Part shown: piece after piece, positions 1 to 64,000 of the stretch
Position numbering within the stretch: position 1 is the stretch's first letter
Layout of the letters: every line of letters begins with the position of its first letter
From: Trichoplax adhaerens
Taxonomy: Eukaryota > Animalia > Placozoa
DNA: 64,000 nt
Direction of reading: 5' to 3'
Assembly (NCBI RefSeq): GCF_000150275.1
Contig: NW_002060947.1
Span: 4,746,267 to 4,810,266, forward strand
Position numbers and translations under genes: made by a program
Notes under the pieces: model-generated
What the model was told of the DNA's origin: nothing
Databases searched by the model: none
The model's input: the letters and a program-made list of their open reading frames with translations, nothing else

Positions 1-609
1 GACTTTACTGCTTTAAAGATTCAACTAGTACNCGTAAGTTAAAAAGATATTACCACGAAGCAGGCCTTTCTTCTTAAGCGGAAGATAATAATAAAGTGAG
101 ATTNTAAGCTCTACTCTATTTTTGAATATCGATAAATTTTAGTTACTTCGAAATCTCTAACTGAATATTTTGCTTTAGCGAATTCAAGTACAAGCGGTAA
201 GTTACCGCAACTTTGATGTTAGACTTGAATATTTATAATGAGCTCTAAATTTTTCTCAAAATGATTAAATCGATTTAAATAAATGAAAAAATGTTTACAG
301 TACTGATTAATAACAGCATATTAAATTGGAAGGAATCATTCTTTCGTTTAAGATAATTTAAGCCAGCAGTAAACATGTTTAGCCCATAGTGACTATTTCT
401 AGTGTTAAGTTGATTACTTCTAAAATGTATATGCGTTTATGAGAAATTACACCGTACGTGCTGTATTGTATATTCTCTGATACAAAAGCATGTTACGAGA
501 GAAAGAAATAAATACTGTAAACTTGATAGCCAATAAAATTTATTATCCATATAAAGTTATTAAATTGGTAAACACTAAGATTACTCGTATTATAGCCTTT
601 AATTTTCTA

Positions 610-1880
610 GAGTTATCTTCTTCAATCATCTCAATTGAATCTACTCCCGTAATTCAGAATATGGGTATGTATGCATGACGAATGACGACGAAAAGATTTG
701 TGGTTTTAAAATAATCTAATTCTTGGACTTATTTCTAATTATAGGATCTTCAATACCTGTTACATATTCTTATGCTTCCCTAGGATTGAATAATGCTTTG
801 GACTATCAAAGTTTGTTACATATCGAAATTTTTTAGTATCTTTTAATAATTTAAGTTATTGCGTAGTAATTTTTAGATAGTCGCTATCGATATTAACATT
901 TAGCAAGCAATAGTTGGACGGATAGCACAGCATCGGGGTCTTCCAAAGTTGTAACATCAATATCCAATCAAGGTATTATACATAGAATGCCTATGATATT
1001 TTAGATAGCAGACTCAGCAGTCTTGAATCCGGTAATACTACAACATATAAATTTACTGTATATAAAGTATCTCTGTCATACGAACAAAACTCTAGAATTA
1101 TTGTATAGTTAAGCTGAAGTTTATAACTTAAAGTTAAATATTATATACCAGAATAGCGGTTTAGTTATCTGCTTTTCAGATTCCTTCGAATAGGTACTGA
1201 TACTTATTCATAAGGTTCGAAGTTGATTTATCATGTGAGACTAGTACACTTACTGTATAATGGAGATAATATGTCTACAAACAGAAGTACTGAAAGTGTT
1301 CAAGCTACGGATCTGCCCGAGCAAATTATACACATCTCTTGTAATGTTATTTATGTACGTACTTAAGATTAGACTTCAAAATTTTTCCCCATAATTTGAT
1401 GGACGTCATAGATGCTACTTTAAAAAGCTTGCATTATGGTATTCACGTTTGGTATTTTTTTAGATGTGATTAAAATCAAAATGAAGTAAATGCTCAGTCT
1501 CATATACGATTTACAATAAAAATGAGTACTGTTAGTAAAATACAGAAGATTAGGGACTGATATAAAAGTTAGCATTCGTGAACATCATTAATGATAAGCT
1601 TTACAGGCAATGATGTTATAGCGTAGCTAAGTATGGATAGCTCGATTAATAACACGATGAACTTGCACACAATAGTTTCCCTTAATATAAAATATAGTAC
1701 TGCCAAGATGATTACCTATTTTCAAAGAATTGAATTTTTGCTTTTATCGCAGCAGATTCGATGTCGACCAGCTATGTACCTTCGGTATCTAGCATAACTA
1801 GTGAATTAATAACCAGCCAACCTAAGACCTCTATTGTAAATCCATCTAGAATATCGTCTGCTTTGTACGATATTTGCCGT
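610..1880 (+). pseudogene. Run of short Ser/Thr-rich exon-like segments (mucin-like stalk of a probably decayed receptor gene)
   Basis: AG...GT-bounded segments read ELSSSIISIESTPVIQNM, GSSIPVTYSYASLGLNNALDYQ, ASNSWTDSTASGSSKVVTSISNQ and DSMSTSYVPSVSSITSELITSQPKTS. Neighbouring segments contain stops. Confidence 0.4.
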
Positions 1881-2126
1881 GATCCAACTTGCAATACAAT
1901 ATTATGTACTGTACATGCTAGCTATAGAATTCGTTTATCGTCTATAGTAATCAAAGCGTCTTGTGTAAGAAATCTCCATGTCTTTGATTGTTACAGTGTA
2001 ATACAATATAATATCTAGATTAGAGTAGAAATATCTATATTAGGACAATTTTGTTGATTTACCCTTATTTAAAGCGTTTCTAATTTAGATATGTGATGTT
2101 TAAATATAGCACTAGCTTTCAAGGTG

Positions 2127-2151
2127 ATATATATATATATATATATATATA
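2127..2151. repeat. (AT)n microsatellite
   Basis: About 12 perfect AT units. Confidence 0.95.
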
Positions 2152-5100
2152 GATACAGTCTACTGAAATCAGTAGTTTAATTAGGGGGTCAAGAATAATC
2201 TTCTTACGATTCAAATCACTGCGAATGTAATTTACTTATGGTAGAATATCGCAGAAATGCTCCGTGATAGGACATATTGTAATCTGACAATTTTGTGTTA
2301 GTCATTCGATGTCTATGTTCGTAAATACTGTTGTCTTCATTAGGTAGCAGTAGATAAAATTAACTTTTGATTCATTAGCAGGTTTCAACGTTAATATTAC
2401 TAACTAGGATGTACAGTATGTGCTATTATAAAAGAGTATAAATGCGATATATCGTATATATAGAGAGTTCTTTAGATTAGTGTTTAACGTAAGATACGAG
2501 ACGTCTAAGTTTTTTTGTAGTCTACTAGTATAGGAAAAGTGTTCCTGGAAGAGTAGATATTGCTCGCTGATACGTGGTTCAGGGAATCGACTTATTGATC
2601 GCTCATTACGTTATCTTGCTGCAAAGCTGTATTGTAACATTGATAAACTAAATATTGATGTTGCATGATGAAAATATTAGCTGTTGTTTTAATTTAACTT
2701 GAAAGGGTTACAGTTATTGTAAGGAATTTATTCATAGCTATTGTGTATTAAATATTAATTCTACTAGAATATCTTTAGTATATTTAGTTATAATTATTTA
2801 ATTGTAATCGGTTTAGTATTAATAGATTTACATGTGGAAAATTTAACCTAAATAACTTAATCTTTATTTTAATTTTCTATACCGTACATCTTGAGTAAGT
2901 CATAACTGATCAGATTCATCGTTATTCTGATAGTGTGTTTAATCAGTTTCGAAGTTAATATAATTTTCGTTAGTTTGCAATCAAGATTGTTTCAGATATT
3001 TGTGTTTAAATTTTAACAAGTACCGTAGTAAATTAGTTATGTGTTTCTTCTATATACTTATCTCATCTTTATCGACTGACATCAATATCTACGTAATATA
3101 ACTTTAAATGGTTTGAAACATTCTATGTTTAATTTCACTTGATAAATGGCCAGGCATAATAACATGGATTGTGGAAATAAGCTCGTAATGCACTCTATAG
3201 TATGTTATACTATTATTTTTGTTATTAATATTGAAAAGCGTTTTCACTTCTTTTAGTTATGGATACCATATGATAAACTAATTAATATTATTACTGTAAA
3301 ATATGAAAAGATTTGATTTTTCTGGCTTATCTATAATTTATTCGTCGTAATTTTCATAAAGGAGGTGTTATAGTATCGTTGATATATATAAGCATGAAAT
3401 TTTAGCTAGATTATATTACTGTGAAATAAGCCTTATATAACTAATAAGAGGCAGCTCCCAAAATTTCTTTAGCCAGAAATATCGTCGTAAGCCTGTTATA
3501 GCATAGTAACATAGGCGTTAAGCGCAGTACATACCGTATTACATATATTTTGCAATGAAACAATTGATCGATCAAATATGATGACTTATCATATTCGATA
3601 TCAAGTAATTTAGAATTATACAAAGAAATATATGTGACTGATAATGGTACTACATAATTCTTGTACTTTATAGCAATCAAGCTATGCAAATAAAAGTTTA
3701 GCTTTCTCTTTTGATTAGACAATTATAGCAATTCCTGACATGCCCTTCGTTCTGTGATATTTGAAATTCATTACTTTAGAGATTACTGTTATTAGACGAA
3801 ATATCTAGAACGTCTATCGAGGAGTAGATTTGTAGATTTAGATTTTTGTTATCTTGTCACAGAGCATGTTTCTAACGACTTGACATATTAATAAGCACAG
3901 CCAGTAAACAAAGTGCTATATACAGTACAGTAATATTTATGTGAAACAACTCTTGATAATTCCTCAGCCTTAGATTTTGACATGACTGGATACGCTGTAG
4001 TAATTCATACGAACTCTTATACAGTAGAATTGTGTGGTAAAATATTTAATAAGAGTTTAATAAAGTTGTATCAATTAGTACTATGATTTTGTAATATTAT
4101 TCAATAATTATAATTTATGACACTTGTGTAAAGAACGCATTCTTTCTTGTCTTAGTATATGACTAGATGATTATTGTCTCTTCATTAAAACTAAGCGTTA
4201 ATTACTCCAAAGCATTGTCACAAACTTCCGATTGGATATTTTGAGTCGCTGATAAGTACTGTACAAGTAGTATACAGCCGTAGGCAACATGGTGCAAGTA
4301 TAGAACTTCTACTACTTATTAGCTGTAGGTTTTGATATTACTAGATACATTCTACAGGTATGACGTTTAATTTTACGTTTTGCAGGTAATCTAAATTAAT
4401 TATAGTAAGTTCGGACCTATTTTAAATTACTTACAAAATTATAAATCGTAGCATAATTTACCGAGTTCTTTTTTAAGAGTTTGTAATTTCGCTTTTAATT
4501 AAGATTACGTCAATATAGGAAGATACTTTAAAAACCTACAGTGGTATTACTTCCTTAGTAACCAGTAGACGTATGAACTTAAAGAATATCGTCTCATTGT
4601 GCTGAAAGAAGCTCTAAACTATCGATAAGGCTCGGTCTGTTGTATGTCCAATATAATTAAAATAGCTATATCGAAAATAATTATTGTAATATCGAAATTA
4701 ACTTGAAACGCCTTGAAATAGGTCGTTATTAAAGGTAGTACTTTGTGTACGCGTATACTTGTACTTTTATGATTTGACAGTGTTGCTCAACAAGTGATAC
4801 CGTACTGTTCACAATGCGCGAATTACTTATTGATTGCTGAGAACTCGAGATTTCGGTCTTTAATTAGTGATATGATACTATAGTGTGTGAAGTACAGTAA
4901 AGCTTAATTAAGTGTATGGAAAATTATTACGCGTATGTGATAGAATTAGGCTTGAAATATCTGTGAATGGATTGTAATAAGTAGCATTTATGGAGTATAC
5001 TATACTTGCTTAGAATATATAATGCGAGTATATTTGAAACGAGTACATGAGCCGTAATTTGTTACACAATAGGTAATACTATTTTCTACATAAGATTAAT

Positions 5101-6808
5101 TGGTTGATAAATTAAGGTACTGTAATATTCGTATTCTGTTGAGCATTAGTATGGAGTAGCGAAAATTTCTATATTTCAGTATCGTAATAATTTTGATATT
5201 TTGTAGTGGATGTTAGAATAATTACTGTAATTATTAAGTGATATAAGCATATTCTATGGAAAGGTAAAACAATTATAATCAGGAATGGTATTTTAACTAT
5301 GGTAACACTTAGGATAGTGTTAATATTATTAATACGCCAATTGCTGTGTTGGTCAACTGATTTATTCGCTAATCAAGAAAAATATTCATATGTAGACGAT
5401 TGTTCACATTAAGATTAAATAAAGCTATGGCTACAGTAAAGTTGTATGCGTTGACGAAAATGTTATCTATCAAATAAAAACGTAGAGTCGTATCTAAATT
5501 ATTATCGTAGACATTAGCTTAAGAGGGTAATTCCAATTAATAGCAAGTCATAAGATAGAATTTAAGATTGACGTAGTATAAAGTACGGAATGGAGATACT
5601 TTATATTCTTGTATTATAGCCTCGGTCGTGCTAGGTCACATTAGAGTTGTATAGATAATGTTAATTTTTATAGTTTCCTATCTAGTGATATATTAATTGC
5701 TAGTGTAATATCGATGAGGAATTGTTTAGTACGACAACCAGCAGCAATAAATTTAGGCTGTTAAACTTTCTGGACAGCGAAAATGTTACATTAAATATAC
5801 CAATTCATGTAAATGACTCATTGACACGATTAACTTTGGATAAGATCTTGTTTCATGTTTAAACGATGAAATCTGTAGGAAAATAATACTACTAGTTTTA
5901 CCGGTTTACTTTGAATGTTATAGTGCTGTTTGTGACAGTTGTAGCCTGATTGATAAATATAAGTTTATGCGTAGATGGAATAAGTGTAGAAGATACAGTA
6001 GTCTATTAAAATAACTTTTGAAGTATATCGTACGAACGCTATGAGATTAAATGATATGATAAAGTCGGTAGATATCGTAGAGTAGAATTTGCAAAATTTA
6101 TTATTTAAGGTTAAATATATTATAGCTAGTAAGTATAAACATTGGCGTAACATAACCTACTTTTCAATTGTTTTAGTATTATCCGAAGCTCTGAGATGAA
6201 ATTTATAGTTAATGAGATTGATAGTGTATTGATAGAGTAAACTGCATGTAATCCGATGTTGGAGATATTGTATGATTTTCACTAGTCTAATATTTTACAA
6301 CATTAGCTTAGTAAGATACTTGTCGAAGTCTAGTAGCGACATTTATAATTTCAGATAATGTATACTTTATATTTAATCGCATTCGAAAGTAATATGAATA
6401 GTGATGTTGTTTAGTACTGTATAGGACTAAGAAATATTTTGTACTTTATTATTTACACGCCTGATAGAATATGAGAGAACGTCGTACAATCTCGTACAGT
6501 ATTAGCCAAAAGAGGTATTACAAATTTTGAATGATTTAATCGTCTTTAGTATGCTTTGCAATACTGATCTTTATTAGCATAAGGCAAGTAAATGCTAGAA
6601 AGCTGACATTGCTAATATAAATCAACGCATGAGAAATTGTATTGATACAAAAGATTTTAATTTGAATCAATTTTTGTAACGACTACTGGGTTAATTATCG
6701 GTATCGGAGATAAGATACCGAATAAAATCATCTACGATTCTACAATTATCACCATATTTCTTTACTAGCGATAATCCAACTCATGCGCTTTTTATGAAAT
6801 TGGTAAAT

Positions 6809-8197
6809 TTATTTCTGGATAAGTTGATTATAGTCAGCAGTTCCGGATAGATGCATCGATTCATCGATTTGATTGATGATATTAAAAATAAATATAGAAG
6901 AATTTATTTAGCTAAAGTATGTTAGACTACTAAATTAATGATTAGTTTAATTTATAGACATTAATTAAACTCAATCAGTTTTCTTAAATGTAACTGTTTG
7001 CGTATTACCGTACGATAATTATTTATATTTTAATATCGATAGCATAACTAACCTTTCCCTGTAGAATCATAGGCCCAAAGAGGACATACAACATAGGTTG
7101 AATAAAAATGCGAAATTGGCGAATATTAGTTTTAGAAGTATATATAGTATGTATATTACATGATGTAAAGTAAGTACGTTTTAATTTAACGTTTTAATTT
7201 TCATAAATCATACATTTATAGCTGTTAGATAACTTTCAGTTATAAAGTAAACTATGTACTACGAATTAATGAAGGAAATGCTTATTTTGTTTACTACAGA
7301 ACATACATATCGACGACGGTAGAAACGACGGCGGTAGAAACGACGACGGAAAAAGACGCGACGACGGATATAGCGACGACGGATATAGCGACGACGGCGA
7401 CTCCACTATGTAGAAAAATATTAATTGTTAAGTTTTGTTAATTTGTCGACATCAAACAATGAAGGAAGTAATTCTATAGCGCAGGCATTAAATCACTTAG
7501 TGTTTTCATGGGGGTATGTGTGATTAGTTCGTATTTGTATATAAGGAAGTTTTACTCATTTACAGACTATTCTATTTCATAGTTTAATAGTAAATTACTT
7601 ACCCAAGCAGCCTTCTGCTTATTGATTTTTAATCCACGGCACGAAGATAGGGTAAGAAGCAATAGCTTATAATTAGTACAAATATCAAACATTTTTACGC
7701 CATATTGTAAGCAGGTAAAAGATAATTAGAGTATGTCGATGAAGACTTTTGTGAGACATTGAGTATCTAATATACGGATCAGATCGAATCGTTACTAAGC
7801 TGGATCCGTAAGTAGGTTTGTTATTATGTACTATTTTCGTTATTGACTAACTTGGGTTAATTTTACTAAGTATAATGACGATATTTGTAAATAACTTGCC
7901 TTGGAAAGTTCAGCTTTCGTTTCGTCATCCTGAAATTACATTAATAAAATTATTATTCTCTTTATAATTGATTAATAAATTAGAGTTATAGTTTATTTTT
8001 AGTTAAGTCTTTATACAGCAGAGAGTTTAACTTACTACATCGCTTTCCATAAGAGCCTTTAGATCTTCTTCATCGACATTATCTAAATCGGCTTCTTTAC
8101 CGAAGATTTCATTTTCTTCAGGTTTTTCTTCTTCGGTTGCGAAAGCGACCGCCGCGAAGAATAATACAGTAGCGACCAAGATAAGCTTCGTGTTCAT
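6809..8197 (-). CDS. Secreted Arg/Trp-rich prepropeptide, copy P1 (104 aa; putative amidated cationic host-defence peptide precursor)
   Basis: Manual splicing of coding exons: 8197-8036 (MNTKLILVATVLFFAAVAFATEEEKPEENEIFGKEADLDNVDEEDLKALMESDV), 7929-7900 (DDETKAELSK, GC donor), 7614-7603 (KAAW), 7405-7307 (WSRRRRYIRRRYIRRRVFFRRRFYRRRFYRRRY), 7058-7053 (GK), 6814-6809 (K-stop). All junctions are phase 0 with AG acceptors and GT/GC donors, and are conserved in the paralogs. Confidence 0.85.
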
Positions 8198-8719
8198 GTT
8201 TCCTGATTAGACAGAAGCGTAATTAAACAACTAAGGTTAGAAATTTAATTAATAATGAAAAGTGATTGTAGCATAAATCAACTGTTGCACTCAGAGAACA
8301 TGACGGTTTTATGTTACGACAATAAAATACAGGAATAAACATATGTATCTATTTCTAAATTATATATCGTAACGTATTGGTGAAAATTAACTTGATATCG
8401 CAATGTAACGATAATTTAAGTCACTTTTATAAAATTTTGATTATCGTGTAGAATTTACGAAAGAAGTGATCGTGATTTCGTAATAGTAAAGTAAAAGCAT
8501 ATCTGTGTTAAGTAATTTTAAAATGTGTTTATTACTAATCTTGTCTTATTGATAAAACGAGGGAGCTATTATTTAGTATGAAAGCTTAACGAAATTTCAC
8601 ATTTTAATTTTAAAGATACGGATATACTCTGTATTACGGCACTGATATTATCTGATGACTATAAGAAACTGTAAAATTTTTCTTCCGTTATAATCTAAGC
8701 TGTATTTTAAATGACTTAC

Positions 8720-8781
8720 CAGTTGGATTAGCAATTACCAAGGGGAGAATGATCGGTTACCGAAAAAATCGGCTATTTATA
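8720..8781 (-). promoter_or_regulatory. Core promoter (TATAAATA + Inr-like TCATTC) and ~31-nt non-coding first exon of P1
   Basis: Minus strand: TATAAATA at 8781-8774, the A of TCATTC at 8750 (31 nt downstream), donor CTG|GTAAGT after 8720. Matching acceptor CAG|GAAAC-ATG at 8202. Confidence 0.7.
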
Positions 8782-9269
8782 CTTTTTTGACAATTGTAAA
8801 CAGTGAATTGGCGAGGTTAATTCGCAGACCTACCATTGCGCTCCGTAATTAACGAATGTCATCTTTGTTACTACTATTGTAATTGATTGAATGGTAAATT
8901 TCAGACGATGCTAAGGGAATACTTCCTACTCCCTAGGGGAAAAAGGAAAACGCCTACTGCATTAGCTATGATACTATAAATTTGTGTCCGAAATAATGTT
9001 GACGATCTTATATATATATATTACTATTGCTTTATTAAGGAGTTATTGATTTAATCTTTTGGACCGTAGAGCTACTTGTTATTTCTATTAAAAGTAACTG
9101 TGTCTGTTTTCTTTAGAAGCTCTTGAGAAAAAGCGGTAAAATAGTGAGAATCGACGTATCCGAGGTATAAATCGAAAGGTATCGAGAAAATGCAGTAAAA
9201 CCTTTGATGATATAGGAATTATTAGGAGACGAGATTAAGCGAGTTTACTTCTATAAATTATTATTTTAC

Positions 9270-10560
9270 AGCGCACGAAGAGATGTAATAGCATAAGATA
9301 CGATCGTATACTATACGCCTAATTCTTTAGAATTATAGAATGTTTGATGAAAAGTTAATTAGAATCATAATTGCTTCTGCTATGACCTCACCACCTCACA
9401 ATGTTTTCAAGTCACGAAGACTAGTTTGTAACTCTGAGAGAATAGATAGGGACAACAGTTTAGCTTTATTTATCTCTTCGAATTTTATTCATATTTGATT
9501 TATAATAAGAAAATTAGGAAATACAATTGTAGTGATTCAATTATGCCCATCAGCTAGTTAGATAGCTACTTGTTGTCGATAGGTTGTATGAGCTGGGTAA
9601 TTACCTCTTTCTATACTTTTCTCTCCATTATCGTTCTCTGTATTACTCTTTTTGGTTTGTAACTTTCAGTCATAGTTCAGGTATGCTAAGTTACTTATAA
9701 ATAATAAATTGTGATAATATTGTCGTTTACAGCGATAGAATCAATTTGAATGTCGTAAGTATTACTGTTTATGACGCAATTCATCATACATATTGTAGAA
9801 TGAGCAGTGCCAAGAGTAAAATGCTGACTCAGCTGATGTAAATTAAAGATCCTAGAAAATGAGGGTCTGTAATATATATTATTAAAAGCTAGCTCGAGAT
9901 AGCTGCATTGGTATGATTTAGATTGTCAAGTATAGTATATAGGCTGGGAAATCTAAACATAATTTACTTCTTGTATTATCATACTACTGAGCTTAAGGGA
10001 ATAAGGAGACAGTCTACACAAGACAATCGCTTTTGAATACTGAATAGGTTATCATACATCCATTAAATAGGCTTGGTTTTCATCGCCGGCGTAACCTGAA
10101 TAGGTAATGTTTTCTATTCCATAGGGAATAACATGCACCACTATTGTTACATGTATTCTCTTCAGCCGAAAGAAGAAAAAGTAAAACTATAATCTTCTGT
10201 TACTATGGACGTGCAGAGTATTTATACTGAACTTCATGTTATAATTTTAGATGATCTAAATAGCAGGATAATGATTGAAAAATCAGAACTAGTCAGTACT
10301 GTACATTGTAGAAAGCATTAATAAAAATTAATAAATAGAAATTACTATGATTAATTCAAGTCCAGTTTTTATGTTTCTTCTTTAAGATATTGTTGCGTTC
10401 AAGGGTCACTGAAGAGAGTCGATTAGATATAAAGGCGTTGAACTGACTTTGATATTAATATTATTGCTTTAACTGATAGGAAACGAATACAATAACCTTT
10501 ATGTCAGCTAACTACAAATAATATAGGACAGCGTATTACACTAATAATGAAATAACAAAG
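9270..10560 (+). pseudogene. Decayed GPS/7TM-like exons (adhesion-class GPCR-like remnant) next to P1
   Basis: CFCYDLT at 9372-9392 resembles the GPS CxCxHLT motif. It is followed by hydrophobic YLLSIGCMSWVITSFYTFLSIIVLCITLFGL (~9567-9660), IGLVFIAGVT (~10067-10096), GITCTTIVTCILFS (~10121-10165) and ITFMSANYK.YRTAY (~10490-10540). Multiple stops. Confidence 0.45.
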
Positions 10561-12432
10561 TTTAATAACACTCAATACGTGTAGCAGATAAGACTTTACT
10601 ATGGTAGCTAAGCTAGTACACAAATCAGTATACTGTAAGCAAACACTACGGCCCTTGTTTTAAGCATAAAAGCGCTCCAAAAAGTAGCTACCCGTAATAT
10701 TAACATCAATTGATCGTCATACTGTGCACTCGGATATTTAATAATATATTTTGTGAATAAAAAGTTTTACTGCCTATTCTCTTCTATACATTACTCCAGT
10801 TTCTAAAACAGTATTTATATAGAATTTACATTCAAATTGAAAAAAATACAGCAATTACTGTAAGGTTAATGAACCTATAATATCGAATTAGATTTAGATT
10901 TTAACTGAATGAGCTGTTATCTTGCTATTTACTATGGACAATCAGTCGTCTTTTTGGTGTTGCTAGTTTATCTCGGCTGTTTACGTGTTTTCTAATAAAG
11001 TGAAGAGATAATTCTGACGTTGATCTGTTGGCATGCTGCTGTGTTTTGTGGCTGACTTTGCCATCCTTATTATTGCTATTCTAGACAATCTCAAGGGATT
11101 TCAAATCGTGCAAGTAAACAAATTCTATTCCTTATTAGGAAAAGAATGAAAGTCTGATGTTTACAGTGATATTTTGAAGTTTTGCTTGAAATAATCGCGA
11201 TAACGATTACAATTACATTGGTTTTAAAAAGTCATAGATTTACACTTTGATATTTAGAGGTAACTATTAGCATTTTTTAAACTGAGGCTGTTTGTTCTCT
11301 TGAGTGTTACGTCATAAAAAACGATGGAGGACCGAAGATCGATATCTCTGAGACTATTTCAAACGACGTAATTTACGAACGAGAAATGTAAAAATTGAAG
11401 TTATAAAATAATGTTTTGAAAGACAGATGGATTTGCATACATTTTAACCCAGTGCTTTATATATAGCAAATATGTGTAGGTAGTAAATGCTGTATCATTT
11501 AGTGCATATATGAAATCTGTATTGATTGGTCATTAGCGACTGATTTTTATATAGTGTGGCATGATTTCATGATATTCTCTATTCACAAATAATGATTTAT
11601 AGCATTTCGGATGTGGAAGAGAATAGCCTTCTAGTTAATCCGTGCTATAGATGATATAAGTAATATTATTGTATCTTTTAGGTTTTAGATAGTGATATCA
11701 AGCTGTAATAGGTAATTATTATTCAGAATCATACACGATGGACTTTAGACTTTTGCTACTTTAGATAATGTTCACTTTAATTTTGCAACATGCCTGACGA
11801 GTATACGCATTTCGATGCATTTGATCTTATTTAGAAGACACTAGTGCAAACTCCCGTCGCTTTGCTGACGGTTTACGATAATGTGCTCATTTAACAGATA
11901 GTATTACCATTTGATAGACCTGTCAGATCGTATTCAGCAAATGTCAAAAAGAATCTTTACGCGTTTAGATTTGTATTGACCGAGTAATAGTCTCGTATTA
12001 TTACTGTTGGTTCACCTACATAACCCAATTTTTGAGTTAACAAAATACTGTGCTATTATAACTAGCTCAGATCATTACAAGATTAAAGAAATAATAATTC
12101 CATATACTTTAGGTCGAATTCTGATTATGAACTAGTTTCATTATATTCTTGTACTTGTATCAGATTGATGCGCTACTTTAAGTAAGCTGCCTTTGTCAAC
12201 AGGTTACAGTTACTGGTGTGTATAACATGTCCATAATCAGAATATGATAGAAATTATTACTAAAATGTATGTGCTGACTTAATCTAAAGGCGAAATTCTA
12301 AATACATTTATGGATTAGTGAAAGATATTTTCCTTCCCTATTTATCTAGTTTGATAACGGATTATGCTAACATCTACATGAAAAAGCAAATTAAATGTTA
12401 TTTTATTTTGAGATTATTATTTATTATTGAAG

Positions 12433-12680
12433 CCGGTTGGAGCTGTCCGACATATTGGGAAATATTTAATGCTAGCATTTATCTTCAGCATATCCTCGAT
12501 TATTTGAAATTCGGCGAAGCTAGAAGCTATTGTAATTCGTCAAATGCTAGTTTAGTAGTTATTGACAGTCAAGACGGTAAGATTTTTGTAGGAAATTTAA
12601 CTGGCGATTCTTCTGTTGGCACGTATTGGATAGGATTAGTAGATGTTAGACGAGATAATTCGGTTACAAGTTCTCAGTAG
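12433..12680 (+). pseudogene. Truncated C-type lectin domain exon (copy A)
   Basis: SCPTYWEIFNAS.Y...EARSYCNSSNASLVVIDS...FVGNL...YWIGLVD is the N-terminal half of a CTLD. It ends in TAG where a Trp is expected, and the C-terminal half is missing. Confidence 0.8.
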
Positions 12681-15277
12681 GATAGAACGGCGCATTTGCA
12701 CTGTTTTTCTTATGAGACTGGAGTTCTCCAGCTATGGCCGTATCTGATAGCCAAATATGCGTGTGTCACATAATGCAATTACTCGATTTTATTAACATAA
12801 ATTTTGGGTTACGTAGGAGAACCTACTATAATAGTAGGAGTCTATTACACCGTCATTACACTCATTTTCCGTTAAATTTCGTTATATTGCTTCCATAAAA
12901 TATTCGACAGATAACTGATATTGAGAAAACGAAGTCAATTAAAAGCTAAAGCTTTCGTTAGTTACTTTTGTAAATGGATTTGTCAGGTCTATTAATGCAA
13001 TCTAATTATGAATTGGATTATTATTTTAATTATTGAATAAATAGCCTGGCAACCCATATTTAGCCCTTAATATGAAATATTATCATAAAATTTCTATATG
13101 TGACAATAATATACAGTACAGCAACATATCGAAATCCTTTTAAATATTTAGCTCTTTCACTTTTGCGTATCGAACTTCGTCTCAAGGCTCCTATGATACT
13201 GGTATATCAGTATTTGCTACGGTTACTACCCTTGAAAATACCGGCAATAAAGTTGTCATACTTTGTAGTTTATTTCCAATTATTAGAGCATATTAGGTGG
13301 CATTAGTAGTTTGAGTGTCTTTAGCATTTAACACAGTTTAATTATGCATGATTTGACTAAAATTTTTTTCTAGAAATAGGATTTAAAGTAGTATAGTCAA
13401 TATCAAAATACTTTACCCTAAAGCAAAAGTGGGCTGAATAACGAACTTGAAAATAAGATTTTCATCATTCACAAACTCAAGTCAGTAAGTATTACATTTG
13501 CATATTTAAAAGTTATGTACAATAAAATATAGTATAAATTGAAATTTTAATAGCATTAGTTACGATGTTCTTTTTTTGCATAACTTAAAGATTGTAACTG
13601 CTTGAGCATATAAAATTAAATTTTAACTTTTAAATTTACTTTTCTCACGTTATGTTTTATTAATATACTTGTTTCTTTACCAAGTGATCTATATTAATGA
13701 TTTTATGTGTTGCAGTGTCACGGTAGTGAATCTACCGTGATGAATGATAACTTACTTAATTTAGACATGTATATGTATCACGTTAAGATAGTTATTAATT
13801 TGGATATGCGCATGAATTATTTTATGACTTAATATAGCCGATGCAAGCCTGTTCCTAATACAGGTTAAATTATACTAAATACGGTATATGAATTGTAAAT
13901 GGTAAATTCAATATAAATCCTGTTAATTATAAGCTAGAGCAAACATAAAGTTAATCTATAGTAATATTACAAATTCATTGGATCAGACTAGGAATAATTG
14001 AATGTATTCACGAAGTCTTATTGGGTGAAATATATCACACATCGTAAACCGGTTTTATGGCTAGAAAAGCTATTTAAATGATTGATTTTGAATATTAAAT
14101 TAGACTTGCATTTTCTAGAATAAAGATATAGTTAGAAGATTCCGAAAGTGCATTTCTCAGTTATTGTTACTTATCTAGGGTAATCTAATTAGTTTAGATT
14201 AGGCAAGTTTAGTTAAGTAACATACAGATTATGAAGAGTCAGCTTCGGTAAACTTGGAAGACCATACTGTTATAGGTCAGAGCTATATAAGTACGGCATA
14301 AAATAAATCAAGATTCATTCCATAATAAGGAAAGCTATTATATACTAGATGTATCTATTTTTAGGTAGCTAGGGTAAAATACTATACACATATCGATTCA
14401 TATTTATAACTCTAATAATATCTGGGTGCAAGGATTGATACTACTGTCATCCTGTTACTTTTTCTTTTCTAGCTATAACTTCAGATTTGAGCTCATTGAC
14501 GTTGTTGTTGACTTGATTTACAGGATTAACTGTATTTATTATCGAAATGTGACGCGTTGCAGTTGTAAATTAAATACAGGAGTAATTATAGTGATGTTAT
14601 AACCAGCCAACTCTAATCCTAATCCTAAAATTGCAGATAGTCGGCACCTGTATCGGTCTGTTACTGATTAAAAATTATGAGTCAGTATTAATAAACATAC
14701 CACAGACAATTAAACGGCTCAAAATTTGTGATACCTCTTTTAGCTAATACAAGACTGCGCTATAATCTTTAATTTTCTATCAGGCTTGTAAGTAATAAAA
14801 TTACAACTAGATAAAATTTTAAGGAGCACTTAGACGATCCAATTGCAGTACTCCAACTTTAATTATGAGTTCTGTGTCAAATATCTTTTAGAATTTTTTC
14901 GATTTAATGATCAGTATTAGAATCGATTGAAAGGATTTTTAGCTAAATTTAATCAATTCGTGATACAGGTAAATCTATTGAAATTCAAGCGTTAAGTTTC
15001 AAAATTTGAATTGTGACATTTTCTATAGACATAATAGCCATTCTTAATTTAACCTAAGAAGCTGAGTAGAAATTAACAAGGTAAAAGAAGATATAAAACT
15101 AATTTAAGAATTTAATTTTTGACCTGAGCGGAGTCAATGATTCAGTAAAGAATTAAAAATATATAATTAATTAATGTCTACACTGAATAAGTGTTGGAGA
15201 TATAATAGTATATTGCAATAATTCTACAGGAATACCGTATAAAGGCTAAAAAGATGTAGCATTGTAATATAGCAGGT

Positions 15278-15744
15278 TGTAGTGAATTTAGATTATATTG
15301 CAAGTGTGATATGCTCTTAAATATAGACCTTTGATGTTCTTAAATATAGAGATACTTATAGTACCATTGTACTATAGCTAAATATAAATTATTATATTTA
15401 GCAATTATGATCTTTGCTATTTTCTATAACCATTGGCTATTACATAGACTGTTATGGTAAATGCTTTATTTAGTCTTACATTCTTGTTCTCTGCATATAT
15501 TCTATCTGTTAAGCTATAAATACCTCAAATTCTACCTCGAAAATTATTAGTTTTAATAGTCACAGTGATGGCGTTTTCTTATATTAATTCGTCACAGTTT
15601 ACACGCTGCTCTATCACAACTACGGTATCAAATTACACGTAATCATAGTCTACAATAAAATATCCTTTTTCTGCTAAAATTGAGGCCTAATTCTCTGTAT
15701 GACAACTAAATCCGCTGCCTCTAACTCATTGAACCTCCGTCATA
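15278..15744 (+). mobile_element. Degenerate solo-LTR-like element (~467 bp)
   Basis: Starts TGTAGTG and ends CGTCATA, flanked by CAGGT/CACGT (5-bp TSD, one mismatch). Internal CTATAAATA and AATAAA. Colinear with 25750-26213. Confidence 0.6.
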
Positions 15745-16476
15745 CACGTAGGTATCGTAGAGTAGAATTTACAAAGTTTAATATTTAAATATATTGTAGC
15801 TAGTGAGCATGAACATTGGGCGTAATAGAACCTACTTTTATCAATTGTATTAATATTACCCAAAATTCTTAGATAAAATTTATAGTTGATGGGATTGATA
15901 ACGTATTATTAGAGCAAACTGCATGCAATTCTATTTTTGGAGATGTAGTATCATTTTACTGGGCTAATGCTTACTGCATTGGCTTATTATGGAACTATTT
16001 AAGGTCTGTAGCGGAATTCATAATTTCAGATAATGTATATTTTATGTCGCACGCGAAAGTAATATAAATAATGATGTTCAGTACTGTATAGGGACTAAGG
16101 ATTACTTTTAATTTGATTATTTACACGCCTGATAGAAAATGAGAGAATATAGCGCAGTCATGTACTGGCCAAAAGAGGTATCACAAATTTTGAGCCGTTT
16201 AATTGTCTTTGGTATGTTTATTAATACTGACTTTTATTAGCATAAAGTAAGTAAATGCTAGATAGATGGTATTGCTGATAGAAATCAACGCATGTAGAGA
16301 ATCGTATTGATACAAAATCATTTTAATTTAAAGCAATTTTTTGTAACAAATACTTAGATTATCTATCGGAATCGGAGATGAGATACCGAATAAAGTTAAC
16401 TACGATTCTATAATTATCACCATATTTCTTTATTAGCGATAATCCAATCCATGCGCTTTTTATAAAATCGATATGC

Positions 16477-17838
16477 TTATTTCTGGATAAGTTCATTATA
16501 GTCAGTGGTTCCGGATAGATGTATCGATTTGTTGATTTGATTGATGATATTAAAAACATTAAATATATAAAAATATGTTTAGTCAAAGTTAGCTAAATTA
16601 CTAAATTAACGATAAGTTCAATTATCGATATTAATTAAATTAAATAAATTAGCGTATTCTTAAATGTTACTATTCGTGTATTACTGTAAGGTATTTATTT
16701 ATATTTTAATATTGATAGCATGACTAACCTTTCCCTGTAGCATCATAGGTCCAAAGAGGACAAACGACATAGGTTGAATAAAAATACGAAATTGGCAAAG
16801 ATTAGTTTTAGAAGCATATACGATTATAGTATGTATATTACATGATGTGGAGTAAGTACATTTTAATTTTCATAAATTTTTTTTATTTTTATAATAGTTA
16901 CATAACTGTCAATTGTTAAGTGAACTATGTGTTATGAATTAATGAAGGAATTGCTTATTTTGTTGACTATAGAGCTTACGCTTCGGCGACGACGGTAAAC
17001 ATGACGGCGACGGCGACTCCACTATGTATAAAATATTAATTGTTAAATCTTGTTAGTGTTATCGACATCAAAAAATAAAGAAAGCAATTCTGTAGCACTA
17101 GCGTTGAATCAATTAGTGTTTTTATGAGGGTATGTGTAATTAATTTGTATTTGCATATGCGGACGTTTTACCCATTTATATAGACTATTCCATTTCACAG
17201 TTTTATAATAAATTACTTACCCACCAAGCCTTCTGCTCAGTAATTTTTAAGCCATGGTACGAAGATCGTGTAAGAAGCAATAGCTTATAATTAGTACAGA
17301 AATCGAATGTTTTCAAACCGTATTATAAGTAGGTAAATAATTAGAGATATCGATGAAGATATTTCTGAGATATCGAGTATCTAATTTACGGATCAGATCA
17401 AAGACTAGAAAAGCGAAATTTTTAACCTAATCGTTACCAAGCAGGATCCGTAAGAAGGTTTGCTAATATGTGCAATTTTAGTCATTGACTAGTTTGGGTC
17501 ATTTTTACTAAATGTGATAATGGTATTTACAAATAACTTGCCTTAACGACTTCGGCTTTCACTTCGTCATCCTGAAATCGCATTAGTAAAATTGTTATTT
17601 TCTCTTTATAATTGATTGATAAATTTAGAGTTATGGTTTATTTTGTTTAAGTCTTTATACAGTGGAGACGTTAACTTACGATATCGCTTTCCAGAAGAGC
17701 CTTTAGATCTTCTTCATCTACATCACGCATTTCGGTTTCTTTAGCCGAGACTTCATTTTGTTCAGGAGCTTCTTCTTCGATTGCGAAAGCAACCGCGAAG
17801 AATAATAAGGTAGCAACTAAGATAAGCTTCGTGTTCAT
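16477..17838 (-). CDS. Secreted Arg/Trp-rich prepropeptide, copy P2 (84 aa)
   Basis: Exons 17838-17680 (MNTKLILVATLLFFAVAFAIEEEAPEQNEVSAKETEMRDVDEEDLKALLESDI), 17571-17542 (DDEVKAEVVK), 17232-17221 (KAWW), 17021-16980 (WSRRRRHVYRRRRS), 16734-16729 (GK), 16482-16477 (K-stop). Open frame, splice sites intact. Confidence 0.85.
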
Positions 17839-18347
17839 GTTTCCTGATTAGACAGAAGCATAATTAAATAATGAAGGTTAGAAATTTAGTTGATGATGAA
17901 AAGTGATAGTAGTATAAACCAACTGTTGCACTTAAAGAACATGAAGATTTTATATTGCGACGATAAAATATAAGAATAAGAACATGCATCGTAATATATT
18001 AGAGAAAATGAATTTAATATCGAGATGTAAGGATAATTTAAAAGTCACTCTTACAAAATTTTTGACAGTCGTGTAGAATTCTCAAAAGAACTGGTCATAA
18101 TTTCATAATACTAACGTAAAACTGTATCTGTGCTAAGTAATTTTCAAAATGTCTTTATTACTAATCTTGTCTCATCGATAAAGTGAAGGAGCTAGCATTG
18201 CTGTATTATGGAAGCTTGACGAAATTTAGGCTTTAATTTTAAAGATACAGATGCACTTTGTTTTACAGCACTGACATTCTAAGATGACTATAAGCAATTA
18301 TAAAATTTTCTTCCGTTATAATCTAATCTGTATTTGAAATGACTTAC

Positions 18348-18409
18348 CAGCTGGTTTCACAATCGCCAAGAGGAGAATGGTCGGTTACCGAAAAAGCCAG
18401 CTATTTATA
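18348..18409 (-). promoter_or_regulatory. Core promoter and non-coding first exon of P2
   Basis: TATAAATA at 18409-18402, the A of CCATTC at 18378, donor GTAAGT after 18348. Same spacing as P1. Confidence 0.7.
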
Positions 18410-21400
18410 CTTTTCCTGACAACCTAATTAGCGATGTCCTCTTTGTTACTGCCATCGTCATTGATTGAATATTGAATTTCAGACGATGCTAAGGGAATAC
18501 TTTTTATTCCATAGGGAAAGAAGAAAAACGCCTACTACATCACCCATGATACTGTATATTTGTGTCCGAAATAATGTTGACAATCATGTATACTACTTAT
18601 TATTTTATCAAGGAATTATTGATTTAATCGTTTGGAATATAGAGCTACTTCTTATTTTTATTGACAGTATCTGTGTCTATTTTCTTGAGAGAGGCTTGAA
18701 AAAGCGGTAAAATAGTGAGAAGCGTCCGAGGTATAAATCGAAAAGGTATCGAGAAAATGCATTTAAGCCTTCGATGATAACGGAATTATTAGGAAACGAG
18801 ATGAAGCGAGTTTACTTCTACTATATTACTAATAAATAGTGATAATACAGCCATTTAGCAGACTAGGATTAATTTAAATGTCGTATTACAGTTTGTATCA
18901 CAATTAATCATTAATATTGTAAACTAGGCAGTATCAGAAGTAAGATATTGAATCAGTTGATGTAGGTTACAGATCATAAAGAACTAGGGTCTATAATATA
19001 TATTATTATTAGCTAGCCAGAGATAGATACATTGGAGTGATTTAGATAGTCAAGCATGGTATGCAGGCTTAACGTATCCTAAGAAAGTCTCTTTATTCGT
19101 TTGGGAAATCAAAACACAATCTACTTCCTGCATTATGTCACGCCGCTTAGCTTAAGACAAAAAGAGGCAGTCTACATAAAACAATAGTTCTTTTAATACT
19201 GAATAGATTATCATGTAACCAGTAAATAGGCTTAGTTTTCATCTTAGGCGCAATCTGATTGGGCATGTTTGCTATTCTGTAGGGAATAACGTGTGCTACC
19301 GTTGTGATATGTGCTAACCTTAACCAGAAAAGGAAGAAAAATAGAATTGTAACCTCTTTGTTATTATAGAGGTGCTGAGTATCCTAATTGAATTACATGC
19401 ACTAATTTAGGATGATTCTTTAACATATTGTTATGGTCAAAAGTCACTGAAGAGAGTTCATTGGAGATATAGGCAATAAACTGATCTTGCTATTGAAATT
19501 AATGCTTATACAGGCAGGAGACGTAGACAATAACCTATTTTGTCGGCTTACTACAAATAACTTTGGACAGCCTATTGCACTAATAATGAAATAACAAAGT
19601 TTAATAACGGCTAATGGAAGATGAGACCGTACAGCGGTAGCTATGCTATCTATAGTAAATCCTAAGTTCAATACTTGCAGCCTATAATTTTGAGTATTTA
19701 CTTAAGCATACATTAAATTATTTTTCAAGTAGCTGCTTCATTAACGATTCGCCCTTATCATTTCAAATAAATTATGATTTAAGTTAACGTTAATCCTACA
19801 TTTGAAAAATCCACATGAAATTAGATTGTTCAGTGTAATGAAATCGACGTACATGAAGTATGGATATCTAAATCTTGCTTACTGATACGCAGGTTACTAA
19901 GCAACTGGTCAATAATGGTATTTATCAGCGATTTAATATTACCAATGTTACCTGTTATACAATAGTTATATTTACTAGGTAATATCTATAGATAGTAATA
20001 GATATATGTTTGTGATAAAATCCTATCACAAAAATTCCAAAGTTGTAGAAAATTAGAACTTTATTAGATCTAATACAAAGAGTAGCTACGCACAGCTCTA
20101 CTTTAGCCGAATACAACTATTGAAGGACTTCCAGAAAAAACGAACTGAATGGTCTAAAGTTGCCAGCTTATATTTATTTCGTAGCAGTCACAGCCACAAT
20201 CAGCATAGCAACATTCTACCTTAATTTACACATAGTCAAATTATTATTAGTGACAATGTTTTACAGCAGGCCATCATTAATCCGATATGGAAACAACTAC
20301 AGTATTTCCGTAGATATTATTCTTAGCAGTCAAAGTACGGTAAACTAAGCATATCCTAATATATGAATTACAGTTCTATTTTTACCTCTAGCCTTAATAG
20401 TAACTCAACACCTTACTATATGTAGTCATTCTGTACTATAGCATAGAATCTACCATTACAGTCCATAGTAGCGAGCTACCAAATACATCTTAATATAAAT
20501 ATGGAAAGTTACGCTTCCGTACATCTTGCTAACATAGCTAAAAGTCTTTAATCATAATACTAAGTTTCGTTACTATGTTGCAAATAAATACGTGAATAAA
20601 ATTAAATACTATATATGTACTTATATGATAATCGTGTGGTAGTGCATGTAATACTGTAAGCGATAACATTATAAAAGGCGGACTGATAATTTACTAATTG
20701 TAGCGCGAAGTATAAATTGTAATCGTATTGAGGTGTAACCTGATGTAAGTATAAATACCGATCATTAACAATAAATGTTAGTTACAAATCTCGCTCACGA
20801 AGTAAACTTATTGCTAAGAATATAACATTACCAAAGATGAATACTGTAATAAGTTAAATTTAATATGCTTAGTGAGTTAACAAATTAAAATTATAAGACA
20901 GTAGTACTTTTAGCATTACGACCGTAAACTAGTAATGACTTTGACGCTTGTAAACAACTTTACTTTCATCGCATTCGTATCATAGCCTTCTACGGAATAA
21001 GTATTGTAAAGCAATAGTCTCTATTACAGCGATTTACTGCAGAAAACTGTTTCAGGTTAAAAGAGTGCGGTAATAAGATATAATCTAATCTAAAATCGCC
21101 AAAATATACGATTAAATCTAACGCTTGTGAGTTAATTAATTAATAAAACTATTGAAATATGTTAAAGCATAGTAATTTCTACATCTTCAATATTCAGAAA
21201 GTCGAAATTCTAGTTAGCTACGATTAGTCTAATAGATGTGTTGTCACGGTGCTACCTTACTGTTAGGATAGTGTAATAGTACAGTAGTAGCTAATATGGA
21301 AAGTATCTATATTTGTAGTTCTAGGTAAGAGAAGTAATATCTTAATGTGGATTTTATTTATGATAGTTTATAACATATTTGATATTCATTGATATTGTGT

Positions 21401-21800
21401 GTAGGTAGTAGTAAGATGATTAAAGTTCTAGCTAATGATAGTTGAAGTAGACAACATCCATACTTAGATTAAGATTAAGTAGGAGTAAGAGATTAAAAAT
21501 ATTTACTGATAGAAAAGCTATATAAGGAATAACTCAGTTCAAGATGTCCCTCCTAGTAAGGTATTACAATAATACTGTTGTTGTTTACAAATTAGACGGG
21601 TTCTATATATAAACGGCAACAATTGAGTTGGGTTGTGTGGTGAAAAAGTTCTAGATGTGTCTATGCTAATAAAAGCTCTATCGTTACGGTAATTTGCTGT
21701 GTGCGTTTGACGTTTGGTAAAGGAGCGTTTTAGTCAGTAGTTACTTATAGACTCTTACTGTGTGTTTTCTTATCGTAGAGTTTAAATTATGACATGTGTA

Positions 21801-22743
21801 TGTAAGGAAATGAAAAGTGTAGAAACCAAGCTACTAAACTTCTAACAAACCTTGATTCTACTTTCTTTGCACTCTAGTCGATTTAACAAAAATTTTACAC
21901 CAAATAAAATTGGGGAAACAACCAATTAACAATTTATTAAGAAAATGTGAGAGAGTCTGATCAAATAACCTTCCAAATACTTAATTCTAAGTATTATAAG
22001 TAACGAAATAAAAAAAATGATAGAACTAAAACTGCCATCAGCCAAACAACCTAACAGAAAGAAGAACGCTTTAACTTACAACAGTTCGACCCCGAAGGCC
22101 TTTAAAATCAACAAGTTCTTCAAAAGAATCCTCTTTTGCTCTCTACTCTAAATTTTCTGATTACACTATTATTTATGGGCTTCGCAGAGCCCTCAGTGGT
22201 ACTTAAAGCTGAATATTAATTAATCAATCACTCATAAGATCCATTTTAGAAAACTACTTTGCACTACTTAAGAAAACAAAAATCATTAAAGTTCAGACAC
22301 AAATTAACTTATGATTCCCTTACAAAACACTATAAAGTCATCAAACTAACTAGAAAATACCTCAAGCTTCACTTCTAACTTAATTTTCATTCATCATACA
22401 TTACAAAAGTCTAGAAATTAACCTTTAAAGATCAAAATTTAGTGATAAAAATAACAGCCTGCCTACTTAACAAGCAACACAACCTCTGCCATTTGCCATC
22501 TTATTTTCTATTTTCTCAACTAAACTTTCCTTATGTAACTTTCATGTCACTTCATAAAATTCCGAAGTTTCAAATTCACAACAAAAAGTTCAAATTCCAA
22601 AAGTCGACTCTTATAACATATTTCAAAAATTAAAATCCAAAAGTTAAAAAAATTAAAAAAATTAAAATTAAAATTACATTGGACATGAATCTGACCGGAT
22701 CCGGAATCCGAATCCGAAAAATTCGAATTTTATAAAGATCACA
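21801..22743. mobile_element. Compositionally distinct ~940-bp insert, possible LTR or other TE fragment
   Basis: Strong A/C-over-G skew on the plus strand, unlike the flanks. TGT...ACA termini with only a 3-bp GTA flanking match. No recognisable ORF. Confidence 0.3.
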
Positions 22744-24214
22744 GTAATCGCTTATCAAAAAATTTTATTTGACAACTATGACTACTTTTCTGACATTAGT
22801 ATTGACAGTTGATGTTTTAGCGTGAAGTTGCACGGTAACTGTACGATAATAGCCAACATTACAGTACTTTAGCTGTCCTGTCATAAATCCCCTTTCTCTA
22901 TGGATAGGGTTTTTGTTACTAAGTCAAATTTATCTCTAATCTCAGTATGCTATGAAACGCCCTTTCTGTAGATTAGGCGATTGCTCTTAGGTCATTCCTA
23001 TAGTAATCTACATAGATATCAGTATACGGCAAGTAAACACTAGGGGTCTTGTTTCTAACACAAAATCTCGGAATAGTAGCTATCTTTAATATTGTATATT
23101 AATGGATCGTAACACTGCGCACTATCGTATTTAATAATTAATGCGTTTTGTGAAAAATAAGTATTGCTACCTGTTTTTATAAATCGTCTCTGTATCTAAA
23201 CTACATTTAGGTAAAATATATACTGAAATTCTAAAGGCAACAGCTACTGTAAAGTCAACGGCCGTATTACAACCGAATTAATTTTAAATTTCAATTTAAT
23301 AAGTAGTTATTCTGCCGTTTATTATTAAGCGTAGTAAATGATCCGATAAATAATTATATACAATTAATTAATGCTTACACTGAATAAATAAGTGTAGGAG
23401 ATATAATAATCTATTGAAATCCCTCCCATTTATGGTAAAGCACGGTATTTGCTCTTACCGTATACTAAGTACTGAGAGCTAGGACTAATACCTTATTAGC
23501 TGTGCCCAAATGTATTCGTACTACTACTCTTAAACCGTAAGATCATTAAACTTCGAACCTAATGTAGTGCTAGTGAGGCTATTACACAATTGTATTAGTG
23601 TTACCCTAAATTGTGAGATGAAATTTATAATTGATGGGATTGATAACCTATTGATAGAGCAAACTGCATGCAATCCATTATTGAAGCTCCTATATGATTT
23701 TACCAGACTAATGTTTACTGCATTAGCTTAGTGCGGTTCTTATTGAGGTCTAATAGGGATATTTATAATTTCAGATAATGTATGTTTCATGCTGCATATG
23801 GAAGCATTATAAACAATGATATTGTTCAGTGCCGTATAGGGACTAAGGATTACTTTTAATTTGATTATTTACACGCCTGATAGAAAATGAGAGAATATAG
23901 CGCAGTCATGTATTAGCCAAAAGAGGTATCATAAATTTTGAGCCGTTTAATTGTCTTTGGTATGTTTATTAATACTGACTTTTATTAGCATAAAGTAAGT
24001 AAATGCTAGAAAAATGACATTACTAATATAAATCAACGCATGTAGAGAATTGTATTGATACAAAAAAATTTTAATTTTTTGTAACATCTACTTAGATTAT
24101 CTATCGGAATCGGAGATGAGATACCGAATAAAGTTAACTACGAATCTATAATTATCACCATATTTCTTTATTAGCGATAATCCAATCCATGCGCTTTTTA
24201 TAAAATCGATATGC

Positions 24215-25602
24215 TTATTTCTGGATAAGTTCATTATAGCCAGTGGTTCCGGATAGATGTATCGATTTGTTGATTTGATTGATAATATTAAAAAAATTAA
24301 ATATATAAAAATATGTTTAGTCAAAGTTAGCTAAATTACTAAATTAACGATAAGTTCAATTATCGATATTAATTAAATTAAATAAATTAGCGTATTCTTA
24401 AATGTTACTATTCGTGTATTACTGTAAGGTATTTATTTATATTTTAATATTGATAGCATGACTAACCTTTCCCTGTAGCATCATAGGTCCAAAGAGGACA
24501 AACGACATAAGTTGAATAAAAATACGAAATTGGCAAAGATTAGTTTTAGAAGTATATATGTATATTACATGATGTGGAATAGGTACATTTTAATTTTCAT
24601 AAATCATACTTTTATATCAATTAGATGACTGCCAATTGTTAAGTGAACTATGTGCTACGAGTTAATGAAGGAAATATTTATTTTATTTTCTGCAGAACTT
24701 ACATATCGACGACGACGGATATAGTAGCGACGACGCCGGATATAATAGCGACGACGACGGATATAATAGCGACGACGACGTCTCCACTATGTATAAAATA
24801 TTAATTGTTAGTTTTCTTAGTGCTATCGATATCAAGCAATAAAGGAAATAATCCTGTAACACTTGCGTTGAATCACTTAGCACTTTCATAAGGGTATGCG
24901 TAATTAATTTGTATTTGTATATGTGCACGTTTTACCCATTTATATAGACTATTCCACTTCACAGTTTTATAATAAATTACTTACCCACCAAGCCTTTTGC
25001 TCCTTAATTTTTAATCCATGTTACGAAGATAGTGCAAGAAGCAATAATTTATTATTAGTACAGAAATCGAATGTTTTTACACCGTCTTATAAGTAGGTAA
25101 ATAATTAGAGACGTCGATGAAGATGTTTATAAGATAACGAGTATCTAATTTATGGATCAGATCAAAGACTAGAAAAACGAAATTTTTAACTTAATCGTTA
25201 CCAAGCAGGGTCCGTAAGAAGGTATGTAGTTATTAGTTTTTTTCATGATTGACTTACTTGGGTCATTTTTAGTAAATGTGATAATGGTATTTACAAATAA
25301 CTTGCCTTAACGACTTTAGTTTTCATTTCATCATCCTAAAATCGTATTAATAAAATTGTTATTTTCTCTTTATAATTGATTGATAAATTTAGAGTTATGG
25401 TTTATTTTGTTTAAGTCTTTATACAGTGGAGACTTTAACTTACGATATCGCTTTCCAGAAGAGCCTTTAGATCTTCTTCATCTACATCACGCATTTCGGT
25501 TTCTTTATCCGAGACTTCATTTTGTTCAGGTGCTTCTTCTTCGATTGCGAAAGCAACCGCGAAGAATAATAAGGTAGCAACTAAGATAAGCTTCGTGTTC
25601 AT
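24215..25602 (-). CDS. Secreted Arg/Trp-rich prepropeptide, copy P3 (~98 aa; acceptor of the 12-nt microexon mutated)
   Basis: Exons 25602-25444, 25335-25306 (DDEMKTKVVK), 24996-24985 (KAWW; acceptor CAG->CAA at 24997), 24786-24703 (WRRRRRYYIRRRRYYIRRRRYYIRRRRY), 24472-24467 (GK), 24220-24215 (K-stop). Confidence 0.75.
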
Positions 25603-25749
25603 GTTTCCTGATAGACAGAAGCATAATTAAATAATGAAGGTTAGAAATTTAGTTGATGATGAAAAGTGATAGTAGTATAAACCAACTGTTGCACTTAAAG
25701 AACATGAAGATTTTATATTGTGACGATAAAATATAAGAATAAGGACATG

Positions 25750-26213
25750 GGTGGTGTATTTAGAATATACTGTAACTATATTCTACTCTTAAATACAGAC
25801 ATGTTGTATTGATCTTGTATTTAGACATAACTACAGTCTGTTCGCTCTACATTCAAATATGGCTTACTACATTTAGTTATTACAGTCCTCGCTATTTTCT
25901 ACAATCATCTGCTATTCTATAACCTGTTATGGTATATGATGTATCTAATCCTACAATCATGTTCTCTACGTGTGTTCTAATGCCATAGCTATAAATACTG
26001 CCGTTTTCTACCTTAGATTTCTTAAGTTGCATTATTAGTCATAGTTAGTATTCACACTTTACTCACGGCAGCTACCACGCTGACCTACCGTAATTATCAC
26101 ACTTTACCTAACTACTATCTACAATAAAGTATCCTCTTTTCTTAAGCTCCTTGTGCAATTCTCTGCATGGCAACTAAAACCACATTATTGGACTCTTCGA
26201 ACCCTCCATCACA
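25750..26213 (+). mobile_element. Degenerate solo-LTR-like element (464 bp) in intron 1 of P3
   Basis: Absent from the P2 paralog, whose empty site reads aACATGcatcg. Here it is flanked by ACATG/ACGTG, with termini GGTGGTG...CATCACA and an internal TATA box and AATAAA. Confidence 0.7.
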
Positions 26214-26378
26214 ACGTGCATCGTAACATATTAGAGAAAGTGAATTTAATATCGCGATGTAATTTTAAAGATACGTGCATACTTTGTTTGACGGCACCAA
26301 TATTGCATGATGGCTACTTATAAAGAATTGTAAAATTTTTCTTTCGTTATAATCTAAGCTGAATTTGAAATGACTTAC

Positions 26379-26439
26379 CAGTTGGTTTAGCAATCACCAA
26401 GGAAAGAATGATCGGTTACCGAAAAGTTGGCTATTTATA
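26379..26439 (-). promoter_or_regulatory. Core promoter and non-coding first exon of P3
   Basis: TATAAATA at 26439-26432, the A of TCATTC at 26409, donor GTAAGT after 26379. Confidence 0.7.
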
Positions 26440-27072
26440 CTTTTTCTGACAGAGTAAAAAGTCAATGGCGAAGTTAGTAATTCACGGACAAAACCCTGCG
26501 TTCCTTAATTGACGATGTCATCTTTGTTACTGCTATTGTAATTAATTGAATAGTGAATTTCAGACGCTGCTAAAAGAGTACTTTCTATTCCGTAGGGTAA
26601 GAAGAAAAACGCCTACTGCCTTATCTATGATACTATAAATTTGTGTCCAAAATAGCGTTGACGATCGTGTACGTATTCCACCATTATTTTATTAGAGAAT
26701 TATTGATTAATCTTTTGGAACGTAGAGCTACTTCTTATTTTTATTGATGGTAATTGTGTCAGTTTTCTTGAGAAACGCTTGACAAAAAGCGGTAAAATAG
26801 TACGAATCGACGTATCCGAGATATAAATCGAAAATAAATTGGAAAATGGAGTAAAGAATTTTATGATACCGTATATGGAATTATTAGGAATCGAGATTAA
26901 GCGAATTTACTTGTATAAATTGATATTTTATGATGCAATCGGATCATCCATGATGAGCTAAATTCTATCTATCTAGTGCTATACATATCATAACTAATAA
27001 GTATAATCGTAAACATTGCATTATGTAGTTCAAGTTTGAAATTTTATTGATTACTCGTTCACGAGTAAACAG

Positions 27073-28380
27073 ATTTTATCGTGACGAGGTGTAACAGCTT
27101 AGAGATTCGATCGTATAATGTACACCTAGTGCCAGAAGGTTGTAAAATGTTTTGATGAAAAGTTAATAACAATCACAACTGCTAGTGCTATGACTTCTTA
27201 ATATTTTCTGGTGATGAGTATTACAAAGTAATACTAGGTAAATAGATGACGACAACAATTTAGCTCAATTGTTTATTAAGCCGTTCAGATTTTATACGTA
27301 TTTGATTTATAATACGAAAAGTAGGAATTGCAATTGTAGTGATTAAGTTATGTCATTCAGCTAGTTCGATAACTACATGTTGTCGATAGGTTGTATAAGC
27401 TAGGTAAATTATCTCTTTTCCATACTTTACTTTCTATTCTTGTCCTTTGTATTTACGCTTATTGGGTAGCTACTTTCAGTCATAGTTAGGGACATTGAAT
27501 TATAGATAAATTGTGATAGTATTGCCATTCACTGAGATAATTTAAATGTGGTAAGTATTACTGTTTACGATGCAATTAATCATTCATGTTGTAGAAAGTG
27601 CGAGGAGTAAAATATTGAGTCTGCTGATATACATTAGAGATCCCAGAGAACTAGGGTCTGTAGTGTGCATTGCTATTAGCTATCCCGAGGTAACTGTATT
27701 GCCATGATCTAAATAGTCAAGCACAAAATGTAGGCGTAGTGTATCAGTAAATTTTCTTTATTCGTTTGGGAAATCAAAACGCAATCTACTTCTTGTATTA
27801 CGTCATGCCACTTGGCTTAAGAAAATTCCTTGAGGCAATCTGTACAAGGCAATGGCTTTTCAATACTAAGTAGGTTATCATAAAACTATTAAATAGGCTT
27901 ATTTTCCATCGCAGACGTAATCTGAACGGTAATACTTTCTGTTTCGTAGAGAATGATGTGTACCGCTATTGTTATATGTGTTCTCTTCAGCGAAAACGAG
28001 AGAAAGTAAAATTATAACCTCTTTTGTTACTGTAGACATGTCGAATATTCCTGCTGACCTTCATGTAATAATTTCAGATGATCTAAATAGCAGAATAATG
28101 ATTGAAAAGTCAGACTAGTTAAAATTTTGTAGAAAGCATTAATGATAAATTAATTAATAGAAGTTATTACGATTAATTAAGTCTCGTATTTAATGCTTCT
28201 TTCTTAAAATATTGTTGTGGTCAAAGGGCAGTGGAGAAAGTTAATTAGAGATAGAGGCATTAAACTGATTTTACTATTTTGATATTAATGCTTTTACTGA
28301 TAGGAAACTTAAATAGTAACCATTATGTCGGCTAACTACGAAAAATATAGGACGGCCTATTGCACTTACAATGAAATGAC
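27073..28380 (+). pseudogene. Decayed GPS/7TM-like exons next to P3
   Basis: From the acceptor at 27072: (D)FIVTRCNSLEIRSYNVHLVPEGCKMF**...NC*CYD. Then a TM-like remnant (FDNYMLSIGCIS*..HTLLSILVLCI) and IVTIMSANYEKYRTAYC. Stops and frameshifts throughout. Confidence 0.45.
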
Positions 28381-30732
28381 AAAGGTTAATGACGCCTAAT
28401 AGGAGATTAGACCGTATTGTGTTAGCTAACATACTTTCAATAAATCATAATCTTAATACTTTCAGCCTATTATTTTCAGTATGTATGCATACGAGTATAT
28501 TAAATTATTCCTCAAGCAGTTGCTTAATTACGAGAAATAAATACTATAACAACTTAAACTTAATATGCCTAGTGAGTTACCAACTCAAATTATAAGACAG
28601 TAGCACTTCAGAATTACGACCTTAAACTAGTAATGACTTTGACGCTTGTAAACAACTTTACTTTCATTACATTCGTACCATAGCCTTCTACTGAAAAAGT
28701 ATTGTAAAGCAATAGGCTCTATTGTAGCGATTTACTGCAGAAAACTGTTTCAGGTTAAAAGAGTGCGGTAATGAGATATAATCTAATCTAAAATCGCCAA
28801 AATATACGATTAAATCTATTGCTTGTGAGTTAATTAATTAATAAAACTATTGAAATATGTTAAAGCATAGTAGTTTCTACATCTTCAATATTCAGAAAGT
28901 CGAAATTCTAGTTAGCTACTATTAGTCTAATTGACATGTATATTGAAATTAGTACACATTTCAGTATACGGTAAGTAAACACTAGGGGTCTTGTTTCTAA
29001 CACAAAATCTCTCCGAAAGTAGCTATCTTTAATATTGTATATTAATGGATCGTAGCATTGTGCACCCTCGTATCTAATGATTAATGAGTTTTGTGAAAAA
29101 TTAGTGTTGCTACCTATTTTTATGCATCGTTTCTGTATCTAAACAACGTTTTGGTAAAATGTATACTGAAATTCTAAAGGCAACAGCTACCGTAAAGTCA
29201 AGGGCACTATTACAGCCAAATTAGTTTTGGATTTCAATTTAATAAGTTGTTATTCTGCCATTTATTATGTATAATCATTTTTCGGTATTACTAGTTTATC
29301 TTGATTGTTTACGTAATTGCTAATAATGAGAATAGTTAATTCTAACGATGATCTGTTAACATGCCGCAGTATTTTGTGATTGATTTTGCCATTCTCATTA
29401 TTGCTATTCCAGATAATTTCGAGGGATTTCAGATCGTGTAAGTAAACAGTTCTATTCCTTATGGAAAGAAGGAAACATCTGGCGTTTACTGAAATATTGT
29501 GAAGTTTTGTCTGAAATAATGGCGATGATGATTAAAACAACCCTTATATTAAAAGCTTATAAATTTATTTGATATTAACTTAAATAACTCAGATTAAGAG
29601 TTAGAAGTCGCGAACCTATAGTAATAGTAAAAGACTGTTACTTGGTCATTACAGGAGGCAACCAATGGCATTTTAAATTGAGGCTGTTTGTTTACTTCAG
29701 CGCTACAAAAGTGGTAAAATACCTAAGATTGACATATTTGAGATTTTTTTAAATAAGATACTGGGAAATTAGAATACGGCCAAAATCGATGATCTACTCA
29801 TTTAGAAGAGAGAAAATGAGAGAATTCAGGCTGATAAATTAATTTAAAATAAACCGAAAACCCTTAAATTGATAATTTACCCATTTATAACGGTAAAATG
29901 CAAGAATTTAAGTTAATAAATTAATATTTTTGAAAGACAGGCAGTGCATATATGAAATTTGCATTATTGGCCAGTAATGATTTTTTTTATATAATGTGGC
30001 ATGATTTCACAATATTCTCTAGTCGCAAATAAAAATTTACAGCGTTTGGGATGTGGACAGGAGCAGCCATCTAGTTGATTTGTGTTATTGATGGTATAAG
30101 CGATACTATTTTATTTTTAGATTTTAGATAGTATTATCAAGCTGTTATAGATAATTATTACTCAGAATGAGGCACGATGAAGTCTAGACTTTTGCTGCTT
30201 TAGATATTCTTCACTTAATTTTGCAACATATTTGTATGAGTATATGCGCTTCAATGCATTCGATCTTCTTTAGAAGACAGTATGTTTGCTATGATTACAC
30301 TCTGACTGCTACGATATTTAATTAAAGTAACCTGGTTTACGCTATTGATCGTATTCAGTAAACGTCGAAAAGTATCTTTATGCGTTTAGATTAAATGACA
30401 ATAATTTTACATACTTTAGGTGAATTCTGATTATTAACTAGTTTCGGTATACGCTAATATTTGTATTGGTTGATGCGCTACTTTTAAGTAAGCCTCCGAT
30501 GTCAACACGTTACAGCTACTAGTGTGTATAACATGTCCATAATCAGACTCTGATATAAATTCTTGACAGAATATATATGCTGACTTAATCTAAAGGCGAA
30601 ATTCTAAGTACAGTTATGAATTAGTGAAAGAAATTATCCTTCCTTGTTTTACTTAGTTTGATAACGAATTACGTAAGAAACTGCATGAAAATTTAAATTA
30701 AATTTTATTTTATTTTGGGATTATTATTGAAG

Positions 30733-31130
30733 CCGATTCTAGCTGTCCAACATATTGGAAAGTATATTTAATTCCAGCATCTGCCTTCAGTATATCCTCG
30801 ATTATTTGAAATTCAGCGAAGCTAGCAACTATTCTAATTCGTTAAATGCTGGTTTAGTAGTTATTGACAGTCGAGATAAATAAGATTTCGTAGGAAATTT
30901 AACTTGTGGTTTTTCTGTTAGGACGTACTAGATAGGATTAGTAGATGTTAGAGGAGATAATTCCGCTACAAGTTTTCAGCATTACTCCACTGACAAAATA
31001 TTAACTGAAACTGGTTATTCGAGTTGGGAGAATTATTCATTTAATTACAAGGAGCAGTGCGTTTATCTATCGGCTAGAAAATGGAATAATATAGCTTGTG
31101 AGATATTTCTACCATTCGTTGGCGAACTAA
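30733..31130 (+). pseudogene. Full-length but disrupted C-type lectin domain exon (copy B)
   Basis: Paralog of 12433-12680 that continues YSSW...EQCVYLSARKWNNIACEIFLPFVGEL|GT (WND.C and F.CE motifs). Contains in-frame stops (TGG->TAG in YWIG) and a frameshift. Confidence 0.85.
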
Positions 31131-34100
31131 GTATGTATCTTATTTTCTGTTAAATTTCGTTATATCATTTCTATGAAATGTTTAACAGATAACAGATACG
31201 ATATTGAGAATACAAAGTCGATAAGAAACTAAAGCTTACCTTAATTGCTCTTGTAAGTGGATTTGTCAATTCTATTAATGCAATGTGATTATGGATTGGA
31301 TAATGTTTTTAATTATAATTATTGAGTAAATAACCTGACAACTAATATTTAGCCTTAATATAAAGATTATCATAAAATTTCTAAATATGATAATAATATA
31401 CAACGACATATCGAAATCGTTTTAAATTTTAAACTCTTTTACCTTTACAGATCAAACTTCGTCTCAAGGTTCCTATGATACTGCTACATCAGCATTTACT
31501 TCGGCTACTATCCTTGAAAACACCTGTAATAAGGTTGCTATGCTTTGCAGTTTATTTCTAGTTGTTAAAGTATATTAGAGTATATTAGATAACAATAGTC
31601 CTAAATATCTTTAGCAATTAATATAGTATAATTATGTATGCATTGACTAAAATTTTATCTACAAGTAGGATCTAAAGTATTGTAGTCAATATCAAAATAC
31701 TTTCCCCTAAAGGAGCAGAATAATGACCTTTAAAATAAGATTTCTATCATTCATTAACTCAAATCATTAACCATTAGCTTATTGAAAAGTTACCTAAAAT
31801 AAGATATAATATAAATTAAAATTTTAACAATATTAGTTGCGATGCTATTACACATTTATATCAAAAATGTTGCATAATATTGCAAATTTATTAACTGGTA
31901 ATGTCAAAGAGTGATAATCATTATCTCCTCAAATACTGTATAATTTAATTATTTAATAGTAGTTTTGCAAAGTAATTTATTGACAAGTATATCAGACCGT
32001 GAGTAATAGAGTATTAGCAAGAATGATAAATTCAGCTGCTTGAGAAAACTTTAAGCGAAGATGTTTTAATTGTAATTGTGCACTAGAATGGCTGTTAATG
32101 AACACTTGAATAATTCTTTTCTTTTTTATTGTATACCTAAAAGATTATAACTTTTTGAGCATATAGAGTCAAATTTTAACTTTAAATCTACTTATATAAC
32201 GCTGTGTTTTAAGTGTATACCTGTTTCTAATTAAGCGATCTGTTTCAATGATTTCACATGTTACAGATTATGAAGAGTCAGCTTTGGTAAGCTCGGAAGA
32301 CCATACATACTGTTGTAGGTTAGAGTTCTATAGACGCAAGGACAGCGTAAAATAAATTACTATTCATTATATGATTCCGAAAGCTATTATATGCTAGATT
32401 TATCTGATTTTAGGTAGCTAGGGTAGAATACTATACGGATATCGATTAATATTTATAACTCTAATAATATTAGGGTGCAAAGATTGATGCTACTGTTATC
32501 CTGTCACATTTTCATTTCTAGCTATTACTCCAGATTCGACCTCATTGGCGCTGTTTATAAGACTTGATTTACAGGATTAACCATATTTACTATTGAAAAT
32601 CGTTGCATAACAGTCGTTAATCAAATATTCCGCCAAGCCTTCGTCCATTAGAAACTTTCGGCTATTACACCCTCAACGGCAGATTATACCGTAGGATGTC
32701 TGTAGAATTTACAGTAAACCTTGCTGACACTTGGAAGTCTTAACCATAGAGCTTCTTCCAGATGTTAGTATATCACGAAAGTAATTTTCGTGGCGTTTAC
32801 TTTATTTCTATGTTACGTTCTATATATATTTATATCTCAGAAATGTTTTACGGTCTCCTTAACTGTAATTTTAGTGGTTAACAGTTGATATTCTTAATTT
32901 AGGATTACATAGACTAAAATAGTAATTGCAAGCCAGCTAAACTGGATTATATTTATCACCTCCAAGGTTGTTAAAGTTCTAGGTACAATTCCTAAGTTTA
33001 GAGGAAATGTCTTAGTAGGATAGCTTTATATGTATCTGTTAAACTATTAATAAGCATTGATTATTTTAATACTGTTACAGTAAATTTAGTAGGATTAGAC
33101 TGTATCTAATCTGTGCAGATACAATGTCTTTAGGATATTAATTTGGTTAATTTCTAATAGATGAGGTTACATGTGTAGCTAAACCCGTTTCAGTTCCGAA
33201 ACCTATATAACCGGCGAGTTCGCTGACAATAAATTAGATTCTGATTTTCTAGTAAGTCTTGAAGGTCTCCCTGTGTTAAACCTGATCTGCGTTGTAATAC
33301 CAATTGTCTGGTATTCCAAATAACAGTAGTATAGGGTAGAAATCACTCTCTCAATTCTTGTTGTAAGTAAGGGCTATTCCTAGTTCGTAAAATACTAATT
33401 TAGCTATTTCGTATTATAGGTACTGCAATTACCTTAGTACTTTCGAAATATTAGTACAATCAGTAGTATAAGCCTATTTGTAGAGACTGGATATACTAGT
33501 AAGAGTAATTATAGTAATGTTATAATTAGCCAACTCTAATCTTAACTCTATAATTTACAGATAAATTTCGCCTGTACCGGTATATTAAAGATAAAAAATT
33601 AAAAATTATAATATCCTCTAGAATTTTCAATGCATCGATAATTTCTGTAACTAGATAAGGTTTAAGGAGTGCTTATACGATCCAATTGCAGTACTTTACC
33701 TCTAGATATAAGTACTGTGCCGAATATCTTACCGAATTTTTTAGATTTAAATATAAGTATTAGAATCGATCGAAAGGGCATTCAGCTAAATATAATTAAT
33801 TTGTAATGCAAGAAAAATTTATTGAATTTTAAAAAATAAGTTTCAAAATTTTAGATTATAAAATTTATATACATTTAATTTTGATATAATAACCATTCTT
33901 AATTAAACCTAACGAACTGGGCAGAAATTAACAAGAAAGAAGAAGATATAAAATTAATTAATGAATTTAGTCTTTGCCCTAAGTGTAGTCGATGATCCGA
34001 TAAATAATTATTATAATCAATTAATACGTGTACTGAATAAATAAGTGTAGGAGATATAATAATCTATCCAAATCCCTACCATTTACGGTAAAGCACAGTA

Positions 34101-34617
34101 TTCGCTCGTACTGTATACTAAGTACAGAGAGCTATTAGAGAAGTTATATGATTTTATAAGACTAATGTTTACTGCACTAGTACATCGCATGCGTAAGCAA
34201 TATAAATAATGATGTTGTTCAGTACCGTGTGAGGACTAAGGACTACTTTTAATTTGATTATTTACACGCCTGATAGAAAATGAGAGAATATAGCGCAGTC
34301 TTGTATTAGCCATAAAAGGGATCACAAATTTTAAGCCGTTTAATTGTCTTTGGTATGTTTATTAATACTAACTTTTATTAGCATAAAACAAGTAATTGCT
34401 GGAAAGACAAAATTACTAATATAAACCAACGCATGTAGAGAATCGTATTGATACAAAAAAATTTTAATTTAAAGCAATTTTTTGTAATAACTACTTAGAT
34501 TATCTATCGGAATCGGAGATGAGATACCGAATAAAGTTAACCACGATTCTATAATTATCACCATATTTCTTTATGAGCGATAATCCAACCCATGCGCTTT
34601 GTATAAAATCGATATGC

Positions 34618-35977
34618 TTATTTCTGGATAAGTTCATTATAGCCAGTGGTTCCGGATAGATGTATCGATTCGTTGATTTGATAGATGATATTAAAAACAT
34701 TAAATATATAAAAATATATTTGGCCAAGGTTAGCTAAATTACTAAATTAACGATGAGTTCAATTATCGATATTAATTGAATTAAATTAATTAGCGTATTC
34801 TTAAAGATGATATTTAAGTATTGCCGTAAGGTAATTATCTACATTAGTATCGATAGTATAACTAACCTTTCCCTATAGTATCATAGGCCCAAATAGGACA
34901 AACGACATAAGTTGAATAAAAATACGAAATTGGCAAAGATTAGTTTTAGAAGCATTTACGATTATAGTATGTATATTACATGATGTGGAGTAAGTACATT
35001 TTAATTTTCATAAATTTTATTTTTATGATAGTTAGATAACCGTCAATGGCTAAGCAAATTATGTGCTACGAATTAATGAAGGGAATACTTATTTTGTTTA
35101 CTATAGAACTTACACTTCGACGACGGCGTATATAGCGGCGACGACGGTAAACAACACGGCGACGGCGACTCCACTGTGTAAAAATTATTAATTGTTAAAT
35201 CTTGTTAGTGTTATTGATATCAAAAAATAAAGGAAGCAGTTCTGTAACACTAGCGTTGAATCAATTAGTGTTTTCATGAATTAATTTGTATTTGCATATG
35301 CGGACGTTTTACCCATTTATATAGACTACTCCATTTCACAGTTTATAATAAATTACTTACCCACCAAGCCTTCTGCTCATTGATTTTTAATCCATGGTAA
35401 GAAGATAGTGTAACAAGCAATAGTTTATAATTAGTACAGAAATCGAATGTTTTTATATCGTATTATAAGTAGGTAAATAATTAGAGATGTCGATGAAGAT
35501 ATTTCTAAGACAACTAGTATCTATTATACAGATCAGATCAAAGACTAGAAAAACGAAATTTTAACCTAATCGTTACCAAGCAGGATCCGTAAGAAGGTAT
35601 GTAGTTATTAGTTATTTTTGTGATTGACTTACTCAGGTCATTTTTAGTAAATGTGACAATGGTATTTACAAATAACTTGCCTTAACGACTTCGGCTTTCA
35701 CTTCGTCATCCTGAAATCGTATTAATAAAACTGCTATTTTTTCTTTATAATTGATTGATAAATTTAGAGTTATGATTTATTTTGTTTAAGTCTTTATACA
35801 GTTGAGACTTTAACTTACGATATCGCTTTCCAGAAGAGCCTTTAGATCTTCTTCATCTACATCACGCATTTCGGTTTCTTTAGCCGAGACTTCATTTTGT
35901 TCAGGAGCTTCTTCTTCGATTGCGAAAGCAACCGCGAAGAATAATAAGGTAGCAACTAACATAAGCTTCGTGTTCAT
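34618..35977 (-). CDS. Secreted Arg/Trp-rich prepropeptide, copy P4 (90 aa)
   Basis: Exons 35977-35819 (MNTKLMLVATLLFFAVAFAIEEEAPEQ...ALLESDI), 35710-35681 (DDEVKAEVVK), 35372-35361 (KAWW), 35173-35114 (WSRRRRVVYRRRRYIRRRRS), 34872-34867 (GK), 34623-34618 (K-stop). Confidence 0.85.
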
Positions 35978-36482
35978 GTTTCCTGATTAGACAGAAGCAT
36001 AATTAAATAATGAAGGTTAGAAATTTAGTTGATGATGAAAAGTGATAGTAGTATAAACCAACTGTTGCACTTAAAGAACATGAAGATTTTATATTATGAC
36101 GATAAAATATAAGAATAAGGATATGCATCGTAATATATTAGAGAAAATGAATTTAATATCGAGATGTAAGGATAATTAAAAGTCACTCTTACAAAATTTT
36201 TGATAGTCGCGTAAAATTCTCGAAAGAATTTGTCATAATTTCATAATACTAAGGTAAAACTATATCTGTGCTAAATAATTTCAAAATGCATATACTACTA
36301 ATCTTGTCTCATCGATAAAGTGAGGGAGCTAGCATTTAGTATAGAAGCTTGACGAAATTTTAGTCTTCAATTTTAAATATACGGGTATACTTTGTTTATA
36401 GCACTCACATTCTATGAAGACTACAAACAACTGTGAAATTTTTTCTTCCGTTATAATCTAAGCTAAATTTGAAATGACTTAC

Positions 36483-36543
36483 CAGTTGGTTTAGCAATCA
36501 CCAAGGCAGAATGATCGGTTACCGCAAAACTTGGCTATTTATA
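36483..36543 (-). promoter_or_regulatory. Core promoter and non-coding first exon of P4
   Basis: TATAAATA at 36543-36536, the A of TCATTC at 36512, donor GTAAGT after 36483. Confidence 0.7.
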
Positions 36544-37165
36544 CTTTTTATGACAGTGTAAAATAGTGAATGGCGAGATTAATTCGTAAACGTACCCCTG
36601 CGGTCCTTAATTGACGATGTCATCTTTGTTACTGCTATCGTAATTGATTGAATATTGAATTTCAGACGATGCTAAGGGAATCTTTCTATTCCTCAGGGAA
36701 AGAAGAAATATTCCCACTGCGTTGCCTATGATACGGTCAATTTGTGTTCAAAATAGCGTTGACAATTACGTATACTAAGATTATTTCATTAGGGAATTAT
36801 TGATAATTCTTTTGAAATGTAGAGCTACTTCTTATTTTTATTGATAGTAATTGTGTTAGTATTCTTGAGAGAAGCTTGACATAAAGTCGTAAAATAGTAG
36901 AAATTGACAAGTCCGAGATATAAGTTGAAAATAAATTGGAAAATGCAGTAAAGCTTTTAATGATATACGGAATTATTAGGAAACGAGATTAAGCGAGCTT
37001 ACTTTTATAAATTGATATTTTATAACGCAATCAAATAATTAATGATGGGCTACATGCATTCTGTTTATTACTATGCATATCGTAACTAATAAGTACGGAT
37101 GGTAAACACTGCATCATTTAGTTCAAGTCTGAAATTTTATTGATTACTCGCTCATGAGTTAACAG

Positions 37166-38490
37166 ATTTTATCGTGGCGAGCTGTAACTGCTTAGGTATG
37201 CGATCGTATACTGTATACCTAGTGACATAGGGTTATAAAACATTTGACGAAAAGTTAATTAGGATCATACCGTAACTGCTACTGCTATGATCTCCTAATG
37301 TTTTCTAGTCACAAATATTAGTTTGTAACACCAGGGAAATAGATGATGACAGCAATTTGGCTTAATTGTTTATTAAGCCGTTCAGATTTTACACATATTT
37401 GATTTATAATAAGAAAAGTTGGAAGTGCAATTGTATTGATTAAGTTAGGCAGCTCAGCTAGTTCGATAGCTATATGTTGTCGAAAGGTTGCTGGGTAATT
37501 ATCTCTTTTCCATACCTTTCCATCTATTCTTGTCCCATCTTGTATTCTTATTGGGTAGCTACTTTCAGTCGTAGTTCGCGTATACTTAATTACAGATAAA
37601 TTGTGATAATAGAGTACAGTTATTCACTAGGATAGAATTAATTTGAATGTCGTACGTATTACTGTTTACGACGCAATTAATTATTCATATTGTAAAATGG
37701 GCAGTGCCAGGAGTAAAATATTGAGTCAGTTGATGTACATTAGAGATATCAGAGAACTAGGGTCTGTATTATACATTGTTATCAGCTATTCAGAGATTAC
37801 TGCATTATTATGATCTAAATAGTCAATCATAGTATGCAGATTTAGGGTATCAGTAAATTTTCGGTTATTCGTTTGGGAAATCAATACGCGATCTACTTTC
37901 TTGTAATATGTCATGCCACTTGGCTTAAGAAAATTCCTTGAGGTAGTCTATATACAAGGCAATGGCTTTTCAATGCTGAGCAGGTTATCATAAATCATTA
38001 AATAAGCTTGATTTTCATCGTAGACGTAATCTGAACGGCAATGCTTTTTATTCTGTAGGGAATAACATGTACCGCTATTGTTATATGTGTTCTCTTTAGC
38101 AAAGACAAGAAAGAGCATGCAAAATTATAACCTCTTTTGTTGCTGTAGATGTATTGCATATTCCTGCTGAGCTTCATATAATAATTTCAGATGATCTAAA
38201 TAGCAGAATAATGATCGAAAAGTCAGACTCGTCAATATTTTTAGAAAGCATTAATGAAAAATTAAATAATAGAAGTTATTATGATTAATTCAAATCTCGT
38301 ATTTAATGCTTCTTTCTTAAGATGTTGTTGTGGTCAAAGGGCAGTGGAGAAACTTAATTGGAGATAGAGGCATTAAACTAGACTTAACTATTTTGATATT
38401 AATGCTTTTATTGATAAGAAACGTAGATAGTAACCTTTTTGTCGGCTAAGTACAGATAATATAAGACCGCCTATTGCACTAATAATGAAA
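37166..38490 (+). pseudogene. Decayed GPS/7TM-like exons next to P4
   Basis: Paralogous to 27073-28380. Reads FIVASCNCLGMRSYTVYLVT*GY...NCYCYDL, with stops and frameshifts. Confidence 0.4.
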
Positions 38491-41400
38491 TGACAAAGTT
38501 TAATAACGCATAATAGAAGATTAGACCGTGCTGTAATAGCTAACATATTTTCAATAAATCTTAAATTTAATACTTTCAACCTATTATTTTCAGTATGTAT
38601 GCATAGGAGTATATTAAATTATTCCTTAAGCAGCTGCTTGTTTCAAACACAAAAGCGCTCCAAAGAGTAGCTATCTTTAATATTGTATATTAATGGATTG
38701 TCATACAGTACACTCACTTACCTAATAATTAATTTTGCGAAAAGCGACTTTTACTACCTATTCTTTTCTATACATCTCCATATATCAAAACAATGCATAG
38801 GTAAAATTTATACTGAAATTCAAAAGCAACAGCTACTGTAAAGTCGATGACCCTATAAAACTGAATTAGCTTTAGATTTCAATTTAATCAGCTGTTATTC
38901 TACCGGTTGGAGGTTGAAATAAGTGTGTATCCCATCTGATTTAATTACAGCTTAAATTTGATGTAGCCTGCCAGACAACTCCATAAATTATCAAAATAGA
39001 CGCGATCATTCGGTCAGTCTAAGTTATATATTTTGTAGTGAAATGATGAGTAGACTTCTAATATGAGATTGCAGATCTATCGTAGTGTTTTGTGCTAGCA
39101 AAAACGCTAAGGTGCTTGCTAATTGCAATAATCTAAAGATATACTAATTAAACTTGCACGAAAGCAGGATAAATGTGTGCGAGAGAAAACCCTCTTCCAT
39201 ATGTTATCAGTATAAAGGAATGAGATGAAATTAAATAACTTCGATTTGTTTTTATCTATCGGACTTTGAAAGTTATATTATATGATCGATATATTTCATG
39301 AGGTTACTCAATTTCTATTGAATTTAGATTTTAATTTAATCGAATTAGTGACTGATTTTTTGTCAACAATAAACAAGACTTTTGTTGTTATCGTTTTAGT
39401 TTACGTTATTTCTTATTGTTGAGTTAGCCCAAACTTTTATTCTATGAGGAAATAGGGATGATTGCTACGTTATATTCGGTGCCCTGAATCATAGCATGGG
39501 GGGGTAATCAAGCCTATCATTGGAAATAACATTGTTTTAAAGCTTTCTTGCAATCTCATATTTAGCAATATCTTTGTCATTAATTACATATTAATTTATA
39601 ATGTCTATTTCTGTGATTTACGATCCTTGAAGTAGTAGGAACGAACGTTAACATATTCAAGATTACATCGGAAATTCCGAACGTAAATTGAATTAGGCAA
39701 TGTTTTACTTGTTGATGAAATATGATTCTCGAAATCGTTCCAATAAAATTTTATTAAAATTAAAGATTTAGGTACCTTAGTTTGGACTGCACGGTCAGGA
39801 TTATTACGATTTTTTAATTACTATTAAAGCAGAATTGTATATAAAATTGTTTATTACAGTGTTTACTTAGATATTCAAAAATTACTTACTTGCAACACTA
39901 ACAACGAAAATAACGATCATTACTACTATAATTAAGTATTCTACAAAATCGTTTATTATACGATGGGTTCTGAATAGAATCGGATCCACAATAATTATTC
40001 AGAGGCTCACAGATGTTATTGGCACTTTTTGCCTCAAATCAGATGATTCAAGTATTATATTCTAGCTAGATTTTTTTATTCAGTTTGTTAATACTTGTTA
40101 CAGTGCTATGACACTATTGCAGAGATTGGGGTAGAAATATCTATGCTAGGAAAATCTGGTTGACTTGCCGTCCATTTAATCACTTTCTAACTTTGATATA
40201 TGGTGTTTTAATGTAGCACTGAATTTTTGCGAGATAGTGATTTATATACTTATGTGTCTATTTCCATGTGTATTTCATTTGAACAAGAACTGAAGCAAGC
40301 GCAATCGATAGCATTTCTTGTTATAGCTAAGAGATGAAAACTGCTTCGCGTTCCGAATTATCAGTTGCTGAAATACTTTGATTATAGAGCCTTAATGAAT
40401 TCTAAATCCTTCCAATTTCAGAAATAGATTAAAGAAATTATTATAAATCGATCTTGTAATGAATTAATCAATCAAATTCTTAGAATATCTAGTAAGCCTT
40501 TCAGTTTCTAAGAGCAATGAGCTTTAGCTCCGGAGCGAATACGGTGCGATTATTTGTAAACTTTTGTAACGGCAATAAGCTTATCAGTATAACGTTCAAC
40601 ATATTATTATAATGGCAGGCAGAATCTCTGAAAAGATTTAAAATGAAGTGCTGATCCACTCGTTTATTTTAAATGGTTAGAACTTCTAATATTTAGCAAC
40701 CGAAGTGCTGATACTGACTGTAATTATGGGTTAGCCTTTATTCTCATCAAATGTCTCAGTTTATAAAGCATCTATGCCGTAGCGTTCATGATTAGAGCAA
40801 TATGTAACAAGACCCTATCTGAAGCTCTAACATAAAAGTACCATTCACTACTTTAAACTATAAAAAAAAAGAAAAAATTCCATGGAAATATTTTTTGTTG
40901 AATTTATTAAAGCTGTCACATTTCTGGATTCTGTTTAAAAACCTTATCGCAATTGTTACATTTTATTGGTGTGTCTCGCTTGCAAGTCGGTATCCGACAC
41001 AAATTTGATGCCCATTTATAACTGTTCAAATAGTATCATACAAGTATTTATCTAGACATGTTTACGGTAACCGATCTATTACTTCACACTTTTCTCAATT
41101 ACTTTTAACTTATAGTGAAACTGTTGCACTTGTATTTTAGGCGCCTATACAGTCTATCAGCCTTCGTGCTTTAGCTAGACCCTATTCGGATGTTGTTAGC
41201 GAATATAGGATAATACTATGTTTATTTAAAAAAACTACTGTTACGTTTTGATTAGCACCACAATTAAAAGACTACACACGTGCATTCTTTAAAAAGATGT
41301 CAACATAAACTATGGTATCAAAAAATAAGTTTTAGATTATAAGTGCAGTTGAAGGCAACGTTATGATTGTTATCATGTGCAAAGCTCTGAAGGGTTCATA

Positions 41401-41527
41401 ACTCGTAAGCGTAACGGTAGTTCATTTCATATCGGTAAGTTAAATTAGTATTTATAAAAACTCTTTTAAACGCAAAAGTCAATAGCCACGATCATTTATT
41501 TTGTATAGCTTTATTGATCCACTTTAT

Positions 41528-44171
41528 TTACTTGCTGCGTTTACGGCGACGTGAAACTCCATAACATTCAGCAATATGAGAGATATTCTCTGTTTGTTAA
41601 GAAAACATTATAATCTGTTAGTGTCTGGGTTACAATAGGCGAAGAGGAAAGCCTTAATCAACCTAGCGTCTTTTCACGAATTTCTTTTACATAAGAACTC
41701 TCGTTAGTATCCGAGCGATTAGATGGAGAAAGAAATAATTCAAAGTCCGGTCCATATCTATCAAAGAACTAAACAAGACTAGCGTTGGCAATACGAACGA
41801 TTGACATATATTTTAGGCAATTAGCTTGTTAACTTATGTAACCTGATGTTCAGGGATTTGTGTATCCAATTTTTGCTCTAAAATTATAGAAGTTAAATAG
41901 CACCAGCATTTTGCAGTATTTGTAAAGTTATATCCACCTTAACAAAGCAAGGTAAAATTAGTTTTCCTTTACTCTAACAAATTGAGATTAGCGTTTCAAA
42001 TAAGTTTAATCTGACAACATACAAATCTTACCTCCACCCAAACATAATGTAGGTAGATTATAGGATAGAATATCAGAAAGGCATTTGCCTAAGCTTAAGG
42101 AAGTTAAATTAAACGATCGCATCGGGTCTTCTACTAATCCATCAGCACCAAATTGGCATACAACCGCATTCGGTTGAAAAGCTTGCATAACATTCGTAAA
42201 TACCCTTAGTAAAGCAACAAATTACATACTCAGCTCCTGATGTCTAGCTAAGTTACAACCATAATTTCAAGACAGAGTCAATAGTAATTGTGACTAAACT
42301 CACTCATGAAATAAATCTGTGTATTTCTGGTCAGTGATACCATCTTTTAATGGAATATTTAGTGTGTAGTATTGTCCTTTACCTTTGCCAATGGTAGAAA
42401 TTGAACCAGTTCCTATGCATGAACAAGAAAAAATAAAAGAATTAAAAATGTATTCTACAAATTGTATTTTCTACTTTACTCAAGTATGAGGATATTTTCA
42501 GTTGTATTACCTGGAAAGAAACCTGGAGCGTATTTATGAAATGATAAGGTGAAAACTTTATCAGTCATTAAGAATGCATCTTCCACACCTAGCCATACAA
42601 ATTTAAATGAAACATTATTACACATGGCCTGAAAAATAAAGTGATTAAATCTTTTGCAATGTGCATACGTGGATAAGCATTGTATCTTACCATCGCCATG
42701 GTGCAAATCTAGATCGATGTATAAAATCTTGTCGAAAACAGTTTTCAAGTGCAAAACTCCTAGTACAACATCGTTACAATAACAAAATCCAGAAGCCATA
42801 TCCCTATGACATAAATCAAAGCTGTCAACGTCTTCAGGTAACGCTAGTAAATTTGCAATTTTTGTTAATTTCGCAAGCAATTAAGGTTAAGTAGTTCGAA
42901 GAAATAGGTGATAAATTACTATAAGATTAGCTTAAACTTACGCTACCTTTTAGCATGGTGCCACCCACCAAACCAGTTAATAGCAATACTACAACAGCGA
43001 CTAGTTAGCAATCTAGCTGCTGTAATAGTTCCACCAGTTACAAAGGAAGCGTAACTGAATACATCGGGAAAGAGGGGACAGTCATAACCTGCAACAATAT
43101 TCATCGAAAAAACATGAGTCTGTTACAGTAAATGCGAGTTGATGTTATTGTGAGCTCAATCTTAAATTTTTTAAATAGTTTGTCACGCATCACTTAATAT
43201 ATTAATTATCTTCTTACCGAGTCCATATTCTGTCATTTCACTTGTGATCTCATCTTCCATGTCAAAGTTATGACATGCCTGTAGAGTATTTACAAAATCA
43301 CTAGAATGGAAGGCACATATTTCTTCAATACTAGCTGGCTTTGGCCTGGCTACTCTAAATGAAAATTGATTACATTTTACAGCGGTAGTGACTAGCCTAA
43401 CCATAGAGCATGTAATTGGTACAGATGTACTTTAAGTTGTAAAATTGAATTTTAGCATGATTTGGTAACTATTCTTACTTCATTTTATCCACAAGATTGT
43501 AAGCCTGGATTAAGTGATGGACAAGTCTAGCCTATCAAAATTTCGATATCAGTATGGAGTCAGTAACAGGAAAGGAGAAAAGTCGTAATTATGCTTATCT
43601 TATCATTTAGTGCAAACATATTTTTGTAAACTCAGGATTAAAATTTTTAAAAAGTTACGCATGACATCATCTTCTTAGAATTAAATTGTTAACTTCATCA
43701 TCTGTGACAGATTAGAGGAATTATCAAAGCTACTTTGATTACTCGTATAGGTATGGTGTACTAATCTCACTCTGCCTTAATTATTGTCCGAACTGATTAC
43801 CATTCGATATCTTCCTATATTTACAATCATAACTCACTGGCTAGTAAGAAATCATGTAGCACATGATATGTGAACTACTGTTACTATATTTCATTAAAGG
43901 TATTTGGTACAGTTAATTGCAGCACGCTAGATAGTTAAAACAAACTAAGAGCGCGTTTTAGGATTTTACTATCACAGATACAATCTAAGAGACAGCAGGA
44001 CGGTCATCCAGAAAGACTGTAGAATGTTTGATGTGTTTAGCTATGTGAATGATTAATTTCAAACTTATCCTATCTTAGTACCCTATCTTCCAGACGAGGC
44101 ATTTTGCAACATAAGTCCACGTACTCTTCACTATATACATATCCAACTTGCTTTTCGTCACTGGTAGACAT
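41528..44171 (-). CDS. HDAC8: Histone deacetylase 8 (class I HDAC), ~11 coding exons
   Basis: First exon [30 protein letters not shown], then [13 protein letters not shown]. Motifs [53 protein letters not shown] and LGGG|GYN. Last exon ends ...[10 protein letters not shown]-stop. The YxYSxEY and DLDLHHGDG motifs favour HDAC8 over HDAC1/2/3. Confidence 0.92.
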
Positions 44172-47100
44172 TTCTAGACTTGATTGCGGCATCGATAATA
44201 TATATAATTTATAATTAGATGCACATGCTGTATATATCGCATTCAATAAATTTCTATCAAAGCTACTTCTTAGCTTCTGCTACGTAATAATGGAGAAAAC
44301 TATTAGTTGTAAATATTTCAATTAATGATTATTCCGTTGTAGGAAAATATACTATACCAACAAGCAATCTGACTTTGCAACGGAGAACGTAGTACTTTAA
44401 TTTATATATTATTTGTATAAGTTTAGCTCTGGCTGTTGCTGGATACTACATTCTTACATCGCTTTAGTACGTGGTACGTCATTATTGAGTACATATTGCA
44501 CAGGTTGTAATAAAAGTGGCATTGATCAATTTATTATTAATATCAGTAATACATTATGTGAATAATAGCCTACGTCTTATTTTGTTGAATTTACAGTATA
44601 ATGTACCTGAATGAGTGATTTAACTTTGTCGGTGCACTGAAATATGACTACTTGGTTAATAATTAATTACCTGTACTAATTGATGCTGTGACTAATGCCT
44701 ACTAAAGTGCTGTTTTAATAGGATACCAGATACCGTTTTTGGCAAATTCTTAGTCTATTATCGTCAATCTAGATATACATGGGTATTGATATATTATCTT
44801 AATGCCTATACTGTAGTTAGACTATTACATAATAGAATCCGGTTCATAACAAAGTAGTGTTAATCAATAAACGCGTTGTAATGGAGTTCAAGCTGGATAG
44901 CAATTATGATTGTCAGGCAATATGTGAGTATATGCAGTCTTGCAAGATATACGTAAATGTACATAAAATAATTGTGGATTTCTACATTTACCGTTAGTAC
45001 TAAAATTGTACTTATACCTAGGGCAGTACCTCATTAGCTACCAGTAGTATTCGATTGCAAAGGTACTCTTGCATAAACACGCGTTGTCAGTGCTAAAGCG
45101 AATTACGCAGACGTTGAGTCAGACTGGCGAATTAATGCAAGAACAAGCTCGAAAATAAAATCATCATGTAGCATTCCGTAGGATTTAGGCATTTCTTTTC
45201 GTTCTACTAGTGTGTAAGTACTTACCATTCATATATTCGATATTTCTACTTCTCGTCTTAACCATTAATAAGACAGAATGGATTGATATTAAAGTAGGAT
45301 GACATTGCAAACTGCGACGACTCTATAGTTGTAGCCATGAATAGCAAAAACAAATTACAAACATTACTTTCAGGGTCAAATTACTTTTACAAGAGATCAC
45401 TACGATAGTTTGCTGTGCTGTAGAGTACAAGTAAGTATTTGGATGATGTCATATCAGTTCAATAGTAGCTGCATACGTACAGTTATCGATCAAACTGCCA
45501 AAATTGAGCAACCTCGAATTATATAAATGAAATCGATTAAATATAATATAATATAAAATTAGCAGTTACACATTGTAAACAGCTGACAGGTGGGGTGTCC
45601 AGGATAGCTGTAACATTACAGTGTACAGTACTGATACACAGTACCGTACTGTAACACTGTACTGTACACTGTATCCAACGAATCTGTAGTACTAACTTAC
45701 TCAATGGCTCAAGTGTGCAAACCAAAAAGTATGGCGTACTAAATTGTTGCGTCTAGTAGTCCATGCTACATACTATAAGTATAGAAATTTGTAATTGATA
45801 AAGACACTGTACAATGTAGCGTACAAAAGTCTATAATTTGATACAAACATCGTGAACATTTCATGAATATTTCTGGTTGGTTTTGCACAGTATATTATGG
45901 CGTACAGTTATTATCCCTTCCCCAACTTGTTTGCATTTCCGCCATAGAGGCATTCCTGTTATGGTTCTATAGTATACAGTAATGGACTACAAGAAGTACA
46001 CGTTAATATTGACCTGAAATTAGCTTGACAGTTTTGAAGCATGATACAGTAGTAACTAGTAACAGTACGTCAACAAATGGGGACCATTTTATCAAGAGTC
46101 AATTGCAGAATCTCTCTGCTAACGATGATTATAATTAGCTAAAATAAATAAGTCTACAGTAGTACTGTAAGTAGCATCAAGGATCAATATCTGATTCACC
46201 CATAGTTTGTGCTTGCTTAGCTTATTTTTTTTTTTTACCAGAGATGTTTGACAATAGCAAATACCATGGACTACCAAATGCACTATGCAGTAGTCAATGC
46301 AAATACCATTTCAAAAAATGAGTGCTTTATACCTTAATACTGTGTACGTAGTCGTATTTAGTATTTAGTACAGTATCGGTCATATAAATTAGTGATACAA
46401 GTCTTCATTTGAAGAAATTTGTCTTGTCTAGCAACACGGATTGAGGTTGTAATTTCAACTGTTTTACTGTCACTAACAACAAATCGAGATTCGTAGACAG
46501 AGTCACCAGGCGATCTACTGTATTGGAAATTTTATCGTAGTCAGAAGTATAGTTGACTTGTCCTAGACACTAGGTCTTCAAATTACAACGATAGATCTGG
46601 TATGGGAAAGATCCCTAATTATCCTGAACGTTCTACCTAACACATTTAGTATCAGATTTAACCTAGAACATTCGGAATATTGTACAGTATAACTTCTCGA
46701 TTACGTTTATATTACTTTATCAGGTAGCAATAGGTATCTGCTAAACTAGTTCCCAACATCTATATTCGAAAATCTACCACTATATTACGAATTATCGTCA
46801 TATCAAAGCAATATCTATCCACTTAAACTTACAGAGTCTATACTATAAAAATAGATATGTCAGATTACTAGCCCTACCGTATGGTACGTTTTTACTTCGT
46901 ATTTATTAGTCACAGAATCACATAAGAACCGAGATAGCAATCGCCATCACCTAGCTTACAGTAGTCTAAATCTACTTAATTTCATATAATAAAGTACTCA
47001 TGGTAGTTTAATCCCTGATAATGAACTATTGCTCAAAGTAAATGTAGTGCCGTGAGTTTAGTGCTTTAGTCCAATTCTTAATTAAATGTAGAATTTCTAA

Positions 47101-49203
47101 TATGTACTACCGTAGGCTGTAATACTTGCGTAGTTTAATACGATTAGTTGCTCCTGCCCGGCAAAATATGGTAGCGCGTGGAAGCGTGATAATATTACTA
47201 CCATTACTAAATAAGTCGTGCGCTAGGATTTATAAGCGTATGCAACGAGTAGATCGGGAGTTCTTCTTGTTAATAGTTTGTTATAAATACAGTTACGGTT
47301 GGTTTAATAGTTATAAAGCTTAATTTGGGCTTTAAATCCATTTAGTTTGATTTATTATGGACCCTTAAGAATTGACTTCATTACAGTGAAATATTGTATG
47401 TTGTAGTTCAATTTGCATTCTTTAATGCAATTAGCTTTGATAGATTGTTTCATTCCTCTTTTATTTTGACGTTATAATTCACTTAAACAGTCATTGCGTA
47501 TCAGCAAACGCTATTGTAAGGAATTACGCAGATATACTCTGTCCTTGATTGTACCCTTTCACATAAACTATTTATCCTGTTACTGATGTCTATTTCAGTA
47601 CATAATGAAAGTGATGATGAAGAAAAGAATTAGTATTTGATAAATGCTTGGATTCAGTTTCTCGAGTTGGTTCTAACTTTGCTTTAATAAATATATATAT
47701 ATACACATATTTATACATATGTAAATAGTAACAAGACTTACTTCTTAATCACATCGATCGTTATTAATTTGCAATTAAAATGACATATAACTGAAATGTT
47801 GTGCTTTGATAGATTTTATTGCTGCCCGTGATACGTGTACTGTACTATCTACGAGATTTTTTTTTGTATCAAATTACTCCATGACACTCGTAGTATTACT
47901 ATGCTGCTCAAACATTTAATGTTGAGAAAAAAATATAATTTGAAATAAAATCTAGTGTATTTTAGGATATTTGATTAAAAGTTATAATCGAAAATATAGA
48001 AAGATTTCCTCCCATGAATTTAGTGCTGTACGCGCCCATATCATTTAATCAACTGCTCGGTCAATTATGTATAATTCTAGGTTGTTGCAAAAGTCATAGA
48101 TGCTTTTCCGATTTGAAGTCTCAGATTTTATAATGAGCTAGATTTCTGATTACAAATCGATAAGTAAATAGAAGAAGTATCCGTATCAGGTAGAAATGCT
48201 TAATGATCTTGGTTAAATGAAGATTGATGTAACTTCAATATCAAGGCTGCAGTAGTATCTCTCGATGGGTGGATGATATCTGTTTTTAATAATGTCTAAT
48301 TTACATAAGCGTAGGTTCGGTGTAAATTAAATCGATGTGAACGTATTGATTCACTGTCGATTGGTAGCGTTTCTGTCAAGGGCTGTACAAGCCTTTCAAT
48401 GATTAGTTAATTAATAATTATTATTGCAGATGTGTGCATCCTGTTATTGAATTTGAATGAACAATGGCTAAATAGCTGAAATTAGATATTTAGTACTTTA
48501 TTCGAAAGTAATTTAAAAAGTTATAAACGAACTAAAGAGAGAAATTTGCCCAGTGATTTATTCTTGAATCAATTGATAACTAATTTACTATTTCTTAAAT
48601 TGTTCAAATTATTTGCGGTAAGGATTATCGCTTTAGATGTCTAAAAATTCATATAAATAATTTCACTTATAAATAGTAATGATAAGCTTTCACAAGCATT
48701 TTATGAGAAATTGCAAATAAACACTAATAGTATCCATATCTATTTAATTGTTTTAAATATTAATTACAAATTACTTTTATCAAATTTTCCAGATGTACGA
48801 TTAGTCAATACTTGCAATATCATTTCAGTTACAATAGATGTCATATCTAGTTAGTTAAATATTAATACTAGAATATGATTGTTGAAGGCGAAAATGGATA
48901 CTAATTCTTTATTTTTGTATCAGTAACACTAATAATTACTTATTCTTTTCTAATGCGCTGCAGGCATTCGAATTGTGCGTGGTGGAGATGATTTATAAAA
49001 CAGCGAATTAGTTAGAAAGTTATTAATACTTCCTTTAATATTTACGGATTCTATAGTATAAGACTCATTTAGCGGTTTAAAGAGAGAAAGATAGCTCTAA
49101 TGGTTGTACAACTGTGAATTATATTAGTGGTAACAATTCGCTGAATGAGGCAGTAGAAAAACCCTTCAATCAGATAAAATTACTACGATCAGTGTTTCTA
49201 ATC

Positions 49204-50298
49204 ATGGCCAATGCAACGAATGCTATAATTGAACCTCAAGTTGTGGTGACTTATGTTACACTAAGTTTTCATATATTAAGTGGGTTCTTAAATTTTTTCA
49301 TCTTTTATGTCGTTCATAAAAGCGCGAAACTACATTCATCTTCATATGCATTTCTAGCCAATGCCTGTATTTCTGATTTTTTGCTATCTTTCGTTTTTGT
49401 TCTGTTCTTTATTGTGCAAAAAACTGCAACTTTAACTTTTCTAGATACTGATATTCTTTGTAAGCTATTTAACTATATTTCTATATTGTCTTGCGTTGTA
49501 TCTACCTATACATTTACTGCCATTGCAATCGACCGTCATCGATCAATTCACAGCTGTTTGAATAATCAATTTAAAGTTATGAGTGATAAAGAAATATTTG
49601 TTACAATTACAGGTATTTGGATGTCTGCTATTATTTTATCTACTCCACTCTTGCTCTTGTCCGGAACTTACTCTTATGATATTCATTTTTGCGATGTTTT
49701 ACCATCTGAGCCTTTAAACGCGATTTTTTTTACCTTGATGTTTATTATCTTATATTTTTTACCATTACTTGTAATGATAGTAATGTATGTACGCATCTAT
49801 GCAATGAAGAATTATATTCAGCCGTTTCACAGAGAGCATCAAAATCAGCCAATATCTGATCAACAGTCGCTATTATTTATTCGCATGTTGGTGATAATTT
49901 CCAGTGGATTTATGACGCTAATATTGCCAATCTTTTCGTTTTTACTTTTGACAGCATATAGTGGACTGTCGTTGGAGAAATTGCGTCGAGAAAACCTACA
50001 ATTGTATTATCTTGCATGGGTGTTTTATTCTATGGCATTTAGTGTAACATTTGTTAATCCATTGGTATATGTAGCTAGTGATAGAAATATACGTTTTGTG
50101 GTTAAAATTTGCATATTGCAATTGTTGAGATTACCTGTTAGAGAAGAGTTTCTCAGAGAGGCAAAACTAAATCAGACTCTTTCACGCATAAGAACGCGAC
50201 GCGTATCAGCTTTTAATTTGGCCACTCTTACTCCTAATGCGTCTTGGCAAAATTTAAGAAGAAGTGACGAACGTACTCAAACGTCAATAGTAATGTAA
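49204..50298 (+). CDS. Intronless rhodopsin-class (class A) GPCR, orphan, ~364 aa
   Basis: Seven hydrophobic segments, TM2 'NACISD', TM3 Cys and AIAIDRH, TM4 W...P, ECL2 Cys, TM5 YFLPL, TM7 NPLVY. The first ATG at 49204 (MANAT, N-glycosylation sequon) is preferred over the GTG start in the ORF track. Confidence 0.92.
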   Translation: MANATNAIIEPQVVVTYVTLSFHILSGFLNFFIFYVVHKSAKLHSSSYAFLANACISDFLLSFVFVLFFIVQKTATLTFLDTDILCKLFNYISILSCVVSTYTFTAIAIDRHRSIHSCLNNQFKVMSDKEIFVTITGIWMSAIILSTPLLLLSGTYSYDIHFCDVLPSEPLNAIFFTLMFIILYFLPLLVMIVMYVRIYAMKNYIQPFHREHQNQPISDQQSLLFIRMLVIISSGFMTLILPIFSFLLLTAYSGLSLEKLRRENLQLYYLAWVFYSMAFSVTFVNPLVYVASDRNIRFVVKICILQLLRLPVREEFLREAKLNQTLSRIRTRRVSAFNLATLTPNASWQNLRRSDERTQTSIVM

Positions 50299-51954
50299 AT
50301 TGGCGACGGTAAATCGTTTCTGTCAAAATAGATAAACGATATTGGATTGAACTTTGCATTCTAAATTAAATTACTTCGATTTTAAAAAAATTTTATTGAA
50401 AGTTTTCTACGTACTTAATAATGCATTGTAATTATTTGCAATCATTGCTTTCGCTAAAAGTTATTAGCTCGGGTATACGAATTGGTATAACAGAATATGC
50501 GCTTGGACGCCTAATTAACGGTGACCACATAGAATTTGTAAAACTCACATTTTAGATTCAGTCGTAATCGTGCACTTTATATGATGCTAGATGCAAATTA
50601 ATTGTTTGTAAATATTCGTTACTGACCTACCAAATTACAGCGGCATCTCACAATCAATAAAGAATCAACTGATAGCGTGTACAGGAGTCTTTAAAATTTG
50701 AAAAAGCTAAGTTTAAAAATTGAAGGGTTCAGCTATCATTCCATAACTGAAATATAAAACAGAAAATGAATACTAATTGTGTAAATGATTAATTAACAAT
50801 TAATAATGTTGTCATTGACTCTGAAATTAAATGGAGATAAAGGTCCGACCGTACAGAAACCAGTAGTTGATACCGAATTGTACTGAATATGCATTGTAAA
50901 GTGAGTTTTGTTGATAATCATAGGGTTTCCAAAATCAAAAGTAACAATGATAAGACAGCATCTGAAATCTTGCTGATATAGGCAGCTTGCATAGTTCGTA
51001 TCTTTCGGGGATCGGGAGAGGACGAAAGAAATTTCTACTATTAAAATCGTACTAGAAGCAATTTTGGGGAGACGTAACGAGAAAGGTGATGTGGCTCTAT
51101 TATATTGTCTATTTAAGACGTTAGTTGTTTCAACATTAGCATTGATAATTATGGTACTATGGTTATACACATGCAGGATATGCTTTAGCAGTAACATTAA
51201 ATTCCTTGAAGGTGCGAAAAGAGGGTCTGCTCCATTTATTGTTGCCTACCGTACAGCTGATGAGCTGTACTGTAGTTCTATTCTATTCGTAGTAAACGAT
51301 TAGAAATTGTTATGAACTCAACTATAAAACAGATTAGATACTTGACATTTTATTGGAATAATAACTTAATGTTTGATTAACAAGGAAAGCCTTAAATGTT
51401 TCTCCTACCGTATTTATTTTACGTAAGTAGTTCCTAGAGAATTACTTTTAAGTGTAGTTGTAGCTAGTGTAACATGCTGCTACAGAGTGACAGGAAACTG
51501 TCAGTAAGAGCATAGCAGTCAGTCAAGCAAAAAGTACGGCCTAGAGCCTATTGGCTCCGAGGTCCGTAAATTTACCGTACGAGGTACAATAAGGAGATTG
51601 TAATCTATGTACAGTACTATACGTACTTAGAAACCGATTTTTTTGTAATACCATCACGGCCAAACGGAGTTAATGGACATAAAGCATTTTGTGCGAAAAA
51701 GTAAAGTACACGACTTTCAAATTTTAGGCGATGATGCTCGGCTACGCGTGATAACGTTACTTTTGTGTGAATCGATTTTACACGTTTTACCCAGGAAAGC
51801 GCAGTTTACACTGATTAGTCTAGTACTGAACAATAGAATTGAATAGGGCAGGACTACTATAATCTGCGATGGCAGCCTTAACGTCAATGTCAAGATTTAG
51901 CAGTGCAACAGAAATAGTAGCTGGTCATTGATATTGAAGGCAAGCGTTCGAGCA

Positions 51955-52406
51955 AGGGCAACAAGCGCCATGTTGTCTTTGTACAGTGTTGTTGTGAATA
52001 AATAATGTAATATAAAGGTGTCTAGTGTACAGTATTAAGAGCACGGGTTATTCAAAAAAGAAAGACCAAGAATGCTCCTTTTTTAGTACTGGGTTACTAG
52101 GGCAAACAGCGCCATGTTGTCTTTGTACAGTGTCGTTGTGAATAAATAATGTAATATAAGGGTGTCTAGTGTACAGTATTAAGAGCACGGGTTATTGAAG
52201 AAAGAAAGACCAAGAATGCTCCTTTTTTAGTACTGAGTTACTAGGGCAAACAACGCCATGTTGTCTTTGTATAGTGTCGTTGTGAATTAATGCAATATAA
52301 GGGTGTCTACTGTAGTGTACTGTACAGTACAGTATTAAGAGAACGGGTTATTAAAGAAAGACCAAGTACTGTACTGTATGCTCCTTTATTAGTACAGGGT
52401 TACTAG
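51955..52406. repeat. Tandem repeat, 3 x ~144 bp
   Basis: Units start AGGGCAA..GCCATGTTGTCTTTGT at 51955, 52099 and 52243. Confidence 0.95.
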
Positions 52407-53610
52407 TTCACTATCGATTTTGATCTCCTGATATTTGACAATAATAGCTTAGCTACAGTACAGTACGTACTGTACTGTACCGTAGCTTTGCACTGTGCAA
52501 TCTGCAACGGAGGTCAATGGTCATCGGTCACCAATGTGATCATTATTAGCATTGCTTTCAGACACGATAGTTCAAGCTAAGGTACACCCAAATGTTTGTT
52601 TCATTCCGTTTCTACGCCAGCACACAAATTGCTGTAAAGCGTAGTTTTCTGCGTTGAAATGCATTCAGGTAAGATATCTAGAATACTGTGAAGTGCGAAT
52701 AGAAAAGCAATATTGAAAGTAACTATTCAAGTGCAACCTATTCTTAGCGCTACTCCTGGATTGGTTGCACTATTCAGCCAGGATTTGCAGCTGTTGCAAT
52801 CGTCACAAGATGCGTAAAATTGTTAAATTCATTGTACAGTATAAATAAAAGTTGTATTCATGCTAAAGCTCACTACAGTAATGAATCATTTTGAAATTCA
52901 GTCCTGTAGAATGAGTAGTTGATACGATATGTTGTTCCATTGTAAGTAGCAGTTTCATTGATTAATATCTTAAAGGAGGAGGACTTGGACCCTCCTACAC
53001 GTAGCATACGTGGCACGTTATGTACGAGTACATTATTAGATATCGTAAATATTGCACGTTCATTTTGCGTGATGATTGAAATATCTTGTCGGTCAGTAAA
53101 TTTTGAACATCTTGTTTTCTTCACTTATTCTCAAGTACTATCTATAATTAGTGAAGACTTCATGGCTTATCTAGCACTACTGTATACGTACAATTGCCTC
53201 TTTCGCGTTTGTGAATGTTAAATAGTACTGTACATTAATTATCGAGTGAGTAGAGCAAGTGATCGAAATTGTAGCCCTGTGTGTTATATTTATTCTTAAT
53301 TGATATCACATCTGTTAATGTAGGCTAATTAAGTAACCTTTAGTAAGAAAATTTATGCAAGCAACGGTCCATTGCAAGAACAGTTCAGAATAACTTGAGA
53401 AATAATAACGTTCACGTCGTTTGTAAGTGTACAGTATAGAGAATGTTATAAAGTTGTTACATGTTGCAATGAACGCCTACTTTCTTCGCACCTTAGCGTT
53501 ATGTGCACTTTCAATCTTGGCTTGTAGGGTATTCACTAGCGATTCAAGTGCCCCTGTTGGTCAGCCATACGCAAAGATTACTGCTATTCAATAGTTTATA
53601 GTAAAAGATT

Positions 53611-54657
53611 ATGGCTACAATGAAAAAGGTCTTGATTACAGGTGCCTCCGGTTTATTAGGGCGAGCCATTAAGAGAGAATTTGATAATGATGCTACATGG
53701 AAAGTTTTAGGGCTTGCTTACAGCAGGGCCGGCGGTGATTTACGAAGAGTCGATTTATCTGATGTTAACGCAGTTAAAGAGGTGGTCCGTGAATTCCAAC
53801 CTGATGTAATTGTTCATGCTGCTGCAGAACGACGACCTGATATTGTTGATAAAAAAACTGACGTTGCTCGACAATTGAATGTCGATGTCAGTCGAAATTT
53901 AGCTTTGATTGCTAAAACTTTCAATTGCTTTATCCTCTACGTAAGTACAGATTATGTTTTTGATGGTTGTAACCCTCCGTATCAGCCTGCGGACCAACCA
54001 GCCCCGCTCAATACTTACGGAATGTTGAAGTGGCAAGGTGAAAAAGCAGTTTTAGAAACGTATCCCAAACGGAGTGGGATATTGCGCTTACCGATACTTT
54101 ATGGTGAAGTAGAATACCTTGAAGAAAGTGCAGTTACAGGTTAATGCAGTTACATAGAGTTAACTTTACCGGTACAATAACTACCGTATTCCGTAATACC
54201 ATATCGTTTATTGTTTGAGCATTGCTCGATTTCGATTTTATGCTGAACACTTCCTGTACTTACTCTTTTCTTATTATCAGTTTTATTGAAAGCAATTCAA
54301 AATGGAAATAAACCGGGTGAAATGTCGGATTACGAGAAACGTTACCCAACTTATGTAGGAGATGTAGCTGTAGTTATCCGACAAATTTCGGATAAAACTT
54401 TACAGGATGAAAATTTTTATGGAATTTGGCATTGGAGTGGCTTGGAAGAATTAACTAAATATCAGATGGCACTTAAAATTGCTAAGGCCTTTAATATAGA
54501 TTATAAACATTTAGTAGCAGTCAACAAACCATCTCCTGGAGCTAAGCGACCTTATAATAGTCATCTCGATATTTCTACGTTGACTCAGCTTAATTTTGGG
54601 CAACAAACTAGTTTCCAAGACGGTATTATGATTTCGTTGTCGAAATTTATATCATAA
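53611..54657 (+). CDS. MAT2B: Methionine adenosyltransferase 2 beta subunit / RmlD-like extended SDR, paralog 1 (301 aa, 2 exons)
   Basis: Exons 53611-54139 and 54281-54657 (phase 1). Motifs ITGASGLLGR, HAAAERRPD, STDYVFDG, YGMLK, LRLPILYG, RYPT, WHWSG.E.LTKY and GAKRP.N. Confidence 0.92.
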
Positions 54658-55929
54658 AACTTGGATAACAATGCCAACGTATTAGTTTTATAAACATCTG
54701 GAATATACAATTAATATCTAATCCGACTTTAAATTAATTAAAGGTATTGCAAACTGAATTACAATTGAAATATTATATTGCCTCCAGCTAAATATAAATA
54801 GGATGACGTTATCATGTAGAATTTCTGTAGTATATAAAAAGTCTATATTATGAATATGTCACCAACTCGGCTTTATAGTGCATTGCTTGTCAGAACATTC
54901 AGCTAGGTGCAGTTTACGGAATTTGCGTATGTTTTTAAAGATATCTAATGTTTAATCTGACTTTGGCTGATGATTACTGAGATTATCAACGATTAGATTA
55001 ATTCTAGTGTACTGTAACTTCATACCAGGTGTGTTGTTTAATGAAACCAAAGAATGATAACTACGTAAACACAGCGCAAACGTAGTGTACGCGAAGTATT
55101 TTATTTACATATGTAGAGTGCGCTAATGAATGTTATTTCAACATTGATAAACATTAATGCAGTTTAAGAAATATCTGTCATATGTAAGAACCCTTTAAAA
55201 CATCAATTCGGGATTGATGCAAACTAAATTATAGTCTGCAATGGACATTGTACGGTATCCTGTCGTGGTTATTAAAAATTACTATCATCATAACAAACTT
55301 AAAACATTGTGTATTCGAATTAAGACGATTTCGTTTTCGCCATTCAGGGTGCTGTTCTGAATAAGAGTAATTTTAATGTATGTTAAAGTATACTGTATGA
55401 ACTACCGTTACCGACAAAGTCTAAATCAACAGCAAATTAAAAGGCTGTTGTGAGTTTGCTAAAATCATTCGATTAATGAGCACTTTAAATAGATCCCTAT
55501 TGCACAAGGCTAATGAGAACCGTTCCTACATTGCAAAGTGTTGAGGAATTTGTTGAAGTTTTAGTAACTTGCCATGCATTTGTACGAAGGAACGCCAACG
55601 GCCGTCAGAAACATCACTTAGCTATTAGGCTATTACTTAGTAGTAATTATATTATAATTGCTATCACATACTGTACATATCTGTTCAACATTAAGGCATA
55701 AGGAAACAAGCTATTATTAACTTGAAGATCTATTTATTTACATCGTCATCTTTTACTTTACACCCTCATTAAATCAATATTTTATGCTAACAGAAACCGA
55801 ATTTGTGGAGTTGCAAAGAAACTGTTGCATTAATCGTAAAGATTTAATACTTGCTAACCCACAAATTAAATTCAACACCCTAACTTGATTCAGCTATAAT
55901 TAGCGATATAAGTTCCAAACAAAATGTGT

Positions 55930-57174
55930 TTAACTAACGTTTACAAAATTACGGAGACATTCCTGTATGCCTACCCGAAAAGGCGTATGTCTACCGAAGT
56001 TTAGTTTCATTAAATCAGAACAATCTAACTGACTGTTATTAGATCTTTTCGCTCCCGTTGGAGGCTCGCTGGCTGGCTTGATATGACTGAAATCTAAATT
56101 AAATACTTCAGCCATAATTTTGGTCATCTGATACTTTGTTAGAGCTTCAGATCCACTCCAATGCCATATACCACGAAAATCATTTTCTGATAGCGCCTTC
56201 TCACAGATTTGTCTTATAACGATCGCAATATCATCGACGAGGGTTGGATAACGCATACCATAGTCAGTGACACTTTTTGATTTAGTATTATTGAGAACTG
56301 CCTGAAAAAGAGCTGATGCCATAGAAGAAAAGTAAGGAATTAAGTAGCTTGAGGATAAAGTAAATTTACCTTAACAAAGAACGTAACGTAACTACATGCC
56401 ATACAGTAAAGTAAATTTTTGATGTGACCACACTACTCAACGCTAGGTACTACAGTAGTATGCACACTCTGCAACTGAAGGAAAATATAATGACGTACTG
56501 AAGTCATGTAACAGGCCTGTTTCGCTTTTTAAAGTATAATCAAGCTATAAAACTCATTTACATTCTAGTATTGAAGTCATCTCATATGTAATTATCCACA
56601 TGTCGGTCACTGTATTCTCTACAACATGCATAAACTTACCCGTGCACGAGCATTCAGCTAAGTTTTCAACTTGTCCATAAAGATACGGCACTCGCAGCAC
56701 TCCGCTACTTTTAGGCAGGGTTTGTAGAGTAGCTTTTTCACCTTCAAACTTGAAAATGCAGTAACTGTTTGAGGGATTTGGTACATCACTAGGCTTGTAA
56801 GGGGGACTCTTTCCATCAAAGACACCATTGGTACTAATATAGAGTAAGAAACAGTTAAATTCTTTGGCAATAGAGGCTAAATTTTGACTGACAACAACAT
56901 TAAGTTGCCTAGAAGCCTCTAATTGCTGTTCTACCACATCAGGACGTCGTTCTGCAGCAGAATGAATAATAACCGTGGGGCGAAATTCACTAACTAGAGC
57001 TCTAACAGCACCTACGTCTTTTAGATCGACCTTGCGCAGGTTTCCTTTAGCTCGAGTGAATGCAAGACCCACGCATTCCCAGCTGCCATCCACTTCAAAC
57101 TCCTTTAGGATAGCTCGGCCCAATAATCCCGAAGCACCCGTAATAAGTACTTTCTTTCTTTGATCATCTCTCAT
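55930..57174 (-). CDS. MAT2B: MAT2B / RmlD-like extended SDR, paralog 2 (305 aa, 2 exons)
   Basis: Exons 57174-56640 and 56312-55930, with the intron at the same position and phase as paralog 1. Motifs ITGASGLLGR, HSAAERRPD, STNGVFDG, YCIFK, RYPT and WHWSG. Confidence 0.9.
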
Positions 57175-57320
57175 CTTGATGACCACTTTAACTTATTGCT
57201 GTTAATTTGAACTATTCGATTTTTATTGCTAGTAAGTCGGGTAACTTTTCTTCTGGTCTGCTACAACCTACAAATCAATTTCTGCAAAATGAGGCTCGTT
57301 TGGCTGAAAGAATTGGCACT

Positions 57321-57420
57321 TGTACAGTACTGTACTGTAGGCTACAGTACAATGTACAGTGCTGTACTGTACTGTACCGTATTGTCTACAGTACAATATG
57401 CATGTGCTGTACTGTACTGT
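57321..57420. repeat. Cluster of TACTGTAC/GTACAGTA motifs between the divergent MAT2B-2 and CFAP97 genes
   Basis: Dense degenerate CTGTA/TACAG repeats in both orientations. Similar clusters occur at ~45616-45672 and ~52307-52483. Confidence 0.7.
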
Positions 57421-58289
57421 CGTGCATAAATCCCGCCAGTTTTTATTTATTTTATTTATGGCATTTATTTACAAAAGTTTACTGGCATCAGTAAGTAGCA
57501 GGTAGCAGGTAGCAGGTCTCCAAATAATGTATATTGTGCAGAAGTTATTCATCCTAATAATTAAGAATTTTCTATGAATTCTATGTAGAATTCTAATGTG
57601 CGATCTTGAATAGTAGTAGTGTATAGTATAGTATAGCATGTAGTCCATGGGCCATGACCTAGTGCAATGTTTAGAGTAAACTTTACCGTAAAGAATAACC
57701 TTCTGTTGAAATCGGAGGTCAAACGTGACATCACTGCACCGCGCTCGCCGGTCAGAACCTGAGCGGTAAAAAGAGAAGAAAATAAATACTTTTTCTTTAC
57801 CGCTACAAACAGACATATACCACAGCTGGTAGTGACATTTTGAAAATGCCAAGATCGGTGCAGTAACTATGACAGAATAGCTATAGCTATGTTTAAATTA
57901 GGGACTTTCAAGTGTTGGGAAGGCTTAATAACTGTCAACTATTCTGCAGACACCCTACGCTATAATCCACCGTCGAGGGCATAAAACCCGGAAGTTTTTA
58001 ACGGAGTGAATCCCTAGTCGAAAACACTAGGAAGATAAACTGGGTCGGAGGAACTCTAGAGTCCCATATCCAGGTGCTCTAAAAATACGGAGAATATAAT
58101 TTTGGATGGGACATCGTGCTATGGACACTCATGGAGTTAAGGGCTGATCGCTTGATGTCATTGATTGGATTGTTTACAAATACGCAGGTGCGAACTACCA
58201 ACAGAACCAACAGCGAAGTGCACCAGTGCGACTGCGTGATAATTTTGAAATGTTTACTGTAATACAGTTGCAATAGCAACGGTGTCAAC

Positions 58290-59261
58290 ATGGCGGATCT
58301 AATTGAGAAGGCAGACGGAGAAATTAGTGATCGATCGCAGGCTGAAGATGTTGATAGTAAAGCGATGGAGTTAAAAAATGGCGACTCAAGTTTAGAGAAG
58401 TTATTTGATTTAATGCTAGATATCAATGGTCGTTTGGAGCATCAAGAGGAAGAATTGAGAAGGTTGCGTGATGTAGATGAACTTTCCGAACCCGAGAGTA
58501 GGCGATCGATTGCTAGTCGAGGTTCTAAAGGGCCCAAAATACATACAGTGACTAGGGCCGCACCTGTATCAAGACAAAATATGTCGTTTACTAATCAAAA
58601 AGCCAAAGAAATAGAGAAGGAAAATCACCGTTTGCTTGCCGAAATACAGCGAAAAAAACAAAAACCCAAAGTTAAAAAACCGCCAAATCGTAAAGCAACT
58701 ACAACGACGAGTACTTCAGCCACACAACCGGCTAGAGTAACGGCCTCATTAGTCAATAGGCGAAGAGATGCTCAGAGAATACAATTTGAAAACTTGGTAA
58801 TTTATAATCTTTACCTTAATCTACTAAAGTTATATATGTTATAGGGAATAAATTGCTATCACCTTGATAGCTGTTGCGTATTTTAGTTCATACGGCAGTT
58901 TATGATAACCATATCAGTAAATGAACTTTCAGTATCATTTTAGATATTCTTATTATACTGTGTTATACTGTATTAATTGATTGACGTATTTATTATCGAT
59001 TTACTAAAATTTTAGTTATTGTTGAAGAGACTACAGAAGGCTAAACCTACAGAAACTATTCGAAAATCAACTAATGTTACTAGATCGAGACCTACCAGTG
59101 CAAATAGGAATACAAACAGGCAAAAGAAAAGAAGTAGTAGCGCAGATGCCAGGCCCTCAAGGGAGGGGGCCAATGCCGATAGCAACAGCAGATCATCATC
59201 AGCTAAGAGTAGTAAACCTACTAAACCTAAAAGCAAACCAGTCTGGGAAGCTGGATGGTAA
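58290..59261 (+). CDS. CFAP97: Cilia- and flagella-associated protein 97-like (KIAA1430 domain), ~250 aa, 2 exons
   Basis: Exons 58290-58796 and 59016-59261 (phase 0). NMSFTN..AKEIEKENHRLL and SLVNRRRDAQRIQFENL|LLLKRLQKAKPT match the family pattern. Confidence 0.8.
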
Positions 59262-62179
59262 CATTTGTCATGTTTTGAAATGTACCTACCAATGTAGTAC
59301 GCGCACCATTGTTGCTAACTTGATCATGCCATGTTACATTTCAGTAAAGTTCAATTTTTTTTCAAATGACTAATGTTAATAGCTGCATACACACTGAGAT
59401 CAATTTTGCAATTAATAATTTGTCCTATAAACTTTACTTCAGTATTTTCCTGCATCTAATTTTGTTGCGTAATCAAGACAGGATGTACTATATACGGCAT
59501 CTTTCAATCTATTCAAAGTCTGAACATTATCTTATGTTTGGTATTGCGAGTCTTATCGCGTGATAGATGCTCTACTTTTGTATCGTCATGGCGCCATTTG
59601 TCTTGTAATATTTTGTAAAAAGAATTATATTTAATTAAGTGAATTCTTTAAGGCCTGGAATAATTTTGGAATATCTTGATACTTCTTGACGTAAAATATC
59701 CAATGGAATATAAGCATGATGACAGTCATAAAATGAAAATTATCTAAAGCGAACTAATATGCTGCCATTGCAGGTTATGTTCATACTATTGTTGATAATC
59801 CTGTGAAAAATGTATAGTCGTATTTATTGAGACAATTTTACGGCAATTTCCTGTTTTGGCTGAAACTGAAGAGTATGATAATGTATTTCGTGTATTAACA
59901 TTGCGTTATCATATCCTCATTTTTAACGATTGACTTGGCTATGTAAGAATTACTTGCGATTGTAGTGAGGGTACAATATCAAATAAAATTTAGGTATCAA
60001 TATCGACCATTGTTATGATACATATTTCAATAATCTAACATTCCACCAATCATGTAAAATTCTTTGTATCATTATTACTCAATGTTTGAAGCTAACACGT
60101 ATATAAGTGAGGAATACATTTAACTCTGAGTCATTGCATGAAATAATGATCGTTTTTTATGGAATTGCTTTTATAAATTAAGAAAATTTAACTTAAGGTT
60201 GATATATTAATCGTACGAAGTTAAGTTATAATTACTAATCGACAATCAATACTTTTCTTGCTTAATAAAATTGAAAATATTCTGTTTTACATTGATTTAT
60301 AGCAGAAATGTAATATTTGACAAATTGCCAGACTTTATATAAAGTTGAACAAGAAATCCTCTTGGTTCTTTTATTAGACATGATATAGAAATATATATAT
60401 ATATACAGAGTTTGGTTTTGAAAATGGGCCATTAATTAGGCTGAGAAAGCAATATAAATTGACCATGGAGAAACTAGTATTGTTACAATCTCGAATTGGT
60501 ATTAAATAATTTTTGAAATGTTGCTGTTATTATTACGAAAAAAAGATGTAAGCAATATTAGATAAATTTAATTAATTACATGATGATTTGTTAGCAGAGG
60601 TACGAACTACTCAATTTCTATTTAAAAATTTCATTATAACCATCATTTATGTTACTATTAATACTGTTAACGCCCCGTGGCTTGCTAAAAACGAGTTTGT
60701 AATGATGCACAAAACTTAATTAATCTTAACACCTGCTATTTATTTTAATTTGGAAATAGTAGTGCAATTATAAAGATATTGGGAAATTGGATACCTTATT
60801 TCACGTTCAAAAATTTCTCTATCGTGCAGTATAATTTATTTCACACAGCCCCAAAATTTTTTGAATGTTTACATCACATTGTTCTCGTACTTTATGATAC
60901 GCTATAATTTCAACATAGTTTTTGGTTGATTTTTTCATAAGGTATATCGCAAAAATATTTATAATACAACTTCATTTGCAGAGGGTATTAAAACTTAGCT
61001 AGATTTATTTTAAATCTCAGCTACTGTAGCAAAGCTGTAATGCTTTCAAGAAATTATTAGCAAATTTGTAGTTCACACCCCATCTTCAGGATACAGAAAG
61101 AAATTTCATCACATGTAACATGTAATGTGGTGCAATTATTTAATATAAAGCTAAGTTAAAACAATTGAACATCGGATGGAATTCAATAACATAAGAGAAA
61201 TCTAACGTAATTTTTAATAACCTAAAATGGGTTGACCTTAAATCATTGAGTGAATGCTATTTCATTTTCTTCTTGAGATGATATTTACAGTTCCTAAAAA
61301 TTCAAAATTAGGTTAGAGAATTTATAGACGTTGACATTTGTATGCTTAACAATATACGTGTTCTTGCTCTTGCAGCGTTAGACAGAGAGTGAATTATTTT
61401 TATTATTATTATTAGTTTATTAGTACTGGTTTACAAATTTCTGGTACACTAATGTAGTATTACAATAAATAAATAACTAAAAGTATAAACTTTGTTCATT
61501 TTATCGCGACTAATGAATGATATATTTAAATAAAATTGTTATCTTACTCATTTACTGGGTTATTTGTTTGATGATCATAAAATTCGTTTTGAAGCTGTAG
61601 GATTGCAAACTCTATTCATCCCGAAAATACTGATATAGTTATACGATTTATTAGTAAACAGATTATATTATAAATGATTCGACAATGTCTGTATTTCGTT
61701 GCCATATTAATTAATATATACCATTAGTATAGCGATTTTTAAAGATTTGAGCGTATACAGACTTACTTTAGTTAGAGCTGTCCCCGGGTCAGACCAAGCT
61801 ATTGATAAGTTTTAATATTAATAACTTAGTAAGAATAGTTCCATCTAATTTCACAGACCATATGCTAAACTAAAGGCATCATCTATTGCCATCATGTGAT
61901 TAACTGTAGACCTATACAATCGTATGAGCAATATGTGTATTTACTACTCCAAAACATATGGTTAAGTATTCACTACTATTAGAGGCTGATACAAGTAATT
62001 AAAATAAAATGATCGTCATCCGTTGCATCATTGATATTTCTAGTAATGGAAACTGATATCCTACATTGTCGTAAATTTCTAAATTGATCGGTCATAACCA
62101 AGTCCTACACTATAATTTATTGATTTAATTCTTTAAAATACTATCACTTTTTTGAGGAATAAATCAAGCCGCCATAAAG

Positions 62180-63896
62180 ATGTCGCTATTCGCAGCCCAT
62201 CGTAAGCAAGAGGGAATTGGTTATGTTTTTCACTCAATCGGAGATTACGTCTATCATAACTTTATGCGGCTGCCAAGATCAATTATTCGCTATTTGATAC
62301 TACTGAAAGATATTTTATTGCCTTATTTTACCGCTTATCATCATCATGGCTATTACCCTTGGGTAGCAGCTGTAATTGTTAGCCTCTTGGCGTATAGCTA
62401 TGGTTTCCATGTATGGATCCTCAATTTTATTATCGTAGTCATAGGATTTGCAGTTGGATTTTTACTAGTATTATTAAGTGGCCAACACAGGCCTTTCAAA
62501 CAATTTGAAGGGTTACAGGCAGTCCAAAAAATTCTAACGGAAAAGACGGTCAGTGGTTATCTTTTGAGTTCGATATATTTATGTTCTTTACTATATCCTA
62601 AGTAACTTGCTTCTTGAATTATTTGAAGTGATTGATTTTGATTACTGTATTGCTTCATGACACAATTAAAACTCCGTTTGCACGATATAAACCTTATCAT
62701 TTCATATTACGAGATCTTTGCTTGAGGGCATACTGAATCGCTACGAAAATGTTTGCCAGCTTTGTCTCCTGCAAAATTACTTAATTTTATTCAATTAAAT
62801 GCTAATTTATCATTCCTACTAGCTAAAATTACTGCAAGCTATTTTGTTAGAAGACTGAAATTTGACACCTTATTTAAAATTTAGCTTAAGTAATTATCAG
62901 TGGTGCTGTTATTTGTTACAGTGATATTAGCATATTTGTAATGATATTGATACCAGGAGCTTACAGTGCATCGATCATATCAATCTCATAAAACCGTTGT
63001 CTCCGTTAATGTTGATAAAGCGATCCAAAGTAGTAAGTAAAAATAATTTAACGATAGCGGTTAGTCTAATATAACTTAAAATTTTTCAAGTTCTAATTGT
63101 GCGAGAAATATTCCTAAATTCCATAATTGCATTTATTTATCATTTAGTATTCGATAATCTGATTCGAGACTATGTCCTGATTTGGTATCAAAGCATCAAC
63201 AATGATAATGCGGCATTTATCGACATAATTTCGTAAGATTTATGCAGTAATGTATCTTTAAAACTATTCTCTATCAAAAATAAGCATTAAGAAGGGATTA
63301 AATCATGCTCCCTAATCATTTATAATTGAATAATTCAACAACTTATAAATATTGTATTATGTTTTTGAATTTTAATACTGTAGAACTTTATGTGATATAC
63401 GGATCCCTCTGTTTTGATATTATTTCGAATTGGAGTAACTCATTAATTTGAAAAATAAATATCAGTATTTAATGCTCGTTGCTGGATTGAGTTCATAATT
63501 TTAATTAATTTATCTCCAATGTAGTTAATAGTAATCGCACTAGATTCGTTAGTAGAGACTTAGATATTGATGAATTATTGCAATTTTCTATAAGGAATTT
63601 TTAATAAGAAGTAAAATTTGAAGCTACTGATGAGTACTAAACTAGTAATTAATCCGTCAATTGCTACTGTCTAGCCATATAGCTGAAAGTTAATGCAATA
63701 CATGCATCATACTATTGAAATGATTTTAAGATTTACTTTTATTCTCGCTGTACTTAAGCGATTAGTTTATCTTTCTAATTAAAAATATATTCAATAGTTG
63801 ATAAATCCTAAAAATGTGATCTTGAAAATTCAATCTAGGGAACAAATGTGGTTAGTGACAGAAAATATCGTCGAAAGACTGGGCAATTTAGATTTG
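62180..63896 (+). CDS. PXA-domain sorting nexin (SNX25-like), first four exons; gene runs off the window
   Basis: Exons 62180-62548 (two TM segments), 62957-63032, 63148-63232 and 63839-63896 splice in frame to ...VSVNVDKAIQSIFDNLIRDYVLIWYQSINNDNAAFIDIISEQMWLVTENIVERLGNLDL, which is the PXA signature. The subfamily (SNX25 vs SNX13/14/19) is less certain. Confidence 0.85.
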
Positions 63897-64000
63897 GTAA
63901 GAACGAAGGGGTTACTGGGAATCGGAATTCGTAGTTCTAATTATATATTTAATTACACTCCCCGGCAATATAATGATAACTTTAAATCTCATTCGATACT

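Follow-up and report, generated by a model that had tools for sequence, protein, structure and literature searches.

Four tandem genes for Arg-rich, putatively amidated secreted peptides in Trichoplax adhaerens carry coding exons of 12 and 6 nucleotides

Hydra arminins (Augustin et al. 2009, as cited in PMC12013895) are composed of a signal peptide, an acidic propiece, and a cationic C-terminal peptide. In Trichoplax, Mayorova et al. 2025 (PMC12013895) describe arminin-like putative AMP1-4 (Ta 55945, 56030, 60631, and 64402), which are among the genes most highly expressed in peripheral ventral epithelial cells and have precursors of about 150 to 250 amino acids. The genes analyzed here occur in the same organism and share the signal, acidic, basic, and C-terminal-Gly logic of AMP1-4, but they are different genes, and a query with their first coding exon found no further family member in the genome or the databases. 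With the arminins they have in common a C-terminal Gly followed by basic residues for amidation, taxonomic restriction, multiple copies, and apparently high expression, whereas their product has a far higher Arg content (up to 19 of 33 residues), is built of repeats, and is capped with Trp, and their processing signals are placed on separate 12-nt and 6-nt exons. Besides, the predicted product resembles peptides of the indolicidin, tritrpticin, and tachyplesin type in composition (Arg with Trp, Tyr, or Phe), small size, and C-terminal amide; this likeness is compositional only, since the sequences are unrelated and the peptides described here contain no Cys or Pro scaffold.

Two further systems are comparable with respect to exon size. 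The schistosome micro-exon genes (MEGs), reportedly described by DeMarco and coworkers in 2010, encode secreted products and combine a signal-peptide exon with symmetric internal microexons of 6 to 36 nt, so that skips keep the reading frame. The Trichoplax genes are MEG-like in having symmetric internal exons of 30, 12, and 6 nt (all within 36 nt), conventional end exons, and a secreted product, but only 48 of the 315 coding nucleotides of the first paralog, P1, belong to exons no longer than 30 nt, so the genes are not microexon dominated, and their variation comes from repeat changes in one larger exon and not from exon choice. Bilaterian neuronal microexons (3 to 27 nt) are regulated, flanked by long introns, and dependent on the bilaterian-specific factor SRRM4/eMIC. 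The exons reported here are likewise very short and in frame, although they lie between introns of 106 to 285 nt and are apparently constitutive.

The window, i.e., the whole stretch of 64,000 nucleotides that was analyzed (contig NW_002060947.1 of T. adhaerens), is AT-rich (about 30% GC) and contains four tandem minus-strand genes, P1 to P4, for small secreted Arg-rich peptides. All four have one layout: a 5'UTR exon (E0), an exon for the signal peptide and acidic propiece (E1), a 30-nt exon (E2), a 12-nt exon (E3), a variable Arg-rich exon (E4), the exon GGAAAG (E5), and a terminal exon beginning AAATAA (E6). From ATG to stop, P2 occupies 16477 to 17838 on the minus strand (17838-17680, 17571-17542, 17232-17221, 17021-16980, 16734-16729, and 16482-16477), P3 (TRIADDRAFT_63964) 24215 to 25602 on the minus strand, and P4, with the same layout and an E4 of 60 nt, 34618 to 35977 on the minus strand; their orthologs in Trichoplax sp. 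H2 are L007, L006, and L008, respectively. P2, P3, and P4 are 77 to 81% identical to P1, in exons and introns alike, and a GC donor follows the 30-nt exon in every paralog. A search of the whole genome (105.6 Mb, 1,414 contigs) with E1 gave exactly four matches, all within the window; E1 of P1 matches XP_002112943.1 (TRIADDRAFT_63962) of T. adhaerens, and E1 of P2 is 100% identical to Trichoplax sp. H2 proteins. The best explanation is that the four-gene array is Trichoplax specific and encodes precursors of about 85 to 105 residues, each consisting of a signal peptide, an acidic propiece, an Ala/Trp cap, an Arg/Tyr/Phe/Trp-rich peptide, and Gly-Lys-Lys.

Within 6000 to 38700 of the window, the entire unit of 8 to 10 kb around each peptide gene, and not the gene alone, is duplicated, and the intergenic blocks between the duplicated units show 67 to 92% identity. 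The neighboring open frames include a histone deacetylase exon (42476 to 42880, minus strand), a single-exon rhodopsin-type GPCR (49114 to 50298, plus strand), RmlD_sub_bind/epimerase exons in divergent orientation (53611 to 54144, plus strand, and 56554 to 57186, minus strand), and a Hemingway/CFAP97 exon (58290 to 58844, plus strand).

We determined the exon structure of P1, which lies entirely on the minus strand. A TATA-like box, TATAAATAG (8773 to 8781, minus strand), precedes the 5'UTR exon by about 30 nt and is, by its position, a putative promoter element. The noncoding exon E0 (8720 to 8750, minus strand; 31 nt, 5' end approximate) ends in the donor CAACTG/gtaagt. Loose ends of RNA contigs at 8203/8197 match 8725 to 8747 within this exon with one mismatch, and counterparts of E0 are found at 18353 to 18375 (P2) and 26384 to 26406 (P3). 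Although the 5' loose ends had suggested a trans-spliced leader, this was rejected, since they correspond to a 5'UTR exon encoded in the genome some 520 nt upstream, which indicates ordinary cis-splicing; with E0 upstream of E1, P1 therefore has seven exons. E1 (8036 to 8202, minus strand) contains 5 nt of UTR, the ATG at 8197, and 162 coding nucleotides for a signal peptide of about 20 amino acids and the acidic propiece. It begins with MNTK and a 16-residue hydrophobic run ending in AFA, which we judged by eye to be an N-terminal signal peptide; its acceptor cag/GAAAC is used in RNA contigs, and its donor is /gtaagt. E2 (7900 to 7929, minus strand; 30 nt) encodes DDETKAELSK and ends in AAG before the GC donor AAG/GCAAGT. 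E3 (7603 to 7614, minus strand) is a 12-nt microexon, AAGGCTGCTTGG (KAAW), flanked by cag/ and /gtaagt. E4 (7307 to 7405, minus strand) is the variable Arg/aromatic-rich exon, with 99 nt, 33 codons, 19 Arg, and a charge of +19. E5 (7053 to 7058, minus strand) is the 6-nt microexon GGAAAG (Gly-Lys), flanked by cag/ and /gttagt. E6 (6605 to 6814, minus strand; acceptor atccag/AAATAA, 3' end approximate) encodes Lys-stop followed by about 200 nt of 3'UTR, and exonic RNA contigs extend to about 6605. The introns of these genes are short (106 to 285 nt). The sole long frame of the seven-exon mRNA runs from the ATG through E4 to the GKK-stop.

Since introns are about as conserved as exons in these young duplicates, conservation cannot decide whether the small exons are real, and RNA is needed; conservation as proof of the exons was thus set aside. 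Logan RNA contigs of four runs (X1, X4, X12, and X14) were aligned to the P1 region (6600 to 8400), and the expected junction strings were rebuilt from the window and compared with them. An X14 contig running from 6816 to 7306, with "TTC" between, is identical letter for letter to the predicted E6/E5/E4 string, with the E6 joint at 6814/6816, and the same string occurs in loose ends of X12 and X4 contigs, i.e., in three runs from two studies; a low-depth X4 variant has one letter changed and still encodes Gly-Lys. In X4, five contig classes span 7405/6 to 7900/3, and each has a 12-letter insert between E4 and E2, which is exactly E3 in three classes and one letter off in the other two; each class with the exact E3 has one or two letters altered in the last E2 codon. 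The RNA evidence for the 12-nt exon comes from this one run. As the X4 joint ends at 7900, the GC donor, and hence a GC-AG intron, is used. The E1-E2 joint (7928/9 to 8035/6, intron 8035 to 7930) was found in X4, X12, and X14, whereas X1 yielded genome-collinear contigs only, without joints. Exonic contigs are far deeper in word depth than intronic ones in X4, X12, and X14, although depth is only a rough measure, and loose ends in the P1-mapped contigs also show E1-E2 junctions of the P2/P4 type and of the P3 type.

It is conceivable that the microexons are products of contig assembly errors or alignment slop and that the larger exons are contiguous in the true mRNA. The evidence indeed consists of de Bruijn contigs rather than raw reads, and the aligner returned the microexon letters as "letters between" and not as aligned exons. 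Nevertheless, the inserts are genomic 6-mers and 12-mers with canonical splice flanks, in the expected order and at the expected distance; they recur in several runs and studies; and the E3 letters are present in both "expressed protein" models of the JGI as well. Leaving the inserts out would not close the frame, yet the origin of their letters would then be unexplained. We therefore regard such an artifact as having a close to negligible chance. The spliced form is present in RNA contigs, so the microexons go beyond chance, and E2 (30 nt), E3 (12 nt), E5 (6 nt), and the last exon with Lys-stop are genuine and spliced into the mRNA. This bears out an earlier note on this DNA, made from the letters alone, which had proposed the 12-nt and 6-nt exons, now seen spliced in P1 contigs, and had read E3 as AAGGCTGCTTGG in P1 and as AAGGCTTGGTGG in the paralogs, which is the sequence present in P2, P3, and P4. 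It had also placed every coding intron in phase 0; indeed, all coding exon lengths in the four copies are multiples of 3, and thus all introns are phase 0. The GC donor after E2, the noncoding exon E0, and the AA before E3 in P3 come in addition to what the note had listed.

The same note had suggested that regulated skipping could switch peptide maturation: without the 6-nt exon the peptide would not be amidated, and without the 12-nt exon KK and most of the Trp cap would be lost. The exons are symmetric, so that any skip keeps the frame, as schistosome micro-exon genes do when skipping exons in just this way, and the E3 acceptors lie in tandem AG contexts (aag or gag, then cag) that could permit acceptor shifts of 3 nt. 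However, no joint skipping either microexon was present among the contigs of the four runs at P1, every E4-E6 and E2-E4 joint reported there includes the microexon letters, and X4 assembled even single-letter junction variants, yet no skipped form. Besides, neither the microexons nor their splice sites vary among four paralogs and two species, as expected if the exons are constitutive. Since contigs drop rare forms and thus do not exclude rare isoforms, the switch is unsupported rather than refuted, and we consider it very unlikely. We infer constitutive inclusion from the lack of skipping contigs and from the short introns: introns of 106 to 285 nt would be recognized singly by the spliceosome (intron definition), in which case the microexons would be spliced constitutively and no dedicated microexon machinery would be needed. 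In a quite unlikely reading, E3 acceptor choice or inclusion of the 6-nt exon might be tuned between paralogs or conditions, P3 having already shifted its acceptor.

The amidation signal is split between Gly-Lys on the GGAAAG exon and Lys-stop on the AAATAA exon, as had been predicted, and is invariant in all four paralogs and all four H2 orthologs; the C-terminal Gly with basic residues (GGA AAG/AAA TAA) is present in the mRNA contigs too. The genome encodes P_proprotein domains and Cu2_monooxygen domains, the latter being a Pfam family that is not PAM specific. The motif with its splice sites was found only in these four genes in a genome search for the Gly-Lys microexon module; an extra motif match on contig C1309 was unrelated, and no recurring module of this kind was thus obtained. 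Separately, we observed a tandem cluster of about 9 to 10 Cu2_monooxygen (PF01082) genes within about 105 kb (G000:C1411:2806000-2910400), which may be an expanded PHM/DBH-like monooxygenase family.

The Lys-Lys site that was proposed to be built across the E2-E3 junction holds for P2, P4, and the reference P1 and fails for P3 and for one allele of P1. The E3 acceptor of P3 is AA and not AG (gagcaa/AAGGCT) in both H1 (window 24985 to 25010, minus strand) and H2 (L006, about 3598 to 3618). With the AGs located 6 nt upstream, 3 nt upstream, and 3 nt downstream, the exon would measure 18, 15, and 9 nt, respectively, in phase each time but without KK, so that KK is absent from P3 with any usable acceptor. 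In P1, a T-to-G change at window position 7902 converts AAG to CAG on the minus strand (Lys to Gln) in the last codon of E2. CAG is found in all covering contigs of X1, X12, and X14, X4 has both forms, and the H2 model TrispH2_012005 reads ELSQ, the Gln form. Junction-built Lys-Lys is thus not a conserved feature of the family, and a conserved KK or KR at the N terminus of the product, by which a dibasic-site prohormone would be recognized, is absent.

The earlier note had expected this layout to defeat standard gene prediction. In fact, all seven public protein models (two from H1 and five from H2) go wrong after E2, and the Arg-rich peptide is missing from each of them. In four H2 models at three loci (TrispH2_005856/012040, 012131, and 011655), the frame continues past the GC donor into intron sequence, where 005856, 012040, and 012131 stop (…ASYL-stop) and 011655 goes on through the intron to reach 103 residues; 012005 likewise reads through the GC donor and is then joined to the 3'UTR in another frame. 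The H1 model 63962 (XP_002112943.1) takes E3 and E4 in the +1 frame, which yields an RRLL stretch from the E3 letters and a GVAVVAIS stretch, and adds a spurious last exon. The other H1 model, 63964, lacks E4 and reads the 3'UTR, and it has the E3 letters in frame in the 18-nt version (EQKAWW). The GC donor is an additional cause of model failure beside the microexon layout. The 3'UTR contains an open frame (…FIKSAW.GLSL.KKYGDNYR…) at 6700 to 6808 on the minus strand of the window, with equivalents in P2, P3, and P4, which two public models treat as coding; in the P1 reference it is broken by a TGA and does not share the frame of the stop supported by RNA.

We compared the four H2 loci (L006 to L009) with the paralogs of the window. 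All four orthologs keep the 30/12/variable/6/AAATAA layout and the GC donor. E4 is made of tandem units of 15 to 18 nt, measures 99, 42, 84, and 60 nt in P1, P2, P3, and P4, respectively, and is the most divergent segment between paralogs, with 42 to 49% identity versus 73 to 88% in introns. Between H1 and H2, P1 is 98% identical, and the differences, one of them a 3-nt indel, are again most densely clustered in E4. Strain indels were also seen in intron 4 (window 7176 to 7256), where X1 has a 13-nt deletion and X12 and X14 have 8 nt in place of 68 nt.

With regard to homology, the only matches of a phmmer search with E1 among 1.84 billion representatives were placozoan or placozoan-like, exon-by-exon queries of Pfam and the ESM Atlas gave nothing usable, and a scan of JGI metagenomes gave no deeper homolog; all these searches were made exon by exon, so that homologs recognizable only from the full precursor could be missed. 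No similarity to Hydra arminins was detectable by the same exon-by-exon approach (E1 phmmer, Atlas, and Pfam). Since these searches showed no homology to arminins or to any other family, the analogy in function is drawn from composition and architecture. An E1 homolog of 49% identity, with an identical exon end and gtaaga after it, was found in a 964-bp ENA metagenome contig (L005, 620 to 778), which probably derives from a divergent placozoan. In the corresponding database protein, an intronic TGA is read as Trp, and the contig was unusable as a deeper test of the layout, as it ends about 185 nt past E1. In the literature, neither the gene numbers nor short peptide motifs of this family were found. 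The basic peptide is concealed in the public models, which probably explains why Ta 63962 and Ta 63964 are absent from the text and one supplement of Mayorova et al. 2025 (PMC12013895).

The architecture of the precursors is that of the arminins, i.e., a signal peptide, an acidic propiece followed by a basic C-terminal peptide, and an amidation Gly. The net charge of the propiece (the remainder of E1 plus E2) is −10 to −14 versus +8 to +19 for E4; the propiece part of E1 in P1 has a charge of −12, and across the copies the E1 remainder contributes −11 or −12 and E2 −2 (0 in P3). Judging from this arrangement, the signal peptide would be removed, and the acidic propiece, which would neutralize the cationic peptide within the precursor, would then be cleaved away close to the E2/E3 boundary. 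At the C terminus, the Lys residues would be trimmed and the Gly converted into an amide. The secreted cationic peptide may then act on the membranes of microbes or prey, like Hydra arminins and Arg/Trp-rich peptides.

One difficulty is that the RRR and RRRR runs of E4 could be cut by convertases, so that the long peptide may not survive. As the main rival reading, E4 could accordingly be taken as a multicopy propeptide, in which convertases cut at each RRR or RRRR run to release tiny YI, YYI, VFF, and FY peptides, which would serve as signals or otherwise, and the Arg residues are spacers. The exon does consist of a tandem unit of three or four Arg plus two or three aromatic or aliphatic residues, its repeat number varies as in neuropeptide precursors, and convertases with P_proprotein domains are encoded in the genome. 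In that case, however, the only residue left to be amidated would be one Tyr or Ser, which makes little sense, and di- and tripeptides are unusual as signals; the units differ among paralogs, unlike the conserved copies of neuropeptides, and the conserved Ala-Trp-Trp cap and the charge-balancing acidic propiece suit a long cationic product. We thus consider such a propeptide unlikely. Taken as a whole, the locus likely encodes constitutively spliced, arminin-like precursors of cationic amidated peptides that form an orphan placozoan family. The family is apparently strongly expressed, as far as RNA contig depth, a rough measure, can tell. A role in host defense or prey lysis is our best guess, with about an even chance of being correct.

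The family is unreported, misannotated, and orphan, and its processing signals are on unusually small exons. RNA-backed coding exons of 6 and 12 nt and a GC-AG intron occur in an early-branching animal without the bilaterian microexon machinery, and a secreted cationic peptide family of four genes is invisible in all public Trichoplax protein sets. Peptide predictions and lists of single-cell markers derived from these sets therefore miss the actual product. The phase-0 introns would set the fast-evolving, repeat-built E4 between invariant cap and amidation exons. It is a quite unlikely but more far-reaching interpretation that these peptides are a new class of placozoan effectors, very Arg rich, Trp capped, and amidated, that serve as a major defense or prey-lysing agent, and that the microexon layout is not incidental but lets the middle exon expand and contract between invariant mini-exons. 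The corrected gene models make it testable which cells express the peptides, whether they are amidated, and whether they kill bacteria or lyse algae.
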